From positions 96,001 through 160,000 of IMG/VR virus record IMGVR_UViG_3300028591_000081: a DNA stretch of 64,000 nucleotides. One strand, 5' to 3'. The position numbers and the translations under genes were made by a program. Of the stretch, positions 1-64,000 are shown one piece after another (position 1 is the stretch's first letter; each line of letters starts with the position of its first letter). This DNA is from a virus (lineage: Duplodnaviria; Caudoviricetes). The notes beneath the pieces were generated by a model. That model saw only the letters and a program-made list of their open reading frames with translations, had not been told where the DNA came from and made no database searches.

Positions 1-14
1 GTGCCGCGTCTATT

Positions 15-665
15 GTGTCTAACAAACGACTTCCTTGGCTGGGCCGCTGTACATTCTCACTAGGTACCGGTACTGATGTAAATAAGAAGCCAGCGATTCG
101 TATGGCGATTCTTCCTTGGGATCACTCTACGAAGAGTAACAAGGAAGATGCTTGGGAATGTGTGCGTACCTGTGCATCAGCTCAAGACTTGGATGAAGAT
201 ATGGTTGATGATGCTTCCAAAGGTCAGAAATCTTCTGGTTCTACAACCCCATCTCCAGCTCCGCAAGCGGGACAGGCTACGAACCCCCTCATTCAGGCGG
301 CGACTCAAGGACAGGCATCACAGTCAGGCCAGCCTCAGAATCAGATTCAGGCGCAACAACAGATTGGCCACAGTCCTGAGGAAGCCACGGACGCACAGAA
401 ACGGGCTATGCTTGCCCAGCAGGAAACCGCAGACCCGGCAAAGTATGCTCAATCGTTGTTCTCGGTAGTCAGTAAGAAGTTCGCCTCTGCGGCTGGCCGG
501 GACACCGTTTCTGATTACAAGGTATTCTGCAAGTGGCGTGATATTCTGTACGACACAACCCATCCTGAAGAGAATGGTCTGGTTAAGGTTACTGCTGAAG
601 ACATGGCGTCGAAACATACCAACTTCAGAGGGAGAACGAAGGCCGCCCAGTGGATTCTTTTTTAA
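15..665 (+). CDS. Hypothetical protein, probably 5'-truncated by the window edge; Q/P-rich linker
   Basis: 216-aa ORF at window start, followed by a terminator. Confidence 0.6.
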   Translation: MSNKRLPWLGRCTFSLGTGTDVNKKPAIRMAILPWDHSTKSNKEDAWECVRTCASAQDLDEDMVDDASKGQKSSGSTTPSPAPQAGQATNPLIQAATQGQASQSGQPQNQIQAQQQIGHSPEEATDAQKRAMLAQQETADPAKYAQSLFSVVSKKFASAAGRDTVSDYKVFCKWRDILYDTTHPEENGLVKVTAEDMASKHTNFRGRTKAAQWILF

Positions 666-691
666 CGGCCCGCGTATCACATTTTTTGTCA

Positions 692-723
692 AAAAGCGTC
701 CGGTTTGGACGCTTTTATTTTTT
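692..723 (+). terminator. Intrinsic terminator
   Basis: aaaagcgtcc-ggttt-ggacgctttt hairpin followed by T-rich run. Confidence 0.8.
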
Positions 724-724
724 A

Positions 725-764
725 TGGTGCTGAGAGAAATTTCTTTGGAAAAGTGTGTTAGGAT
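725..764 (+). promoter_or_regulatory. Phage promoter motif copy 1
   Basis: TGGTGCTGA (725-733), 22 nt, TGtTAGGAT. Confidence 0.75.
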
Positions 765-810
765 GTAGTCCGTATTTCAGGTATTTGGTTTTAACCTGAG
801 TGGAGATGTC

Positions 811-1638
811 ATGGCAAAACGTTTACAGGTTCCAAAGAAATCTCAAGTGAAGAGGGATGATTCTGTGGACAATCTCGTTTGGAAGCAACGACTACGTGCG
901 TATGCCCTAAAACCTTTGTTGCCGATTCCTGCAATGCCAAGCAAGGCAGAACTTTCCCGCATGTTCATTCAAGAGGGCAGTCGGTTCTTGCAGATGATGA
1001 GACCTAACACAGTCAGGGTATGGATGTATAACAGAAAGACCCTTACCGGGCTATTGTATCATCTGTTATTCCGATACACTGATTATGAGAAGGACTGCTT
1101 CACGGCGGCCATGGATCAGTTCAGCGTGTACAGTGACGCCGAGCTTCTGGCTTCCAAGTTTACCTACAAGGATTACAAGATTCCTGAAGAACGGTTGTGC
1201 GTGATCCAGTTAGGAACTGCGGCCAGAAATGCGTATCTCACCGAAATCTTGAATGAAGTGGTCCGTCACCGTCTTAAACGCGTAGACCGTTCCAGAACCA
1301 TCTTTTTGTTTGAGGGTACCAGAACGGACTTCCAGCTCATGTTTGGAAAGGTGGGAGAATGCACGCTGGACAGGGATGAGTATGTAATTGATTGGAATTC
1401 TGATGCGGAGAGATGCACGAACAGAGCAAACCACATCAGTGAGGATATCATTTCAAGAACCGCTCCTGCTTCGATTCAACACAATCAGAATACTCCAGTT
1501 GCTCCAAAGACTGTGTTTGAAGAGACCACAAAACCGAAACTAAAGTCTAAGACCTATACAAAGCCGTCAAAGGCCCGTCCAGAGGTGGCCGATGTAGATT
1601 CTGGTCCATTTAACTCTGATCCAGAAGAGTTCTTCTGA
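811..1638 (+). CDS. Hypothetical protein in replication cluster
   Basis: 275-aa ORF with GGAG RBS; no motif recognised. Confidence 0.7.
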   Translation: MAKRLQVPKKSQVKRDDSVDNLVWKQRLRAYALKPLLPIPAMPSKAELSRMFIQEGSRFLQMMRPNTVRVWMYNRKTLTGLLYHLLFRYTDYEKDCFTAAMDQFSVYSDAELLASKFTYKDYKIPEERLCVIQLGTAARNAYLTEILNEVVRHRLKRVDRSRTIFLFEGTRTDFQLMFGKVGECTLDRDEYVIDWNSDAERCTNRANHISEDIISRTAPASIQHNQNTPVAPKTVFEETTKPKLKSKTYTKPSKARPEVADVDSGPFNSDPEEFF

Positions 1639-1716
1639 TCAGTCCTCCAACGGAACCAAAAGAAGACAGAGTTCCAAGGGGCCAGCAGTGCCCAGATACA
1701 CACATAGGAGAGATAT

Positions 1717-2802
1717 ATGAACCTTGGGTTTTCTTTGAGAAAAAATTTTGAGTTCGTTCAAAAACTTATTCCAGTTCCTTACGGATTCTTGGAGACAGAC
1801 ATCAGTACGATTCGCTTTCTTGGTGAAGGAGAGCTGGAAGTAGAGTTGAGCCATGCTATGGAGCTTGGGGACGGGTTTATAGTTCCGAAGAAGCTGGTTC
1901 AGAAGAAGATTTTCCCAATCATTGGTATTTCCGGACTTCTCATGCAGGATTATCTCAACGACTCTTTAGGTTCTTTTGGCCCGGCGATTGAGGCTCTTGT
2001 TCAGGAAAGCATAATGCGCAACATTCGGCACTTTGTGTTTTACATCCCAAAAGGCAGTGCCGAAGTAGTGGATGTTCTTCCTATGTTTGACAAAGATCTG
2101 AAACCCATTGCAGAAGACCATACGGATTTGCAACTCAATTACGATACGCTCACTCCACTTCCATACCTCAAAGGACTTCTTGCGGAATGTTCTGAGAACG
2201 GAGAAATTGATTCGTGTTCTGATAAGTTCGATGATGTGTTTGTTTTCGACATCTCATGCGATGACGACAAATTCGAAATGAGCTTTTCTCCGGACATTGC
2301 AGAAAACAATGGAGGGGTAGTACCGGATCTCTATTGTGAACTACAACTGAAGATGCCAGTGTCTTCAATGTCTCCTGCCCAGATTATTGGGAACATCCCT
2401 GCGAAATGTATTGGATGTGAGTTTACACTTCCTCAGAATTTTGCGAAAGGTAAGCATTCAGACAAATCAGCGCGTGAAGTGTATGACTATGTGTGCAAGT
2501 TCATGGCCATGCTCCGTGAAGAAGAGAGGAATTGGTACAGCGCGTACAAGAGTATGCTGGATTGGGACAAATGCACAGGAAAGGTTTGGGAATTTCTGTC
2601 TGGAACCCTTGGTCTTTTACTCGCCGCTGATGGAGGGGAGAACCTGTGGACAATTCAGGATATATGCCGAAGCATCAATGAAATGTTCAGCGAAGCGACG
2701 AAAGTGTCTGCTTCATTTAAGAAAAATGTAGGTAAATGCCTTGGGTACATGTTGGTGTGGCAAGCCTTGGGGTGCAGAACCTGTGAGCATCTCCCTGACT
2801 AA
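1717..2802 (+). CDS. Hypothetical protein
   Basis: 361-aa ORF with AGGAG RBS. Confidence 0.75.
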   Translation: MNLGFSLRKNFEFVQKLIPVPYGFLETDISTIRFLGEGELEVELSHAMELGDGFIVPKKLVQKKIFPIIGISGLLMQDYLNDSLGSFGPAIEALVQESIMRNIRHFVFYIPKGSAEVVDVLPMFDKDLKPIAEDHTDLQLNYDTLTPLPYLKGLLAECSENGEIDSCSDKFDDVFVFDISCDDDKFEMSFSPDIAENNGGVVPDLYCELQLKMPVSSMSPAQIIGNIPAKCIGCEFTLPQNFAKGKHSDKSAREVYDYVCKFMAMLREEERNWYSAYKSMLDWDKCTGKVWEFLSGTLGLLLAADGGENLWTIQDICRSINEMFSEATKVSASFKKNVGKCLGYMLVWQALGCRTCEHLPD

Positions 2803-2873
2803 TCCAGATACTGTGTATATCGCAAGCACGAAAGTGTGAATGACACTTCAGCGACTATGAAAAAGGGATTAGC

Positions 2874-4463
2874 ATGGGGAAGTTTACAGATTATCAGGCA
2901 AATGTTCCGGAGCGTACTGCCGACAGTGTTCGTCAGGAAGCGGAGACTTCATTCTGGCTTGTCGTGGCCGCGTCTTTGAATCAGACCTCTGATTTCTACC
3001 GAACGCTTTTTGCCGGAATGAGTGCAGAGAATGTCCTTGAAAACCTGAGTGGCATCAATGGACAAGCCTTCCAGATTGTTCAGTTTATGGCATCGTATTA
3101 TGACGACCATGACACGATGCCTTCAGAACAAGCCTTCAAAGATAGGTTCAGAGACAAGCCAGTCAAGGCCCGCGAAGGGTATAGCAAGACGGAACTTACC
3201 TCTCATTGTGACAAAGTCATCACTTGTGCAAAGAGGTTCGGATATTTACGCACGCTTACCGAAATGGCCAAGCATGTGATTGCAGATGGCATTACGGCCA
3301 CCGATGCGCAGAGTATTTACAAAATGTCGGTGGAGGGGATGCCCGATCAGATCGAGATGGATCCTCTGGAAGAGCTCAAACGTCGTAAAGAGGCGGGTGG
3401 GTATCGTGTGTTTGTGGAGGAACTTGACAAGAACTGCCGAGGTATAAAGAAAGGTTCCGTGGCTACGATTGCCGCGTATGCCGGTGGGTTCAAGACATGC
3501 TGGGCAATCAATATAGCTCTCAGGAATGCTTTGGACAAAAAGCATATCGTGTACATTTCTTTTGAGGTCGATAAGGCCCAGCTATACGCACGACTTTACT
3601 CTGCCCTCTCTCGATGCCCTGAGAGTCCTCTGGCTAAGAATGACGCCATACCGTTCGAAGCCGTGTTTCATCAGATTATGTCCCCCAAGCAACAGGAAGA
3701 TTTGGAGAATGTTATTGTTCCGTTTTACAATCAGAACGTCAAACCGTATCTCACGCTTCTGGATGAGTCCGACATCGCACCCACCGATATGGATGAGGAT
3801 GAACTCACTCAGTTGCTGTACCGTATTGACGACCAACGTCCGATTGATGTGTTAGTGGTTGACCATATCGGTATGACGAAGTTCTATCGCGCCCATGGAA
3901 AAAACAAAGGGATTGCCCGGGACGAATTCAGCCAGATTAACAACTACGTGTCATATTTTCGCAGTAAAGCCGTCAACTTCAGAATAGGGGCCGACGGTCA
4001 TCCAAGAGAGCTTGGGGTTCTTTTACTGTGCCAGATCAATCGACAGGGTTATGAGCGTGCTTTGAAGGATTCCCAGAACAACGACACAAAGGATGAGGCG
4101 ACTTCTCATCATGGTCGATACACACTGACCAGTCTTGCGGAAGCAAATGAAGTGGAGAAGGCTTCTAGCTACGTCTTCACGATTTTCGCAAACCGTGAGA
4201 GCAATACAGCCTTCATCCAGTTGTTGAAGAATCGAAACGGTGCCCCTTTGGAAGACGGCGTATGTACTCCCATCGAGCCAGAATACAGTCGGTTCGGAGA
4301 CCTTACCATAGTTCCTGAGGACGCTCTGTATGCAGACCTTGGAAAAACGGCAACAATCCCGGCCAATACTTTCGGGGACAACATCGAGTCAGACCTTGAT
4401 ACAGGCAACCTCCTGTCCTATGTCCTGACCGATGATATGACTTTCACAGACACTCATCTTTAG
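2874..4463 (+). CDS. DnaB-like (SF4) replicative helicase
   Basis: Walker A AAYAGGFKT, YISFE, Walker B VLVVDHIG, LLCQINR, LLKNRNG. Confidence 0.88.
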   Translation: MGKFTDYQANVPERTADSVRQEAETSFWLVVAASLNQTSDFYRTLFAGMSAENVLENLSGINGQAFQIVQFMASYYDDHDTMPSEQAFKDRFRDKPVKAREGYSKTELTSHCDKVITCAKRFGYLRTLTEMAKHVIADGITATDAQSIYKMSVEGMPDQIEMDPLEELKRRKEAGGYRVFVEELDKNCRGIKKGSVATIAAYAGGFKTCWAINIALRNALDKKHIVYISFEVDKAQLYARLYSALSRCPESPLAKNDAIPFEAVFHQIMSPKQQEDLENVIVPFYNQNVKPYLTLLDESDIAPTDMDEDELTQLLYRIDDQRPIDVLVVDHIGMTKFYRAHGKNKGIARDEFSQINNYVSYFRSKAVNFRIGADGHPRELGVLLLCQINRQGYERALKDSQNNDTKDEATSHHGRYTLTSLAEANEVEKASSYVFTIFANRESNTAFIQLLKNRNGAPLEDGVCTPIEPEYSRFGDLTIVPEDALYADLGKTATIPANTFGDNIESDLDTGNLLSYVLTDDMTFTDTHL

Positions 4464-4474
4464 GAGAACCTTAC

Positions 4475-4894
4475 ATGTCTACTGACCCAAAAATGTACGA
4501 ATTTTTGAAGAACCTCAATGCGGAAATCAAGAAATGGATCTTGCCAGAAACGGAGATGAAGCTGGTCGAGGTTCGTGTAATGACTGCAAAGTCCAGTGTT
4601 CAGGAACTGTCCGAAGTGTGGTCTGCGGTAGTTCGGCAACGTACTCTAGTCTCCAACTCCGTGACGCATCTCAAGCTGATTATGTCTAACATTCGTGGAG
4701 TCATCAATTCGGCGGCGGACGGTTCCATGATGGGGCAGTCCATCCTACGTTCAAAGTCTGACCTTGACCGCCACATAAAGATGTGTGAGACGTATGTTGA
4801 TTCCTATAAGGAATACCTTGAATCCCTCAAGATCGCCCATGAGTACTACAAGAGCATGTCGTACCTTCTGGGTGCCCGTATAACCGATATTTAG
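4475..4894 (+). CDS. Hypothetical helical/coiled-coil protein
   Basis: 139-aa ORF with AGGAG RBS. Confidence 0.7.
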   Translation: MSTDPKMYEFLKNLNAEIKKWILPETEMKLVEVRVMTAKSSVQELSEVWSAVVRQRTLVSNSVTHLKLIMSNIRGVINSAADGSMMGQSILRSKSDLDRHIKMCETYVDSYKEYLESLKIAHEYYKSMSYLLGARITDI

Positions 4895-4903
4895 GAGACC
4901 TGT

Positions 4904-5098
4904 ATGAGTAGTGATGTTCGCGACACGGTGTTGGAATACTTTCCCACCAAAACCTCTTGGTATCAGGCTCAGGAATCTGAACGAAAGAAATTTGAGGACA
5001 TGATTCAGCGCGTCAGTCATATCACTGAAGCCATAGATGCCCGAGTACAGAAGTATATTTATAACCGTAAAGATTCCAGTGAGGGGAAGTATGAGTAG
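4904..5098 (+). CDS. Small hypothetical protein
   Basis: 64-aa ORF with AGGAG RBS. Confidence 0.65.
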   Translation: MSSDVRDTVLEYFPTKTSWYQAQESERKKFEDMIQRVSHITEAIDARVQKYIYNRKDSSEGKYE

Positions 5099-5363
5099 TC
5101 AAGACATGGATTTGAAGACGCTCAAAGAAAGGTGGGCACAGTACGAACAGGGTATCCAAGATATGCAGAAACGGAAGAAACCCCAGACATGCCATCAATG
5201 CGGTGCTTGTATCCGCCCCGGGGACACCCTATGGGTCAAGCCGATGGACGACAAGGTTTACTGCTGTGCGGAATGCTTTGTGGAAGATCATTTTGGGTAT
5301 GTCCTTGAAGGCTCGCCCGGTGACAATGATTACGAATCTTGGTTCGAAGACAACAACGTATAG
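5091..5363 (+). CDS. Small zinc-finger-like protein
   Basis: CHQC...YCCAEC motif; overlaps the upstream stop codon. Confidence 0.65.
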   Translation: MSSQDMDLKTLKERWAQYEQGIQDMQKRKKPQTCHQCGACIRPGDTLWVKPMDDKVYCCAECFVEDHFGYVLEGSPGDNDYESWFEDNNV

Positions 5364-5380
5364 GGATCCTAGGAGGCTTC

Positions 5381-6561
5381 ATGCTTAATCCAAAAACAAA
5401 TCAACGCGAGCTGGCTTACATTACCACGGTTACAGACACAAAGACTCTTGATGGGTATGACCGTGTTCATTATGTTCATGTCCTTGGGTGGTGGTGTGTG
5501 GCATCCAAGGACATTCAGGTCGGAGATCGGGTGATCTATTTCGAGGTGGATTCAGTTCTTCCGGAGAGCGATAAACGGTTCCTTTTCATGGCACCACGGA
5601 AGTATCGAGTAAAAACTCAAAAGATGTGCAAGGTTATTTCTCAGGGGCTGGTGTTGCCTGTGAAAGATTTTCCAGAAATTGCCCAGTGTCAAGATGGAGA
5701 CTTTGTGACGGACAAACTCGGCGTAACCTTGTTTGACTCGGATCTTGGAAAGCCTGTCCAGAAAGGTAAAGTGAATGCGTTTACCAAGGCTATGGACAGG
5801 CACAAGAAGTTCTTTTCATTTCCTCTGGTGAAGTTCTTTATGCGTTATCGCTGGTTCCGTTTCTTGATGACAAAGATCTTCGTCAAGAAAAAGGACACGT
5901 ACAGTTGGCCAGCGTGGCTGACAAAAACCAATCAAGAGCGCGTTCAGAATGTACCTATGCTGTTCGAGGACAAAAAGCCAAATGGATTTTGACCGAGAAG
6001 GTGGATGGTATGTCCACCTCCGCGTGGCTGGATGAGAAGAACGTGTACGGTGTCGGGTCACATAATGTTGTGGTCTTTCACAGTAAGAAGCCTGAGTCCA
6101 AGGCCGTCGGTGAATCCAGCTCTTACGTTCAATCCAACGTGTGGTACGAACAGGCCGAACATTACAACCTCCATGACGTGCTGAAACGGATGAAGGAAAA
6201 ATACGAACTCAAGACCGTTGCCATTCAAGGGGAGACTTACGGAGACGGGATCCAGAAACGCACCTACGGGTTGAAACGTGACAAGCATGACTTCGTCGTG
6301 TTTCATATCCTGTTTAACGGGGCACGAGTGTCGATACCTTGCTTGGTGTCCCTGTGTGAGGAATTTAACCTTCCGCATGTACATGTATTTGACTGGTGCT
6401 ACACCTTACCGGATACTGTGGAAGACCTCATTGCTGAGGTGGATTCCAAGCAATCTGCCATTGATAGTGGAATGATTGAGGGATTCGTGCTGTACTCGCA
6501 GGACGGGCAGACCAGCTATAAATGTGTGTCGCCGTCATTCCTGCTGAAATATCACGGATAA
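5381..6561 (+). CDS. ATP-dependent RNA ligase (DRB0094-like: OB fold plus nucleotidyltransferase), split by a -1 frameshift at ~5972-5977
   Basis: N-part (5381-5992) has IYFEVDSVLP and ISQGLVLP; C-part has motif I EKVDG, QGETYG, EGFVL and YKCVS. Confidence 0.85.
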
Positions 6562-6570
6562 ACCGATTTG

Positions 6571-6610
6571 TGGTGCTGAAGCGAGATTGGAGGATTTCGT
6601 GTGTTATAGT
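6571..6610 (+). promoter_or_regulatory. Phage promoter motif copy 2
   Basis: TGGTGCTGA, 22 nt, TGtTATAGT. Confidence 0.8.
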
Positions 6611-6684
6611 GCCTTATGTCAGCACGGCACGGGGCAATGACGCTTCACCGGATTTGCTGATACGCGCAATAAGGGGCGCATGTT

Positions 6685-7617
6685 ATGTGTAAAATCTCTC
6701 TCACGAATTCCAATCTCGTTTCCTTCTGCTCTTGCCGTCGTCAGTACGACTATAAATTCAACAAGGGTATTGTTCCTGTCGAGAATGCCAAGAGCTACGA
6801 TAATGCCGTCGCTCTCAAAGAGGCTCTGATCACTGTCGCACTGTCTCATTCGGAACATCTTAGTGCAGAGGACTGTATTGCACAGGCTCTTCTGACTCTC
6901 AAAAGCAAGGGGCTTGAGATGCAGGATGAGGCCCGTTTAGAGGCGGCCATTCGTGCGTATGTGAAACGTTATTATGATCCAGATTCTCAGGACTGGGAAG
7001 TTGTGTCCGGTACTCCCAATGCGGGTGTGACTGTGCCGATGACTCCAAACGTCACCTATACGACCTACCTAGATTATGTGGTTCGTAACCGCAAGTCTGG
7101 GAAGACCTTTGTCGTCGTCAACAAGTCCTCGTCTACTCTCGGGGATGATTTCATGTGTAGGTTCTTCATTGACAATGAAATCCGCTTGCAGGTGATTGCC
7201 GCAAAACAGCTCCTTGGCTGTGAGGTGGATGGCGTAATCATCAATGCCGTGACGCGTCCTCAGCACAAGATCAAGGTAGGTGAAACGGATGAGGAGTATG
7301 CCGAGCGCAATAATGCCCGCAAGGGTAAAGCTGACCTCAAACGGAAAGTTGGGGAATCTCGTGAGGAATTCGTGTCCCGTGTCGTTGAGGATTACTCTGA
7401 CGAGTCCTTGAAACGTGCGACTATCGTGTTCACAGAGGCCCAGCTCAATCAGGCTATGTCTACCGTGATTGCAGTGGCGTCCGACATGATGGCCTGTAAA
7501 TCCTTCTATCCCAATACCTCTGAATGCACCAAGTATGGGAAGTGTCCATATACGGCCTTGTGCATGAGGGATGGAGACCTTTCGAAAGTTTCGGATCAGT
7601 ACACGATAAAGAAGTAA
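6685..7617 (+). CDS. Cas4/RecB-like PD-(D/E)XK superfamily protein with degenerate active site
   Basis: N-terminal SFCSCRRQY, C-terminal CTKYGKCPYTALC cluster, YLD...VVNKS core. Confidence 0.7.
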   Translation: MCKISLTNSNLVSFCSCRRQYDYKFNKGIVPVENAKSYDNAVALKEALITVALSHSEHLSAEDCIAQALLTLKSKGLEMQDEARLEAAIRAYVKRYYDPDSQDWEVVSGTPNAGVTVPMTPNVTYTTYLDYVVRNRKSGKTFVVVNKSSSTLGDDFMCRFFIDNEIRLQVIAAKQLLGCEVDGVIINAVTRPQHKIKVGETDEEYAERNNARKGKADLKRKVGESREEFVSRVVEDYSDESLKRATIVFTEAQLNQAMSTVIAVASDMMACKSFYPNTSECTKYGKCPYTALCMRDGDLSKVSDQYTIKK

Positions 7618-7686
7618 TCTGGGTCAACGTTCCTTGAATTTCTGTCCGGTCATTCCTGACCGGGTACTTATACAGAGAGATATAGT

Positions 7687-8055
7687 ATGGCAAAGCGTAA
7701 GATGATTTGGATTCCGAAGACCGGGAAAATTGAGACGATTACCATCGACGACGATTTGGACAGCGTTCGTGCAAAGATCGGTTGTGACTTGATAGATATG
7801 TTTGCTGTCGGAGAATCCAGCGACGGTTCCCTTAGTTACGATTTCATTTGTGACGATGAGGGAATGCTGGTGGCGGACAGTATGGAGGATCACAATATCA
7901 ACAGCTTCTCTGTCGCACCTTACCGACTAGGGATTTTCCGTCAGCCTCTGTTTGGGAATCTTCTTATGTGTGCTGTGGATAATGAGACCGGCGAATACGC
8001 AGATCTGAATGTGACAGAGGCCAAGAGAATCCTCAAAAAGTTGTACATGCTGTGA
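7687..8055 (+). CDS. DUF3846-like protein
   Basis: ICDDEGML...FGNLLMC pattern. Confidence 0.6.
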   Translation: MAKRKMIWIPKTGKIETITIDDDLDSVRAKIGCDLIDMFAVGESSDGSLSYDFICDDEGMLVADSMEDHNINSFSVAPYRLGIFRQPLFGNLLMCAVDNETGEYADLNVTEAKRILKKLYML

Positions 8056-8071
8056 TTTATGGTGGAGTGCC

Positions 8072-8401
8072 ATGCTCGTTAGGAATCTTAAATACCTGTC
8101 TTATGAGCTGTCTCGTAGGCTCGAAGATCGATTGTGGTACTCCCATGTCCATTACAATCATCACGACAGACGGTTTGAATTGTTCTTCGGGGGGTTTGGA
8201 AAGCGTTGCGACAAACCCCTTGAAATTTATGTGTCTCATGCGCACAACACGTGGAAAGACTCATCCATGACAGTTCAGCTCGTTCTCAATGATGAGGTTC
8301 TGGATAGTGTCATTGTCTATCCCGGCGAAGAGTTCCCAGAGCCTTGGTTCGAGAGCTTGTGTAACACCTTGGGGCTAATCCGTGATCGGGATATTTTATG
8401 A
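8072..8401 (+). CDS. Hypothetical protein
   Basis: 109-aa ORF with GGAG RBS. Confidence 0.65.
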   Translation: MLVRNLKYLSYELSRRLEDRLWYSHVHYNHHDRRFELFFGGFGKRCDKPLEIYVSHAHNTWKDSSMTVQLVLNDEVLDSVIVYPGEEFPEPWFESLCNTLGLIRDRDIL

Positions 8402-8462
8402 GACGGCGAGCAGGATTGATCAAATAGAGAAACAGATCTAACAAGATGAAGGAGATAAAACA

Positions 8463-8855
8463 ATGACAGCACAAGAACTGATAAACGAACGACAACAGCT
8501 CTTCGAGGCGGTAAAACATAAGGCCGTGAAATGTTCTGATAGAACTCAGCTTTGCGCGGCTATTTATCCGTGGGTTTTGAATCTAGTTCGTGAATATGCG
8601 GACAAGCCAACTACCCGTTATGCAGTAGAATCTTTTAGAATGGAACTCTCCGATTTCCATCAGGCTCTGTATGTACACTTGTTAGCAATGCCGCGAGTGG
8701 TATCTCCGGATAGCAACCCCTTAGACCTCAAACGCATACGAGACGAGGCTTTGGAGGCATCCATTGAAATGGCAGAAAGTATCGCAAACTTAGAAGTAGA
8801 CCAGTTTAGCATTAAGCTATCGGACGTTATGGCTCGCTTTGTGGAGGACTTGTAA
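8463..8855 (+). CDS. Hypothetical protein
   Basis: 130-aa ORF with AAGGAG RBS. Confidence 0.7.
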   Translation: MTAQELINERQQLFEAVKHKAVKCSDRTQLCAAIYPWVLNLVREYADKPTTRYAVESFRMELSDFHQALYVHLLAMPRVVSPDSNPLDLKRIRDEALEASIEMAESIANLEVDQFSIKLSDVMARFVEDL

Positions 8856-9103
8856 TGAATTTCATGTCTGGATTTGGACGGCCTGTATTGAATGGGGAGC
8901 TGGTATTCACTCCAGTAACGGAGAAACAGTTGCGGTATATAGCGCACATACAGGCATGTTTGGATGTTGAACCTTTTTATGGGACAACAAAGGAATCTGC
9001 GGCTCTCTGGCTGGAACGTTACGCGCCTATGTATGAATCCTATATGTTGCAGATGCAGGCAGAATTCATCGATCATAACGAGAATTACGGAGACAGGGTT
9101 TGA
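8855..9103 (+). CDS. Hypothetical protein
   Basis: 82-aa ORF, TAATG coupling to upstream gene. Confidence 0.65.
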   Translation: MNFMSGFGRPVLNGELVFTPVTEKQLRYIAHIQACLDVEPFYGTTKESAALWLERYAPMYESYMLQMQAEFIDHNENYGDRV

Positions 9104-9759
9104 TGCAAATTTCTTCGTCAACAAAGGCTGGATACCCACGCATTTATGTTGGTGGTGCAGTAGACAGCCTACTTCGGTACCTATCGATCCATCATAAGGA
9201 TATTCTGGCGTCCATGCACACCATAGGATTTGTCGCGGATTCTTCAGAAGACGCCGTCCCGGATGCTTCTATCAGTACGGATTCTGGTACTGAGGAGGTC
9301 GCTATGGTGTCTTCCCCTGTCAAAGAGTTGAGGGAGATTATCGAGTATTACAATAACATCGACTGGGATTTGAATCGACCCATCGTTATAAATCTCTCCA
9401 TGATCGTTGACCCAGAGGTGTCGTTCAAAGTTCAGTCCATGCTTCTGAAGTTCCTTGAAGAGACCTCTCATCGCGTAATCCTGCTGTCCATTGCAGATGA
9501 CCTTATGTCTACGATATTGTCCAGAGCCTCCTTGGTGTGTAAGATACCTGTTGTAGCAGATTACTCATTTGGAAAGGCGTGGGAAGCCAGAACCGACATG
9601 GCCGTAGATTTCAACGGAATCAGGCTACCATTGCCGATCTACAAGACTGAGAGTTTGAAAAGGTCCGTGGAGATGGCAAGAGTTGACACGATGTGCCGGA
9701 TGCATCATCATGGCCGGGGGTTTAAGGAACGCATTGCGAAGATTTTGGAGAAAGCCTGA
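9103..9759 (+). CDS. Degenerate clamp-loader (Pol III delta'/RFC-like) subunit
   Basis: QSMLLKFLEE...VILLS...LMSTILSRA resembles ANALLKTLEE...LLPTIRSRC. Confidence 0.6.
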   Translation: MQISSSTKAGYPRIYVGGAVDSLLRYLSIHHKDILASMHTIGFVADSSEDAVPDASISTDSGTEEVAMVSSPVKELREIIEYYNNIDWDLNRPIVINLSMIVDPEVSFKVQSMLLKFLEETSHRVILLSIADDLMSTILSRASLVCKIPVVADYSFGKAWEARTDMAVDFNGIRLPLPIYKTESLKRSVEMARVDTMCRMHHHGRGFKERIAKILEKA

Positions 9760-10736
9760 TGGGTCTGTATGCAAGTAAACCTGCCAGCGTCGTATCAAGA
9801 AAGCTATCTGTCAAAAAACGTTTGGCTCATATCCTCACAGTCCGTAGCAAAGAAGCTCGGCAAAACAGTCTTCTTCTCAAGACCTCGTTAAAAACCCGTG
9901 ATGCCTTACGTCACAAGGCTAAGGGCAAACTGGACGCCACTACTCTTGTTGGAAGAATCGTTGTTACAACCCACATGGGTTTCATTGAGTCGTTGTACCC
10001 TCGATTCGTTGTGTCGGATAACATCAACGATTACCGCCCAGAGTATCAAGGGATGATCTATACCGGGGAAATGAACGACTTTGTCATGGACAGGTTGAAC
10101 TATGTTCACAACTACATCGTTCTGCGTGAGTTTCTTGACCCCGATGCAAGAGAAAACCTTGGATGGGTTACATCCTTTGGAAGACATAAGATAGTCCGTC
10201 TCAGCAATGTCCGCGATTACATCATGTGGTATTTCCCAAAGCAAGAGAAGCGGATTGGGGAGTTTCGCAAGGTGTATGCTGAACAGATGCCTCAGTTTTT
10301 GAACCTCGTTTTGACATGCCTCATTCAAGGTAAACAGCTCCCCAGCCGAAAACAGACCGAGTCGATCAGTCCTTATCCGTTATTCAAGATCTTTGGCAAA
10401 TCCGACTGGAGTATGTTCTTGAGCACGTATCTTCAGCATGTCGAGTCTGGAGAGTCTTGGAAAACCGACTCTTCCCTCCTTACCTTCCTCGGGCGCGTGA
10501 TGGATGGTGAAGTGGAAGGAAACCGTGGGGGATACAACCAACTGGTGAAGACAGCACACAAACTCTATGGTCATCGAATTCAGAAAGCTGTCGCCGAGTA
10601 TGCCCAGTCTCCGAAGATTCCTGAGTTAGCTATGATTGACCTGTATTATGCTGTTTCAGGGGCCGACAAAGCTCTGTCCGGTATATCAGACGATTGTGGT
10701 ATGCAGGATATGGAACTTGGTATTTTTCTGAAATGA
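9759..10736 (+). CDS. Hypothetical protein, translationally coupled to the clamp-loader-like gene
   Basis: 325-aa ORF, TGATG overlap. Confidence 0.7.
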   Translation: MGLYASKPASVVSRKLSVKKRLAHILTVRSKEARQNSLLLKTSLKTRDALRHKAKGKLDATTLVGRIVVTTHMGFIESLYPRFVVSDNINDYRPEYQGMIYTGEMNDFVMDRLNYVHNYIVLREFLDPDARENLGWVTSFGRHKIVRLSNVRDYIMWYFPKQEKRIGEFRKVYAEQMPQFLNLVLTCLIQGKQLPSRKQTESISPYPLFKIFGKSDWSMFLSTYLQHVESGESWKTDSSLLTFLGRVMDGEVEGNRGGYNQLVKTAHKLYGHRIQKAVAEYAQSPKIPELAMIDLYYAVSGADKALSGISDDCGMQDMELGIFLK

Positions 10737-10752
10737 CCTGATGGAGGGTGCA

Positions 10753-11550
10753 ATGGCAACGATTGTGGATGTGCGTGATTACGATATGGGGATGCTGAAA
10801 AGGTTTCAGTTCTTTTACCCGAACACCGTGTGGATCAACCATTCCAGTGTCGAGATCTCTGAGATACGAGACAATGCGATTTACGAGGGGCAGGACATTC
10901 ATTTCCCAGTCTTGATTCTTCGGCGCACATCTTGTCCTGTACTGTACCGCGACAATAGTCCCTATTCTCAATACAAGATAGGCGACCGTCACACAGACGG
11001 GATGTCTCAAGCAGAAATCGTCGCTCGCGGGTTCCCTGACGACCTGACGCTGGTCAACTCTATTTATGAGCTGAAATATGACCTTGAGATCCTTTCCGCC
11101 AGTCGAGACAACTTTGATGAACTTGTGATCGAGGCGCAGGAGAATCTGATCCGCTTTCCGTTCCTGACCATTGATGCAGACGATAAGATTATCCAAGGCC
11201 AGTCGTCGCATTTGCTGATGGATACCTGTCAGGATAATTCCGATCTGGACAACTTCGGCGAGCATGTTCCCTTGTACCGTGCCACCATCGGAATGACGCT
11301 TCGTGGGTACATTTACCGCAAGTATCGTCGATTCAGTGTGGACGAGTTCCTGATGCATCTCAAAGTGAACTCAAACCTTCCAACTGATGAAGACCACGAC
11401 TACCGCATCCCTACGGTAAAGCACATCAACTCTTTGGTTCCAGAGAATATACGGAAGATTCTTGGGGATGTTCCACTCAAGAAAGAAATAGGCATCAACG
11501 AATGTCCATGTAAGGCCCTGTGCCCGGAACACGACGACGGAAAACCGTAA
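10753..11550 (+). CDS. Possible tail-completion/terminator (neck) protein
   Basis: FPVLILRR and YELKYDLEILS...DEL pattern; functional call weak. Confidence 0.45.
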   Translation: MATIVDVRDYDMGMLKRFQFFYPNTVWINHSSVEISEIRDNAIYEGQDIHFPVLILRRTSCPVLYRDNSPYSQYKIGDRHTDGMSQAEIVARGFPDDLTLVNSIYELKYDLEILSASRDNFDELVIEAQENLIRFPFLTIDADDKIIQGQSSHLLMDTCQDNSDLDNFGEHVPLYRATIGMTLRGYIYRKYRRFSVDEFLMHLKVNSNLPTDEDHDYRIPTVKHINSLVPENIRKILGDVPLKKEIGINECPCKALCPEHDDGKP

Positions 11551-11558
11551 TAGGTTTG

Positions 11559-11598
11559 TGGTGCTGATAACAGGTTTTGAAACCTTCTGTGGTAAGGT
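11559..11598 (+). promoter_or_regulatory. Phage promoter motif copy 3
   Basis: TGGTGCTGA, 22 nt, TGgTAAGGT. Confidence 0.75.
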
Positions 11599-11660
11599 TC
11601 CTTTTGTCATGGGTGTCGTGCTTCTAGGGCATCCACGACAAATCGTCATCTCCTGAGTTG

Positions 11661-11744
11661 CTAGAACGCTCTCTGACGACGTTTTCCGATTCACCCTGTG
11701 TAGTTACAGGGGTGTCCAAGAAAATCGCTCAGAGAGCGTTCTAG
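11661..11744. repeat. Long imperfect palindrome with 16-bp perfect outer arms
   Basis: ctagaacgctctctga ... tcagagagcgttctag; inner caccctgt/acaggggtg. Confidence 0.85.
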
Positions 11745-11791
11745 GGGCTTCTGTGACCAATTCTCTTTTGACCTTCCATTGGAGAGTTACC

Positions 11792-12199
11792 ATGTTTATC
11801 AAGTCCGACATTTGTGGTGCCGAAGAAGCTCAGACCGTTTCTGTATTCAACAGTCTGTTCCTCATTGAACGCGCAGAGAATGCAATGTTCAATGTTACGA
11901 AGTGTAAAGAAGGTTCTGACCACAACTTCATTGTCTATTCCTATACAGACCTTGGGCTGATCCTTATGTTGATCACTGTGACAGCTTCGGAAACGAAAAT
12001 CCTTGCCCGGTCGATTGCCCATGATCCACACAACTTGGGGAATAACAAAGACCTTGAAGAGGATGTTGGTCACGAGTATTGTCGGGTACCTTATGCGTCT
12101 GACTTGCCTATGGTTCCGATTTACAATGCGCTCAAGAGTATGTACAGCAAAATGAGTAAGAATCTCTCTGAGTTTGTGTATGGAGATATTCCCTTTTAA
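11792..12199 (+). CDS. Hypothetical protein
   Basis: ORF with GGAG RBS. Confidence 0.65.
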   Translation: MFIKSDICGAEEAQTVSVFNSLFLIERAENAMFNVTKCKEGSDHNFIVYSYTDLGLILMLITVTASETKILARSIAHDPHNLGNNKDLEEDVGHEYCRVPYASDLPMVPIYNALKSMYSKMSKNLSEFVYGDIPF

Positions 12200-12212
12200 G
12201 GAGAGTACGATC

Positions 12213-12581
12213 ATGGATATGGTAAAGTCTTCTCGGTTACGTATGGAGCCTGTGGCTGAATGTGCCCGTCGAGCTGAGGCTTTTTTGAATTGCACCTGCT
12301 TGGAGGAATCTGCCTTCCTTGCCAAGCTGATTGATCTGGCAAAAGCCTCTTACTGGAACCGCACCTTGGATTTGTCTGTGGTAGGATACTCTGTTCACAG
12401 CACCGATTGTTCTGAGTTTTACGACACCTTGGAACAGGCCAAGGCTAGGTTTATGAACCTGATCGATTATGGAGCTACGGAGGCTTACATTCATCTAGCC
12501 GGAAAGGATGCGGAGGGCGAGTGGTTTGAGGCCGATGGGGAAGCTCTTTACTGGTACAATGCTGACGACGAGTCCGATTGA
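12213..12581 (+). CDS. Hypothetical protein
   Basis: ORF with AAGGAG RBS. Confidence 0.65.
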   Translation: MDMVKSSRLRMEPVAECARRAEAFLNCTCLEESAFLAKLIDLAKASYWNRTLDLSVVGYSVHSTDCSEFYDTLEQAKARFMNLIDYGATEAYIHLAGKDAEGEWFEADGEALYWYNADDESD

Positions 12582-12594
12582 TGTGGAGTAATAT

Positions 12595-13011
12595 ATGGCT
12601 TATCTTTATGATGTTTATATCCTGTGTCAGGAAAATGTGTACAGAGACTACGAGACCTTCGTGCTGGACCAAATTCAGCCATGTTTGCCCACCTATACGA
12701 AACAAGCCCGTTACAACGGGAGAGACGTGTACCTGTTGGAATGGAATAATCTCAAGAACTGGAGTTCTGTTCCAAGTCAGACTACCCGTGAAATCAATGT
12801 CATCCGGGAATGGGTGCATGGGTATGTGAGCAACAAACATTCCCGTGATGGGGATGGGATACAGTTGATTTGTATCTGTGAAGGGGAAGTGGTGGTTGAG
12901 TCCGTCAGCAACTATGTAGACACGATGCCGATGGACTTTTATGCCGAGATGCATATCCATCGTCCAGAAGGTCTGGAATGGAAGGAACTTTACAGCATGA
13001 AGGAACGATGA
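12595..13011 (+). CDS. Hypothetical protein
   Basis: 138-aa ORF with GGAG RBS. Confidence 0.65.
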   Translation: MAYLYDVYILCQENVYRDYETFVLDQIQPCLPTYTKQARYNGRDVYLLEWNNLKNWSSVPSQTTREINVIREWVHGYVSNKHSRDGDGIQLICICEGEVVVESVSNYVDTMPMDFYAEMHIHRPEGLEWKELYSMKER

Positions 13012-13496
13012 TGTTTGCGAAGTCTGTTAGGGTGGAAAAGAGCTGGCTTACCGTACAGCAGTTGCTCAATACGTTTTACTTGGTCGAACCCGATGAATCG
13101 GTCGTCGCAGGACGTACTCTGGAGGATTTTACGTATTATATCGAGAGTCTTCTCATCGGTACCGCCATTACTCCGTTTGTCACGGGTGAGAATCCGTCTC
13201 TACACGGAAAAGGTCGGTTCTTTGAAGTGGTCGATGGCAAGAAGCGTTTTGTCATTCTCAAGAAATACCTTCGTGGCGACTTTGCTTTGACCGACTGCCG
13301 GTTCGTAAAGGAACTGTCTCAAAAAACCTTCTCAGACCTTCCACGGGATATACAACGCAGACTTCAGGATGAGCACCTCGAAGTCTTTGAGATTTATGAC
13401 GGCGGGTTTGGTTTGGACAATTACAGAGCAGTGTGCAGAAGCATTCGTGGGGAGGATGACTATAAGGAAGTAGGCACAGGAACGTGCCAAAAGTGA
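13008..13496 (+). CDS. Stand-alone DUF262 (ParB/Srx-like) domain protein
   Basis: IESLLIG...P...EVVDGKKR...L; canonical motif is DGQQR. Confidence 0.7.
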   Translation: MMFAKSVRVEKSWLTVQQLLNTFYLVEPDESVVAGRTLEDFTYYIESLLIGTAITPFVTGENPSLHGKGRFFEVVDGKKRFVILKKYLRGDFALTDCRFVKELSQKTFSDLPRDIQRRLQDEHLEVFEIYDGGFGLDNYRAVCRSIRGEDDYKEVGTGTCQK

Positions 13497-13500
13497 CTTG

Positions 13501-13540
13501 TGGTGCTGAAAGGTTCCATGCTTTATTTTTGTGTTATAAG
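13501..13540 (+). promoter_or_regulatory. Phage promoter motif copy 4
   Basis: TGGTGCTGA, 22 nt, TGtTATAAG. Confidence 0.8.
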
Positions 13541-13592
13541 TAACCTTGTCAACAGGGCGGCTAGGGTGGTCGCCCAAAACCCGGAGGTGGTT

Positions 13593-14387
13593 ATGAGTTA
13601 CGATTTTGAATGGGATATCCTGAAGTCACGTGAAACTTGTCAGAAATTAGACCTGCTTGCGAAATACCCGACAGTGGTTCCTGTAAAAGTAACGGGTAAG
13701 ATGATCTTTTCTCAGAAGGATGTTCCCGAAGGTTATTCCTACTCTGGGTGCTGTGATCATCGTTCTGATGACACGCACTGCCTGTGTCGCCTGTACTCTA
13801 CCATAAAAAGTGTGCTGTTTGACGTGCGTGACTCCATGATCGACAAGTCTCTGAAACAGCATCTTCAAGCTCCGGCCTTTTTGTCGGTAGGTTCCTCCAC
13901 CAACACTCTTGATGTCTGCGTGGCCACATTCAACATTCAGAACCATCACTCCATGAAACTTCGTGTGATTCATAGCGTGCCTGTGGAGGCATACTCGATA
14001 GATCGTGATGTGTACGTTTCCGGCGACAACTTACGTTCCTGCTTTGAAGTACGGGACGCATACAATAGGGATGCCTCGTTTTTGTCGGACATTGAACGTG
14101 AGATGTCTGAGACGTTGGTAGAACGTCAGGCTGTGGAATCAATTTCACTCCTTGCCAGATTTGCTCTCGGAATGGATGGTAGAGACATGGATACCGACGT
14201 GATTAAAGAGTTTGCATCCTCTTTACGCTCTATCGCTAAAACCCTTGAGAACACGGCGCGTCGTATGGATGACTGTCTTTGCGAGGAATATCCGGAAGAG
14301 GAAGACAAGGATGACTACTGCGATGATTCTGAAGACTACTTCTATGAGGACGATGAAGCCTCGGATGGATGTGAGATGATCGGATAA
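13593..14387 (+). CDS. Hypothetical protein with highly acidic C-terminus
   Basis: GGAGG RBS; EEYPEEEDKDDYCDDSEDYFYEDDE tail. Confidence 0.7.
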   Translation: MSYDFEWDILKSRETCQKLDLLAKYPTVVPVKVTGKMIFSQKDVPEGYSYSGCCDHRSDDTHCLCRLYSTIKSVLFDVRDSMIDKSLKQHLQAPAFLSVGSSTNTLDVCVATFNIQNHHSMKLRVIHSVPVEAYSIDRDVYVSGDNLRSCFEVRDAYNRDASFLSDIEREMSETLVERQAVESISLLARFALGMDGRDMDTDVIKEFASSLRSIAKTLENTARRMDDCLCEEYPEEEDKDDYCDDSEDYFYEDDEASDGCEMIG

Positions 14388-14390
14388 CGT

Positions 14391-14439
14391 AAAAAGAACC
14401 CCTCCAATCGACGTATGTAAGATGGGAGGGGTTCTTTTT
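14391..14439. terminator. Bidirectional terminator between convergent genes
   Basis: aaaaagaacccctcc ... ggaggggttcttttt. Confidence 0.85.
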
Positions 14440-14440
14440 A

Positions 14441-16909
14441 TCAGTAGATGTTGCCGAAAGTTGGGTCTCCGATATTCTGGTGAAGCGGGTACGGCCCGAA
14501 GCGAAGTTTTAGCAACTGTGGCAAGTCGTGATCCAGAAGTATGGGATCTTGTGATAAGTCGATGATTCCGGCTGGCACCGGGTTAAGCATTTTTGTAATC
14601 CACTGGGTGAAGTGAAATCCTGATTCATACTTACGTCGATTCTCCCCTGAAGAGGTGTCCCACACAGTGGTTGTGAACCATCCTTCACTTATTCTACGTT
14701 TGCCAGTTGATTCATCGGTATGAATATAGCTTGTTTCGTTGTCGAACAAACCCTTGTGGAACCCTGATTTTACTGTGAAGGCTTTGTGGATATATACGAT
14801 GTCCATCTTCTGGATAGAGCGCGAGGACATCAAATAGTCTATTTCGGCACGCATTGTGTCGGACATCCTTGGGACTTCGTCAGTATCATCATTGTATTTG
14901 TACCCTTCGATGACATCCTTGATTCTCTGGAAGAAAATTTTTGTGTACTTGAAGGTGTTTTCAAAGTCCACTTCCTCAATGGTGGGGTCATTTTCAATGA
15001 ACACTTTCGACCATTCCGTGTTCACGTCATGGACAGCGCGTATCCATGTGTTTTCATACTCAGCCCATATTTGTGTTCCTGATGTGTTGTAGAAGGCAAT
15101 GTAACGCGTATTTTCCTCAAGTTCATATTTCTCTGACAAGCTCTTGTTTACGAAGATAACGCAGACCTGATCAAGCTCAATGACATCGTAATCGCCATTT
15201 GGATTTTCAATAGACACTCTCAATATGCAGTACGGGTGGTCTGGGTCATCTTCGTTTTTCAGGATTTTGTCAATCACATCCTCTTTGACGGAAAAGTTAC
15301 CCGTCATCCCATTGAATGGGTAGTCATCGTTTCCGTCTCCTTCTATCTTCAAGGCATGAATGGTGATAGTTGGAGACGACACGCTGAGGTCGGAAACGAG
15401 CGGTTTGCCCCCAATATGAAGGGAAGAGACCGGAGGTAGTGAAGCGGAAAGGGTTTGTTTGTTCACCGTATAAGCACTTATGTAGTTGTCAAAGTTGTAC
15501 CCAGTGTAGGTGTAAGAGCTGACATCATAAAATACCTTCAGGGAAATCTTTTCGTATGGGATGGTTTCAATGACTTTAGAGCGCACTTGCACTCCATCAA
15601 CATACAGGGGATCGCTGGTTAAAATGGGGTCTCCGGTGTACATTTTTGAAGGGTCTCTGGTCTGCTGTTGAGCCTTGAGAGATTCGAGATATGCTTTCAT
15701 GTCTGAAGTGTACTTTACTACGGCGTCTTTTATCTGGATTTTAACCGCATTTGGAGTAATGTGGGTAAGCAGTTTTTTCATTGAGACGTACTCCAAAGTT
15801 TCAATGAGTGCGATGAAGTCTCCAATGAGAAAGGACACCACAGAACCTTGACTATGTTCTGCGAAGAAGTTCCTAACTCGGATCAACTCATTACGCATTG
15901 CTCGGTATGTCGAAGGATTCCTCCCTATACCATGATGATACTGGCCATCTACAAACATGTCCGGTATGGTCACTTCAAAAGGAGTCGTGATCGTGAGAAC
16001 CCGATTTGTTGGATTCTGGACGGTTGTAGAGGTATTGTTCGACGCCTCTCCTGCGATGGTGCCTGTGTACATATAGAGGGAACGCTTTTTGTACGACAAG
16101 GACAAGGTCGTATTGAGATTTAAGTCGTGTGATAATGGACTCGGATAGTTCGTTGGAATGTAGGCCATCATATACGGGAGCGCGTTGTAGGCTGAAAACG
16201 GAATGTAGATGCAGGGTCTTTCAGGTATGAAAGACTTGGATTTACATCTCGTCGTATATTTTAATCCAGTTTCCGCAGGGTGTTCCATTTCTCGTGAATA
16301 GGTGTTGTCCGTTCTTTTCCTGCCGGTTACTGAGGCGTGATGAACGATTCTTCCGCATAATGCATTATTGTCTCTCTTTTGAACAAGCCACCCACGAACC
16401 ATTTTTGGTACAGACAGTCCCTTCTTGTGCTTCTTTGAGTACACCCACACTTTGACTTTGAACCATCCATAGTAAATACCCATAGGGTACTGTCTTCTCG
16501 GCATGGTGCGATCTTCAACATATCTCTGATTTCTGTCGTTCATCTTGTAGAACACGCCGTCCTGCACGTACCTTACGCTATCGGTGTGGGCGAGACGGCA
16601 CAGGTTAAGATGCACGCTGAGAGGGACTCCAGAATCCAGCTCACACAGTATCCCAGACTGCTCGTTCTCGTAAGGCTCAAGGATGTCTTGGCCGGACTTT
16701 TCAGGGTCTCGGAAGGACGGCACGGCATACGAGGCCATGCGTGTATTCAGGAAGTGAGAATGCGCGTCCCGTCGAAACATGTTGCCTGAATTGGCGACAT
16801 CTCTACGAATCAGAACGTTAGAGAACAGCTTGTGATAGTGTGACGACTTGTGGTGGATAATGAATTTCCCGTTTCGAGATTTTTTGATGATTGTGTAGCT
16901 TTTTCGCAT
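14441..16909 (-). CDS. Large hypothetical protein, probably virion-associated
   Basis: 822-aa ORF downstream of a baseplate-like gene. Confidence 0.75.
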   Translation of the reverse strand: MRKSYTIIKKSRNGKFIIHHKSSHYHKLFSNVLIRRDVANSGNMFRRDAHSHFLNTRMASYAVPSFRDPEKSGQDILEPYENEQSGILCELDSGVPLSVHLNLCRLAHTDSVRYVQDGVFYKMNDRNQRYVEDRTMPRRQYPMGIYYGWFKVKVWVYSKKHKKGLSVPKMVRGWLVQKRDNNALCGRIVHHASVTGRKRTDNTYSREMEHPAETGLKYTTRCKSKSFIPERPCIYIPFSAYNALPYMMAYIPTNYPSPLSHDLNLNTTLSLSYKKRSLYMYTGTIAGEASNNTSTTVQNPTNRVLTITTPFEVTIPDMFVDGQYHHGIGRNPSTYRAMRNELIRVRNFFAEHSQGSVVSFLIGDFIALIETLEYVSMKKLLTHITPNAVKIQIKDAVVKYTSDMKAYLESLKAQQQTRDPSKMYTGDPILTSDPLYVDGVQVRSKVIETIPYEKISLKVFYDVSSYTYTGYNFDNYISAYTVNKQTLSASLPPVSSLHIGGKPLVSDLSVSSPTITIHALKIEGDGNDDYPFNGMTGNFSVKEDVIDKILKNEDDPDHPYCILRVSIENPNGDYDVIELDQVCVIFVNKSLSEKYELEENTRYIAFYNTSGTQIWAEYENTWIRAVHDVNTEWSKVFIENDPTIEEVDFENTFKYTKIFFQRIKDVIEGYKYNDDTDEVPRMSDTMRAEIDYLMSSRSIQKMDIVYIHKAFTVKSGFHKGLFDNETSYIHTDESTGKRRISEGWFTTTVWDTSSGENRRKYESGFHFTQWITKMLNPVPAGIIDLSQDPILLDHDLPQLLKLRFGPYPLHQNIGDPTFGNIY

Positions 16910-16963
16910 AATGTACCCATAGCAAGAAGAGACTTACGATTTCGATAGCTCCTGACCCGGCTT

Positions 16964-17908
16964 TTAGTTGTAGTCTCGAATCTTTTCGAGGTCTTCCACA
17001 GTTACCTTTGGAATCAGTACACGAACTGGCTTCTTCAGGTTCGGGTCTTCCCACGTGGCTTCCTTTTCACCACTGGAGTTCACTACCCATACTGGAGTCT
17101 GTAACAGCGTGGCACAGGTAAATCCTTTATACAGGGCTTTCCCGAGAACCCCGGGGGTTGCCTCGTAGAACGTGTAGTATCCAAGCCCTCCATCGCCGTC
17201 ATCAAACTCTGTGTTATGTTCAAGTTCCAAGCGATGGAGGTACGTGTAGTTCTTCGAGCTTTCCACGTTCGTGAAGGAAGGAACCATCGGTGAAATCCCA
17301 GCGTAACATACCACGGATCGGTAGGTCTTGTTTCGATGTAACTCGGAAGATTTCCACGACGGGTATCCCTCACTGTCGATCTTGTTCAGAGAGATGTCAG
17401 TAACCATGTAGGACTTCTTCTGATTGATGTGAACTTCACGATACAGAGACTGGTCAGCGGCATCGGAGGCATCGTCAATTTCCAGTTTCTGGAGCATTTT
17501 GCTACTGAGGAAGACCTGAATCCCAAGAGGTTCCCCTATCCCGGTTTCAAAGAACTGCTCAGTTTCTGCCCATTCCAGAATTTCTTTCCATGCCTTGAGA
17601 GCGATTAGGTATCCTGTGTCGGTGAGGCTTTTGCGTTCATCCGGCTGGTACATTTCGTCGGCGATGAAGATGAATCCGTCGGTGTAGAGTACCTTATGAA
17701 ACATCCGCTCGACCGGGGTCTCTTTCAGGTAGAAGTTGAATAAGCGTCGGTAAGCGTTTTGTCGAATTTGTTCAGTAGTCAGGCCCTTTGTGACCTCTTC
17801 CAAAGCCTCGATGCGTTGTTTGCCATGTGTTCCGAGTCGGAATACCGTGAATGTACCGTCGGCATTCCGAAGGAATAAGTTTCCGTACATGTATGGTAGT
17901 AAAATCAT
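16964..17908 (-). CDS. Hypothetical protein, probably structural
   Basis: GGAGG RBS before the ATG at 17908. Confidence 0.7.
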   Translation of the reverse strand: MILLPYMYGNLFLRNADGTFTVFRLGTHGKQRIEALEEVTKGLTTEQIRQNAYRRLFNFYLKETPVERMFHKVLYTDGFIFIADEMYQPDERKSLTDTGYLIALKAWKEILEWAETEQFFETGIGEPLGIQVFLSSKMLQKLEIDDASDAADQSLYREVHINQKKSYMVTDISLNKIDSEGYPSWKSSELHRNKTYRSVVCYAGISPMVPSFTNVESSKNYTYLHRLELEHNTEFDDGDGGLGYYTFYEATPGVLGKALYKGFTCATLLQTPVWVVNSSGEKEATWEDPNLKKPVRVLIPKVTVEDLEKIRDYN

Positions 17909-17921
17909 CGGTTTCCTCCAG

Positions 17922-20000
17922 TTACTCAGCCACGATATAATCACGCCCACTGAAGTTCCGCAAGGACAGCTTCATACCGTTTCCGGTCTGGGCCATGTAT
18001 AGGAATTCCCCCATCGAGTGTTCGTCAATGAAGCAGGTTTTCAGAATCGGCTTGTATTCTGCCCCACCTGTCAATCCTCGTTTGGGAAACAGGTTTTCAA
18101 GGTTCTTTGCGAACACCCTCCACTGCGTTGAGAGTAGCCACGTTGGGTCGGTCATGGGGTCAGCGGCATTGTTGCTTGGATCGTGGGCGGCAAAAGACTT
18201 CGCATAATATCCCGGTATGGTCACGTTCATTGGCTTGGCCAGTCTGTACTTATTGACATCTGCCTCTGTCCACGGGTCTACTCGGAAGGTGTGAGGCGAG
18301 TTCTCTCCAGTCTGATCAGGCCCGTAGTCGTCTGCTTTGGTAGATCGTCTGGACACCTTGTAGTAAGACGGAGCCTCTTGGGTTCCCACATTGACAAATT
18401 TGCAAAGAGTTCCACCATCACTTTTGTACTGGGATCGATCCTTGTTCTCGATAAATACATAGGGGGTTTGGATGTCCTGCCATTTCGGAACACACCCATG
18501 ACTAGCATTATACGCAAAGGAACCAACGGAGTATTTTGTGATCAGTTTCAGGTCAGCATTGGTCAGGGAACGCAAAGAGCCTATTTGAACCAAGGCTTCC
18601 TGAGAGGCAATCCTCCACATCAGAGAATTGCTAGGATTACCGCTAAATAGGTAATGCGCCGACACATTGCTTACAGCCAGAATGAGCATGAGAATATAAT
18701 CGCATGACCATGTTGTCGTGACATGTCTGGTATAATTCTTTGCGATATCGTAAGCTGATCGGTGAACCAGTTTTGGCGACACAAATAGGACGCTATTGTT
18801 CAAGAGGTCACGGAAAATCACGTTACCTCCTTCCTCATCTTCGACGCAGGGAATGCAGTGCTTGGAGTACAGAAACTTGCTGGCAGATTTTGTGAGCTTT
18901 GGGAGCTTGTATCTGGGGATTCCCTTGTACTCTACCTCTCCGTGACGGTTTGTGAAGGGTTTAACATTGTGCATCTTGTTCGGTGTGAATTTCAGAAACA
19001 GGTTTGCGCTTTTCTCAGGGTACACATGAGTTCCCACTCTCCAGACCGAAACTCGGTATGTACGGTCGCCCAGCACTTCGGTCTTGAAGCAAGTTCCGTC
19101 CAGAAAGTATCTGGTGTCACATAGATTGGACAGAAACGGTGATCGAAATTCTGGGTTGATGCTGTTGGGACGGTCGGACGATTCCATAAGCCATTTCGTA
19201 CCGTCTGAGTCTACGCTGTAATACTTCCACCAAAGGGTGGTGCCTGTGCTGTATTCCATCACGCGACCACAATCCCATTCATATTTTGTACCCTGACTTA
19301 TTTCGTTGGTATTCAGAGATTCTTGTAAGGAGGCGTGCTGTTCTGAGCTGTATATGGTGGTTTTCTTGTTGATGGTGAACCCAAAGGTGTCGAAGGGAAG
19401 CATTCCGTTGTTGTAGATGGGGTCAAAGTCTGTTACCACTCCAGAATCATTATAGATTCTTCCTATGAGCAAAGTCATAAAAGGTTTCGGAAGTTCCTTC
19501 TGAAGAAGTTCTGACTCCAGCACTCCCTCGCCGGAGGTCTTCACACACACTTCCCCGATTCCTTTTCCATAGGTAATATCTGCACTGCTGTCCGACAGGG
19601 TGTAGCCAATCAGGGTGAGCGGGTTGTCTGGGTCAATCCTGTACGTAGGAACCGGAGCACCTCCGGTATTGGTAATACTCTCTGTGGTGTCGATGAGGAT
19701 TTTAGACAGATCCATATAGTACACGGCCCGCAGGTACTTAAACCCATTGACTGGGACTTTTGACAGGTCGATGGTGTTGAGGTCAATGACGCACTTCCTG
19801 TCGGAGTTGTAGCTTGAGAACCCGCCGTACTTCCATTTGAAGCCGATCTGTCGATGTCTGTGCCAACCACACCATGCCTTGTAGACAAACGTCTGTCCCC
19901 ACAATGCGTCCAGAACAGACACCAGCTTGGAGTAGAACACGTTGGCGGCGTCATCAATGAGGGGCGTCAGAAGCTCCTCTAAAGTCATTTTCTTTGCCAT
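17922..20000 (-). CDS. Hypothetical protein, probably structural
   Basis: 692-aa ORF with AGGAG RBS. Confidence 0.75.
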   Translation of the reverse strand: MAKKMTLEELLTPLIDDAANVFYSKLVSVLDALWGQTFVYKAWCGWHRHRQIGFKWKYGGFSSYNSDRKCVIDLNTIDLSKVPVNGFKYLRAVYYMDLSKILIDTTESITNTGGAPVPTYRIDPDNPLTLIGYTLSDSSADITYGKGIGEVCVKTSGEGVLESELLQKELPKPFMTLLIGRIYNDSGVVTDFDPIYNNGMLPFDTFGFTINKKTTIYSSEQHASLQESLNTNEISQGTKYEWDCGRVMEYSTGTTLWWKYYSVDSDGTKWLMESSDRPNSINPEFRSPFLSNLCDTRYFLDGTCFKTEVLGDRTYRVSVWRVGTHVYPEKSANLFLKFTPNKMHNVKPFTNRHGEVEYKGIPRYKLPKLTKSASKFLYSKHCIPCVEDEEGGNVIFRDLLNNSVLFVSPKLVHRSAYDIAKNYTRHVTTTWSCDYILMLILAVSNVSAHYLFSGNPSNSLMWRIASQEALVQIGSLRSLTNADLKLITKYSVGSFAYNASHGCVPKWQDIQTPYVFIENKDRSQYKSDGGTLCKFVNVGTQEAPSYYKVSRRSTKADDYGPDQTGENSPHTFRVDPWTEADVNKYRLAKPMNVTIPGYYAKSFAAHDPSNNAADPMTDPTWLLSTQWRVFAKNLENLFPKRGLTGGAEYKPILKTCFIDEHSMGEFLYMAQTGNGMKLSLRNFSGRDYIVAE

Positions 20001-20014
20001 GGTATCCTCTCCTG

Positions 20015-21853
20015 TTAGAATCCGATGATGTATCCGTAGCGGTCAATCTGGTTGGCCACACGTTCCGCACTAATCATGTAATCATTCATCATCATTTCCA
20101 GATTCTTTTGGTCAATGACGGTCTTGCCTGTACCATCCGGCACAGCCTGTCCTACATCAAACACGTAATCTTCTGCCCGCATTACGTCCACGGAGGCCGC
20201 GTCTTTCATGTGGTAAATGGCTATCTGCTTTACGATAAAGGAACGGTCAACTTCTGGGAACTTAGAGATGGCAAAAGGATTCAGGTTTACTCTGAGAAGA
20301 ACGTAGGTAGGGAACATGTCATCGGTAGCAAGACGCCAGAAACGACCTCCATACAGGAAAGTATCTGCCGCCTCTTTCTCGGCTTCACAGACAAGTTCTG
20401 CTGTACCATGGACAAACGTCAGGAAGTTGAAGGCATTATACCATCCCGAGAGTATCCATCGGTGTCTGCGACGCTGGAATGCCGCGTATTTTTCTTTGTC
20501 TGTAATCAGGGGTACCGTTACCTCATCGGAGTAAGTGTATCCTTCCGAGGTGACAGCGCGAGTGTTGTAGTACACACCGTCGTTGACAAACAGGGGTTTG
20601 TTGTAGTCTTCGTCAGTAGAGTTCAAGTCGTCGAGGTATGCCACCGGGAATATGGGATAGTTACGATCCCGCTCCATATCGGTCAAAGGCATTCCATAAG
20701 GTTTGTTGTCGGCAGTGTATCCGTTCAGATACCGTGCGGCATCTCTGTCTTCATACATGTCGCTGTATTCGGTAGAGATAGGCTTACTTCCTGTTCCTAC
20801 GGTCGAACCACTGCTCTCGTCTTCCGTTGTGGGACGATTTCTTCTGTCGTTGGAACGATCTCGTACATAATCGGTCAAAACTAGGAAAGGCTGAGCTTTC
20901 ATCTCATGGTATCGCGCAGTCCTTCTGGCCAGCAACTCGGCTTCTGACCAATCTGTCCATACCGGGTCATAAATAGGCAATCCGTTACTGTCTAAGACAA
21001 CATTTCCAAACTCATCCAGTCTTGCCTCCGTTTTCTGCGTACCATCCGGATTGAGTACAGGTTTCCTGCTGTCCGGCTTCTCACTCAGACGCTGGTTGGT
21101 GTTTTCAGCTACCGTAGCAAACTGAATAAGAGAATGGCGGAGTCCTGCAAGATCAAAACACAATCCCTTTTCTGTATCGTCATCTTCTGACTTACCAGCC
21201 GAACGCGTGGCATAGTATTCAGTACTGTCCCCTTCTGCTTTTCCGTTGGTGAGGAAATAATCGCGAAATACCATGGCATAGGCATTTGGATCGTACTGAT
21301 CATGGTAGGCTTTCAGAATTTGACGCGCCGAGATCCTTGTATCCGATGATACAAATAGAGGGTCTCGGTCATTGTCATAGGCAAAGTACAGTTCGGCCTT
21401 CCCTTCAGGATTCAACTGCATACAGAGAGGGTGTTCAGACAGGTACTTCACCATAGGTTCGGTACGCGTGGTTGTCAGGAGCATCATCACAGGCAGGGTG
21501 TACTCGAAGGTCGGAATGTCGTGCCAGTCACCGTCCTCTGTACCCCAAGTTACTACTGGAGATTCAATCATGCATCCACATCCACAAGGACACGGTCTGT
21601 ATTTCGGATTGGTACTCCCAGAAGGGGGGATAGGCTCGATACCCGGGGTGTCACTGCCGTCGGAAGAGTCAGAGTTCGGATTGTTCTGGTTACTGAGCTG
21701 GCGGCTATTGCACGGAGGTGCTTTGGGCATGTTCTCAGTAGTCCACTGATGTCCACCAGCTCCAAAAGCAAACCAAACCCCGCCGCCACTGTTGCAGAAT
21801 TTCTTGAACTCGCGTGCTTTGACATAACGTCCATAGTCTGTAAAGATACCCAT
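20015..21853 (-). CDS. Baseplate wedge protein (T4 gp8-like termini, large insertion)
   Basis: N-terminal GRYVKA...WFAFG; C-terminal VKQIAIY...ERVANQIDRYGYIIGF. Confidence 0.55.
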   Translation of the reverse strand: MGIFTDYGRYVKAREFKKFCNSGGGVWFAFGAGGHQWTTENMPKAPPCNSRQLSNQNNPNSDSSDGSDTPGIEPIPPSGSTNPKYRPCPCGCGCMIESPVVTWGTEDGDWHDIPTFEYTLPVMMLLTTTRTEPMVKYLSEHPLCMQLNPEGKAELYFAYDNDRDPLFVSSDTRISARQILKAYHDQYDPNAYAMVFRDYFLTNGKAEGDSTEYYATRSAGKSEDDDTEKGLCFDLAGLRHSLIQFATVAENTNQRLSEKPDSRKPVLNPDGTQKTEARLDEFGNVVLDSNGLPIYDPVWTDWSEAELLARRTARYHEMKAQPFLVLTDYVRDRSNDRRNRPTTEDESSGSTVGTGSKPISTEYSDMYEDRDAARYLNGYTADNKPYGMPLTDMERDRNYPIFPVAYLDDLNSTDEDYNKPLFVNDGVYYNTRAVTSEGYTYSDEVTVPLITDKEKYAAFQRRRHRWILSGWYNAFNFLTFVHGTAELVCEAEKEAADTFLYGGRFWRLATDDMFPTYVLLRVNLNPFAISKFPEVDRSFIVKQIAIYHMKDAASVDVMRAEDYVFDVGQAVPDGTGKTVIDQKNLEMMMNDYMISAERVANQIDRYGYIIGF

Positions 21854-21941
21854 ACCGTTCTCCTTAGGTCAACCACCTTTGTACTATCGAAACCACCGTA
21901 ACTACGGCATTTAGTGTGATATTGACGTATGGAGATGGGCA

Positions 21942-22166
21942 ATGAGCGGAAAACAAAAAGAGGAAGGAATCCTGATGAACGGCACCGTTTTGGAAGCGTT
22001 ACGAAACGCCATGTTCAGAGTAAAGATCGAAACTGGTCAGGAAGTTCTGGCCCACGTGTCTGGGAAGATTCGAAAGTTCTTTATCAGGATACTCCCCGGC
22101 GACACCGTGACCGTAGAGCTGTCCCCTTACGATCTGACTCGTGGCCGTATCATCCATCGTAAGTGA
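21942..22166 (+). CDS. infA: Translation initiation factor IF-1
   Basis: GTVLEAL.NAMFRV...[32 protein letters not shown], a near-complete IF-1 signature. Confidence 0.97.
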
Positions 22167-22173
22167 TCTGATG

Positions 22174-22213
22174 TGGTGCTGGGTCTCGGAGAACCTAAAT
22201 TTCGTGCTATAAA
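22174..22213 (+). promoter_or_regulatory. Phage promoter motif copy 5
   Basis: TGGTGCTGG, 22 nt, TGcTATAAA. Confidence 0.75.
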
Positions 22214-22310
22214 CAAGGCATGAGCAGACAATGAATCTGTTCAGTAGTCTTGGAGGAAGCGTAAGAACCAGACGGATACACATGCATCCTTGGAACAAAG
22301 GAGAGGGTTT

Positions 22311-22502
22311 ATGAAAGAGAAACGTAAGGTAAATGTTCGGGAAGCCTGCAAACGATATTCGAAGCGAGTTGAGGCGAAACGTCGTAAGATGGAGAGTGAG
22401 AACGACATTGATCAGATGATGCTTCAAATCATGCAGGATGCGATGCCTAATTCTGATGTAGAGATTCGTCCTGACGGCTCTATGGAAATCACTCAGGAGT
22501 AA
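22311..22502 (+). CDS. Small hypothetical protein (basic N-terminus, acidic C-terminus)
   Basis: AAGGAG RBS, 63 aa. Confidence 0.6.
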   Translation: MKEKRKVNVREACKRYSKRVEAKRRKMESENDIDQMMLQIMQDAMPNSDVEIRPDGSMEITQE

Positions 22503-22553
22503 TCAATGGCGATACAGAAGTTCCTTTCCACATCGACGGACGAGAGGTGCTAA

Positions 22554-23357
22554 GTGTCTACGATCAAACCTCTCGTCAAGTGGTCTGGTAGTAAGCGTTC
22601 TCAGGCCGACCGACTGGCTTCATTTATTCCGTCCTTTCGACGTTATTACGAGCCTTTTGTCGGCGGTGGATCTATGCTTTACCGCGTCGGTCCAGAGGAG
22701 GCCGTGGTCGGAGATTCCTGCAAACCATTGATTGATCTGTGGGAGGCCATAAAGACTTTTCCAAATCGTCTGGCTTCAGAATACAGGTCTCTGTGGGAAG
22801 CGTTGCAAAAGGACAATGACTTTTATTACATAGTTCGAGAGCGGTTTAATGCGTACCAAGAACCTTGGGACTTTCTGTTTCTCACTAGAACGTGCATGAA
22901 CGGGCTGATCCGGTTCAATAGGGAAGGTAAGTTCAACACGTCCTTTCATATAGGAAGGCCCGGCATCCATCCAGATACCATGGACGCCATTATTCTCGAT
23001 TGGCATCAGAAACTTCACGGCGTGGTCTTCGTCAGTGGGGATTTCACGGAAACCTTGAGAACCGTAACTGCCGAAGACTTCGTGTACCTCGACCCACCAT
23101 ACTTCCACACCAAGGGCATGTATGGAGAAACATTCGAATCTTCGCGCCTCTGGGAATGTCTTGAACACCTGAACCGAACAGGGGTTCGGTGGATGCTATC
23201 TTATGATGGAAAGTCCGGCGATGGAGACCATACCGTGGATATCCCGCAAAACCTGTACAGACGGCATGAGTATATCCAGTCCGGGATTTCCTCATTCAAG
23301 AGGATCGTGAAGAAGGAGAAGGCTATGGTCTACGAATCGTTATACCTCAACTTCTAG
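22554..23357 (+). CDS. Dam-family (D12 class) DNA adenine methyltransferase
   Basis: KWSGSKR, EPFVGGGS, NGLIRFN..G.FN, YLDPPY. Confidence 0.92.
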   Translation: MSTIKPLVKWSGSKRSQADRLASFIPSFRRYYEPFVGGGSMLYRVGPEEAVVGDSCKPLIDLWEAIKTFPNRLASEYRSLWEALQKDNDFYYIVRERFNAYQEPWDFLFLTRTCMNGLIRFNREGKFNTSFHIGRPGIHPDTMDAIILDWHQKLHGVVFVSGDFTETLRTVTAEDFVYLDPPYFHTKGMYGETFESSRLWECLEHLNRTGVRWMLSYDGKSGDGDHTVDIPQNLYRRHEYIQSGISSFKRIVKKEKAMVYESLYLNF

Positions 23358-23362
23358 CAAGA

Positions 23363-23710
23363 TTACCATGAGTAAATGCGCGTGGTTTTGTCGTACACAA
23401 TCTTCCCGGAAGCAATGCTCTGTTCAACGATCTGCTTGGCATATTTCGGCATCATTCTCTGGACAGATTCCATCTGCTTGGCTGTCAGGAAGTTCTTTTC
23501 AAGGTACTGCTCGGCCAGCGAAGAACCAAACTCTGCGTCATTCTGAGTGAACCCGCACCCGTCCTTGAACATGGTACACTGGGCCTCTCTTTCGGATTCG
23601 TTCTGGTTCTCGTAGATTCTCAGAAGGGCTCGGACGGCCTGTTTAGGGTTGGACTGAATCTGCTGTTTTAGGGTGTCTACAATAGCCTTTTTGCTCTTGA
23701 ACTGCGCCAT
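23363..23710 (-). CDS. Hypothetical phage protein
   Basis: GGAGG RBS; has its own promoter motif upstream. Confidence 0.75.
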   Translation of the reverse strand: MAQFKSKKAIVDTLKQQIQSNPKQAVRALLRIYENQNESEREAQCTMFKDGCGFTQNDAEFGSSLAEQYLEKNFLTAKQMESVQRMMPKYAKQIVEQSIASGKIVYDKTTRIYSW

Positions 23711-23759
23711 AACTTCCTCCATGTCTTATGGGATCACTGAACATCAGTGATTATGCCGT

Positions 23760-23799
23760 ATCGTATCAAACTTTGATGCGTGTCTTGTATTCAGCACCA
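23760..23799 (-). promoter_or_regulatory. Phage promoter motif copy 6 (minus strand)
   Basis: TGGTGCTGA (23799-23791), 22 nt, TGaTACGAT. Confidence 0.8.
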
Positions 23800-23830
23800 C
23801 GGAATTTCTCTTCTATCCCAAGGAGTCTTT

Positions 23831-25063
23831 ATGATACACACAAACATTCGACGTAATGAAGCTAAGGCAGATCCTAAGAAATCTTTGTACGAATGGCTGA
23901 AATCAGGGGCCACTACTCGTAAACTTAGAGAACTTCTTCCTCAAGACTTTAAGATCGAACGCAATCGTTCTGCACAGTTTATGATGACCGCTGAGTGCGT
24001 GGCATGGTTTCAGGACGATTCCAAAAGGAATTCGATGCCGAGGGTGAACGGGGCCATCCATGTGTATAGCACAAACAGCGGGATGTGTTTCATCAGAGGA
24101 CGGCTCGACGGCATATTCATCGGTCGCGTGGATCAGGGTTCTATGGACGAGGCTCTTTCATCGTCATTTCAAGGAACCACTGGTCAAGTCCATATCGAAG
24201 GCGATGTCGTGTATCCTGCCATCCGTGGGGATAAGTGGTATCGAGACAACATCAATATCGTCCACAACCTTGATGAACAGGCCATGCTGAGTGTTTCCGA
24301 ATGCGCCTCATACATTGACACGCAGGTCGGTGCAATGGTGGATGAGATGTCCGCAGAGGTGCGTAAGTTCATGTCAGAGTACAAAGACTTCACCTTCCCT
24401 TATAAGCCGGGCACGTTCAGTAAGATTAACTCACCCTTCAAATCCCTTCCAAACTGTTCCGAAGCTCTGTCGGATATTCAGAAGATTCAGGTTGCCGTTG
24501 AAGCCGCCAAGAGTGAGGCTGATCGCATGTACAACGGAAAGGATCTCTTCGGTGGTGAGTACAAAATCGACATCAACGGGGTCACTAAACCAGTGGATGT
24601 CTTGCGCACCGTATTACAGGGCCTCGACGGGGAAGTCCATGATGTAAGCAAGGAACGACCATTATTTGAGAGGTATGTCCAGAGTACAGACAAGCTCTGT
24701 GAAGCTCTGGCCGGACTTTGGAACGGGATTGTAAAACTGGACAAACAGTTGAACAACTTCATCGGAAGTCCTTCGAAGAAGGAGGTCAACCTGACTTTAT
24801 CAGCCGACGATGTGGAAGACCTGATTGATGACTTCGATGATGACCAGCTCATGGATGCCGTCAAAGGTATGAATCTGATGCAGGAGTGCGGTCGTTTGTG
24901 TGTTGGTGTTATCGAGAAGCTGTTTGTGGAAAGTTACTTCATCACAGCGGAGGAAGCAGAGGAACTTCTTGAAATCTCGCCTGATGATCTCGATGCTGGT
25001 GATGTGAAAGCCACATACTCAGTACACTATCCGAAGTTCGTTGAGATCCATGTCAACGACTAG
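23831..25063 (+). CDS. Hypothetical protein
   Basis: AAGGAG RBS, 410 aa. Confidence 0.75.
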   Translation: MIHTNIRRNEAKADPKKSLYEWLKSGATTRKLRELLPQDFKIERNRSAQFMMTAECVAWFQDDSKRNSMPRVNGAIHVYSTNSGMCFIRGRLDGIFIGRVDQGSMDEALSSSFQGTTGQVHIEGDVVYPAIRGDKWYRDNINIVHNLDEQAMLSVSECASYIDTQVGAMVDEMSAEVRKFMSEYKDFTFPYKPGTFSKINSPFKSLPNCSEALSDIQKIQVAVEAAKSEADRMYNGKDLFGGEYKIDINGVTKPVDVLRTVLQGLDGEVHDVSKERPLFERYVQSTDKLCEALAGLWNGIVKLDKQLNNFIGSPSKKEVNLTLSADDVEDLIDDFDDDQLMDAVKGMNLMQECGRLCVGVIEKLFVESYFITAEEAEELLEISPDDLDAGDVKATYSVHYPKFVEIHVND

Positions 25064-25111
25064 ATCTGTGGTCTTACACAGTACGAGGTTTTGCGGCTCG
25101 CGGTTCGTATC

Positions 25112-25143
25112 AAACCCAGAGAGGCTTCTCTGGGTTTCTTTTT
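25112..25143 (+). terminator. Intrinsic terminator
   Basis: aaacccagag-aggctt-ctctgggttt followed by T-run. Confidence 0.8.
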
Positions 25144-25157
25144 AGCTTGGCAAGATT

Positions 25158-25445
25158 ATGGAAAACGACAACGACCGTGTATGCAGTTTCTGCGTTGGAG
25201 ATGTGATCACCCTTACACCCTACAATGATTTATCAGGCCCTATCACGACAGGGAAACCTGAGTCTTTCCGCATCGACGAAAGAAAGGGTAAGTTCGTCAC
25301 GCTCATCAATGAAGAGACGGGCAAAAGGATTATGACAAAGGTTTCAGAGGTGTCCATACCAAAGTCTGAAGGGATTGGGCCTCAGGGCTATTGTCCATTT
25401 TTTGCTTACCAGCTTCATCAAGAAGACGAGTCTCATATTTGTTAG
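25158..25445 (+). CDS. Hypothetical protein
   Basis: 95-aa ORF, weak RBS. Confidence 0.5.
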   Translation: MENDNDRVCSFCVGDVITLTPYNDLSGPITTGKPESFRIDERKGKFVTLINEETGKRIMTKVSEVSIPKSEGIGPQGYCPFFAYQLHQEDESHIC

Positions 25446-25474
25446 TTACTGTGTAAGACGATGCAGGAGTCCAC

Positions 25475-25957
25475 ATGGGTATGTTTACGTCCTTACTGCC
25501 TACGGAGAACGAACGGCAGTTGCAGATAAATCTGATTGACGAGGCCATGCGTCTGTACGGATTCGAGGCTGTCTTGATCGATGTGGATTCCGTGTCCATG
25601 TATGCTGACAATCACAAGCTGTCCGGGCGTGAGTATCACATCCATGTCCTCTTCAACAGTCATCCCGACCGCCGTTTGCTGGCCAACCTCCGTTTCAATC
25701 ATCTGGAGAAGAATGACTCTCCAATCATTGTGTACATACCCTTCCAGTTTGGCGACCGCAAATTGAACATCGTTAAAGATCAAGTGCTGTGCATCAACGA
25801 TGATGACTGGAGAATTACGGCTGTCAATGACACATACCTCATAGGGCTGTGGTATGTATGTACAGTGGTTCCGTTTATTCGTGAGGAAGAACGACCGAGG
25901 GAGAAGGCTCGACATCAGACGCAGTTCTTCAATCCCGGGGAAGTTGAGTTTACCTGA
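25475..25957 (+). CDS. Possible head-completion/neck protein (T4 gp14-like)
   Basis: QINLIDEAMRLYG.E..LI N-terminus and WRITAV...WYVC beta-rich C-part; functional call weak. Confidence 0.5.
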   Translation: MGMFTSLLPTENERQLQINLIDEAMRLYGFEAVLIDVDSVSMYADNHKLSGREYHIHVLFNSHPDRRLLANLRFNHLEKNDSPIIVYIPFQFGDRKLNIVKDQVLCINDDDWRITAVNDTYLIGLWYVCTVVPFIREEERPREKARHQTQFFNPGEVEFT

Positions 25958-25965
25958 TCTATTTG

Positions 25966-26006
25966 TGGTGCTGAATCCTTCACCTATGAAATTTGTGTGG
26001 TATGAA
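25966..26006 (+). promoter_or_regulatory. Phage promoter motif copy 7
   Basis: TGGTGCTGA, 23 nt, TGgTATGAA. Confidence 0.75.
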
Positions 26007-26044
26007 AGGGCTGTCGCATGAAAGTGTGACAGCCCTTTTCTTTT
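26005..26044 (+). terminator. Terminator hairpin overlapping the predicted start site of promoter copy 7
   Basis: aaagggctgtcgca-tgaaag-tgtgacagcccttt followed by T-run. Confidence 0.7.
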
Positions 26045-26055
26045 ATAGGTGGTTT

Positions 26056-26553
26056 ATGTGCAAAGACACCGACACAAAATATTCGGAAAAATTCATGGAG
26101 TGGGTCATAGACCGCCTTGTCCCATTCCATGTCCTGCTAAAATCTGATGCGTGTATTCATTCTGAAGACCCTTATTTTCCAGTAGACGAGGGGACGTGTT
26201 TCTGCCCGTTCCATGATAATTCCAACACCAAGGCCGCGAAGTTGTATTCAGGGAATGGCACAGGACAAACTCTTTACTGTTTTGCTGAACAACGGATGTT
26301 TCGTCCTCACCATCTGCTGAGTAAGGGAATCGTGGAGATACGACTTGATAAGCTGTTTGAGAACATTTGGGGTCAAATAGACCCTGCCATACAGGCGAAA
26401 CTGGTTGCTGAGAGTGGGGAAAATTCAAACGCCATACCGACATTGAAAGACTACTCCACACTTTATGAGAAGTACCATAACGGAGAAATTACGCTTGAAT
26501 CCGTGGCCTTTGGAATGCTGGATTCAGGTTCATTTGAAGACAAAAAACCTTAG
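26056..26553 (+). CDS. Stand-alone CHC2 zinc-finger (primase Zn-binding domain) protein
   Basis: CPFHDNSNT...LYCFA. Confidence 0.75.
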   Translation: MCKDTDTKYSEKFMEWVIDRLVPFHVLLKSDACIHSEDPYFPVDEGTCFCPFHDNSNTKAAKLYSGNGTGQTLYCFAEQRMFRPHHLLSKGIVEIRLDKLFENIWGQIDPAIQAKLVAESGENSNAIPTLKDYSTLYEKYHNGEITLESVAFGMLDSGSFEDKKP

Positions 26554-26564
26554 GAGAAAAAGAC

Positions 26565-27677
26565 ATGTGCAGTCCCGCAATCGTTGAGAAAATCATCAAT
26601 TTCCGCACTACCTTTGGAGATAAGGTCATTTCGTTAGACCTGTTTGATGCTGACTTCGACTTCGAGCGATTTACCTTGTGGCTTTCCTTGGATGACATCA
26701 GTACCCTCTGCGGCACTCCGGTATCTTTTCTAAAAGCATCTCGTGTGTTCAATTCTGGTATCTACAACAAAGACTGTGTGAGATACGACAATAACGGCAC
26801 CAAGTATGATCTCTCTGTGGCCATGTCGCTTCTGTATGAGTACACGCCTAAAGTTGGAGTGGAGTTCTTCCAATTCATTCTTCCGGTTATGTGTAAGTTC
26901 TACATGGAACAGATGACCAAGTTCGACTTCCAGATCAGTCAACTCCCTGTGAAACTGACCCAGTTCGGAATCAATTTGAAGGGAGTTGACTCCAGATCAA
27001 AGGATCTTGAGAGTAAAGTACACAGCCTCAGCGAACAGGTGAAATCTCTTCAGTCGGCCTTCCTTCATCTCAAAAACCCACAGACTTTATCCAACAAGAC
27101 CTGCTCCGACATGGTTTCTTCCACAAGTTTGGACAGCAGTATCTTCAAGGATGACCATGTAAATCCTTCCGATTTCTTTACCATTCCAGAATTTATGGCT
27201 ATGCCCAGCTTCCAGAAGTTGTTTTCTCTGAACAATGCGTATTCAGAGAGATCAAAACTTATGACCATGTTCAAGAGTGTGCTTACTAAGCAAGCGAACA
27301 ATCAGGTTCGTGGGGAAATCGCAAAGGCATTCAACATCTCATTCTATGATGCCAAAACCTTGTTGGACAAAATCCTGACCTCATGGAAGTCTCCGAACCC
27401 AGAGAAGTTGTCCGATATTTGTAGTCAGCATCGGGCAGACACCCTGCTCACAATGTTCCGTTATGGTACGCATTATCAGTTCAGCACTCAGAATGGCGTG
27501 CAATGGAACGTGTTATTGAAGTACCCTTACAAATTTCTTGTGAAGGTCGTATGTACTGCATTGGATCGTGAAGATTTGAATGAGATTATAGAGGTGATGG
27601 ATAACATGGGGTTGCTTGAGAATCACGATATGTTCAAGAAATATCAGGATGACGCGCAAAATGAAAATTACGTCTAG
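26565..27677 (+). CDS. Hypothetical protein with central coiled coil, possibly DNA-binding
   Basis: 370-aa ORF with AGGAG RBS. Confidence 0.7.
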   Translation: MCSPAIVEKIINFRTTFGDKVISLDLFDADFDFERFTLWLSLDDISTLCGTPVSFLKASRVFNSGIYNKDCVRYDNNGTKYDLSVAMSLLYEYTPKVGVEFFQFILPVMCKFYMEQMTKFDFQISQLPVKLTQFGINLKGVDSRSKDLESKVHSLSEQVKSLQSAFLHLKNPQTLSNKTCSDMVSSTSLDSSIFKDDHVNPSDFFTIPEFMAMPSFQKLFSLNNAYSERSKLMTMFKSVLTKQANNQVRGEIAKAFNISFYDAKTLLDKILTSWKSPNPEKLSDICSQHRADTLLTMFRYGTHYQFSTQNGVQWNVLLKYPYKFLVKVVCTALDREDLNEIIEVMDNMGLLENHDMFKKYQDDAQNENYV

Positions 27678-27750
27678 CCTGAAGCCCTTGCATATATGCA
27701 GGATGATCCTGTGTTCGAACTGTTCTTTGAGTTCCTGTGTCATATAGAAT

Positions 27751-27932
27751 TTGCCCGGCAGAGCATGTCGGGATTATGAGGTGGAGACAGGTTTGGTCAA
27801 TAGACGCTAATAACGGTGAGATCTTTTCTGTCGATGAAACCTTACTCCGTGAAACAGGCTGGAGGATTCATAAGTCATCAAATTTTCGATTCTGGTGATG
27901 AAGAATTGGCCAGCCTTGTGGGAAGGCTTGGT
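27751..27932 (+). ncRNA. omegaRNA/tracrRNA-like guide scaffold, copy A (no adjacent nuclease)
   Basis: Closely similar to 32306-32498; stem differences preserve pairing; ends in anti-repeat tgtgggaagg. Confidence 0.8.
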
Positions 27933-28126
27933 GTCCTCCCCACATATACTGAGATGCTACTACGTGGAGTGGATGAGGTTTGCGATCTCAAGTCCTACCC
28001 ACATATACGGAGATGCTACTAGGTCGTGTGTATGAGGTCTGCGATCTCAATCTTCCCCCCATATACGGAGATGCTACCCCCCTGACTCAAACGTCGGAGT
28101 CCTCCCCCCATATACGGAGATGCTAC
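27933..28126 (+). CRISPR. Mini CRISPR array A: four 28-bp repeats, spacers of 31, 30 and 21 bp
   Basis: Repeats at 27933-27960, 27992-28019, 28050-28077 and 28099-28126; consensus GTCCTCCCC(A/C)CATATACGGAGATGCTAC, type I-E-like. Confidence 0.85.
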
Positions 28127-28129
28127 TTT

Positions 28130-29257
28130 ATGCCAAACGAATCAGAAACAAACTTCGCTGATCTGCTCACGTCAATGACGGTCAGTGTGCCAGTAAAACG
28201 TCTTCCTTCCAATCCGTCCAAGAAAGTGACTACACAGGAGCCAAAGTTCCAGTCCGTATTTTCAGACAGATTTCAAGAGAGGTGTTCGTTCATTCTCGAT
28301 CTGTCCTATCTGTTGTATTACGGACATTTCCGTGGCAACGAACAACCATGGGTGGATACCCAATGGGTAGCTGACGTTGTTTTGAAATTGCTCAGTTCCG
28401 GGCATGAGGTGTTTATCGCTGTGGACGGAAGACCTGTTCGTAAACAGATAAACGCTTCCTATAAAGCCAATCGAATCCATACATACAACATCAAGGAGAA
28501 CATGCCACCGCTTCTGTTCAATCTGAACATGTGTCGGCGCGTCCATATTCATTACAATCCGTGTCTTGAGGCTGACGACATCATCTTCTCTCTCAACAGT
28601 CGTATGAGTGGGCAGAAGGTGATTGTGTCGAGCGATAATGACATGCTTCAGTGTCTTGGTAGTGATACAGTCATTGATACAGGGAAAGTCATTATCGACG
28701 CTCTGTCCTACCTTGACTATTTCAAAGAGAAGTTCCAAGGGGTTCCGATTCAGAAGCTACCCATGTACCGTTCCATCACGGGTGACGCTTCTGACAATAT
28801 GAGGCCCCCAGTATCGCGGTTCCCACATGCCTTGGCCGCGAAATTCGTGAAAGAGCTGGAGTTCGATTACTGGGATACAAAGTTCCCTGAAAGAGGTCTT
28901 ATCGTTGAGACTGTCTCGAAACTTGAAACTGAAAATAAGGTCTCTAAAACTGAGATGGCGTGGCTGAATAAACTGCTGGATGAGACCCTCCCCAAACAAA
29001 AGGAACTTACTCCTGAGGAAGAGGCCATGATTCCGTCAGATCTTCTCCCCTCTTCAGAAACCTCTTCATCCTACGACAAGTGGAAGCTCAATTATGAACT
29101 AATGAGGCTTCACGCCTACACGATGGACGAAATTTCGTATGAGCCAGACATGCATTATGAGGAACTTCCCGTAGGGTTGGTGACTCAGTTTAACAAGATC
29201 CTACGCGCTGATGCACAGTATGAACCATTACCATTGGAATGGAGGACTGACGAATGA
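28130..29257 (+). CDS. 5'-3' exonuclease / flap endonuclease (PolA N-terminal or T4 RNase H-like)
   Basis: ILDLSY, IAVDG, YKANR, LEADDII, SSDNDMLQ, ITGDASDN. Confidence 0.92.
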   Translation: MPNESETNFADLLTSMTVSVPVKRLPSNPSKKVTTQEPKFQSVFSDRFQERCSFILDLSYLLYYGHFRGNEQPWVDTQWVADVVLKLLSSGHEVFIAVDGRPVRKQINASYKANRIHTYNIKENMPPLLFNLNMCRRVHIHYNPCLEADDIIFSLNSRMSGQKVIVSSDNDMLQCLGSDTVIDTGKVIIDALSYLDYFKEKFQGVPIQKLPMYRSITGDASDNMRPPVSRFPHALAAKFVKELEFDYWDTKFPERGLIVETVSKLETENKVSKTEMAWLNKLLDETLPKQKELTPEEEAMIPSDLLPSSETSSSYDKWKLNYELMRLHAYTMDEISYEPDMHYEELPVGLVTQFNKILRADAQYEPLPLEWRTDE

Positions 29258-29685
29258 ACACACAATGGGATGACCTGATGGATGAGTGCATTGAAGTCTG
29301 TTCCGAACGAGATGCCAAGCATTACTTCAAGGCCGTTGAAAGTCTTGCAAAGGTTTTGGACTTGATTTGCGATACCGGAAAAGAGTTCGATGCCGCCGAA
29401 GCCTACAAGATCTGGTGCAGGACTGAAGACGATGTTGATAAGTCCATTGCTGAAATACAAAGAACCTACGGTGACGAGGTAGACGATTTCCCAGAAATCG
29501 GGCTGAAGTACTTCGGACATGACCATATTCTTGCCGTTGGAGTGTATGACCGTGGCAACTTCGATGTCGTATCCGGATGGGAATTCCGTCAGGCGCGGTC
29601 TCTTAAACTTCAGCATGACCGCTACACCAGAAAGCCATACACTGACGAAAGCACAAGGATTTACAGGTCTTGTGGTGCTGATTGA
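29254..29685 (+). CDS. Hypothetical protein
   Basis: GGAGG RBS, ATGA overlap. Confidence 0.7.
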   Translation: MNTQWDDLMDECIEVCSERDAKHYFKAVESLAKVLDLICDTGKEFDAAEAYKIWCRTEDDVDKSIAEIQRTYGDEVDDFPEIGLKYFGHDHILAVGVYDRGNFDVVSGWEFRQARSLKLQHDRYTRKPYTDESTRIYRSCGAD

Positions 29686-29712
29686 CCTTTAGTCAAATTC
29701 ACGTGATACACT
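29673..29712 (+). promoter_or_regulatory. Phage promoter motif copy 8
   Basis: TGGTGCTGA, 22 nt, TGaTACACT. Confidence 0.8.
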
Positions 29713-29760
29713 CTCCATAACGAGGAACGGCAATCACGCCGACTCATTATGGAGAGTGTT

Positions 29761-29982
29761 ATGAGCCAGAACAACAACGAATCTTTGATGGATAAAATTC
29801 TTTCCTGCTGTGGGAATACTTCAGAAGAGTGGACACGAGGGGATGCTATCGGCCTGACGGTATGTTTCGTCATTGCGATTATAGGTCTTCTGGTTGCTCT
29901 ACCCTTACGTCTGTCCGAAATGCAGTCTTACAGCATTCAGAATCAGGATAGTATCGTTGTTGAAGAGGCCATGACGAAATGA
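29761..29982 (+). CDS. Small single-TM membrane protein
   Basis: AIGLTVCFVIAIIGLLVALPL hydrophobic segment. Confidence 0.65.
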   Translation: MSQNNNESLMDKILSCCGNTSEEWTRGDAIGLTVCFVIAIIGLLVALPLRLSEMQSYSIQNQDSIVVEEAMTK

Positions 29983-30800
29983 CATTCCCTATCGCAGACA
30001 CTTACGAGAACCTTACCTATGGGTTTGAATTTGAGTTCATAGGGGGTAGTGATCCTGAATCCCTGAGACACTTTGAACACGCTATGCATCACCTGAACGT
30101 TCCTTATCAGTTTACGGGTAAATACGGACAGAATGAGGACGACGCATGGGTGCTTGGGGCTGACGGTTCGGTTGGAGACTTTGACACGGAAAAGACACTT
30201 GGTGGAAAGTTCGGATTTGAGCTGGTGAGTCCAGTATTAACCTTGAAGGACTTCCCGGTTCTTGGGAAAGTACTGGACGCCGTGAAGTCTTGTCTGTCCG
30301 GGTACGTCAATGACACTTGTGGAACGCACGTCCATGTTGGAGGACTTTCATTCATGCGTCGCGGCGATTATACCGGGAATGAGTCCTTCACCCGTGGCAA
30401 CTGTGCAGTATGGCTTTTCTCGAAACTGCAACCCTATCTGTGGAATCCTCTCGTACACATCAATCGGGCCAACAATAAGTATTGTGCGCGATATGAGGAA
30501 GGTTCCTACGAGACCGATAAGTACCTAGCTTTGTCCAGCTCTGGGTTTATGACGCATGTCAAACATCCTACAATGGAGTGTCGGTTGCATCACGGTACGT
30601 TGGACGTTGAGGAAATTACCGAGTGGGCGCAGGTGATTAGCAGATTCTTGTGGTTCTGCTTTCACGAGAACCCTTGTGTTCATCTCGACATTTCTGAAAG
30701 TCCTGATCGAATAGCATCCTCACTTCTGTCTCAGTTTCATGTACCTGAAACACTTTCAAAACGCTTGCTCAATCGCATTGGAGAACATCATGGAGAGTAA
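29979..30800 (+). CDS. Putative amidoligase (COOH-NH2 ligase family)
   Basis: TYGFEFEF, DGSV, FELVSPVL, NDTCGTHVHVG, TMECRLHHGTLD. Confidence 0.88.
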   Translation: MTFPIADTYENLTYGFEFEFIGGSDPESLRHFEHAMHHLNVPYQFTGKYGQNEDDAWVLGADGSVGDFDTEKTLGGKFGFELVSPVLTLKDFPVLGKVLDAVKSCLSGYVNDTCGTHVHVGGLSFMRRGDYTGNESFTRGNCAVWLFSKLQPYLWNPLVHINRANNKYCARYEEGSYETDKYLALSSSGFMTHVKHPTMECRLHHGTLDVEEITEWAQVISRFLWFCFHENPCVHLDISESPDRIASSLLSQFHVPETLSKRLLNRIGEHHGE

Positions 30801-31227
30801 CACTCAAGAAATTGCCACCCATATCGGTTTTATGTTGGATCGTTTTGCATCTCGCTTCGTAGAAAAGTTGCCTACGACTCTTACGCGTGAGAATACTCCA
30901 TTATTTCTAAGAGCTTTGGAGGACATCGAAACCCTTACCAAAGCTGGATATGAAACGGCCAAGAAGGCTGGAGACGCTGTTCTGGACTGCGGGGCCGAAC
31001 GTATGCTAGTTCCTTTTCACCATCTCACATGGGAATGGTGCAATGCCTATACCAGTGACTTCACATGGGAAGCCTTCTTGGATGCGATGATTGAATCTGG
31101 CGACACTACGGTGAGGGTTCAGAACAAAACCTTTGAGGAATGTGGAGATTCTTCAAAGTGCATACGGATATTCTTTGGGGATGGTTCGAGAGACAACGCG
31201 TGTGCCGAATATGGCTTTCCTGATTGA
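30790..31227 (+). CDS. Hypothetical protein
   Basis: GGAG RBS; overlaps upstream gene. Confidence 0.65.
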   Translation: MESNTQEIATHIGFMLDRFASRFVEKLPTTLTRENTPLFLRALEDIETLTKAGYETAKKAGDAVLDCGAERMLVPFHHLTWEWCNAYTSDFTWEAFLDAMIESGDTTVRVQNKTFEECGDSSKCIRIFFGDGSRDNACAEYGFPD

Positions 31228-31234
31228 GGTGGGT

Positions 31235-31582
31235 ATGTCGAATTTACCGAATATCCTAGACATTATGTCATGGGATACTCATCAAGCCTTGGAACATGGA
31301 CGTGGTTATCAAGCTGGCCGTGAAGACGTATTCCACAGCAGGATACCCATGACATTTACAAGGGAACATTCCAGAACTTTTCGTCTTGGGTACTGTCAAG
31401 GATGGGCGGAAGAAAAGACAAGCACTCTCATGGACAGACTACCAAAGATGATTTGCGGGCAGAGTACCGCTTATGCTAGTGCCTTGGCCGAGTCTGAGTT
31501 TGTCAAGATTTGGGAAGAAACCTCTAAACTTGCAGAATGTTCGGACGATGAGGTCACGGACTACGAGGTCACGGACTACTGA
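31235..31582 (+). CDS. Hypothetical protein; C-terminal 15-bp tandem duplication (EVTDY x2)
   Basis: GAGG RBS; gaggtcacggactac occurs twice at 31550-31579. Confidence 0.65.
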   Translation: MSNLPNILDIMSWDTHQALEHGRGYQAGREDVFHSRIPMTFTREHSRTFRLGYCQGWAEEKTSTLMDRLPKMICGQSTAYASALAESEFVKIWEETSKLAECSDDEVTDYEVTDY

Positions 31583-31601
31583 TAAAGGAGAAAAGACACT
31601 C

Positions 31602-32246
31602 ATGTTACAAAGGGATCCGAAATCTATTCTCATTGCAGTGGAAGGTATCGACGGCACAGGCAAGAGCAGTGCCGTCCCAGTTATTGAAGAGGTGTGCCAG
31701 CGGTGCGGTTACGACACTATCACTACCCGGGAACCTTACACACAGGAAGTTATTGACCTCGTTCATTCCTCTCAAAAAGGGAATCTTTGCGAGGCTATGA
31801 TACGTGACCGTGTCCAGCATTTGAACGATGTCATCCTTCCACACCTCAGCAAAAGCAAGTCGGCGGTCATCACAGATCGATACTTGTACTCCAATGTTGC
31901 GTACAATGCTGACGAAGTACCTCCAGAAAAGATACTTGAAGAACATAAGGAGAGAGAGATTCCTGATGCCGACATTCTTGTGTTGTTGGACATGCCCGTT
32001 CGTATAGCTCAGCAAAGGATTATGAAGACGCGTGGATTCCTTGACCCCATAGAGAAGCGATCCATGACTCAGGCCCGTAAGTTGTTCCGTTCCATGGCAA
32101 ACAAACACCCCTGTGCAGTTATCGTTGATGCTTCAAAGCCCTTAGAGATTGTGCATGAAGAACTTCGCAGGAAGATGGCCAGAGTCATCAGAGTTCGTCA
32201 AATGGACTCGGAGCTTAATGTTCTTGAGGATTCGATGTTTCCGTGA
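31602..32246 (+). CDS. tmk: Thymidylate kinase
   Basis: VEGIDGTGKSS, TREP, DRYLYSNVAY, PD...LLD, VDAS. Confidence 0.92.
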   Translation: MLQRDPKSILIAVEGIDGTGKSSAVPVIEEVCQRCGYDTITTREPYTQEVIDLVHSSQKGNLCEAMIRDRVQHLNDVILPHLSKSKSAVITDRYLYSNVAYNADEVPPEKILEEHKEREIPDADILVLLDMPVRIAQQRIMKTRGFLDPIEKRSMTQARKLFRSMANKHPCAVIVDASKPLEIVHEELRRKMARVIRVRQMDSELNVLEDSMFP

Positions 32247-32260
32247 GTCCGTGCGTTTTA

Positions 32261-32301
32261 TGGTGCTGATGTCCATTCTTTAGTTTCGTTCATGCTATAT
32301 A
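32261..32301 (+). promoter_or_regulatory. Phage promoter motif copy 9, positioned to drive the scaffold-array-nuclease unit
   Basis: TGGTGCTGA, 23 nt, TGcTATATA; predicted start ~32307 coincides with the 5' end of the scaffold. Confidence 0.8.
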
Positions 32302-32305
32302 GAAG

Positions 32306-32498
32306 TTGCCCGGCAGAGCATGTCGGGATTATGAGGTGGAGACGGATTTGATCAAGCGCATATTATGATTCATAGTATGATGCAAGATCATTTCTGTCGA
32401 TGAAACCTTACCCTGTGAAACAGGCTGGAGGATTCAAAAGTCATCAAATTTCTATTCTGGTGACGAAGAATTTGGCCAGCCTTGTGGGAATGCTTGGT
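32306..32498 (+). ncRNA. omegaRNA/tracrRNA-like guide scaffold, copy B
   Basis: Stems cccggca/tgtcggg, tgaggt/acctta, gacgga/tctgtc, tgatc/gatca, aggctgg/ccagcct, gtcatca/tggtgac; anti-repeat tgtgggaa. Confidence 0.82.
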
Positions 32499-32590
32499 AT
32501 CTTTCCCACATATACGGGGATGCTACCCAGAAAATGCGACCACTCTGGGCCGTCTATCCGTGGTCTACCCACATATTATGTGGATGCTAC
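32499..32590 (+). CRISPR. Mini CRISPR array B: repeat, 35-bp spacer, degenerate repeat
   Basis: atctttcccacatatacggggatgctac (32499-32526); ggtctacccacatattatgtggatgctac (32562-32590). Confidence 0.75.
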
Positions 32591-32607
32591 GTAAAAGGGA
32601 AAATAAG

Positions 32608-34275
32608 ATGTACGGTAAAAAGGAAAGTAAAGAGGGTATCGGTAAAGCTGGACTGGTAATCAGGCTGTACCCCAATCGAAAGCAGGAAGCCTTGCTGAAC
32701 CGTGTTTGTTTGGACAGACTTCATCAGTACAAAGCACTGGCCTTGTGGTGGAATGTTTCCAACCAAGTTCGTCGTGCAAAGTGTGCTGAGTTCTTTTCAA
32801 AGGAAGAGAACGAGGAAAAACGGAAAGCCTATAAGAGAACTTTACCAAATCCACCATTACCTTATCCTATCCCGTTTCCTACAAATGCTAAAAGTCGAAG
32901 CGACACACACCCAGTTAGTCCCATAGCCTTCAATAGCCCTCATCTTCATGTTATTCGTGACCTCATGCCGTCTTGGATGCATTTTGCATTTGTTCCTGAC
33001 AAAGACGGAGGGGAGTTGTTTGATGTGAAAAAGTACATTCAGCATGTATTCGGAGATTCTGTATCCTCCTGCGAGGTTCTGGGGTATTGTAAGGAAGACT
33101 TCGCTAGGTCTATCAATTCGACCTTTTCAGAGATCAATTATAACCGATGTGTGAAAAATAAGAAGCCGTGGCCTCCTGTCAAGATACATACTCCCAAACT
33201 CAAGGATGCCAACACTTTCAGTCTTCGGTTGACTGGCAGAACCAGCCAAAAGTTTCAGGTAAAAAGGTCTTCAAGCGGGCGCGTTCACAAGGTTTGGGTA
33301 CCTTTTCTGTCGGGTGATCTGAGAAAGAAGTTCAGCAAAGACCCGAAATACGGTAAAGACTTTGAATGGGTAGACTGTGCCCTTTCTGAGAAACAGTTGG
33401 AAAAGTGTTCAAATGCGACGAAGATGACAGTAAAAAAGAATGGAGCAGGGCAGTGGACAGCCTCCGTTCTTTTTGAAAAGCCTCTTGAAGAACATGTAGA
33501 AACCGGTCTGGAATGTGGGATTGATTTGGGTCTCAAGACCACCGCAGTCTTGTCAGAAAATATGGTCGGTGAGACCTCAACAGAGTACGATAAGTACCGT
33601 CAAGAACAACTCCCAGTTGACGAGATAATGAAACTTGAAAAGAAGATTGACTACCTCAGGAAAGTTCAGTCCAGACGTATCAAGACTTGGCTACGACTTC
33701 ACAAAGATGACGAAGCCAATGGCCTGAAGCTGAACACCGATAAAAACGATAAGGCCCACAACGCTGTCGCCGTGTATTGCAAGAAATACAAGTCCAATGC
33801 TTACAAAGCCACAGAACAGCGCATTGCCAAGCTGAGTAATGATATCGCAAACATCCGTACTGACTTTGCCGAGAAATTTTCACGAAAGGTGGCAGATCGT
33901 TACGACGTGGTTGGTCTGGAAGACCTGAACGTAAATGGGATGGTGAAGAACAAAAAGATGTCCAGAAACTTGGAGCGCATTGGGTTTTACAAACTTCGGG
34001 TGGCGATTGAGCGGAAGGTGAAGACTCAGTTGCTGGATACCTTTGCCCCTTCCTCGCAGACCTGTTCTCGATGTGGATTTAAGAATAAAGCTGTCAAGGA
34101 TTGTTCGGTTAGGGAGTGGACGTGCCCACAATGCGGCCATCACCACGACAGAGATGAGAACGCCGCGTCAAATATCAGACCCTCAAGTCAGGGTTTGTGT
34201 ATGCAGTATGTTCCGAAGAAAGCCGATAAGGAAGTCTCTAAGAAACGTACCCGCAAGACGAATAAATCCGTGTGA
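32608..34275 (+). CDS. tnpB: TnpB/Cas12f-like RNA-guided RuvC nuclease, 555 aa
   Basis: N-terminal IRLYPN..Q; RuvC-I GIDLG, RuvC-II GLEDLNV, SSQTCSRCG...WTCPQCG zinc ribbon, RuvC-III DRDENAA.NI. Confidence 0.93.
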   Translation: MYGKKESKEGIGKAGLVIRLYPNRKQEALLNRVCLDRLHQYKALALWWNVSNQVRRAKCAEFFSKEENEEKRKAYKRTLPNPPLPYPIPFPTNAKSRSDTHPVSPIAFNSPHLHVIRDLMPSWMHFAFVPDKDGGELFDVKKYIQHVFGDSVSSCEVLGYCKEDFARSINSTFSEINYNRCVKNKKPWPPVKIHTPKLKDANTFSLRLTGRTSQKFQVKRSSSGRVHKVWVPFLSGDLRKKFSKDPKYGKDFEWVDCALSEKQLEKCSNATKMTVKKNGAGQWTASVLFEKPLEEHVETGLECGIDLGLKTTAVLSENMVGETSTEYDKYRQEQLPVDEIMKLEKKIDYLRKVQSRRIKTWLRLHKDDEANGLKLNTDKNDKAHNAVAVYCKKYKSNAYKATEQRIAKLSNDIANIRTDFAEKFSRKVADRYDVVGLEDLNVNGMVKNKKMSRNLERIGFYKLRVAIERKVKTQLLDTFAPSSQTCSRCGFKNKAVKDCSVREWTCPQCGHHHDRDENAASNIRPSSQGLCMQYVPKKADKEVSKKRTRKTNKSV

Positions 34276-34283
34276 ACAGGATA

Positions 34284-34316
34284 CAAAAAAGGGACACACC
34301 CAATCGTGTGTCCCTC
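34284..34316 (-). terminator. Terminator for the minus-strand operon
   Basis: agggacacac/gtgtgtccct stem with an A6 run on its left side. Confidence 0.75.
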
Positions 34317-34383
34317 AGAAGAGTGCAAGCGGGGCGATTCTCGCACCCTCCTGCCTCTCTTTTAGATAGAATCGTTAAGATTC

Positions 34384-35070
34384 TTAACCTTCATAAGGTT
34401 CTTTGCGTTCTTCAACGGACGTAGGGGCCGCCGCAGGGGCTTCCTCGGTACCGGCCTTGCTGACCTGAGATGCCGCCGGGAACGCACAGTTGTGCTGGAG
34501 AACATCTGCCGGAGAGATCGTGGCACCGGAAACCGGAGCAAAGGCAAGAATTTCTTTGAAGTCGCAACGATTCTTCGCATCACCAACGATGGTGAGAACA
34601 GCACTGCAATCATAGCCCGATTTGGACTGGCTTGTCCAAGTACCACCGTTGTCGGCGGATTCTTTCATGTCGGCCCAACCGAGAACCGTGCCGTCCTGTT
34701 TGTCGAAGACTTTGTAGACAGGCATCCCGGTTTCAGCATCAGTGCTGGCGGCAATGTCTTCATTGGCCATGACGACGATACGAAGCTGGCCGTTCATCTT
34801 GGCGATATCCTTCGGAACATGGATGCGGATATTCATCTGGAGGCTTTTACCTACGATGTTGTATCCACCAAAGTTCGCAGAAGCCTGACCAGCAGGGGTT
34901 CCGTCGCCAATGCTGGCGATAGCTTTCACAGCATCGGGGTCTGCAAGTTCTTTGAGGGCCGCCGCCGTGTTGATGATGACACGACCGATCTTGAGGTCTT
35001 CAAAGCGATCTTTGTGTTCTTCGAGCAGTTGCTTGCCTTTCGGCGTAAGATTCAGTGATTCAAAAAGCAT
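34384..35070 (-). CDS. Probable virion structural protein
   Basis: AAGGAG RBS, 228 aa, last gene of the tail-fibre block. Confidence 0.7.
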   Translation of the reverse strand: MLFESLNLTPKGKQLLEEHKDRFEDLKIGRVIINTAAALKELADPDAVKAIASIGDGTPAGQASANFGGYNIVGKSLQMNIRIHVPKDIAKMNGQLRIVVMANEDIAASTDAETGMPVYKVFDKQDGTVLGWADMKESADNGGTWTSQSKSGYDCSAVLTIVGDAKNRCDFKEILAFAPVSGATISPADVLQHNCAFPAASQVSKAGTEEAPAAAPTSVEERKEPYEG

Positions 35071-35172
35071 AACAGTTCTCCTTTTCGCGAATCGGAATTG
35101 GGAATATCCGCTAACACTTGCGGGCACATCCACAAGTGTTAGATAGGTAATAGATGTGGTCTTAGTCAGTGA

Positions 35173-37824
35173 CTAATTGTAGGTTTTGAGATAGTATTCA
35201 GGAAGTGCCGTGCGTTCCCTTTTTATAACATCCTCAACATTTCCGGGTGGGTACTTGTCAAAACGGTTTGTCTTTCGTATCAAGAAGATTTCCACCTGAC
35301 ACCAAGCCCTGAGGTCGGTCAGATCCTTACAAAGGATCATTGCCTCCGACTGGGAGACTTCGTTCAATTCTTCCTGAGTGTCCTGTATTTCGTTCAACTT
35401 CTGTATTTGGTAGAGTTTACATTCCAAGGGATTGACTCCCTTACCATCTTGCGAATTACTATCTGGCGAAGTTCTGTTACAGAACATTTTTGGAGTGAAA
35501 ACCCCATTCCCTTTCCACGAAACTGAAACCCCGTCCGAACTCAACTGACGCTGATCAAAATAGTATCCAGACATCATGTAAACGTTTGGCTGGTGCATCG
35601 TGTAAACGACATTCAGTGACTGGCCAGTCACTGAATGTACGTTAATAAAAGAGTCAGGAAATGTAATCTTTAACATTGCTACCCACACATCATCTGTCCC
35701 TACCCGTGGCAAGTTTAGGAACTGGAGATCAATGTCTAGTTTATCGCCGACAGAAAACCCGTAATAAGAGCTTCTGTCATTGGAACTACTCCACCTGACA
35801 TAAGGTACATACTCGTGTTGAGAAACACACCTAAACGTAAAGTAGTGCATCTGTGTTACATTTCCCTCTATTACGACATCTCCGATCCCGAATACCCCGC
35901 AAAATATCGGGATATTTTTCGCATAGACCCCAAGGAATGGGTTGTGGATTTCGCCAAGACTCACACAATTTCGACTCCCGTTGAACTCTTCTGGATTCAG
36001 AAGTGGGGCCAAGCTCAAGTTGTCTGGGTTTCCAAGAGACTTCTTTAACACGACCCCTGCATCTTTTGTTGTGTTATGGAAACGGTACGGGTATAGCATC
36101 CTCAGCAGGGCGTGCCGGTAGTTGTCTCGGTAGTTGTCTTGGGTGATGTTTGTCATGGCAGTCCATGTCAAAGTCCGTCTGACTTTCGCAAACTCCACGG
36201 TTTCATCCGGGAGATTGTGCGGATGACCCATTCTTTCCAGAATATCCGCAATACCGTAAATCCAATTCGCTGTGGAATACGAGGACTCGCATGACATCCT
36301 GATGGCGTCTTCATTGAACCCAAACTTCTGAGCGAAGTGGGATAGTAGCTCATCCATGGTTGGATTCATAAGGTTGTGATCGTTCATGTAAGGGTCTATG
36401 AGGGTTGTTTTGAAAACCTCGATAGAATTTTCGTGAAAGCCGTCTAAAGGCGTGTTCCAATCTTCCCAGTCTCCAAGGAGTTTCCTCTTGACCAATGCAA
36501 AAACGGTTTTCCAGTCTTGTCGGCACATGACACGGAACATCGGAAAGTTTGGGTCGATGTTGTTTTTCGTGACTTCATCGGTTGCAGAAGAACCGGTGAA
36601 GTAGCCATCAACGAGTTCTCGGTATTTCACTGGCTCATACCAGAAGGAACCCGAGTTCACATTCTCGCCATCGTCGATCATCTGAAAATACTGAGATCTT
36701 GGACTGATAATGCAGTACAAAATGGCCATCCACACCAACTGTTCCAAAACCATCATCATTGCGGGATTTCCGGAACACGGGTCTGTACCGTTCGTACATC
36801 GGAGTTCATGGGTTGTGGTAAGGGACTGCCACAGAGTGTTCCACCGACCATAAACAGGCGATTTGCGTATGGTGTCTAAAACGCTTTCCGTACCTTCGGT
36901 GGTTATTGAAGAGGCAGTGTGTAATAAGGTGACACCTATCACTTCCAAGGATCTGTTAATCGCGTCTTCAGATGGATTGGCGTTATAAATATGTCTTGTA
37001 GCTCCAGTGATGAGCGTTACAGAACTTCCCCAAGATTCCAGCCCTTGAAATAAGTCGCCGTAATCTCCTATCTCGGAACACGACTCGTAAATATCTTCAT
37101 AGTCATCACCACCATCTGAAGACCTTACCAAATCCGAGAGGTAACTCGTTTCGTCTTTGGCTTCTTGGCACAATAGTGCAATCAGGCGAATCACATGAAT
37201 AGGTGCTTTGTCTAGGGTAAGTCCGGTCTTCACGTTCTTACCCTCTCCTCTCAGTGTAAGACGCACCTGACTACTATCGTCCACCTGAATGGCAGAAGTC
37301 TTTGTGGCGAGTGAGGCGTCCGTTACCCATTTCTCCGTGGTACGTGTAGATGAAAAAAGCAATCCGGCTTCTGCGTTGTTCAGGGATGCAGTTTCTCCCA
37401 ACCCACTGAATGCTTTGGTTGAAACAAATGCTCCAGAATAAGACTCCCGGCCAGCGACATGCTCTGGATCCGAGAACACCAAACGGTTGCGAGTAAACAG
37501 ACTCATCGACGGCCATACTCCGGCGTCCGAACTTACCTGATGGTCGCGTTTGTGTGGAATAGAAGTTGGGTAGAAACCCGTGTAAACAGGGTCTCGGTCT
37601 ACAAGCTGGATGTCGTCAGAGAATCTCTTAGACCCATACACAAGCTGGTTTTCCCCTTGGTTTTCGGCGTCCTTCTTGTGTGTCGTCACACGGCGGTCCA
37701 GTTCATTTTCCACCTTACCAGTGTCTATTCCTTGATTTCCATCACCACGGGTATGCGGTACAAGGACAGAGTTGGGTTTGTAGTACAAGCGTTTCGCAAA
37801 GAATCGTTTTGACTTCTTCATCAT
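35173..37824 (-). CDS. Large protein, probably tail-associated
   Basis: 883-aa ORF; GENQLVYGSKRF resembles a fibre repeat. Confidence 0.65.
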   Translation of the reverse strand: MMKKSKRFFAKRLYYKPNSVLVPHTRGDGNQGIDTGKVENELDRRVTTHKKDAENQGENQLVYGSKRFSDDIQLVDRDPVYTGFYPTSIPHKRDHQVSSDAGVWPSMSLFTRNRLVFSDPEHVAGRESYSGAFVSTKAFSGLGETASLNNAEAGLLFSSTRTTEKWVTDASLATKTSAIQVDDSSQVRLTLRGEGKNVKTGLTLDKAPIHVIRLIALLCQEAKDETSYLSDLVRSSDGGDDYEDIYESCSEIGDYGDLFQGLESWGSSVTLITGATRHIYNANPSEDAINRSLEVIGVTLLHTASSITTEGTESVLDTIRKSPVYGRWNTLWQSLTTTHELRCTNGTDPCSGNPAMMMVLEQLVWMAILYCIISPRSQYFQMIDDGENVNSGSFWYEPVKYRELVDGYFTGSSATDEVTKNNIDPNFPMFRVMCRQDWKTVFALVKRKLLGDWEDWNTPLDGFHENSIEVFKTTLIDPYMNDHNLMNPTMDELLSHFAQKFGFNEDAIRMSCESSYSTANWIYGIADILERMGHPHNLPDETVEFAKVRRTLTWTAMTNITQDNYRDNYRHALLRMLYPYRFHNTTKDAGVVLKKSLGNPDNLSLAPLLNPEEFNGSRNCVSLGEIHNPFLGVYAKNIPIFCGVFGIGDVVIEGNVTQMHYFTFRCVSQHEYVPYVRWSSSNDRSSYYGFSVGDKLDIDLQFLNLPRVGTDDVWVAMLKITFPDSFINVHSVTGQSLNVVYTMHQPNVYMMSGYYFDQRQLSSDGVSVSWKGNGVFTPKMFCNRTSPDSNSQDGKGVNPLECKLYQIQKLNEIQDTQEELNEVSQSEAMILCKDLTDLRAWCQVEIFLIRKTNRFDKYPPGNVEDVIKRERTALPEYYLKTYN

Positions 37825-37958
37825 TTACCCCAGTCATGGTCTGACGCTCTTCGCTGTTCAGACGGGTTTCAAACAAGGTCTTTCCCAGTCAAAGCTCTTC
37901 GCATAAATACCAACTGAGAAAGACCTTACGTAGTTTCGTATGAAAGGGATCTCCACCC

Positions 37959-39260
37959 CTAACCTTCTAGCTGAGCGAGTCGTTCTTCAATAGATCTCAG
38001 ACGATCTTCCAGTTCAATGGCATTGCTCACACTGACTTCCAGTTGATGGGTATTCTGTGTTCCCTCAAGCCAGTTGCCTAATGGGATAAGGGCCGCACAA
38101 GCACACTGTGTACCTTCTGCAAAGCACGGCAAGGCATCAGGAGTACTCATCTGTGATCCAGCAAGCAAGTCCTGCTTGTTATCGTACCAACGAAATACCG
38201 CATCTTCAGCATGTTTGTTTACTGCTGTGGTTATTCCGTTCGAGTACGTGTCGATAACCGTAACTCTGAAGGTTTGTTCCATGAAAGACTCGGACAAGGT
38301 CTCTATGGAGCTGGCACCTGCCACGCCGATACACACCACAGCAAACAGATTGTACCCTTTTGTAAGGAAATGCGTACCAGACAAGGACAAGTCGCCAGCC
38401 TTCTCTATGGTAGGAATCACATGAACAACGTTTTCCAAGGATGCATCTCCGGTTTCCAGTAAGTAGAGAGCGTGCCGCAATGACCCTGTGTTTGACCCTT
38501 GGATGGCACTGAGAATGTTCTGAAGAGAACGTATCTGCCCTTTGTACTGGATAAGAACACTGGACGAATTGAGTTCGATGGAGTCTGTGTTCAGAGTGAT
38601 GTTGGTTGAATCCTCATTCTCTTCGTCCTTAGGGGAGGTTATCTGTGTACGATGGTTGACACTGTCGAACTTCACCATCGGAGGGTTTTCCCCCTCTGCT
38701 TGAATGGCTGGAAGGATCACCGTGGATTTGAAAGTCTTGGTTCCGTTGATTTCCTGATCGCCTGTTGTCCGGACAATTCCTGAATTCGGATTCTGCGCCT
38801 GTTGCTGAAACAGGCTGTTGATGTAGGCGATGATTTCCCCACGACTCATGGTATCGCCACCAGAGGGCTGGATCACACCATCCTGTACCTGCGAGAACGT
38901 CAAGGTGAACGTTACACTGGCACTGGTACCGGACAACCCGATAGGCGAGCTTGAGGAATACACACAGATGGGGATCTCTTCGGCATCGGTTTGAGACGCC
39001 AGTCTGCCACAGAGGATCGCGGTCTTTGCCTGATTGTCAGGATTCTCAAACTCCGCGATGATGATGTACCCAACATCCACTTCAGTGGTATTCACGGTGG
39101 TCGTAGAGACGGTGCCAGAAGCCTGAGTCATGTTGAAGATGGCTTCCTCAGTAAGGACTTCCCGAGACAGGTATGCTTTGGTAAATACGATAACGCCCAC
39201 ACCGGTTGCTTCACTGATGAGTTGCAACCCCTTATTTGTCATTGCTCTTACTTCGGCCAT
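37959..39260 (-). CDS. Tail fibre-like protein
   Basis: MTNKGLQLI...IVFTK baseplate-attachment-type N-terminus; VRTTGDQEINGTKTF fibre motif; C-terminal coiled coil. Confidence 0.7.
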   Translation of the reverse strand: MAEVRAMTNKGLQLISEATGVGVIVFTKAYLSREVLTEEAIFNMTQASGTVSTTTVNTTEVDVGYIIIAEFENPDNQAKTAILCGRLASQTDAEEIPICVYSSSSPIGLSGTSASVTFTLTFSQVQDGVIQPSGGDTMSRGEIIAYINSLFQQQAQNPNSGIVRTTGDQEINGTKTFKSTVILPAIQAEGENPPMVKFDSVNHRTQITSPKDEENEDSTNITLNTDSIELNSSSVLIQYKGQIRSLQNILSAIQGSNTGSLRHALYLLETGDASLENVVHVIPTIEKAGDLSLSGTHFLTKGYNLFAVVCIGVAGASSIETLSESFMEQTFRVTVIDTYSNGITTAVNKHAEDAVFRWYDNKQDLLAGSQMSTPDALPCFAEGTQCACAALIPLGNWLEGTQNTHQLEVSVSNAIELEDRLRSIEERLAQLEG

Positions 39261-39333
39261 AATCACTTCTCCCACAAACATGACGAATCAATGCAGAATA
39301 GCTCTAATGTTCGATATTCTGTTGCCTCATAAA

Positions 39334-39368
39334 ACAAAAAGGCCAGTCGAGTTTGACTGGCCTTTTGT
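39334..39368. terminator. Intrinsic terminator, bidirectional-looking
   Basis: aaaaggccagtc-gagttt-gactggcctttt. Confidence 0.8.
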
Positions 39369-39387
39369 CGTACCGATAGTACTCAGA

Positions 39388-42036
39388 TTATATGTATTTC
39401 TTCTTGATACCAAGCGGAAGTCTGGCTTCAAGAGTTCGGTTTTCAGGCACCTCTTTCAGGTTTGCACTCACCTTGTAGAGCATCGTCGTCAGGGCATCCG
39501 CATCGTCGATATTCGTGACACCGGCTTGGTCAACAATCCTTCTTGCCGCCTTTCTGTCTAAGTAGTCCAGACCGTCCATATATTCCACAAAGTCTTTTTT
39601 GGACTTGACGGCTTTTCCACTCGGCAATGTGAATTGGGCTTTGTTGTTCTTGAGAATCGTCTGAATGCTCGGCCAGTACATGTCTGTGACATCATTGATG
39701 TTTGAAGCACCAGAAGATTTGATCTTACCACCGATAACCGTTCGGCCAATAGGATTGTCAAAGCGGCTCGGATCAAACTCACGGAGCTGTTCCGTAGGAC
39801 TCTTACCCTGAACATAATCCGAGGAGCTGGCCAGAGGAATGATACTACGGTTGCCAGCTTTCGTGGACAGCTCCACCTTGTCCCCGATCTCCGACAGATT
39901 CTTGTACGATGCCTGAAGAGCTTCAGCAAGGAACCCGCTCCACGTAGAAGCAATGGACTCAAGCTGGTTTACGGCGGTTGCATCGTCTTCAGGTTTTCCT
40001 GTGATAGTGATGGATTGATTCTCAAGCGAATCGTTCATCTTCTTGATACAGGCCAGCACCTTTCCGTCAACAGTTTCTTCGTCTTTTTCAGATTTCTGCG
40101 TATCCACATTGCGGACGGCCTGAAGAACATCGCGGGTAGTAAGGGGCTTGATTTCCTTTCCGATGCAGTCTTTCTTTCGAAGGAATGCATAATGAATGTC
40201 GGCTTCCCCAGTAATTACTCGCTTATCGTCTTCATCTTTGTATCCGATAGGCGCATGAACCGTGAGGGTTTTCCACAGATTGAGACTTTCAGCTCCCGGT
40301 ACCGTTGCCGTCATGTTCAGCTCGGTATCGTTCTGGGTCAGTGTAATGACGAATCCGGTATTGAAGTCACTCTTGTAGCCTTCCTGATTGATCTCTCGGC
40401 CAATCACGCGAATGCTGTTGGAGTATGGACGCATAATGAACGCTTCGTTGTAGTCAAACACTTCACGAAGGACGTTAAACGCATGACGAACAAGATGCGA
40501 ATCAATGTCCTTGGCACCCGCTTTCTTGATGTCGTCTTTGTCGATTTCACGTTCCGACACATCTCCAACCAGAGCCTGAATCTGAGTCTTTACGGCCTTT
40601 GCAAATTCTTCACGGTCCTTCGTAATTACGATATTCAGCTTCGAGTATTCCTGACTGGTTTTATTGAACAGGCGCATGAGACGTTTTACCGTAACGGCAC
40701 CAATCTTCGGATTGCTGATGGTGATTTCCCCAATCGTGCTGGGCTGGTACAGGTCTGTGTCACGATCTAGGTCACGGCTGAGCTGTTCCCCACGCCCGCA
40801 GTAAAGAAGACGGATCAACGAATCGCTGGAATCAATGCCGAGAATCGGAGGCGTGAGGTTGTCGCCACGAGTCTTGACATCCGTCTCCAGAAGAGAACGG
40901 AGCTTGGCCTCGCTCATCAGCATGAGCTTGATGGAGTTGGCCACTTCATCGAACGTACTACGACTGGTAAACAGGGCTTCTGCGTCACCTGTGTTCTCCC
41001 CTGCATAGTGTTTGGAATCACTGATAAGGCTACCAAAGCACTCCGCACCAACGATGAACAAATCGTTCTTTTCGGTGATGGGGTCAAATGTATCACTTTC
41101 GGATTTCGTATGCCCGACGGCCTGAATGACAAAGGCCAGTGAGTGGGTATCTTCGGTGCAGTTCGCGCACTGATAGTCCTGACCTCTCCACTGCTGTAAC
41201 AAGGTGGACACTCGCCGTTTCATGTCATCGGACAGTTCCGTAACCGAAACGAACTCTTCTTCAGGATGCTTTACCAGACCTTCCACGGTGTCGATAATGA
41301 GGGATCCCGGCAGTACACAAACAAGTTTGTACTTACGGTCAAAAAAGGCTTTGAGTTCTTCGAGGTCATCCCCATTAGGATATCGAGGGTCGTTTGCAGA
41401 GAATGCCGAATAGGTTTCTGCAACACCGTCATCCGTGATGTTGGTAAATGTCTGGCGCAGGGACGCGGCATCGTACTTGAGAAGTTCGTCGAGCTTCTTG
41501 TCGATATCAGTGATCTTGGTTGCGGCACTGTTCAACAGAGCTTGGTTTTTGGTAGGATCCAGAAGATCATTCCCGGTTCGGATTTGAGACCCAGTGTAAA
41601 ATTGACCCAACTCCGATTCCGAAGACAAAGCCGTCTCGATAGCCTGAATGACTTTGTTGATGGCCTTCTCAAAAGTCGCGTCCGGCTTCAGAGCAAGGAT
41701 ATAGCGTAACTGATTCAAGGTCTCAGGGAGGTCTTCATTGTAGGCACGGTCAACAAGGTCTCCACCGAAGTCACCCTTCTTCAGAGACTTGGCCAAAGCA
41801 GGAAGTAATGAACGCAAGTCCTTCATCTTCTTCTTGGCGACGGTAAATTCAGAAGCGGCATCCTTGATGTCTTCCGAACCCGTAAGAGACACCTTTCGCT
41901 TCAGGCTGTCCGTCGGAAACAGAAGGTATCCGGCTTTATTTAACAGGGTTCCTGAACGTTTACTTTCGTCTGCCTGATGCATACATGCACCGCAGTTACA
42001 ATGGTGTGTAAGCTGTCGTTTAATCATAGTCATCAC
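39388..42036 (-). CDS. Large hypothetical protein, possibly an internal virion protein
   Basis: 882-aa charged helical ORF. Confidence 0.75.
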   Translation of the reverse strand: MMTMIKRQLTHHCNCGACMHQADESKRSGTLLNKAGYLLFPTDSLKRKVSLTGSEDIKDAASEFTVAKKKMKDLRSLLPALAKSLKKGDFGGDLVDRAYNEDLPETLNQLRYILALKPDATFEKAINKVIQAIETALSSESELGQFYTGSQIRTGNDLLDPTKNQALLNSAATKITDIDKKLDELLKYDAASLRQTFTNITDDGVAETYSAFSANDPRYPNGDDLEELKAFFDRKYKLVCVLPGSLIIDTVEGLVKHPEEEFVSVTELSDDMKRRVSTLLQQWRGQDYQCANCTEDTHSLAFVIQAVGHTKSESDTFDPITEKNDLFIVGAECFGSLISDSKHYAGENTGDAEALFTSRSTFDEVANSIKLMLMSEAKLRSLLETDVKTRGDNLTPPILGIDSSDSLIRLLYCGRGEQLSRDLDRDTDLYQPSTIGEITISNPKIGAVTVKRLMRLFNKTSQEYSKLNIVITKDREEFAKAVKTQIQALVGDVSEREIDKDDIKKAGAKDIDSHLVRHAFNVLREVFDYNEAFIMRPYSNSIRVIGREINQEGYKSDFNTGFVITLTQNDTELNMTATVPGAESLNLWKTLTVHAPIGYKDEDDKRVITGEADIHYAFLRKKDCIGKEIKPLTTRDVLQAVRNVDTQKSEKDEETVDGKVLACIKKMNDSLENQSITITGKPEDDATAVNQLESIASTWSGFLAEALQASYKNLSEIGDKVELSTKAGNRSIIPLASSSDYVQGKSPTEQLREFDPSRFDNPIGRTVIGGKIKSSGASNINDVTDMYWPSIQTILKNNKAQFTLPSGKAVKSKKDFVEYMDGLDYLDRKAARRIVDQAGVTNIDDADALTTMLYKVSANLKEVPENRTLEARLPLGIKKKYI

Positions 42037-42039
42037 CCT

Positions 42040-42597
42040 CTATTCGTCTGTATGTCCTTTGTCGCTCTCCTCAGATTCGACAACACCTTCACTTTCTTCC
42101 ATCTCCTCTACCTCGCAAGGGATGTCTTCCACACACTCCTGTGACGGTTCGGACGGAGCTTGTTCTTGTTGTGATAGGATAGCGTCAAGTGGAGACTTTT
42201 TGTTGTGGTCTCGTCTATCCCTACATTTGTCTTTTCCCTGCTTCAAATCAGCAGGAGAATCCCCTAAACCCATGTGAATAACCGAATCGCCTTTCTTCAG
42301 GGTGATACCCGCACGGCCAATCCATCCTTTGGACAGCCATTTTTCCAGACTGATGAAGACCACATATAAGACCGACATCAGCAAACATCCAAACAAGACC
42401 AGATGCCTGTTCTGGTCCGAAAGCTCTTGGAAGTCAATGACACAGCCGACTCCGAGAGCAAGAAAGATAACCACGATACTCCAGCGGGTGGATATCGTAT
42501 CGGAAAAACGTTTGATGGAGTCCAGCATCGGTAATGCGAGGGCAAAAATCAAGATGATGGCTCCGGCGATGATGATAGCTAAGTTGGGCGTTACCAT
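42040..42597 (-). CDS. Three-TM membrane protein with acidic tail (holin candidate)
   Basis: Three hydrophobic segments in the N-terminal 85 aa; AGGAG RBS. Confidence 0.55.
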   Translation of the reverse strand: MVTPNLAIIIAGAIILIFALALPMLDSIKRFSDTISTRWSIVVIFLALGVGCVIDFQELSDQNRHLVLFGCLLMSVLYVVFISLEKWLSKGWIGRAGITLKKGDSVIHMGLGDSPADLKQGKDKCRDRRDHNKKSPLDAILSQQEQAPSEPSQECVEDIPCEVEEMEESEGVVESEESDKGHTDE

Positions 42598-42695
42598 TTC
42601 AACAGCTCCTATATTCTCATGCGAAATGCAAAAACGTTCAAATTCGTGGGTACCAGAGGTCAGTACTCCTTTGTCTTTGATACAAATTTTTGTTG

Positions 42696-42735
42696 TGGTG
42701 CTGAGAACCGAAGGTAAGAAATTTCGTGGTATAAG
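42696..42735 (+). promoter_or_regulatory. Phage promoter motif copy 10
   Basis: TGGTGCTGA, 22 nt, TGgTATAAG. Confidence 0.8.
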
Positions 42736-42779
42736 CCGTAAATGCAGAACGGTTCTGCCCTTTTCTCGGAGAGACTTTT

Positions 42780-43001
42780 ATGATTACCGTCGAAATTTAC
42801 AGTGGCCCGCGCTATGTGTGCAAGGATGTGAGGACTGTTGAAGAAGCACGCCAGATTCGTGATGAATACAAGGCTGAACGGGATCAGGAGTCTTCGAAGG
42901 ATCCAAGTCTGTGGAGCCGTTGGAACTGTGTGTGTTATGACAAAAAGACCGTTCGATTTGACCGTTACGGGAGCATAACGAATGGAGAAATCGCGTTATG
43001 A
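42780..43001 (+). CDS. Small hypothetical protein
   Basis: GGAG RBS, 73 aa. Confidence 0.65.
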   Translation: MITVEIYSGPRYVCKDVRTVEEARQIRDEYKAERDQESSKDPSLWSRWNCVCYDKKTVRFDRYGSITNGEIAL

Positions 43002-43043
43002 GAACTGCGGATGCTACGCAGGCTGGATTGAGGAGAAATAACA

Positions 43044-43325
43044 ATGGAAAGCACAACAAAACTTTGGAAAGTTGTTGTCGAGATTTCTCATGCTCAAAGC
43101 GATGGGAACGGGGAATCTCGCAGAGAGACAAAGACTCGCTATTTCGATGACTTCGAAAGTGCTGAATACTTTGCTGATCGCGGAGATATTGGGCCAAACA
43201 ACTTTTTCGCGCAGGTCGTATCTCGTCAAATCTATGAGTATGACATCCGGTCAGTGAGACAGATGGAATACAAAAAGCATGAAGTGGAAACTCATGTCAC
43301 TAAAACTAAATGGGTTTGGGAGTAG
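43044..43325 (+). CDS. Hypothetical protein
   Basis: GAGGAG RBS, 93 aa. Confidence 0.7.
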   Translation: MESTTKLWKVVVEISHAQSDGNGESRRETKTRYFDDFESAEYFADRGDIGPNNFFAQVVSRQIYEYDIRSVRQMEYKKHEVETHVTKTKWVWE

Positions 43326-43331
43326 GTGAGT

Positions 43332-43784
43332 ATGGTTAGTATAGGAATCCGACTGCTGAGGGATGAGGCAAAAATGCCAAAACAAGCCACCCCTGAATCC
43401 GCCGGGGCAGACCTGTGTGCTTCAGAATCCCTGACCCTCTATCCTAGCGAGATTCGATTGGTACATACCGGACTTCAGATGGACATTCCAAAAGGGTACC
43501 ACATTGAGGTGCGATCCAGAAGCGGTCTTGCCTTGAAAGCAGGTATATTTGTACTGAACAGCCCCGGCACAGTAGATTCAGATTATACGGGAGAGATCGG
43601 GGTAATCTTATGCAATGCCGGAAAGGAACCTTTCCATATCTACGATGGAGATCGCATAGCTCAGATGGTGGTTATTCATCACGAGGTTCCGTCATTCACC
43701 CTTGTGAATGAAATCCAAAAAGATACTGAGCGGGGTTCTGGAGGTTTCGGCCACACAGGGATTCAGACAAAAATTGATCCTTGA
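43332..43784 (+). CDS. dut: Trimeric dUTPase
   Basis: SAGADL, RSGLA, GTVDSDYTGEI, GDRIAQ, RGSGGFGHTG. Confidence 0.97.
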   Translation: MVSIGIRLLRDEAKMPKQATPESAGADLCASESLTLYPSEIRLVHTGLQMDIPKGYHIEVRSRSGLALKAGIFVLNSPGTVDSDYTGEIGVILCNAGKEPFHIYDGDRIAQMVVIHHEVPSFTLVNEIQKDTERGSGGFGHTGIQTKIDP

Positions 43785-43839
43785 TCAAAATCTCTAATAA
43801 AGGTACACAATCATTTTGCGGACATCCGCAAAATGATGC

Positions 43840-43924
43840 GGTCAGGTGCGTCGAATGGCTGAAGACAGCGGACTGTAAATCCGTGACATAAGAAACGTTG
43901 GAGGTTCGAGTCCTCCCCTGACCA
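43840..43924 (+). tRNA. tRNA-Tyr(GTA)
   Basis: Acceptor ggtcagg/cctgacc; anticodon arm gcgga-ctGTAaa-tccgt; T-arm ggagg-ttcgagt-cctcc; long variable arm. Confidence 0.9.
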
Positions 43925-43927
43925 TGA

Positions 43928-44068
43928 CAAGTCATCGCTACGAAGAGCGAGTTGTGAGAGTAAAGACTGAAACGATCTAGTAAGTGTACATAGCTAGAGA
44001 GTGGAGGGATTAGGGTAGCAAACGTAGAGCCTGAAAAAGCCCTAACGTATGGTAATGGGGATGACTTG
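43928..44068 (+). ncRNA. Unidentified structured RNA within the tRNA cluster
   Basis: Closing stem caagtcatc/gatgacttg; internal ctag/ctag and ttaggg/ccctaa stems. Confidence 0.5.
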
Positions 44069-44073
44069 TTATT

Positions 44074-44136
44074 GGCGGTGTAGCTCAGTAGTTTAGAGCG
44101 CATTCGAGGTCGTTGGTGCAAATCCAATCACCGCCT
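44074..44136 (+). ncRNA. tRNA-like RNA lacking the anticodon arm
   Basis: Acceptor ggcggtg/caccgcc, D-arm gctc/gagc, T-arm gttgg-tgcaaat-ccaat; only gcattcgaggtc lies between D and T arms. Confidence 0.75.
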
Positions 44137-44141
44137 TTTTT

Positions 44142-44230
44142 GCCATGTCCGTCTGTTAGGTGTTGCAGACGCTCACAGGAATGGGTAGCTCCTCTGTTGA
44201 GAGAATCAGGTTCGAGTCCTGAACATGGCA
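44142..44230 (+). ncRNA. tRNA-like RNA with non-canonical anticodon region
   Basis: Acceptor gccatgt/acatggc, D-arm gtctg/cagac, T-arm tcagg-ttcgagt-cctga; no standard 5-bp stem with 7-nt loop. Confidence 0.65.
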
Positions 44231-44383
44231 TTTCTCTGGTACGGCAGAGAGACGTTGCGTGGAAGGCGAGCATCGAGAATTCTCGCTTCGGGCAGTCTGG
44301 CCATTCGTGGAACTTGGATCCACTACGATTGGTCGCAGGTCTGTATCAAAGCGTGAGGTGCCGTAATACTTCATGCTTTTTTT

Positions 44384-44472
44384 GCGGGTGTGCAGAAATC
44401 GGCAAACTGCGCGGTCTCAAAAACCGTCGGTGGGTAAAGCCCCACTTGTGAGTTCGAGTCTCACCACCCGCA
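44384..44472 (+). tRNA. tRNA-Leu(CAA)
   Basis: Acceptor gcgggtg/cacccgc; anticodon arm gcggt-ctCAAaa-accgt; long variable arm. Confidence 0.9.
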
Positions 44473-44475
44473 TTT

Positions 44476-44559
44476 GCCAGCGTGACGGAATTGGTAGACG
44501 TGGCCGCCTCAGAAGCGGTTGTCCTTGTGACGTTGATGGTTCGAGTCCATCCGCTGGCA
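44476..44559 (+). tRNA. tRNA-Leu(CAG)
   Basis: Acceptor gccagcg/cgctggc; anticodon arm gccgc-ctCAGaa-gcggt; T-arm gatgg-ttcgagt-ccatc. Confidence 0.92.
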
Positions 44560-44582
44560 TTTCTTAACTGACCTTATTCTGC

Positions 44583-44622
44583 AAAGGCGCATGATCATTC
44601 TACTTCATGCGCCTTTTGTTTT
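44583..44622 (+). terminator. Terminator of the tRNA operon
   Basis: aaaggcgcatga ... tcatgcgccttt followed by T-rich tail. Confidence 0.8.
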
Positions 44623-44626
44623 GTTG

Positions 44627-44666
44627 TGGTGCTGATGGACGGGCTGGCGTCTTTTCGTGATATAAG
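44627..44666 (+). promoter_or_regulatory. Phage promoter motif copy 11
   Basis: TGGTGCTGA, 22 nt, TGaTATAAG. Confidence 0.8.
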
Positions 44667-44739
44667 AATCATCAGACAGGGGATGTGGACGGAACAGTTA
44701 CTGTCTTACGTAAGTACTACGAGGCAACTGGAGGGAAGG

Positions 44740-45012
44740 ATGGCATCACGATTTTACTACACCGGTTTGAACGAGATAGGACTGCTTGATCGCGAGCGGA
44801 GCGAATATCCTAGATTTCAAGTCTTTAAGGACGGAAAGCTCGTGTACCAACTGTACACGAACCGACACTTTGAGGGAATTTACATGCCGTCAAAGTCTGG
44901 GGATATGATCGAAATCTCAAGAGGACTTCGACTCCCACAGACCAGAGAAGGTGTTATCCGCTTCCTTCGTAAACGGGCAAAGACAGAACTGGAAAGTCAG
45001 TCCAAAAAATAA
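44740..45012 (+). CDS. Hypothetical protein
   Basis: GGAGG RBS, 90 aa. Confidence 0.65.
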   Translation: MASRFYYTGLNEIGLLDRERSEYPRFQVFKDGKLVYQLYTNRHFEGIYMPSKSGDMIEISRGLRLPQTREGVIRFLRKRAKTELESQSKK

Positions 45013-45035
45013 CGTCCGTAGAGGCCTCTATTTTG

Positions 45036-45100
45036 CTCTGTACGCGATTTTTTGAGTTGGGCGTATGATTTATCGTCCTGACTAAAAATCGCGTACAGAG
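45036..45100. repeat. Long palindrome with 17-bp perfect arms
   Basis: ctctgtacgcgattttt ... aaaaatcgcgtacagag. Confidence 0.85.
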
Positions 45101-45194
45101 AGGCGATTTTTGACAACTCTACCGATGTTTGTCTTTGCATGGACAACCACCACATACATGGAAAGATGTCACTTAGGCACGCCTGTGTCACGAT

Positions 45195-45296
45195 TTAGAC
45201 GATCTTAGACGAAGTTTAGACATTGGAGAGGAGCGAAACCGCGTCATTCCTCACTCTTACCGAACACAATTTAGACGCGCTTTAGACGAGTTAGAC
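45195..45296 (+). repeat. Six helically phased TTAGAC direct repeats in two groups of three
   Basis: Copies start at 45195, 45205, 45216, 45271, 45282 and 45291. Confidence 0.8.
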
Positions 45297-45299
45297 GAC

Positions 45300-46034
45300 A
45301 TGAATCCACTAAAAATCTGCGCCATCTCAGATACGCATGGGAATCCTTTTGAAGTACCTCCTTGTGATGTGTTTTGTCATTGTGGGGATTGGTCTCCTCT
45401 GGAAATTCAGGACGACTTTTGCCGAATGCAGGACTGGCTGGAAAAGTTCATAATGCATCTCTGTCTGCTTCCTTGTAAGCATGTCGTCCTTATTGCAGGG
45501 AACCACGATCTGTGCATGGAATCCATGATGCTGTGTCACGCCTTCACAGATATGCAGTACCGTCTAGGACTTACCACAACCGTCATAGAGGACGGATACC
45601 CCAAGCATATCGCCAAAGTGCATTATCTGAATCAAGATTCGGTCATACTGGATGGAGTGAAGTTTTGGGGTTCACCTGTCACGCGACAAGTGAATCGGTA
45701 CATCAAGCGGTGGGCCTTTGAGACCAACTCTCCGAGCTATGAAATTCCTGCGGATGCCGACATTCTATTGACTCATCAACCCCCTTCATGCAATGGACTT
45801 GGAAATACTTACTGGAAACAAAGCATCCCTAGTAAGCGGTTTGGTTCCGACGAGCTGAGAGAGGCTGTATGGAGTTCTCATGCCAAATTGCTTCTATGCG
45901 GACATATCCACACAGGCAACCATAAACTGACCACGCTGAACAATGTGGCCAAAACCAAAGCGTGTAACGTGTCCATGCTGGATGAACAATATGAGGTTCG
46001 GTACCCGGTGGCAGAGTTCAATCTGGAAGTTTAA
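45300..46034 (+). CDS. Calcineurin-like metallophosphoesterase
   Basis: SDTHG, HCGD, IAGNHD, LTHQPP, CGHIH. Confidence 0.92.
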   Translation: MNPLKICAISDTHGNPFEVPPCDVFCHCGDWSPLEIQDDFCRMQDWLEKFIMHLCLLPCKHVVLIAGNHDLCMESMMLCHAFTDMQYRLGLTTTVIEDGYPKHIAKVHYLNQDSVILDGVKFWGSPVTRQVNRYIKRWAFETNSPSYEIPADADILLTHQPPSCNGLGNTYWKQSIPSKRFGSDELREAVWSSHAKLLLCGHIHTGNHKLTTLNNVAKTKACNVSMLDEQYEVRYPVAEFNLEV

Positions 46035-46127
46035 GTTTCATCCAAAAATAAATCCCCGCCTAAGTACCATAGAAAATTCAGTGCTCATGCGGGGATTTTA
46101 AGTTGCTGGTAAGTTTCACGTCACGTC

Positions 46128-48851
46128 TTACGCAGTAGGTAGTTTGCCTTTGCTGTACAAATACCCAACCAGATCGCCACATCTACGACAGAACCCCTTC
46201 TGGTTCATGTACCGTTCAGAGTCGCATTTCGGAACGATCTTCCCATGCTCTTCCTTGGTACCACCGAGATAGCATTCATACTGACGTTCCACGCTGATTG
46301 CCTTTCCATTCTGACAGCAGACGTTGATAAGACCTGAAGCACTGTTCCCTGCCCGGGCAATGCGGAAAGCATCGTTCAGGGTTCCTTGAGGCAACTTGGC
46401 TACGGTGCGTTTCCAGAAGTTGTCTACCCACAGACGCGATAACACAGTCTGGAATGGGTACAATCCATTGCTGTCCTGATAATTCAGACTTTCTTCGGCC
46501 CAGTCCTGCCATGGCTTTGAACTTGGTTCCTTTGAAAGAAACACTGCCGACAGCCCCTTATCGAAGATACGTGGCGGGGTTTGCTTTTTGTCCGTGTTCA
46601 CGAATACAGGCTTGGCAAAGTCGCTTCTTCCCGTAATGTGATTGGTGATGGGCACCCATTTCAGGTTGACGCCCGGCGTGTTCTTTCCTGTATAGAGAAG
46701 TTTGAGCATGGCATTCGTCTGATATTTCTTCTGGAATCCCCAAATGGTGTAAATTTCATGCAGGTTTGACGTGTCCCAGTGAGCAATTCCCAGACCACCT
46801 GACTTGTAATCGAAAAATCCTTTTCCATGTCCTGCATTTGGAGCAAACCATGGTGTTCGTTTGTTATGCACAGAACAGAACTTGAGAGGGTCTTTCAGAT
46901 CTGTCGGAACCTCGGTCATTCCCCAGTTTGCTACTGCGATGAGCAGACAGAGAAGACCATAGTTGCCTTCTGCGATGATATGCTTCTGGAAGAGTTCAGA
47001 GTTGAATGAGAAGGAACGTTTTCCTGTTTCCTTCTGGATTTTTACGGCCTCTGCAACAGCACGGTCGAATTTTCCATTGGACATGTTTGCTACGGTCTTA
47101 TCCAGTGTAATAGGGACGGGTACAGAGTCTTTTGAACAGAGATAGGCTTTGAATGAGTTGTCTGCCATAGGAACCTCCTGTGAGAAATCTGGAGAGCCAC
47201 AGTCTTCACTTGGGATTGCATCGGTGGTCAGCTCTGCCGGGAAATTCCCAGCATTGAACTGCTCCACAACCTGTTTCATTATGTTTACCTGAGATTTTAG
47301 GGCACTGCTGTTATACACATCGTTGAGATTGGAACCCCCTTCTTGGATGCTCTGGGCCGCACTTTCTGTGATGGGAGATTCCTTGATAAGATTTACTGTG
47401 GAAGACACCACCCCGCCGCTCCAAGAAACCGAGGCATCCTGAATGAGATACTTTCCCTGCACCACACCGGGAAGTCCGTTAGACGTGTAGCTGTAAATCT
47501 CCGCATACGCTGACACATTGTTTTCCCAGTGGATGTAGTTTCGACAGGACATGGAGATCTTAAATCCCGCCTTGGAGTTGTGCATGGCAATGGTAGCCAG
47601 ACGCATGTAAATCCCGGTGGAGTTCTCATTGGTCATGTACCGTCCGGAAGGCGTAAAAACCATCGTACCATTTGGCGTGTCAGCAATCTTGAATGCACTG
47701 TCTATCATGGCTTCGGAGTTTATGCTCGCCGACAAAGAATCCAGAGGTATGACTACCTTGTTATTCCACAAACCCGTAAGCGGTTTCGGTGCGTTGTAGA
47801 AGAACACTACGCGGTCGAGTGCCAAATCCACCCCTTCTTTGTCGGCGACAGGCTGATTGTCTATCTTTACGGCAGTGAGATACCGACCCTTTTCAGTCAT
47901 GTGGACTTTGGGTTCATAGGTAACTTTCGGGTCTGCATCTTTACTCTTGGCGGAAAAGATCGTGCGAATAATGGCGTCAAATTCCGTTTCCTCAGCACTC
48001 TTTTCTGAGGTACTTACCGAGGATGAGAAGGTCTTGAGTTCGTACACCCCATTTCGGAAGAACAGAGCTTCGCCGGATTTTTTCAGGTCAGCAACAAAGT
48101 CTTTGAGATTCTTGAACTCTTTTAGGTCAGAGGTCGTGAACCGAATATCCGTATGGTACAACTCACTAATGTAGGTAAGGGCTTCGACAGGGTCTTCAAA
48201 CTTCGGCCCGACGACACCCTTGGGCATTTCCGTGATAACATCCCCTGAGAAGGATGTTCCGATGGCTGAGGTGTTTTGAAGTTCTTCGACGGCGTACTTG
48301 ATGTTCTGACTGTTGAGGTTTGCCGCATTTCGAGGGTCGTCCGCTCGGTATGTACCGAAGTCAAACATCAGTTCTGAGAAAACACTTTCGTTATCCCCAA
48401 CGTCGGACTGGTCACACGTAAAAGTGATGGTAGACGGAGTACCGAAACTGTATGACCAAGACTTCACGGATAGGAACCATATACGAGTTCCGCTGTAACA
48501 CTTCATGCCTACGGCGATGGTTCCTAGCTTTCCTTCCCCCTTGGCAACCGTGGTCGGGTGATTGATGCTCATGGAAGCCGCGTTGGCTGAATTGACCAAC
48601 CGTTCGAGGTTGTTTTTCGACATCGTAGACGAAAGGACAGACAGAAGCGTGAACAAGTCCTCATAGTAGTCCGCAACCTGAATCACCCCACTGGCCCCAC
48701 TTCCTACGTTACTCCCAGCCTCGTTAGTACTCAGGTTCTGTGTTATATTGACACTAAGCAAACTCTTGGAAGACGTGAAATCGAACTGGTAGTGCTCAAA
48801 GGCAAAAACTGCTTTGACAAATGTGCTGTTCTTGTAGCTATCAAGGGACAT
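46128..48851 (-). CDS. Probable baseplate hub/tail protein with an extra C-terminal domain
   Basis: 907 aa, directly downstream of the gp53/LysM-like gene; beta-rich N-half (GKYLIQDASVSWSGG..SSTVNL). Confidence 0.55.
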   Translation of the reverse strand: MSLDSYKNSTFVKAVFAFEHYQFDFTSSKSLLSVNITQNLSTNEAGSNVGSGASGVIQVADYYEDLFTLLSVLSSTMSKNNLERLVNSANAASMSINHPTTVAKGEGKLGTIAVGMKCYSGTRIWFLSVKSWSYSFGTPSTITFTCDQSDVGDNESVFSELMFDFGTYRADDPRNAANLNSQNIKYAVEELQNTSAIGTSFSGDVITEMPKGVVGPKFEDPVEALTYISELYHTDIRFTTSDLKEFKNLKDFVADLKKSGEALFFRNGVYELKTFSSSVSTSEKSAEETEFDAIIRTIFSAKSKDADPKVTYEPKVHMTEKGRYLTAVKIDNQPVADKEGVDLALDRVVFFYNAPKPLTGLWNNKVVIPLDSLSASINSEAMIDSAFKIADTPNGTMVFTPSGRYMTNENSTGIYMRLATIAMHNSKAGFKISMSCRNYIHWENNVSAYAEIYSYTSNGLPGVVQGKYLIQDASVSWSGGVVSSTVNLIKESPITESAAQSIQEGGSNLNDVYNSSALKSQVNIMKQVVEQFNAGNFPAELTTDAIPSEDCGSPDFSQEVPMADNSFKAYLCSKDSVPVPITLDKTVANMSNGKFDRAVAEAVKIQKETGKRSFSFNSELFQKHIIAEGNYGLLCLLIAVANWGMTEVPTDLKDPLKFCSVHNKRTPWFAPNAGHGKGFFDYKSGGLGIAHWDTSNLHEIYTIWGFQKKYQTNAMLKLLYTGKNTPGVNLKWVPITNHITGRSDFAKPVFVNTDKKQTPPRIFDKGLSAVFLSKEPSSKPWQDWAEESLNYQDSNGLYPFQTVLSRLWVDNFWKRTVAKLPQGTLNDAFRIARAGNSASGLINVCCQNGKAISVERQYECYLGGTKEEHGKIVPKCDSERYMNQKGFCRRCGDLVGYLYSKGKLPTA

Positions 48852-48892
48852 TGGTACTTCTCAAACGAATCGAGGTCTTATACAGTAAGGAG

Positions 48893-49183
48893 TTAAAGAA
48901 TGCCTTGGATGTCCGGAATACGGATGGTTGTTCCGGCAGGTATATTGTTCGGGTCAAGGAATCCATTGAATCGGCAAAGAAGCCACCAGTAACGAGCGTC
49001 CCCAAACACGCGCTGGGAAATCAGCTCTGGGTTGTTTGCTTCCTTGTAACGGACAAAGGTTTCTGTGTAGGTCAAGTTCAGCACACGATAATCTTCAACG
49101 ATAAACCCATTCTCAGACCCAGAGGCATGAAACCGGGACATCTTGTTGTACAGGCCGTCTGTGGTTCTGGTTGCAGTCGCCAT
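48893..49183 (-). CDS. Baseplate wedge gp53/LysM-like protein
   Basis: PELISQRVFGD..YWWLL..FNG..DP..IPAGT.IRIP. Confidence 0.8.
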   Translation of the reverse strand: MATATRTTDGLYNKMSRFHASGSENGFIVEDYRVLNLTYTETFVRYKEANNPELISQRVFGDARYWWLLCRFNGFLDPNNIPAGTTIRIPDIQGIL

Positions 49184-49201
49184 AAGAAACCTCCACAAGA
49201 A

Positions 49202-52200
49202 CTAAAGTGTTGGGTACTTGTATCCGAGACGTTCCATCGCATAAGCAACCGAAGTCTTTTGACCCTTTTCATCGTAAAACCAGCCAGCGACACGAAGTAG
49301 AACCGAGTTCGTCATAGGGTCAAAACTTTCGATACCGGGGAACATGTCGTCCATGGTAAAGAACATTTCCAGTTCCGTCCCTTCCTTTGTGTGGATAAGA
49401 CGTTTCATACGGAAATTCTCGTCCTTATACCATCCCATCACCTTTGAGTCCTCAGTGAGTCCGGACATGCTTCGAACCCATGCCGAAATCTCTCCCCATG
49501 TGATGGTATGAAGAGAGGACTCGGCGTGCGGTGATATGGACTGAAGTTTGGAATAATCTTTGATGCCTAATTCGTACTCGTTGTGGGTGTCGTACACACT
49601 CCAAGGCATTCCGATTCGCTCAAGCATGTTTAGAACTCGCCACGGATAGTCAATCGTTTCCTGATGAATCTCATCAAACGTCTTCATGCGGTCAGGAAGT
49701 TCCCATTTCAGTTCGTCCCGCATGACCACATAGAGTTTGCGGGCCAGATCTTCTTCGATTTTGTTGATGCGTTCGGTCGGCCCGGATTTGATCTTGTCCA
49801 GCAAGGCATTGGTTCTGTCCACAAGGCTCTGAAGGTATTTTTTACCAAAATTTCGGCGCGTCTGCTTATCCCCGGTCCAGTGGTCTGCATCATAATGCCA
49901 TAGGTCGTAGACCGTGCTTCCGTACAACTCTGACTCATTGACACCCACACTCAACGTAACACAAACATTGAAGTAGTCATCTCTGAACAGTTTGTCGTCT
50001 ACACTCAAGGCACTTCCGGATACTGTTCTGACATTCGATTTACTCATGTCATTCCAAGGTTCATTCTGTAAAGCACCCCCAGTGTATGCCACCTTCCCGT
50101 TGTTACACAGATCGTACAGGGAAGACTTCAAGTACCACTCAAAAGGTATTTTGCACTTCCCGTCTACCCACCCTGTGCTTATACCGCTCCATCCGATTTT
50201 CACAGTTTTTGGGTACTCTGCATCGACATCCAGTGGTTTCTTGGTGCTCCACGTTTTAGAATCCGTATAATCAAGAAAGTCTTTGAGAGCAAAGAATTTA
50301 GATGTAGATTCCGTGCCGTTACCTGAGGAGACTTCCTGAGAGAACCATTTCTTTCCCCAAGGATCTTCCTGTGGATTCTGTGGCCGATCCCCATCCATCT
50401 CGGCCTCGGCCATAATGTATTGACACTTGAACACCATACCATCGGTTGTGACGTACAGCCACCACGCCTCCAAGTCCTGCTTCAGTTCACGAACCTCCGT
50501 GTCATACCCTTCCACATCCGAAATAAGGTTGTTCATTTTAAGTTTGCATAAAGCCACATCTCTGTGCAACTGAATGAAATCTGCGAGTCTCCCTTCAGTG
50601 TTATGAGTGGAGCTGGCGATCTTTGCTACCAAATCATCTTTCGGATCAGTGTAGTCCTCAATGATTTTACTAACGGCATTCGCGGACTCCTTTTGTACGG
50701 TATCGTTCAGATTCTGACCTGACATATTCGACAGCTCAACAGCTTTCTTGGCTAAAGCTCTGGCATACAGCATAATCTGTTGGAACCCTGAGTTTATCAG
50801 TACCGGCTCCCCTTGGTAAATCAGAGGATGTCTTCCCTTGTCATCAATGACCGTACCTTCTGGGAGTGTATATGATACAGACTTGAGGGCACTGGAGAAC
50901 GAAGATATGGCCTTCTCTGTGATGTTGAATCCAGCCCGCATTTCCACAAACTCGGCACACAGGGACTTCAAGACTTCCGGTACTGGATGCTTGTCGCAGT
51001 TGTTCAGGAACTCCATGATGTCTTCCGCAGTAATCCCTGAAGCATCTTTTGCGGTCTTGCCTGTGCCATAATATATGGCCGTGATGACCTTCTGGCCCGC
51101 CCATATCACGGCATCAACAAGGATCGTTTTGATGGCGACCGTTACAGCAGTTCCAGCGACGAAGGATGCCCCACCAACAGCAACTGCCAAAGCCCCTGCG
51201 GCCAACCCTCCTGAAAAAATCGTAGCGGCAGTTAAGACGACAACGACAGCCGCACCAATAAAAAATGTCTTGATGTACCCACCAAGATTTTCCTCACTCC
51301 ACGTCGAGTCATCTTTCAGGTCGATGAAGTTCTCAAGAAGAGGTAGGAGACCTTTGTCAGGATCTCCGGCCAGCATCTGACCAAGCGTCCCGGTTCGGTT
51401 GCAGACCTGTGTGTAGGTATTTTCTCCAAGCATCTTAGAATCGTCGCCCTGCATGATGGTGTCGATGATTTCCCACGCCACCATCGCCAGAGGAATAAAC
51501 CCTCCTGTGTTCTCCTGCCATTTCAGGAAGACTTCTTTTTTCTGATCATCATACCCAACCGCCTCTCTGGCAAGACTGTTATTCTTAAACCAGTCCTTGA
51601 TGTTCAGATCAATCATGTACTTCCTGATATCCTTGAACCACTGACGGATATTCAGGAAATCTCCAAGAGTGAATCTCGATGTGTCCTCAAACAGCCTCTG
51701 CATGGTGTCAAAGTCCAACTGCACAGGCATGTTTTCATAGATTTCCTTCAGTAACGCTTGAGAACTCATTTCTGGTTCTTCTGGCGTCGCGGCTTCAGGA
51801 ATCGAGAACCGCTCGTCGGATTTTACCTGCTTCAGGGGTATCTGTTCGTCAATCAGAAAGTTCAGAGATACGGACATGGAACCATACGAATACTGTTCCT
51901 GTGTGTTGTTCTGAATGGATCCTGTCTCCGGCTGAGGTACCCCGTCGTTCCATGAGGTGTACAGGTCTCCCTTAAAGGAACACGATACGGTTGAAATGTA
52001 CCCTTCAAAGGTCATACCCGGAAGATGGATGCGGCACTTCCTAGGTTCCACGTGCAAGTCCTGATACTGGTAAGGTCTGGACAGGGATTGCAGACGATTT
52101 GCAAGGGAGGCCAGAGGCTCATCAGGGTACTCCTGTTGGTACATGTCAAAGCTGAAGCTCAGAGAACGGGCATTATGCTTGGTGTAGTAAAACCCAATCG

Positions 52201-53539
52201 CGTTCTGTCCTGCTGGAGGAACCGGGTTTGAAATTTCGGCGTTGCTGGCCAGAGTCCCCACCTGATCGATGCGTGACTTGATGATTATTTCTTCCACATC
52301 ACCAAACGAACCCATGTCCACACCGACCGGGGGTATCTCCACGATCTTCATGCCGTACTCATACCACTGAGCGTTTGCTGTTACAGTGACTGGGTCAGAC
52401 GGGTGATGTTCATAATTCGAGGGAACTTGAATCTTGGATTCCTTTTGAAGTTTCCACGACTTTTGAAGAATCTCCGTAAGCTCTTGCTTCAATTCGTTGT
52501 AACGAGACTCAGGAATAATCCAGTCAAGGACTTTATCAACGTTCAGCGTGTTTATGCCTACACGATCATCATGGCACAAGACATCGTCAATCTTTTCCTT
52601 CACGGCTTTGGCATCCGCCGTTTCTTCAGAATTCACGAGGTCGCCGGATTTCACATACGTTCCGTCACCCACATCTAGGAGACGGTTTGGGTCTGCGGTA
52701 TCCGAAGGGGTGTACGGAAAGGTAGATTGAAGAACATTCTTGGTTCCTTGACTGGAGTCCTCGAAGGTTTGTTCCGCGCCCCACGAGGTGTAAAGCTCCG
52801 CATTGGACGTTAGGGTTTCCTGTAATTGTTCATAAGCTGTTCGAGTCTCCGAAAGCTCTTCTGACTTCTCCTCATCCACGGCACCAGACGCATCATATAC
52901 TTCATCCGCAATACACACATACGTGGTTGGGGAAGTTGAGGTCTTCACAGAGATCCCTACGGTTTCGGCACGGTCGCTCACCTTCTCTATACGGTCTGTT
53001 ACTGCATAAGACGAGCTACGTGGCGTGACCTTTCCTGTGGCGTTGGTAACATTACACATTCCGCTCACAAGTTCGCTGGCCAGCACAGAGTCCATTTGTG
53101 CCTCTGCATCCCCAGACGGAGCGTAGTACTCCATCAACTCACGAATCGTGGTGTCGTCGAAATCAGACTTTCTCGACACAGTAGCGTTCTGCTTGAATCC
53201 CGGAGAAAGTTGGGCCAACACTTTCTCGAACAGTCCCGTGAGAACAGGAGTTTCCCCAGTACCGGGATTACCCTCATACCCGTCTCGAATGGCGATTACG
53301 AGATCGGACACAAAGTCACTCACAGACTGTCTCCACTCTTCAAACGAGGACGATGGAAATTCGTAATCCTTGATGAGGTTGTTGTAGATCTCTTTTGTCT
53401 TCGAACGAGCCGTGTAAGAAACGGATGTGTCGAGAATATGGTCAATTCCTGAATCTTTCCCTTCCGCATACACAGACTGGTATAGAGCACTGTTGGTGTC
53501 GATTTTTGAAACCCTGTAATTACTCGATGAATACGCCAT
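49202..53539 (-). CDS. Giant tail protein containing a tube-initiator-like domain and a hydrophobic hairpin
   Basis: RSLSFSFDM...LQSLSRP.Y...PRKCRI...FEGYISTVS.SF; G/A/V-rich TM-like stretch. Confidence 0.6.
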   Translation of the reverse strand: MAYSSSNYRVSKIDTNSALYQSVYAEGKDSGIDHILDTSVSYTARSKTKEIYNNLIKDYEFPSSSFEEWRQSVSDFVSDLVIAIRDGYEGNPGTGETPVLTGLFEKVLAQLSPGFKQNATVSRKSDFDDTTIRELMEYYAPSGDAEAQMDSVLASELVSGMCNVTNATGKVTPRSSSYAVTDRIEKVSDRAETVGISVKTSTSPTTYVCIADEVYDASGAVDEEKSEELSETRTAYEQLQETLTSNAELYTSWGAEQTFEDSSQGTKNVLQSTFPYTPSDTADPNRLLDVGDGTYVKSGDLVNSEETADAKAVKEKIDDVLCHDDRVGINTLNVDKVLDWIIPESRYNELKQELTEILQKSWKLQKESKIQVPSNYEHHPSDPVTVTANAQWYEYGMKIVEIPPVGVDMGSFGDVEEIIIKSRIDQVGTLASNAEISNPVPPAGQNAIGFYYTKHNARSLSFSFDMYQQEYPDEPLASLANRLQSLSRPYQYQDLHVEPRKCRIHLPGMTFEGYISTVSCSFKGDLYTSWNDGVPQPETGSIQNNTQEQYSYGSMSVSLNFLIDEQIPLKQVKSDERFSIPEAATPEEPEMSSQALLKEIYENMPVQLDFDTMQRLFEDTSRFTLGDFLNIRQWFKDIRKYMIDLNIKDWFKNNSLAREAVGYDDQKKEVFLKWQENTGGFIPLAMVAWEIIDTIMQGDDSKMLGENTYTQVCNRTGTLGQMLAGDPDKGLLPLLENFIDLKDDSTWSEENLGGYIKTFFIGAAVVVVLTAATIFSGGLAAGALAVAVGGASFVAGTAVTVAIKTILVDAVIWAGQKVITAIYYGTGKTAKDASGITAEDIMEFLNNCDKHPVPEVLKSLCAEFVEMRAGFNITEKAISSFSSALKSVSYTLPEGTVIDDKGRHPLIYQGEPVLINSGFQQIMLYARALAKKAVELSNMSGQNLNDTVQKESANAVSKIIEDYTDPKDDLVAKIASSTHNTEGRLADFIQLHRDVALCKLKMNNLISDVEGYDTEVRELKQDLEAWWLYVTTDGMVFKCQYIMAEAEMDGDRPQNPQEDPWGKKWFSQEVSSGNGTESTSKFFALKDFLDYTDSKTWSTKKPLDVDAEYPKTVKIGWSGISTGWVDGKCKIPFEWYLKSSLYDLCNNGKVAYTGGALQNEPWNDMSKSNVRTVSGSALSVDDKLFRDDYFNVCVTLSVGVNESELYGSTVYDLWHYDADHWTGDKQTRRNFGKKYLQSLVDRTNALLDKIKSGPTERINKIEEDLARKLYVVMRDELKWELPDRMKTFDEIHQETIDYPWRVLNMLERIGMPWSVYDTHNEYELGIKDYSKLQSISPHAESSLHTITWGEISAWVRSMSGLTEDSKVMGWYKDENFRMKRLIHTKEGTELEMFFTMDDMFPGIESFDPMTNSVLLRVAGWFYDEKGQKTSVAYAMERLGYKYPTL

Positions 53540-53573
53540 GACAAATCCCTGCAAGAATCAGAAAATCCACTTG

Positions 53574-53623
53574 GTTTCGATAGACGGCAAGTCCCCCTGT
53601 AAGACACGGAAGTCTATCGAAAC
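53574..53623. promoter_or_regulatory. 12-bp inverted repeat between divergent baseplate operons
   Basis: gtttcgatagac, 26 nt, gtctatcgaaac. Confidence 0.65.
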
Positions 53624-53652
53624 TCATTGAGTTTTTCTTTGTTGGAGTGCTT

Positions 53653-54012
53653 ATGTTACGTTCATTTTCAGAGAAATACAGCATCAGAAATTTCACCTAT
53701 GATTCCGGATCTGATGCTGTCCGTGAGTATCTGACCTTCATCCTCAACACACCAAAAGGCACACGTGCGTACTACCCAGACTTCGGAAGTAATCTGCATA
53801 AATACCAATATGCACCGCTCAACCAAACCTTGATCAGAGAGGTTCATGCGGAGATTCGCAACTGTGTCAATCAGGTGGAAGGTATCACAGTTCTGACCAC
53901 GGAATACGATGTGAACATAAAGCTCCGGCAGGTAGCCTTCAAGTTCTACCTGATGGTGGACGGAGAACGTATGCAGGTTTCCTTGGGCTACAAAGACGGA
54001 AGTGTTCAATAA
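53653..54012 (+). CDS. Baseplate wedge gp25/GpW-like protein
   Basis: ILNTPKGTRAYYPDFGSNL. Confidence 0.9.
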   Translation: MLRSFSEKYSIRNFTYDSGSDAVREYLTFILNTPKGTRAYYPDFGSNLHKYQYAPLNQTLIREVHAEIRNCVNQVEGITVLTTEYDVNIKLRQVAFKFYLMVDGERMQVSLGYKDGSVQ

Positions 54013-54027
54013 AACTGAGAGGGTACC

Positions 54028-55365
54028 ATGACTATTATAAGACGACTGAAGAATCTTACTGTGGAAGACAAAACTTCCCCTACGTATGATGGTGTGGGTG
54101 ATACCGAGTACTCTGTATGGAGAACTGAGGAATACCTCAATAAAAAGTTCGATGAGTACAACAGAAGATTCTTTGGCGGGAAGCTCACAAAAATCCCTGT
54201 GAAGTTTCAGGGGCGTTCCACCAAACGTTACGGGTGGTACTCGGCACAACTGGCGAACTCAAAACAAATTCGTGATTCCGTCATGCAGGAAGCTGAGGAG
54301 AAAGGGTTGCGCAGTTGGGAAATCCGGAATCTGCTCGATACAAGACTGCACAACGAACTGCGTGTGAAGAGTGAGGGAATCTTTCTGACGAACGCAAACT
54401 GGAAAGACCGATACACGATGGAGGGGGTTCTCGTTCACGAAATGTGTCACGAGTATCAGTATGAGGTTCTGTGCGAATTCAAGCAGTCCAAAGTCACGCT
54501 GGATGCGAAGTTGGGAAGTGGTTCGTTCGGTCACGGGCCGAAGTTCTTCGAGGCCGCCGAAATGGTCAATTCTTCTCCGGAAAATGTCGAAGGTTTTCAT
54601 ATCACCCAGTATGGTGCTCCTGACGATGCCACACGTCTTGCCTACAAAAAAGCGGATGGGTATCTGTATGTTTCGATTGAAGACGGCAAGGTAGTCAATA
54701 TCAGGTTCACAACCGATGCAAAACGAAAGCCCCTGCGCTCCATGTTTCAGTATGAGTACGAGTTTCAGTTCGCTGATGGACAGGCAAAAGCTGATCTGAA
54801 ACCAACCAAGGATTTGAAGATAGATATACGAAGTCCACGATGTCAGACTTTGGCAAAAGCCATTCTTGACGGAAAACTTCAACTCGTTCGTTACAAAAAG
54901 GAATTCGAAGAACAAACCCAGATGGATTTCCAAGAAAATATGCAGAAAAATCCTGACTCCATCTTAGGTATCAATGGAACCATGGGAGTACGTTGTTCTG
55001 AAAAAGTTGGTAAAGCCCTGCTGAATTCAACACCTACCTATGAAGCCTTGGAACTTCTCCGTACCGTTATAGACAAGCTGTACACCAAGAAATACCGATC
55101 CGTTGATGACATGGAAACCTACTTGAGCCAGTGTCGCCTTCGTGTGGATAAATGCCTGCTTGCTCAAGTATTGCAGTTCTTAGACGACGGGTTCCTTGGG
55201 TTATATACCGAAAATATGGGGCCTGAAAGCGGTGTAACCATCAAGTCCATCGTGGATGGTTACAAGAAGGTAGGTCTGGACGAGCTGGAAGATGTGTTAT
55301 ACGATTCTGACAAGGATGAGTTTTTCAACTGGCTCGACAACGAGACGGAAGGACGTGTGTTTTAA
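54028..55365 (+). CDS. SprT-like zinc metalloprotease domain protein
   Basis: FDEYNRRFFGG.L, VLVHEMCH, GHGPKF. Confidence 0.85.
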   Translation: MTIIRRLKNLTVEDKTSPTYDGVGDTEYSVWRTEEYLNKKFDEYNRRFFGGKLTKIPVKFQGRSTKRYGWYSAQLANSKQIRDSVMQEAEEKGLRSWEIRNLLDTRLHNELRVKSEGIFLTNANWKDRYTMEGVLVHEMCHEYQYEVLCEFKQSKVTLDAKLGSGSFGHGPKFFEAAEMVNSSPENVEGFHITQYGAPDDATRLAYKKADGYLYVSIEDGKVVNIRFTTDAKRKPLRSMFQYEYEFQFADGQAKADLKPTKDLKIDIRSPRCQTLAKAILDGKLQLVRYKKEFEEQTQMDFQENMQKNPDSILGINGTMGVRCSEKVGKALLNSTPTYEALELLRTVIDKLYTKKYRSVDDMETYLSQCRLRVDKCLLAQVLQFLDDGFLGLYTENMGPESGVTIKSIVDGYKKVGLDELEDVLYDSDKDEFFNWLDNETEGRVF

Positions 55366-55382
55366 TTTTTAAGGAGACGGAC

Positions 55383-57077
55383 ATGGCATCACGGTTACAA
55401 GGAAGAGATTACACAACAATCCGTCGTGAACTGATTGACATGGTTCGGGAACGCGCCCCTAGGGACTGGAACCCTGCCAACATTGCAGACCCAATGATCG
55501 CAGTCATCGAATCCATAGCCATCGCCGCAGACGAACTGCATTATTACATAGACTCGTGGAGACGTGAGTGTGACATGTCCACGGCCATGCTTCAATCAAG
55601 CATTTACTCGTATGCTCTTCGTGAAGGATATTCAATGGTACTACCAAAGGGGGCACGTATCCGTGTCTACATTCAACCGAAACCCGTCCTGACCGAAGAC
55701 GGTGAAGTGGATGAAACCAAGGTTCCTGCTCCTGTGCCTGTAAGTGTTCCAAGATTCTCAAGGTTCTCTGTTGAAGGGGTTTCCTCTGGCCTGTTCGCAG
55801 TTCAGGAGTTCACGAAGGTGGTTTCCTATCATGGCAATCATGTTGTTTCAGACCAATGTGTTGACCTTGTCGCAGGAGACTTCAAAACCGTGAGCTTCAA
55901 TTACTCAGACATTGATGCATACTCGCGTATAGAGCTTCCAGAGCCTTACATCGACGGAGACCTGTTTGAGCTTTCTGTAACTACCCCGGAAAGCGGAACC
56001 TCTGTGTGGACTCCAGTGAAGGATGTCGTTACGGAAGGTATGCGTGGGAACATTTACAGCCTTGTTCCGTCCTTTGTTTCAGGGGCGACGCGCCTGTACA
56101 TCGAGTTCCCAATCAATTACCGAAACATCCTGTCCTCTACACGTGTATCCTTTGTGTTCAAGTACATTGCTGTCAGCGAGATAAACAAGGCTCTTCCTCT
56201 TGAGATCACATCATCTGCCGTCAACTCTGAACTGTTAGACATTCAGGCATCAGACGAACTCAAGGGATATACTGGATATGAAAGTGCAGACTCTGTTCGC
56301 CGAAATTACCCGGTGTTTACCAGAGACTTCACAGCCCTCCTGACAAAACAGGATTACCGTCTTTACCTGTCATACCGTTACGGTGGAAGAATCCTCGTTT
56401 ACGACAAACAGGATGAGTATGACTCGGTGGATTACGGTACTGGGATGTTCGGCCTGTGGGAACGTAGTATCTATGTCGTGTGTGAACTGCCCTACGAAGC
56501 CCGGGAACTGGCCAGACAAGATTTGGTGAAACGTTCGTCCCGCTCTGACATGATATGGATGGTTCCTTTTGGGTATTATCGGTACGGTGTCCTTGTCGTG
56601 GTCATGGCAGACCTCTCATCGGTATCTGAGGATGAGATTGAACTTCTTGTCGAACAGGCAATTCTGAACAAATATAACGGAACGGACGAAATTCGCGGCC
56701 CTTCAGATTCCGTGACTATGCACACGGTTCATAGTGCAAGCCAGTACGTGGACACAGTTCGGGTGTTTACCTTCAGATACACCAGCTCACAATTCCAGTC
56801 TATCGTTGAGATGGAAAAGCCATCCATGAAGCATAACGGACTAAACGATTTCATTGCCACGCTGTCACCTGACTACAACTACACCATGGGAAACCACATG
56901 CCGAAACAGGTGTCGAATTTCGGGTCTTATCAGGAGGCGATACTGACGTGGAATGCCGGATACGATTCTCCAGACATTGATGAGTATGACGACCAAGAGC
57001 ACTGGGCAGAATACGAAGAAACACACTTCCTGATTCCTTTCTGTCAAAAAGTTGTTGTGTGGTCTTACTCAGTCTAG
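55383..57077 (+). CDS. Baseplate wedge gp6/GpJ-like protein
   Basis: RDY..IR.ELI...W...DP...IE...YY.D...E...TA; ESADSVRRNYP...LLTKQDY. Confidence 0.8.
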   Translation: MASRLQGRDYTTIRRELIDMVRERAPRDWNPANIADPMIAVIESIAIAADELHYYIDSWRRECDMSTAMLQSSIYSYALREGYSMVLPKGARIRVYIQPKPVLTEDGEVDETKVPAPVPVSVPRFSRFSVEGVSSGLFAVQEFTKVVSYHGNHVVSDQCVDLVAGDFKTVSFNYSDIDAYSRIELPEPYIDGDLFELSVTTPESGTSVWTPVKDVVTEGMRGNIYSLVPSFVSGATRLYIEFPINYRNILSSTRVSFVFKYIAVSEINKALPLEITSSAVNSELLDIQASDELKGYTGYESADSVRRNYPVFTRDFTALLTKQDYRLYLSYRYGGRILVYDKQDEYDSVDYGTGMFGLWERSIYVVCELPYEARELARQDLVKRSSRSDMIWMVPFGYYRYGVLVVVMADLSSVSEDEIELLVEQAILNKYNGTDEIRGPSDSVTMHTVHSASQYVDTVRVFTFRYTSSQFQSIVEMEKPSMKHNGLNDFIATLSPDYNYTMGNHMPKQVSNFGSYQEAILTWNAGYDSPDIDEYDDQEHWAEYEETHFLIPFCQKVVVWSYSV

Positions 57078-57104
57078 GACTTCATCAGGTAGGGAGAGAT
57101 TTCC

Positions 57105-58463
57105 ATGAGAGCCATGACTCCATATCTGGCAGAACACCTGCCAATCATCGAATACCTGATTGAGGAATTCCGACTGTCCATAAAAGATCATGCGATGGAG
57201 CTTGGGGACTACCTCAATCTGTACACACTGGATAAAGAGCTTATACGGGCCAAGCTGTCTATGCTCGGTCTTGAGGTAGGTATCCTTGAGGAGTCTTGGC
57301 AACCCACGGCCCTGTTCTACAAAATTTATCGCCGCCTCATACGGAATCGTTCTACCACAGGGTCAGTCCAGACACTTGCACGAACCGGGGGTCAGCTTGA
57401 AGCCTTGTACCGAACCGTAGATGATGTGGATTACTACACCTCACTCAAAGTCTATCGAGACTATCAGGCTCCACATTTGTTCGGAAAAGATGGGTACTTC
57501 TACATGGTGTACAACCCGAAATACCCACTGTCAGGCAATGCTCTTGTGACGAAGATGCTTCCTGCCGGATACTGCTTTGCTTGTGTCACGGAATTTTATG
57601 GTTTCGACTCGCAAGAAATCTTCGAGGGAGATTCCCTTATCGACGACGGTCGTGTGTACATTTCGGACTTCCCAGATGAGACGGAAAACAAGTGTGACTT
57701 GATTGACGACGGTCACGTATTTGAACGTTACGCGCTGGACAACATAAAAGGAATCATGCCCCAGCATGACATGGGCTGGTCGTTCGGAGGGTTGGCAATC
57801 CGAGACAAAACGTTCGGAGACTTGTTCCGTGAAAGAGATGTCAGAACCCAGCCCATGAACCGGTCTTGGACAGAACTTCTGAATCATGCTGGCGAAACTC
57901 GATACAATGAAGCTCATCATCGAGATCATGCTTTCCTGATGAACAAACGTGATGACGGCCTCATTATCACGGATTCCATGCAGTACCACAAAGACTTGAT
58001 TATTGCAGAGCGTCAGGAATTTGACATCCTTCATTACGGGGTATCCATTTTTGAGGATACGGAAACATTCGCCTTTGAGGTCACGCCTATACCGAATGCG
58101 ACCGTAACTACTAATGAAGGGACATACACGGACTTAGGTTCCTTTGGTTCTGAAAGCATCGAAACCCTATGGCCTCTATCAATGAGAGTGCTGGCCGGGT
58201 ATTCTTCTGATACGGAACTTGAAAATGTTGCCGACATTATGCCTTCTCCCTTGCATGTAAACTTGGGTGAGATTGATGAACTGCCAGTCACTTCAAACAA
58301 TCCGGTCAATGTTACTGTACAAGACAACGACACGTACAGCAGGGAGTACGAAACGTCCATTACTGTGAACATAGAGCCTTCAAGAACAAATGTTGTGAAC
58401 GTCTCCATGAGGAATAACGACGCATACAGCAAGGAATATGAAGAGACCCTTACCATCCCCTAA
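57105..58463 (+). CDS. Probable baseplate wedge (gp7/GpI-like) protein
   Basis: Position after the gp6-like gene; MTPYL..., RNRSTTGSV..., LPAG. Confidence 0.55.
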   Translation: MRAMTPYLAEHLPIIEYLIEEFRLSIKDHAMELGDYLNLYTLDKELIRAKLSMLGLEVGILEESWQPTALFYKIYRRLIRNRSTTGSVQTLARTGGQLEALYRTVDDVDYYTSLKVYRDYQAPHLFGKDGYFYMVYNPKYPLSGNALVTKMLPAGYCFACVTEFYGFDSQEIFEGDSLIDDGRVYISDFPDETENKCDLIDDGHVFERYALDNIKGIMPQHDMGWSFGGLAIRDKTFGDLFRERDVRTQPMNRSWTELLNHAGETRYNEAHHRDHAFLMNKRDDGLIITDSMQYHKDLIIAERQEFDILHYGVSIFEDTETFAFEVTPIPNATVTTNEGTYTDLGSFGSESIETLWPLSMRVLAGYSSDTELENVADIMPSPLHVNLGEIDELPVTSNNPVNVTVQDNDTYSREYETSITVNIEPSRTNVVNVSMRNNDAYSKEYEETLTIP

Positions 58464-58482
58464 TCCTAAAGAGTGAGAGATT

Positions 58483-60039
58483 ATGCCTGAATATATCACA
58501 GCCTCGATAAGCCTTACCAGTGTCGGTAAGAATGTTCTCGCCTCAGCATGGGGTTTCGATTCCGTGTCTGGCAGATTCGTCTTTCGCGGGATTACCTTCA
58601 CAGGCGGGGGTGCCAGCCACAGCCCTATCACCCTGTCACAGGAAAATCCAAACATAGACGTTTCTCTAATGACTGAGGGTACTGGCCGGGTTACGAACAT
58701 TTCAACCGTAGGGAATCGTATTCGTATCATTGTTCGCTACGAACCTTGTCCAGAACCGATCAGGACTTTCACACTTCACTGTATGCACAATGGCGGTAAT
58801 GTTGTCTTTGCCGTCTGTAACACCATTGACGCAATCAGCGTCCAAAACTACACAACCGTCTGTTTTGCCTTTGAGGTAGACAATTCAGAAAATGGAGCTT
58901 TGGATTTTGGTCACGGGGCCATTTATGGGGTTACTGCGGAAGACCTGTCTGCTCTTGCAACGGACTTGGGCCAGAGTATTGCCTTGGTGCAGAGCAACGT
59001 TGACAACCTTGCATCCAGCCTTGCACAGCTTCAGGAAGGAGCCTCTCTTAACACCGTGACTTGTACCACGCTTCAGGCCAACAGCGGCACTTTTGAAGAA
59101 GTATCTACTAGGAAATTACTGGCCGACTACATAGAGCCGAAAACGCATGATGTCTACACGAACATCGGAAGCATTGACCATCCTTACGGATTCATTGGGT
59201 CGGATGTGTATTTGGGTAGACAGGCCAATTTGAAAAACTTTTCAAGGAACCCGTCGGTTGCCGTGAAGTACCCCATCGGTGATGATGGGAGATGGGTAGA
59301 CGAGAACAAGGCCCCGGACGCAGTGTTTTATAAGGTATCCAGTGCGATCTCTAGTGATGTCGTAGAGCGTTCCGAGATAAAGCTGGAAGGCAGTACCAAC
59401 ACTCAGGGAACCGAGGCCGCAAAGCTCACCTTGTCCGCACACAATGCCCAGAATACAATGAATGTCGTCATTACTCCGGAGAAAGTTCGTCTGGAAGGGA
59501 ATACAGAAGTCACCAACTACCTTGTGACGGACACAATGAAAGTGACTTCTTCCGGGGTAATAGGTTCCGTTCGTATTTCTGAGAACACAATAGGTATGGC
59601 GTCTGTAACGAGATTGGGAGGAGACTCTTATTCTACCAACCCCTTAGGGGAAATCTACGTCATTGGTAGAATGCTTCCCAAACACAGCACGTTCAGCCTA
59701 CTTGGTGACGACGAACACAGGTGGAAGTCCTTTCTCTCCACAGCCAACGTCGAAGGTCTTCAGTTCAAAACTCCTCCTGCAATCACTGAAGTCGGTGGAC
59801 GCTATATACGCTATATCACCTTCCCCGTAGGGTGCCCTGCGTTTTTGTACTGCAATACCAACGACGTTGCAGTCCCTAACGAAATTGATGGGGGAACCCT
59901 TGAGCTAATTATATGGAGGGATAGGGGTAGTGCCACCGCCATCCCAACGACAAGTATCACCTACAAAACCAAAAACAAATTCATTGTGCTTTCAAGTGCC
60001 GTTGCCGGAAGACCCTTCCTAGCCATCTGTATTGGGTAG
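58483..60039 (+). CDS. Tail fibre-like protein
   Basis: LTSVGKNVLA attachment-type N-terminus, short coiled coil, LGDDEHRWK fibre motif. Confidence 0.65.
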   Translation: MPEYITASISLTSVGKNVLASAWGFDSVSGRFVFRGITFTGGGASHSPITLSQENPNIDVSLMTEGTGRVTNISTVGNRIRIIVRYEPCPEPIRTFTLHCMHNGGNVVFAVCNTIDAISVQNYTTVCFAFEVDNSENGALDFGHGAIYGVTAEDLSALATDLGQSIALVQSNVDNLASSLAQLQEGASLNTVTCTTLQANSGTFEEVSTRKLLADYIEPKTHDVYTNIGSIDHPYGFIGSDVYLGRQANLKNFSRNPSVAVKYPIGDDGRWVDENKAPDAVFYKVSSAISSDVVERSEIKLEGSTNTQGTEAAKLTLSAHNAQNTMNVVITPEKVRLEGNTEVTNYLVTDTMKVTSSGVIGSVRISENTIGMASVTRLGGDSYSTNPLGEIYVIGRMLPKHSTFSLLGDDEHRWKSFLSTANVEGLQFKTPPAITEVGGRYIRYITFPVGCPAFLYCNTNDVAVPNEIDGGTLELIIWRDRGSATAIPTTSITYKTKNKFIVLSSAVAGRPFLAICIG

Positions 60040-60043
60040 TATC

Positions 60044-60925
60044 ATGGACAAGCCTTACCTTTCAGAAGTGTATTGCGTCACAAAGACACGCCGTTTGCAA
60101 GACTTCAAAGACTGGATGACATGGTACACCAAGGTCGTCCCGTTCGATCACATTGTCATTTACGACAACGAGAGCTTTGTGGACATAAAGTCTGTGTGCG
60201 ATCAGTATGGAGATCTGGTGGAGTACTATCGCGTGGACGGATTCCCTGAGAGGTACAAAATCAATACCCACCATTCCAATCAGCGATCAAGAGCCAAATG
60301 GACAATACCTCTGGATGACGACGAGTTCCTTTACATCGGAGAACAGTTTGACCATTCGGTAAACAAGTTCCTGACGTATATGGAAGAGACCTACCCTACC
60401 TGCAAAAAGATCGCGGTCATGTGGATAAACATGATTGCCGAACATCCTGTGGAAAGCCGCGATGACAGCACTCCTGCACTGGTGGAGACAAACCTGTTTC
60501 ATAACCGTAGAGCGTTCAATCGGGCCACACCGTACAGAGCAAGAAGGATGGAAGGATGGATCAAATGCTTCGTGGACACGTCATGCGGGAACTGGGTGTA
60601 CAACATATACAACGGGCATACGTACAATCAGGGGCATAACCCTACTTTCTTCGAGGGTACTGATGTGATGGCATACTTCGTCAATGGGGAGAAAAGCCTC
60701 CAAAGCTGTATCCCGACGCGCCTTCCTGATGATCAGGCATTTGTGGGTCATTACAGTTTAAGGTCTCGGCAAGAATGGTTATACAAGTGCTCCATCCCAT
60801 GCTCAGGCGTCATTACCCAGAATCTTAAATCCCTGTCGAATCTGTACGATGACGTGTACAAGTCAGATAAGTTGTTTGAAAAACTTACCGTACTCAAAGA
60901 TTTGTGGACAGAAAAAACCAAGTAG
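60044..60925 (+). CDS. GT-A fold glycosyltransferase (GT2/GT92-like)
   Basis: W..WY...FDHIVIYDNES, W...LDDDEFL, KCFV, HYSLRS..EW. Confidence 0.85.
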   Translation: MDKPYLSEVYCVTKTRRLQDFKDWMTWYTKVVPFDHIVIYDNESFVDIKSVCDQYGDLVEYYRVDGFPERYKINTHHSNQRSRAKWTIPLDDDEFLYIGEQFDHSVNKFLTYMEETYPTCKKIAVMWINMIAEHPVESRDDSTPALVETNLFHNRRAFNRATPYRARRMEGWIKCFVDTSCGNWVYNIYNGHTYNQGHNPTFFEGTDVMAYFVNGEKSLQSCIPTRLPDDQAFVGHYSLRSRQEWLYKCSIPCSGVITQNLKSLSNLYDDVYKSDKLFEKLTVLKDLWTEKTK

Positions 60926-61009
60926 ACTACACTGGAACGTGTTGACCGCAGACGCATCTATGCGCACACAGGGTGCCGACAGAAATGCGAATGCAAGCCC
61001 ATAAGGAGA

Positions 61010-62209
61010 ATGAATATGGGTACTGAAAACAAAGAAGCTCCCTCTGTATTTGTACGTCCAAAGAACTCGACAGGTGAAGACGTGAAAAAGAGGACAAGAA
61101 GCAAGCAGGAAGCCTTCACCATTGGCCGTATCAGAGGTGTCGTTCTTGGCGAAAAAACCTACTTCATGTGTGGAGATGTGCCGTTCGCCCCTCTTCCGAT
61201 TTACAATGAGTACAGTCAGGACATCAAGCTGTCTGACAGAGTCTGTGAAGAGTTTGGAATCGACACAAGTCAGAAAACGGTGCATGTGTATGAGAAGGAA
61301 CGCCTGAAGACTTTGCTGTCAGGCATCTACCCTCGGATCTACAAGAACGAGAAAAACGGAAACTTTCAACCCACGCCGGAGGGTGTCCGTATGCTCTTGG
61401 ACTTTTATCGTCTGTACATAGAGCTGTTTGGATATCTTCCATTACATCCACCCATCAACCGGGCTACTGAATGGCTTTTCAGAATCATTCTGATGTGCAT
61501 CTACGCTCACCAAAATGACGCGGAGAACACAAGAAAAATCGCTGAGTTCATTCGGAAGATGGGAAATGACAAGGGGTTCTTTACGGTTCAAGACGAGATG
61601 ACTCTGAATCAGAATCTAAGAAGCAGTGACCAGCCGTTATGGGCCTCTGTAATACAGATGGTTTGTCGTTCCTACGATTTGATTTGCAGAAATCGTACAG
61701 AGATTTTCAAAGTTTTCGCAGACTTCGAAAACACCTACAACTCCACCATTGAAAAGTCATATCAGTTCTGTGAAATCGGAGCGGGATGCGGAAGGGCCGT
61801 GGTAGGCTATCTCGATATTCAGGGCGATTACAACTACTCCGTCTACGTATGCATCTCAAACGGAAAGAACGATGCCCCCCCTCATGTTCATGTTACACGA
61901 TGTTCCAAACATAAGGATGATGGAGAATACGACTGGGACCTTCGATTCTCTTTGGTAGATGGAGGTGTGTTCCCGGTTGAGGAATGGAGATGTGAACCCG
62001 GAGAAATCGAAAAGGTGTGCTTGGCCCTGCACAATCTGATGCACAAGATCCAGCCCTATGGATACCCGTCGAAGTCTGAATACCTTACTGGATACGAACG
62101 TAGTCTGCAAGTTGGATGGAATAAAGAGGTCGAGAGAAAACTGACTTCCAACCCTATACCAAAGTTTTTCCCAAAACATGTCACCAAGACTGTGCAAGCA
62201 AACCAATAA
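61010..62209 (+). CDS. Hypothetical protein with C-terminal DUF4160-like motif
   Basis: NDAPPHVHV motif; AAGGAG RBS. Confidence 0.65.
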   Translation: MNMGTENKEAPSVFVRPKNSTGEDVKKRTRSKQEAFTIGRIRGVVLGEKTYFMCGDVPFAPLPIYNEYSQDIKLSDRVCEEFGIDTSQKTVHVYEKERLKTLLSGIYPRIYKNEKNGNFQPTPEGVRMLLDFYRLYIELFGYLPLHPPINRATEWLFRIILMCIYAHQNDAENTRKIAEFIRKMGNDKGFFTVQDEMTLNQNLRSSDQPLWASVIQMVCRSYDLICRNRTEIFKVFADFENTYNSTIEKSYQFCEIGAGCGRAVVGYLDIQGDYNYSVYVCISNGKNDAPPHVHVTRCSKHKDDGEYDWDLRFSLVDGGVFPVEEWRCEPGEIEKVCLALHNLMHKIQPYGYPSKSEYLTGYERSLQVGWNKEVERKLTSNPIPKFFPKHVTKTVQANQ

Positions 62210-62241
62210 CGCCAATTTCGGCGATTTACTTGGAGGCTGTT

Positions 62242-62434
62242 ATGCTTAGACGCGTGAGACACGAGAGAAGTGAGAAAACTTTGAGAAACGAATCCATGCT
62301 TCCTGCGTACAAAAAGGACGGGTGACGTGTTTTCCATGCTAGAGAGATTGTATGGGACTGACACGGAGGATGAACTGGATTGGGACAAAATCTTTAGACT
62401 GGTAAACGATCTTGACGAGGCCATTAAATTTTAA
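62242..62434 (+). pseudogene. Small gene interrupted by an apparent 1-nt insertion
   Basis: GGAGG RBS, MLRRVRHE...YKKDG stops at 62323; the +1 frame continues DVFSMLERLYG...AIKF. Confidence 0.45.
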
Positions 62435-62448
62435 TGGTAAACACCTAC

Positions 62449-62495
62449 AAAAGGTTGCATGAATGCTGGAGTTCATGCAACCTTTATGTTTTTTG
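62449..62495. terminator. Terminator between convergent genes
   Basis: aaaggttgcatgaa ... ttcatgcaaccttt. Confidence 0.8.
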
Positions 62496-62516
62496 GGCTT
62501 TGCGAACACCATGATT

Positions 62517-63995
62517 TTATAAGGTGTTCGCCGGGACATCTACCACGTAAAGTTTGTCCGTGGAATTCCCGATGGCCAGTAGGAGTACAATGTCCCCTAC
62601 CTTCAGGAACGTGTCGGAATCCAGATCATACCTCCAAGGCATCTGGCTATGAGGCTTCTCCGTAAGCGACACGTCATACTCTCCCATGGACGTTGACAAA
62701 GACATGGAAGGCCCTATTGCAGAAGACAGAGCCGAAACTAAGGAAGCATCGAGTCCGCCAGCCAAAGAGTCAAAGGTGTCGTTGATCTTGTTGGCCGCAT
62801 CTCCAAGAGAAGAGAGAGTTCCCATCACATCAGAAACAGCGGACAGGCCGCCAAGCATGTCTTTCACTCGGTTCAGCAATTTCTCCAAATCCACCACCTT
62901 GCTTGCGGCATCTCCCATCTTGGACATGACGTTCTTCAGGGTATCGCTGAACGCTTCTGCATACTCCGAAACATCAGACACCGTGTCTTCCATGTAGGAA
63001 ACAAGTCTGTCCATGGTCTTCTGAACCGTATCGCTACGCAACGGTTCTTCGAGATTGACCGTAACCCAGTCTACTGCGTCAAAGGCTTTGTGCATAGCAT
63101 CCTTGCACTTGTCCATGGTAGATTTCACGACCTTCTCGGACTCGCTGACGATCTCCTGCAAAGAATGATACTTCTCTGTCTTTCCTTCCCACACAATGTC
63201 TACCTTCTCCCGAACAGACATTCGTACTGGGTAGCGGTCTGCACGAACCGACCCGTTGATAAGCGCGTCTGCACCTTTCTGGTACGATGTGTAGGATACC
63301 AGCTCTTTACAGGCACTCCGATGAATGGTTGTCTTCTTGCTGTATGAGGTGTCGATTTTTTGGACGTTTCCGGCCAGCTTGTAACCCCCGTCTTCCTTCA
63401 TCAGCATGACATCACAAAAATGAGAGGCTCCTTCCCACTCCGCACGCTGAACAAAACAGAAGTCCGACATGTCTACCTCGGCGTCGTTATCCGAGTCCTT
63501 CCACACGACCGAACCGGCATAAGGGATGATGGAATTGAGTTCGACAAACACAGGCTCAGATACTTCACGCAACACTGCGGTACCGTCTTCATTCAGAATC
63601 ACATCCCCATCATCATCGGTCTCAGCTTCCAAGTAGGTGTTCCAATAAAACACCCCGTCAGCGTTTCCGTTCTTGTCTTTGGAGGTCGGTAACACCGCGT
63701 CGTAATAAATCGTGTTGCCTGTTGCCGGAATAGGAACAGCACACAGATACCTCAAATCCTTTGCCATGAAGTATCCGTTGCATTTTGAAAAGTCGATACC
63801 CTCTGACGGAAGGATATTAAAGCTCTCAAGTTCATCCCTTGTAAACACCTTCACGGTTCCATCGGCTCGTTTCATCGAGAATTTCAATCCGTTTGTCGAA
63901 GCGTACTTCCATGTCTGCCCGTCAGCCGGGGTATCTTCAAGCTCGATTTCCACGACGCGAAGGTGGTCTTCTCCAGTAACGTTATAACGGTACAT
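62517..63995 (-). CDS. Probable baseplate spike/hub protein, likely 5'-truncated by the window edge
   Basis: C-terminal LKVGDIVLLLAIGN...YVV resembles the gp5/GpV OB fold. Confidence 0.5.
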   Translation of the reverse strand: MYRYNVTGEDHLRVVEIELEDTPADGQTWKYASTNGLKFSMKRADGTVKVFTRDELESFNILPSEGIDFSKCNGYFMAKDLRYLCAVPIPATGNTIYYDAVLPTSKDKNGNADGVFYWNTYLEAETDDDGDVILNEDGTAVLREVSEPVFVELNSIIPYAGSVVWKDSDNDAEVDMSDFCFVQRAEWEGASHFCDVMLMKEDGGYKLAGNVQKIDTSYSKKTTIHRSACKELVSYTSYQKGADALINGSVRADRYPVRMSVREKVDIVWEGKTEKYHSLQEIVSESEKVVKSTMDKCKDAMHKAFDAVDWVTVNLEEPLRSDTVQKTMDRLVSYMEDTVSDVSEYAEAFSDTLKNVMSKMGDAASKVVDLEKLLNRVKDMLGGLSAVSDVMGTLSSLGDAANKINDTFDSLAGGLDASLVSALSSAIGPSMSLSTSMGEYDVSLTEKPHSQMPWRYDLDSDTFLKVGDIVLLLAIGNSTDKLYVVDVPANTL

Positions 63996-64000
63996 GCCCC

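Follow-up and report, generated by a model that had tools for sequence, protein, structure and literature searches.

Putative stand-alone guide cassette for a TnpB-derived nuclease in a gut phage genome

The window analysed here, a stretch of 64,000 nucleotides (positions 96,001 to 160,000 of IMG/VR record IMGVR_UViG_3300028591_000081), belongs to a 227.6-kb gut phage genome that is 96% complete, and the sequencing run containing the entire window is a sheep gut metagenome. On its plus strand lies a short element, cassette A, in which a tracrRNA-like scaffold (27742..27932) is fused directly to the first of four 28-bp repeats starting at 27933, 27992, 28050 and 28099, with periods of 59, 58 and 49 bp. 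Repeat A1 (27933..27960) is followed by the 31-nt spacer A1 (27961..27991), repeat A2 (27992..28019) by the 30-nt spacer A2 (28020..28049), and repeat A3 (28050..28077) by the 21-nt trailer spacer A3 (28078..28098); repeat A4 (28099..28126) abuts the start of the right-hand neighbour, a 5'-3' exonuclease gene, and the flank beyond it could serve as a terminal guide. The repeats differ among themselves by 2-4 nt. To the left, the neighbouring gene encodes a 370-aa unnamed protein with weak Bro-N/antirepressor-like leads. The arrangement of four 28-bp repeats with spacers of 31, 30 and 21 nt between two unrelated genes, put forward in the original prediction from the sequence alone, is right in its coordinates and sizes. 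The left boundary of the cassette probably lies at 27723..27730, on a TCTTT[G/A] motif that occurs 54-82 nt 5' of the scaffold in 11 of 12 family scaffolds, and an empty allele implied by the exonuclease variants P0123 and P0135, discussed below, places the boundary at the same point. No effector gene lies inside cassette A; the family effector, P0001, is encoded elsewhere in the same genome, 4.5 kb away, and a search of the 227.6-kb genome for cas1 returned none. Among its other genes, the phage encodes translation initiation factor IF-1 (21942-22166) and a Dam-type methyltransferase (22554-23357) of a family seen in orthologous loci, and it carries a tRNA cluster at 43840-44560.

The related cassette B (32297..32591, plus strand) comprises a scaffold, a repeat at 32499-32526, a 35-nt spacer and a degenerate second repeat with a period of 63 bp; it is preceded by a promoter-like box with a -10 element (32261..32301, plus strand) and followed by the gene for P0001 (32608..34275, plus strand). 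Positions 27751-27932 of cassette A are 87% identical to 32306-32498 (181 of 209 aligned positions), with exact identity over the 38 nt counted from 27751 and 32306, and the homology begins about 9 nt before these points, at 27742 and 32297. The 3' 115 nt of the two scaffolds are 92% identical (blastn E 1e-35), and the differences are concentrated in a single apical hairpin, including an 11-nt indel. Cassette A is therefore a diverged copy of the kind originally described, with an identical first 38 nt and differences mainly in one apical hairpin. Scanning of the 96%-complete genome by blast and by a covariance model, the latter a check proposed alongside the original prediction, found exactly two cassettes, A and B, scaffold A scoring 130 bits as a training member of the model.

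P0001 is a TnpB-derived protein of 555 aa. It has about 25 homologs at 33-53% identity that keep the RuvC triad and the zinc ribbon, with D306, E438 and D516 of the former and the cysteines of the latter invariant in 25 homologs. The protein matches the model NF040570 at 145 bits, above the cut-off of 100, and its clade, with support of 100/100, is separate from ordinary IS605 TnpBs in a tree built without Cas12f. The predicted structure is best matched by TnpB (8h1j), then by AsCas12f and LaTranC, all at less than 20% identity. P0001 is the sole nuclease of its family in the phage genome; the two other TnpBs encoded there have IS605-type right ends that do not match the scaffold covariance model. 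No scaffold was detected 3' of the P0001 gene by covariance model or blast, and viral scans by protein returned generic TnpBs and nothing else.

The loci of ten other clade members were read, and since these are 21-kb loci the cassette counts of the relatives are lower bounds. An array lies directly downstream of the nuclease gene in all ten, although one is cut by an assembly gap and one is reduced to a single repeat, and a clear scaffold stands between gene and array in nine of the ten, with a weak scaffold match in the remaining locus, L135. The window is the exception in layout, as the cassette of P0001 lies upstream of its gene and nothing lies downstream. In L007 cassettes flank the gene on both sides, and in L090 repeats do so, indicating that extra cassettes recur in the family. 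Several further features of these loci were observed. A spacer of the upstream array in L007 (9870-9903) matches the family scaffold, its 5' part matching the upstream scaffold (compared at 9617-9630) and 24 nt matching the downstream one (compared at 11640-11674), with neither matched fully; it looks like a guide against the scaffold of a sister phage, or like self-targeting with escape in both copies. The downstream array of the same locus contains a partial second scaffold (3' half, 11858-11956), followed by a different repeat variant matched to that partial scaffold. L135 belongs to a sister subclade with long C-terminal tails, in which the scaffold may overlap the gene end (11421-11960; 18 bits, E 0.07), and its array has collapsed repeats, with a further, stray repeat near 11918. 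In L133 a solitary repeat that resembles type I-E, judged by eye, lies about 2 kb downstream of the array (13980-14050), and intergenic clusters of short TTTAGAC repeats occur both in the window (45194-45297) and in L135 (9660-9810), phages that are otherwise unlike.

The computed consensus fold of the scaffold contains two scaffold:repeat helices, a long-range helix whose anti-repeat at 27845..27851 (plus strand) pairs with repeat positions 15-21, and a proximal helix (helix 4) whose anti-repeat at 27917..27926 (plus strand) pairs with the 5' half of the repeat, and both covary. Across 11 scaffolds, two-sided changes are present in 18 of 23 pairs (11 in shuffles) and in six of the six pairs of the long-range helix, helix 2, while 94% of cells pair, a level reached by none of 500 shuffles and set against 31-51% in slid controls; these figures lean favourable because the structure was derived from the same alignment, though the gap to the controls is still large. 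Comparison of A with B leaves 53 pairs the same, 5 changed yet paired and 6 broken. Four of the six broken pairs fall in the variable hairpin arm and one is the substitution at 27950 in repeat A1, which weakens the long-range helix; a single pair, in the long-range helix, is changed on both sides (C-G in B, U-A in A), the four others being changed but still paired. Predicted binding to the A repeats is -9.6 to -16.4 kcal/mol for scaffold A versus -3.1 to -7.7 kcal/mol for scaffold B, with repeat A2 the best predicted partner of scaffold A at -16.4 kcal/mol. A search of Rfam with the scaffold gave no match. As read from sequence, the guide is split into a putative tracrRNA with an anti-repeat and a crRNA. 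Because scaffold and repeat co-evolve, an array would be expected to work only with its own scaffold, so that both move together, and the computed need of array A for scaffold A accounts for their joint travel.

These features place the system near several that have been described. TranC systems are transposon-CRISPR intermediates (Jin et al., 2025, via PMC13565253, 10.64898/2026.03.27.714800), one of which is known from a phage. They share with the present system a compact TnpB-derived nuclease with an intact RuvC, a tracrRNA with a short array, and no cas1 or cas2; P0001 is likewise a 555-aa TnpB-derived protein with an intact RuvC triad, and its family is stably associated with arrays. A sequence search of the PDB with P0001 places LaTranC next after TnpB (E 7e-31), and an Atlas row named LaTranC family reaches a TM of 0.62, which is taken as a lead. 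However, P0001 and LaTranC are 17% identical with a TM of 0.42, the repeats are 28 bp here versus 32-38 bp in the reports on clades 3, 9, 11 and 20, and the array is here upstream of the gene, with a second cassette without a gene. The P0001 system would work like TranC with a standalone guide gene, in a comparison where the published TranC clades are represented by LaTranC alone. Standalone omegaRNAs of IscB and TnpB OMEGA systems work in trans (PMC10691335) and resemble cassette A in being effector-free guide genes with an effector in the same genome; however, those are single scaffold-guide units from transposon ends, whereas cassette A is a true repeat-spacer array with polar turnover. P0001 differs from an IS200/IS605 TnpB in having no omegaRNA at the 3' end of its gene and in scoring 156 bits against NF038281 (cut-off 425). 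Cas12r of Thermus Lalka phages (10.64898/2026.04.20.719267) is also a phage TnpB-derived effector of similar size (564 aa), with I-E-like repeat and spacer lengths, a shared last spacer and a proposed host adaptation, but it uses crRNA only, with no tracrRNA, whereas a scaffold of about 190 nt that pairs with the repeat is conserved throughout the P0001 family. The gene-tracrRNA-array order of the relatives of P0001 recalls Cas12f1 (AsCas12f) and Cas12n, and the fold is similar to that of AsCas12f (TM about 0.5). However, P0001 matches no Cas12f model (the relative P0023 scores 31.5 against a cut-off of 450), its family forms its own clade among the compared proteins, a set with no Cas12f in the tree, and its gene carries no tracrRNA in the C-terminal tail as Cas12n does, although the sister subclade (P0023, L135) may encode a scaffold there, judging from the weak match in L135.

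Comparison among strains bears on the age of the two cassettes. In seven pig-gut loci, which represent roughly one lineage since they share one exonuclease sequence, the flanks are 90-92% identical to the window, and cassette A is in the same place but broken, with a miniature IS605 element inside the scaffold, a 1.2-kb gene inside the array and model scores of 38-55 bits. At site B these strains are without cassette B, its promoter and the nuclease, as seen within the 21-kb loci. In strain X3 cassette A and the promoter of B are kept, the latter to 32285, and one contig joins 32285 to 34285, skipping cassette B and the nuclease gene; no X3 nuclease was found at 80% identity or above, though A and a third cassette are present. 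In strain X2, A, B and the nuclease gene are all present. The pig, X3 and X2 data together make cassette A the older resident, while B plus the nuclease is variable and comes and goes, the reverse of the 'second copy' originally supposed. The proposal that the guide repertoire grows by copying whole cassettes agrees with the two-sided layout of L007 and the third site in X3, but at this locus A is the older copy and B plus the nuclease the variable one. Beside these changes, the IS605 element inserted in the pig scaffold (L143:8198-8545) measures 350 bp, is non-autonomous and shares 84-90% identity with each end of the TnpB element located at genome positions 20880-22343, and the gene inserted within pig array A (L143:8790-9940) encodes 327 aa of no known family and has its own TGGTGCTG box. 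A 48-bp segment between short direct TGA repeats (window 27680-27727) is missing in X3 and the pig strains, and the pig strains also have no counterpart of window 30844-31581, a stretch of about 740 bp that separates the amidoligase and thymidylate kinase genes and contains a 146-aa ORF.

These histories raise the possibility, which we regard as unlikely, that cassette A was left over from an older, lost nuclease and is drifting, and that the later-arriving B and nuclease use their own guide alone. Such a reading would account for A predating B and being broken in the pig strains, for the eroded state of its spacers and repeats, for spacers A1 and A2 as a possible duplication plus drift, and for the lack at A of the family gene that normally stands right before the scaffold. 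However, A is still 87% identical to B with its fold kept, and the pig copies are about 77% identical to A despite flanks of 90-92%; spacers at A turn over among close strains, and an apparent empty allele suggests that A arrived as a gene-free unit of 404 bp.

The spacers of the relatives follow a ruler, as 29 of 43 are exactly 33 nt, for a 61-bp period, and 34 of 43 are 32-34 nt. The 61-bp period is identical to that of the E. coli type I-E array, whose repeat has a modest likeness to the family repeat, similar in both orientations. No window spacer is 33 nt long, and given the ruler of the family, the window periods of 59, 58, 49 and 63 bp may be understood as erosion of old units; the spacers of the window look old and eroded, and this strain has no fresh spacer. 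At site A the first spacers differ among the window, X2 (whose sequence differs beyond 28019), X3 and the pig strains, while the trailer spacer is common to the window, X3 and the pig strains with 2-3 mismatches, the X3 unit being placed from contig coordinates. This pattern is that of ordinary polar growth, for which a host Cas1-Cas2 is the most likely agent, and host type I-E adaptation has been proposed for phage Cas12r (10.64898/2026.04.20.719267). The irregular periods had been taken to argue against recent ruler-based acquisition; for this strain 'not recent' stands, as its spacers are eroded, but the mechanism does not fall with it, given the 33-nt family spacers and the varying first spacers. 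As for targets, searches of GenBank phages, IMG/VR, the phage's own genome and the loci of relatives found no protospacer for any window spacer, spacer A1 among them, so that the search of phage databases proposed earlier brought no target, and spacers of the L009 array likewise found none among plasmids. Three GTDB matches to the core of A1 and A2 were rejected as targets, since they fit chance (an estimated one or so expected) and do not extend. Spacers A1 and A2 are homologous (25 of 30 identical), and translation of their reverse frames gives similar peptides. The idea that both were captured from a single protein-coding gene is attractive but unproven: a search for a protein matching the peptides found none, and duplication plus drift fits equally well because spacer A3 drifts as fast between strains.

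The 28+33 geometry and palindromic repeats resemble type I-E, and viral CRISPR mini-arrays that use host effectors are known (PMC11656645), so a host type I-E Cascade might be responsible for processing the repeats, with the scaffold incidental or a decoy. Such mini-arrays are, like cassette A, short viral arrays without adaptation genes, and probably act in virus-virus competition; however, their repeats are copies of the host's and their effector is that of the host, whereas the array of cassette A is joined to a scaffold that would serve an effector of the phage. We consider this host-directed reading very improbable, as the repeats covary with the scaffold, vary between phages and within one phage rather than copying one host repeat, and resemble the E. 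coli repeat modestly and to a similar degree in both orientations, and as a search of 401 genomes from a single phylum, probably not the host's, brought no match to a family repeat pattern.

Two sites bear on how cassettes move. In X3, one contig end leaves a single repeat and continues into sequence that matches window 45247-45276 (29/30), and a second passes from a novel flank into a scaffold, the flank starting with 11 nt that are unique in the genome to 45123-45133. This third X3 site is known only from loose ends, 30 nt long, on two contigs, and its simplest reading is that about 112 bp of the intergenic site C (45135..45246, plus strand) gave way to a scaffold with a single repeat. The window and 10 pig-strain loci have no cassette at this site; in the empty allele of the window and pig strains, TCA stands immediately 5' of the junction. 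A repeat-like stretch at 45144-45171 was considered as a relic repeat and rejected, since the pig allele loses the likeness. At site A, the exonuclease variants P0123 (16 contigs) and P0135 have an N-terminal extension that a repeat cannot encode, and ten of its residues match the translation of 27693-27722 with a score that just 2 of 455,178 positions in the genome attain, for a stretch chosen after looking. This extension points to an empty site-A allele that passes from 27722 through Glu-Ser into 28127, placing the left end of A at 27723 on the conserved motif. Cassette A is thus apparently absent in the P0123 and P0135 strains, which suggests the insertion of a gene-free unit of 404 bp; the empty allele may end in TCN, again allowing TCA before the junction, and from the two junctions TCA is a candidate PAM.

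The two insertion events, both from indirect data, suggest homing. In one form of this idea, cassette A would be a selfish, non-autonomous unit that spreads between phage strains by using the nuclease in trans, also from a co-infecting relative, its last repeat landing against a former target so that the flank becomes a guide against empty alleles. The X3 junction at 45247 with its upstream end at 45123-45133 and TCA before the junction fits such spread, as does the P0123/P0135 peptide that may end in TCN. Yet X3 is represented by loose contig ends, P0123 is known from protein, its Ser codon being a putative TCN, and its allele diverges from the flank of A after about 9 nt; moreover, the junctions delete 6 and 112 bp, giving no precise transposase signature, and there are just two events. 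As an account of cassette A this appears improbable, although it is compatible with the explanation favoured below. A broader and somewhat less doubtful, if still speculative, possibility is that the guide-only cassettes of this family act as homing elements, each generating a guide for itself. Once the nuclease had cut a rival phage, the cassette would recombine into the cut site, leaving its last repeat against the former protospacer and removing the PAM, for which TCA is the candidate. If true, one unit would merge CRISPR-style spacer capture with TnpB-style flank-derived guiding and spread in the phage population without a protein.

Hints of expression come from RNA libraries. In a sheep-gut RNA library one contig covers 27762-28022 with zero differences, and contigs over scaffold B from two studies both end at 32540, 14 nt into the spacer, while RNA run X24 covers B and not A. 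These are weak hints, since a contig reveals neither the strand nor the level of expression, the genes next to the cassettes have RNA cover as well, and the contigs might derive from carried-over DNA; nor is the missing cover of the nuclease gene in X7 and X24 taken as evidence. No promoter box of its own was found for cassette A on the plus strand, and it may be read through from a phage promoter-like TGGTGCTG box (25966..25973, plus strand) that lies 5' of the gene run containing it.

Taken together, the anatomy of the cassette, the covariation, the family link to the nuclease and the polymorphism among strains make it probable, in our view, that cassette A supplies P0001 in trans with working guides against competing DNA and gains its spacers through host adaptation. 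That cassette A would guide the 32608 nuclease was part of the original prediction and is the best-supported reading, on the grounds that P0001 is the sole family nuclease, that the fold of A is kept and that an RNA contig exists, while the loading itself is deduced. In this model cassette A would be a guide gene complete in itself, belonging to a TnpB-derived, TranC-like type V system of the phage. It would be transcribed as one unit, in which spacer A1 is served by a natural single guide, the tracrRNA-like scaffold fused to repeat 1, and repeats 2-4 may pair with additional copies of the scaffold. The A guides would load on the nuclease in trans, and the loaded nuclease would cut competing DNA, probably that of related phages. 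A host Cas1-Cas2 with a type I-E-like ruler of 33 nt may insert new spacers at the scaffold end of the array, where they would later erode through small deletions. The signs of age in A are that no spacer is 33 nt, that the repeats differ by 2-4 nt and that repeat 1 carries a helix-breaking change. Counted against the model are these signs of age, the lack of protospacers in the searches made, the X3 strain with two cassettes and no detected nuclease, RNA evidence that consists of contigs, the missing plus-strand promoter of A, and the single two-sided change between A and B.

That standalone guides act in trans is already known from OMEGA systems (PMC10691335); what is new is a 28+33 tracr-fused family and a strain-level record of insertion, spacer turnover and decay. 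The locus thus offers a strain-level view of a TnpB-to-Cas12 intermediate in which the guide locus has loosened from its gene, and in which the scaffold-array cassettes have a history of duplication, movement, spacer exchange and decay that is independent of the nuclease. The nuclease family is also a resource: its members are compact (about 500-590 aa), scaffold and repeat are naturally fused, the RNA fold is supported by covariation, and TCA is a candidate PAM. This phage species, of which hundreds of strains have been sequenced, makes it testable how arrays without cas1 and cas2 gain spacers and what role standalone guide genes play.

What the first reader, a model, noticed from the sequence alone, without database searches (positions are those of the whole stretch)
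32306..32526. Scaffold has an in-cis anti-repeat and a loop-to-repeat pseudoknot: natural single-guide architecture
Seen: (1) tgtgggaa (32483-32490) is complementary to ttcccaca in the first repeat about 12 nt downstream; in copy A tgtgggaagg pairs 9 of 10 with cctccccaca. (2) The 5' hairpin cccggca-GAGCA-tgtcggg exposes AGCA, complementary to the TGCT of GATGCTAC, which is invariant at the end of all six repeats. (3) Several differences between the copies preserve pairing (gacagg or gacgga with tctgtc; ggtc/gatc versus tgatc/gatca; gtcatca with tggtgat or tggtgac). Established: TnpB omegaRNAs and Cas12f guides form a pseudoknot with the nucleotides just 5' of the guide. Inference: scaffold plus first repeat act as a fused tracr-crRNA, and a processed scaffold could serve downstream repeats in trans.
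Basis: partly seen in the sequence, partly recalled or inferred. Interest (0 to 1): 0.8.

Follow-up and report, generated by a model that had tools for sequence, protein, structure and literature searches.

The report
Phage nuclease guide fused to CRISPR
A sheep-gut phage carries a small RNA-guided DNA cutter whose folded helper RNA runs straight into the first repeat of a miniature CRISPR array, so one transcript probably forms a ready-made single guide whose targeting sequence may be refreshed by the host's CRISPR machinery.

Summary
Observation confirmed and extended. 32306-32526 is a ~190-nt scaffold plus the first 28-nt repeat of a mini-array, behind a phage promoter and ahead of a catalytically intact 555-aa TnpB-family nuclease in a 228-kb phage; a nuclease-less copy lies at 27749-28126. 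Across 20 scaffolds of this nuclease family the 5' loop/repeat-end pseudoknot covaries (35 of 36 core pairs in 12 distinct combinations, shuffle p~1e-5; kinship not corrected). The core matches a canonical IS605 omegaRNA of the same genome. Repeats are type I-E-like with 33-nt spacers; no cas1. A sister clade keeps scaffold and array apart. RNA contigs of two studies span the junction and stop 14 nt into the spacer (weak hint). Cleavage, targets, PAM and trans use are untested. It works like a TranC/Cas12n intermediate with the guide unsplit; precedents exist, and this scan reported similar fused scaffold-array phage systems on other DNA. New variant of a known kind.

The parts
32261..32301 (+). 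Phage promoter (TGGTGCTGA box, ~21 nt, extended -10); predicted start near 32307, at the scaffold's 5' end
   Evidence: 34 copies of the box in the genome against ~1.6 expected, with a shared downstream TG.TA pattern; function inferred
32309..32327 (+). P1 hairpin; loop 32316-32320 forms the pseudoknot with repeat 32521-32524
   Evidence: 4 of 5 pseudoknot columns with two-sided change
32333..32409 (+). P2 helix (32333-32337 with 32405-32409) enclosing variable hairpin P3 (32341-32398); UGGAG...GAA core shared with IS605 omegaRNA
   Evidence: (100% of cells paired)
32411..32417 (+).
   Evidence: 6 of 7 pairs compensatory, 92% of cells paired
32422..32482 (+). P4 hairpin inserted between the two anti-repeat halves (32422-32428 with 32476-32482)
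   Evidence: 5 of 6 pairs compensatory
32483..32490 (+). Proximal anti-repeat (AR-b): 8 bp with 32503-32510 here; family register 32484-32488 with 32507-32511
32499..32526 (+). Repeat B1, 28 nt, type I-E-like with decayed internal palindrome; 3' part of the fused guide
   Evidence: 19/28 identical to an array repeat of a Cse1-bearing genome
32527..32562 (+). Spacer B1, predicted guide; RNA contigs of two studies stop at 32540; target not found
32563..32590 (+). Degenerate terminal repeat B2 (self-hairpin, keeps only the pseudoknot end)
32608..34275 (+). 555-aa TnpB-family nuclease, RuvC D306/E438/D516 and zinc finger invariant in 25 homologues
27749..27932 (+). Second scaffold copy (A), 84% identical, no nuclease beside it; AR-a 27845-27851, AR-b 27917-27924
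27933..28126 (+). Array A: four repeats, spacers of 31, 30 and 21 nt; absent in one related phage, different second spacer in another

Best explanation
This is the guide-RNA gene of a phage-encoded, TnpB-derived miniature type V nuclease (P0001). A phage promoter starts transcription at the P1 hairpin. The transcript folds into an omegaRNA-type core (P1, P2) and grips the first CRISPR repeat in cis at three places: AR-b with repeat nt ~9-13 (5-12 here), AR-a with nt 15-21, closing a three-way junction around P4, and the P1 loop with nt 23-26 as the pseudoknot that sets the start of the guide. The nuclease binds this unsplit RNA, the 3' end is trimmed to a guide of about 14-17 nt, and double-stranded DNA beside a 5' PAM is cut, probably that of competing phages or mobile elements. 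Copy A supplies more guides to the same protein. New spacers are probably inserted by the host's type I-E Cas1-Cas2 at the first repeat, which puts the newest spacer in the fused guide slot. Shown here: the sequence anatomy, covariation of six helices, intact catalytic residues, family-wide linkage of scaffold, array and nuclease, strain-variable spacers. Inferred: transcription start, RNP formation, trimming, cleavage, host-driven acquisition, and any use of downstream repeats in trans.
For: Six helices on 14 scaffolds: 92.3% of cells paired, 22 of 32 pairs with two-sided change, 0/500 shuffles as high, slid controls 33-45%; AR-a found independently by RNAalifold. Pseudoknot in 12 distinct loop/end combinations, including the distant split clade: 35/36 core pairs, shuffled mean 26. 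Same P1-pseudoknot-P2 core and register in a canonical IS605 omegaRNA of this genome; the pseudoknot is common to TnpB and Cas12 guides (PMC10097598). Every family locus examined has a scaffold beside the nuclease, and all but L144 an array; the covariance model finds it in split-clade loci it was not built from and in none of 41 generic TnpB loci. RuvC triad invariant. 51 of 78 inter-repeat gaps are 33 nt with 28-nt repeats, like the array of a Cse1-bearing genome; no Cas1 or Y1 transposase in the 96%-complete genome. Spacers differ between strains with the same nuclease (L015/L016/L141; run X2). Metatranscriptome contigs 32322-32540 and 32346-32540 (two studies) and 27762-28022 bridge anti-repeat and repeat.
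Against: No activity data, protospacer or PAM for this locus. RNA evidence is low-depth contigs without strand, possibly DNA carry-over; the copy A contig runs past +14, so the 32540 end may be an assembly break. Window spacers are irregular (36, 31, 30, 21 nt; two are near-twins) and the leader-junction motif is degenerate (TTGGT against TTAGT/A), so this locus may no longer acquire spacers. Spacer B1 folds on itself at its 5' end. Shuffle controls ignore kinship. A co-transcribed precursor could still be cut in the 12-16-nt loop and work as a dual RNA.
Confidence: 0.72

Rival explanations
1. Ordinary dual-RNA system (TranC/Cas12n/Cas12f-like): the tracrRNA gene merely abuts the array; the precursor is always cut in the loop between AR-b and the repeat, and free tracrRNA loads all spacers alike.
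For: Downstream repeats deviate at 21/577 paired against 58/459 unpaired positions (p=6e-8), half the paired changes keep pairing; predicted trans binding -6 to -11 kcal/mol for cognate copy A repeats; arrays of up to 9 repeats in fused loci; the sister clade is split, with 9-11-bp anti-repeats 30-130 nt before the array.
Against: RNA contigs bridge the loop (weak); AR-b is only ~5 bp in the fused clade and partly deleted in L003; fixed 25-nt spacing from P4 to repeat in most fused loci; downstream conservation can reflect duplication of earlier first repeats. Not exclusive of the best explanation for spacer 1.
Confidence: 0.2
2. Decaying or selfish cassette: the fold is inherited from an active family, but here the element no longer defends and persists by inertia or by homing into empty phage sites.
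For: Cassette A is absent in a relative (joint 27682-28130); positions differ among phages; irregular spacers; P0001 sits on a long branch.
Against: Intact ORF and catalytic triad, compensatory changes specific to this lineage (A-G-C-A loop with matching repeat end; G-C-rich P4), intact promoter, no TnpA; no guide matches the flank or the own genome.
Confidence: 0.07
3. The pairings are chance and the array is an orphan type I-E mini-array used by host Cascade.
For: Repeats are I-E-like; the pseudoknot is only 4 bp.
Against: Covariation across the family; the internal palindrome that Cas6e needs is largely lost (established knowledge); strict linkage to the nuclease family.
Confidence: 0.01

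Closest known systems
TranC transposon-CRISPR intermediates (Jin et al., Cell 2025; paper not held, known through 10.64898/2026.03.27.714800, PMC13639567, PMC13565253; LaTranC PDB 9jfo/9jfq)
   Same: TnpB-sized intact RuvC nuclease with a CRISPR array, no cas1/cas2, omegaRNA-like scaffold; profile hit to LaTranC E 1.9e-33; phage-borne members exist.
   Different: TranC is described as omegaRNA split into tracrRNA and crRNA; here scaffold and repeat 1 are contiguous. Repeats 28 nt, I-E-like, against 32-38 nt for clades 3, 9, 11, 20. Clade identity could not be tested.
IS200/IS605 TnpB with omegaRNA (ISDra2, PDB 8h1j; PMC10097598)
   Same: Best fold and sequence matches; single RNA, 5' stem loop pseudoknot to nt -3 to -6, tracr-like and cr-like parts joined by a natural loop.
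   Different: About 150 aa longer, no TnpA, guide comes from a spacer behind a CRISPR repeat, bipartite anti-repeat, RNA gene upstream of the ORF on its own promoter.
Cas12r of Thermus Lalka phages (10.64898/2026.04.20.719267)
   Same: Phage-borne ~560-aa TnpB-derived effector, degenerate I-E-like repeats, proposed spacer capture by host I-E adaptation.
   Different: Cas12r uses crRNA alone (44 nt, no tracrRNA); this family needs a ~190-nt scaffold by all signs.
Cas12f, Cas12n, Cas12p guides (R:AR1 pseudoknot plus R:AR2 duplex; 10.1101/2025.01.20.633832)
   Same: 4-5-bp pseudoknot just 5' of the guide plus a repeat:anti-repeat duplex; in the split sister clade the scaffold overlaps the ORF's 3' tail as in Cas12n.
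   Different: Natural guides are dual RNAs joined artificially; protein identity is limited to the RuvC/zinc-finger region.
Natural fusions in other lineages: sigma-linked dead Cas12f (PMC10691335) and CRISPR-associated IscB, DelIscB (PMC12660989)
   Same: tracrRNA and repeat on one RNA; DelIscB ncRNA holds array and anti-repeat upstream of its ORF.
   Different: The dead-Cas12f fusion keeps half a repeat, no array and no nuclease activity; IscB is the Cas9 lineage with a 5' guide.

Membership tests
TnpB/Cas12 RuvC nuclease superfamily | RuvC D-E-D triad, zinc finger, TnpB fold | tested here: met
   D306, E438, D516 and four Cys invariant; NF040570 145 bits over cut-off 100; Foldseek best hit 8h1j, E 8e-17
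TnpB/Cas12 guide RNAs | Pseudoknot between a 5' stem loop and the nucleotides just before the guide | tested here: met
   (covariation; not probed experimentally)
IS200/IS605 insertion sequence | TnpA or transposon ends with omegaRNA over the right end | tested here: not met
   no Y1_Tnp in the genome; RNA upstream and ending in a CRISPR repeat; IS200_TnpB 156 bits against cut-off 425
TranC | TnpB-like effector linked to a CRISPR array without adaptation genes | tested here: met
TranC | Guide split into separate tracrRNA and crRNA | tested here: inconclusive
   gene-level fusion in this clade, separation in the sister clade; mature RNA ends unknown; contigs bridge the junction
TranC | Placement in a named TranC clade | not testable with these tools
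   paper and supplements not held
TranC / type V CRISPR | Spacer-guided, PAM-dependent DNA cleavage | not testable with these tools
   needs an assay; no protospacer found
Cas12r | crRNA only, no tracrRNA | tested here: not met
   conserved covarying scaffold pairs with the repeat
Cas12n | tracrRNA inside the ORF's 3' tail | tested here: not met
   scaffold is upstream of the ORF here; overlap only in split-clade L014, L018, L143
Type I-E CRISPR array | 28-nt repeat, 61-nt period, I-E-like sequence | tested here: inconclusive
   family period 61 and 15-23 of 28 identity to a host array repeat; window spacers irregular, palindrome decayed; the Cse1 gene lies on another contig than that host array

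The most novel reading that the evidence does not exclude
A self-updating natural single guide: in this clade the tracr scaffold has taken the place of the CRISPR leader (boxA-like motif before it, TTAGT/A junction after it), so each spacer that the host's type I-E Cas1-Cas2 inserts lands directly in the guide slot of an active nuclease's unsplit RNA, while older spacers are pushed back and are used only through scaffold released in trans, or not at all. The split sister clade would let the fusion or splitting step be studied within one family.
Probability: 0.4. Interest if true: 0.8.

Novelty: new variant of a known kind. Interest (0 to 1): 0.6.

Why it matters
How a one-piece transposon omegaRNA became a tracrRNA plus an array is an open step in the origin of Cas12. 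This family holds fused and split arrangements as sister clades with the same pseudoknot core, and shows a borrowed class 1 repeat being gripped by a co-evolving three-part anti-repeat. That makes the step testable by swapping parts. It also offers a ~510-555-aa nuclease family, absent from curated phage records and with no Rfam match for its RNA, whose guide needs no artificial linker. The pseudoknot itself is expected for any TnpB/Cas12 guide and is not the news.

Tried and rejected
Rfam: no family. IMG/VR searches with the protein and the P1 hairpin: nothing close; GTDB genomes: no family member; INPHARED: only generic TnpBs. Protospacer searches: own genome, all fetched loci, exact IMG/VR scans for spacer B1 (none) and the shared core of A1/A2 (88 hits, none extending beyond chance). 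An alternative short helix closing the anti-repeat into a loop (positions -24..-21 with -4..-1) was considered and dropped: the same bases form P4, which covaries strongly, and the -5..-1 motif is better read as a leader junction. The boxA-like motif (14 of 21 scaffolds against 3.4% background) does not apply to the window copies, where the similar text lies inside the promoter. The generic sigma-70 scan found nothing at the scaffold start. Lack of RNA-contig cover over the nuclease gene is not used as evidence. Direction of change (fusion or splitting) is not resolved: the two clades are sisters, and no clade test was run. Supplements for TranC, V-U and Cas12p membership were not held or had no match. 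The host is unknown; the Planctomycetia array only illustrates the repeat type.

Full report
Setting. The window lies in a 227.6-kb virus record, 96% complete, whose best-matching run is a sheep-gut metagenome. The finding covers a non-coding stretch between a thymidylate kinase gene and a 555-aa ORF (32608-34275) with OrfB_IS605 and Cas12f1-like_TNB domains. A second copy, 84% identical, lies at 27749-27960 with four repeats and no nuclease; there are no further copies. No Cas1 or Y1 transposase was found in the genome. A promoter-like box present 34 times in the genome (about 1.6 expected) sits at 32261 with an extended -10 ending at 32301, which puts the predicted start at the P1 hairpin (lead from note e1-5657071).

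Checking the observation. All three stated features are in the sequence. Copy B folds far better than shuffles (z -6.4; copy A z -3.4). Each short pairing alone has about 0.6% chance, so two copies at 84% identity cannot prove them. The listed A/B differences are one-sided.

Homologues. The protein belongs to a distinct family of about 30 known sequences (33-53% identity, invariant RuvC triad), several on 210-244-kb contigs with phage genes. Every locus fetched carries a related scaffold, and all but L144 a CRISPR array of 28-nt repeats, upstream, downstream or on both sides of the gene. 51 of 78 inter-repeat gaps are 33 nt. A covariance model built from 14 fused scaffolds also finds four split-clade loci (E 4e-6 to 2e-5) and nothing in 41 generic TnpB loci.

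Pseudoknot. The P1 loop and the repeat end change together: AGCA/UGCU here, UGACA/UGUCA, AAAC/GUUU, AAAUA/UAUUU, AGAC/GUCU, GAUC/GGUC, GCAA/UUGC elsewhere. Over 12 distinct combinations 10 give four or more contiguous pairs (shuffled mean 3.8) and 35 of 36 core pairs form (mean 26; p about 1e-5, kinship not corrected). Exceptions are L010's single visible repeat and the GCCAC-ending repeats of L015/L016. A canonical IS605 omegaRNA elsewhere in this genome has the same 4-bp stem, 5-nt loop, pseudoknot register and UGGAG...GAA helix, which ties the scaffold to an omegaRNA ancestor. The pseudoknot is conserved in TnpB and all Cas12 guides (PMC10097598; Cas12p).

Anti-repeat. Its 8-bp register is not supported across the family; a 5-bp helix two bases over is (91% paired), and the periodic repeat here allows both. 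The full model has six helices with 92.3% of cells paired and 22 of 32 pairs compensatory, against 33-45% for slid controls. The repeat is thus held over 16-19 of its 28 nt, with P4 inserted between the two anti-repeat halves.

Fused and split clades. A maximum-likelihood tree of 48 proteins gives two well-supported sister clades. In one (11 labelled loci, including this one) the anti-repeat lies 8-16 nt before repeat 1. In the other (4 loci) it is 9-11 bp long, lies 30-130 nt before the array, and in three loci the scaffold overlaps the ORF's 3' tail. Both clades end the pre-array stretch in a TTAG(T/A/C) motif, which I read from memory as like type I-E leader junctions. A boxA-like motif precedes 14 of 21 scaffolds (background 3.4%) and occurs in a host array leader; boxA in CRISPR leaders is described in 10.64898/2026.07.09.737519. 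The direction of change is unresolved.

Spacer source and targets. Repeats match the array repeat of a Cse1-bearing Planctomycetia genome at up to 23 of 28 positions, 16-19 for the window. Strains with the same nuclease carry different spacers, and two pairs come from opposite strands of one target; one pair gives 5' flanks GAA-G and GAA-T, too little to call a PAM. Host I-E adaptation is therefore an inference, as proposed for Cas12r. No target was found for window spacers.

RNA. Contigs from two sheep-gut metatranscriptomes cover 32322-32540 and 32346-32540, and one covers 27762-28022; they are among the deepest pieces in those runs and bridge the anti-repeat/repeat loop. The shared end 14 nt into spacer B1 fits a trimmed TnpB-type guide (16 nt in ISDra2), but depth is 3-6, strand is unknown and assembly breaks can mimic it: a weak hint only. 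The same call shows cassette A missing in one relative and a different second spacer in another.

Use in trans. Downstream repeats keep all three patches and vary less at paired positions (3.6% against 12.6%), but each is a copy of an earlier first repeat, so this does not prove current use. In copy B the second repeat is degenerate, so B is in effect a single guide with one spacer; the question matters for copy A.

Comparison and verdict. The system works like a TranC/Cas12n-type intermediate; membership in a named clade could not be tested. It differs from TranC as described by being unsplit at gene level, from Cas12r by having a scaffold, and from TnpB by drawing its guide from an array. 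Natural fusions are known for dead Cas12f and CRISPR-associated IscB; I found no paper on an active type V nuclease with this arrangement, but the main TranC paper was not readable. Unchecked notes of this scan describe similar fused scaffold-array phage systems in other genomes; none shares detectable sequence with this one. Verdict: real feature, new variant of a known kind, interest 0.6.

Noticed in passing
window 27961-27991 and 28020-28050: Spacers A1 and A2 are near-twins; their reverse complements read as two similar peptides in one frame. Run X2 shows an indel variant of A1 that would be 33 nt. Duplication with drift or repeated capture from a varying target are both open; no source gene was found.
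   Followed up: partly
window 27682-28130: A related phage lacks cassette A (111 other bases in its place), so it is an accessory insert in front of the 5'-3' exonuclease gene; that run also holds a related scaffold on another contig.
   Followed up: partly
window 28078-28098; L018:4985-5078: Spacer A3 shares an 11-nt run with two near-identical spacers of the distant locus L018; may be chance.
   Followed up: no
L003:11790-11817: AR-b and the 5' half of repeat 1 are deleted, leaving AR-a and the pseudoknot: a naturally shortened single guide.
   Followed up: partly
L145:2183-2421 and L012:1791-2029: The downstream scaffold appears to lack the P1 hairpin, and its repeats end differently from the upstream array, as if the pseudoknot constraint were lost (seen by eye).
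   Followed up: no
L001:9870-9903 and 11858-11942: One 'spacer' is a piece of the scaffold itself, and the downstream array holds a duplicated 3' half of the scaffold before repeat 2.
   Followed up: no
L144:2048-2272: A close relative has scaffold plus one degenerate repeat that runs into a thymidylate kinase start codon; in the window the kinase gene lies on the other side of the cassette.
   Followed up: partly
L141:10048-10080 with L015:5067-5099; L141:9987-10019 with L016:5226-5258: Spacers taken from opposite strands of the same target in different strains.
   Followed up: partly
genome C1 ~20880-21432 (-) and ~186555-187320 (+): Two further, canonical solo TnpBs with their own right-end omegaRNAs.
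   Followed up: partly
window 34289-34316: Strong hairpin just after the nuclease stop; its T-run faces the convergent minus-strand gene.
   Followed up: no
window 43840-44560: Three phage tRNA genes (Tyr, two Leu).
   Followed up: no
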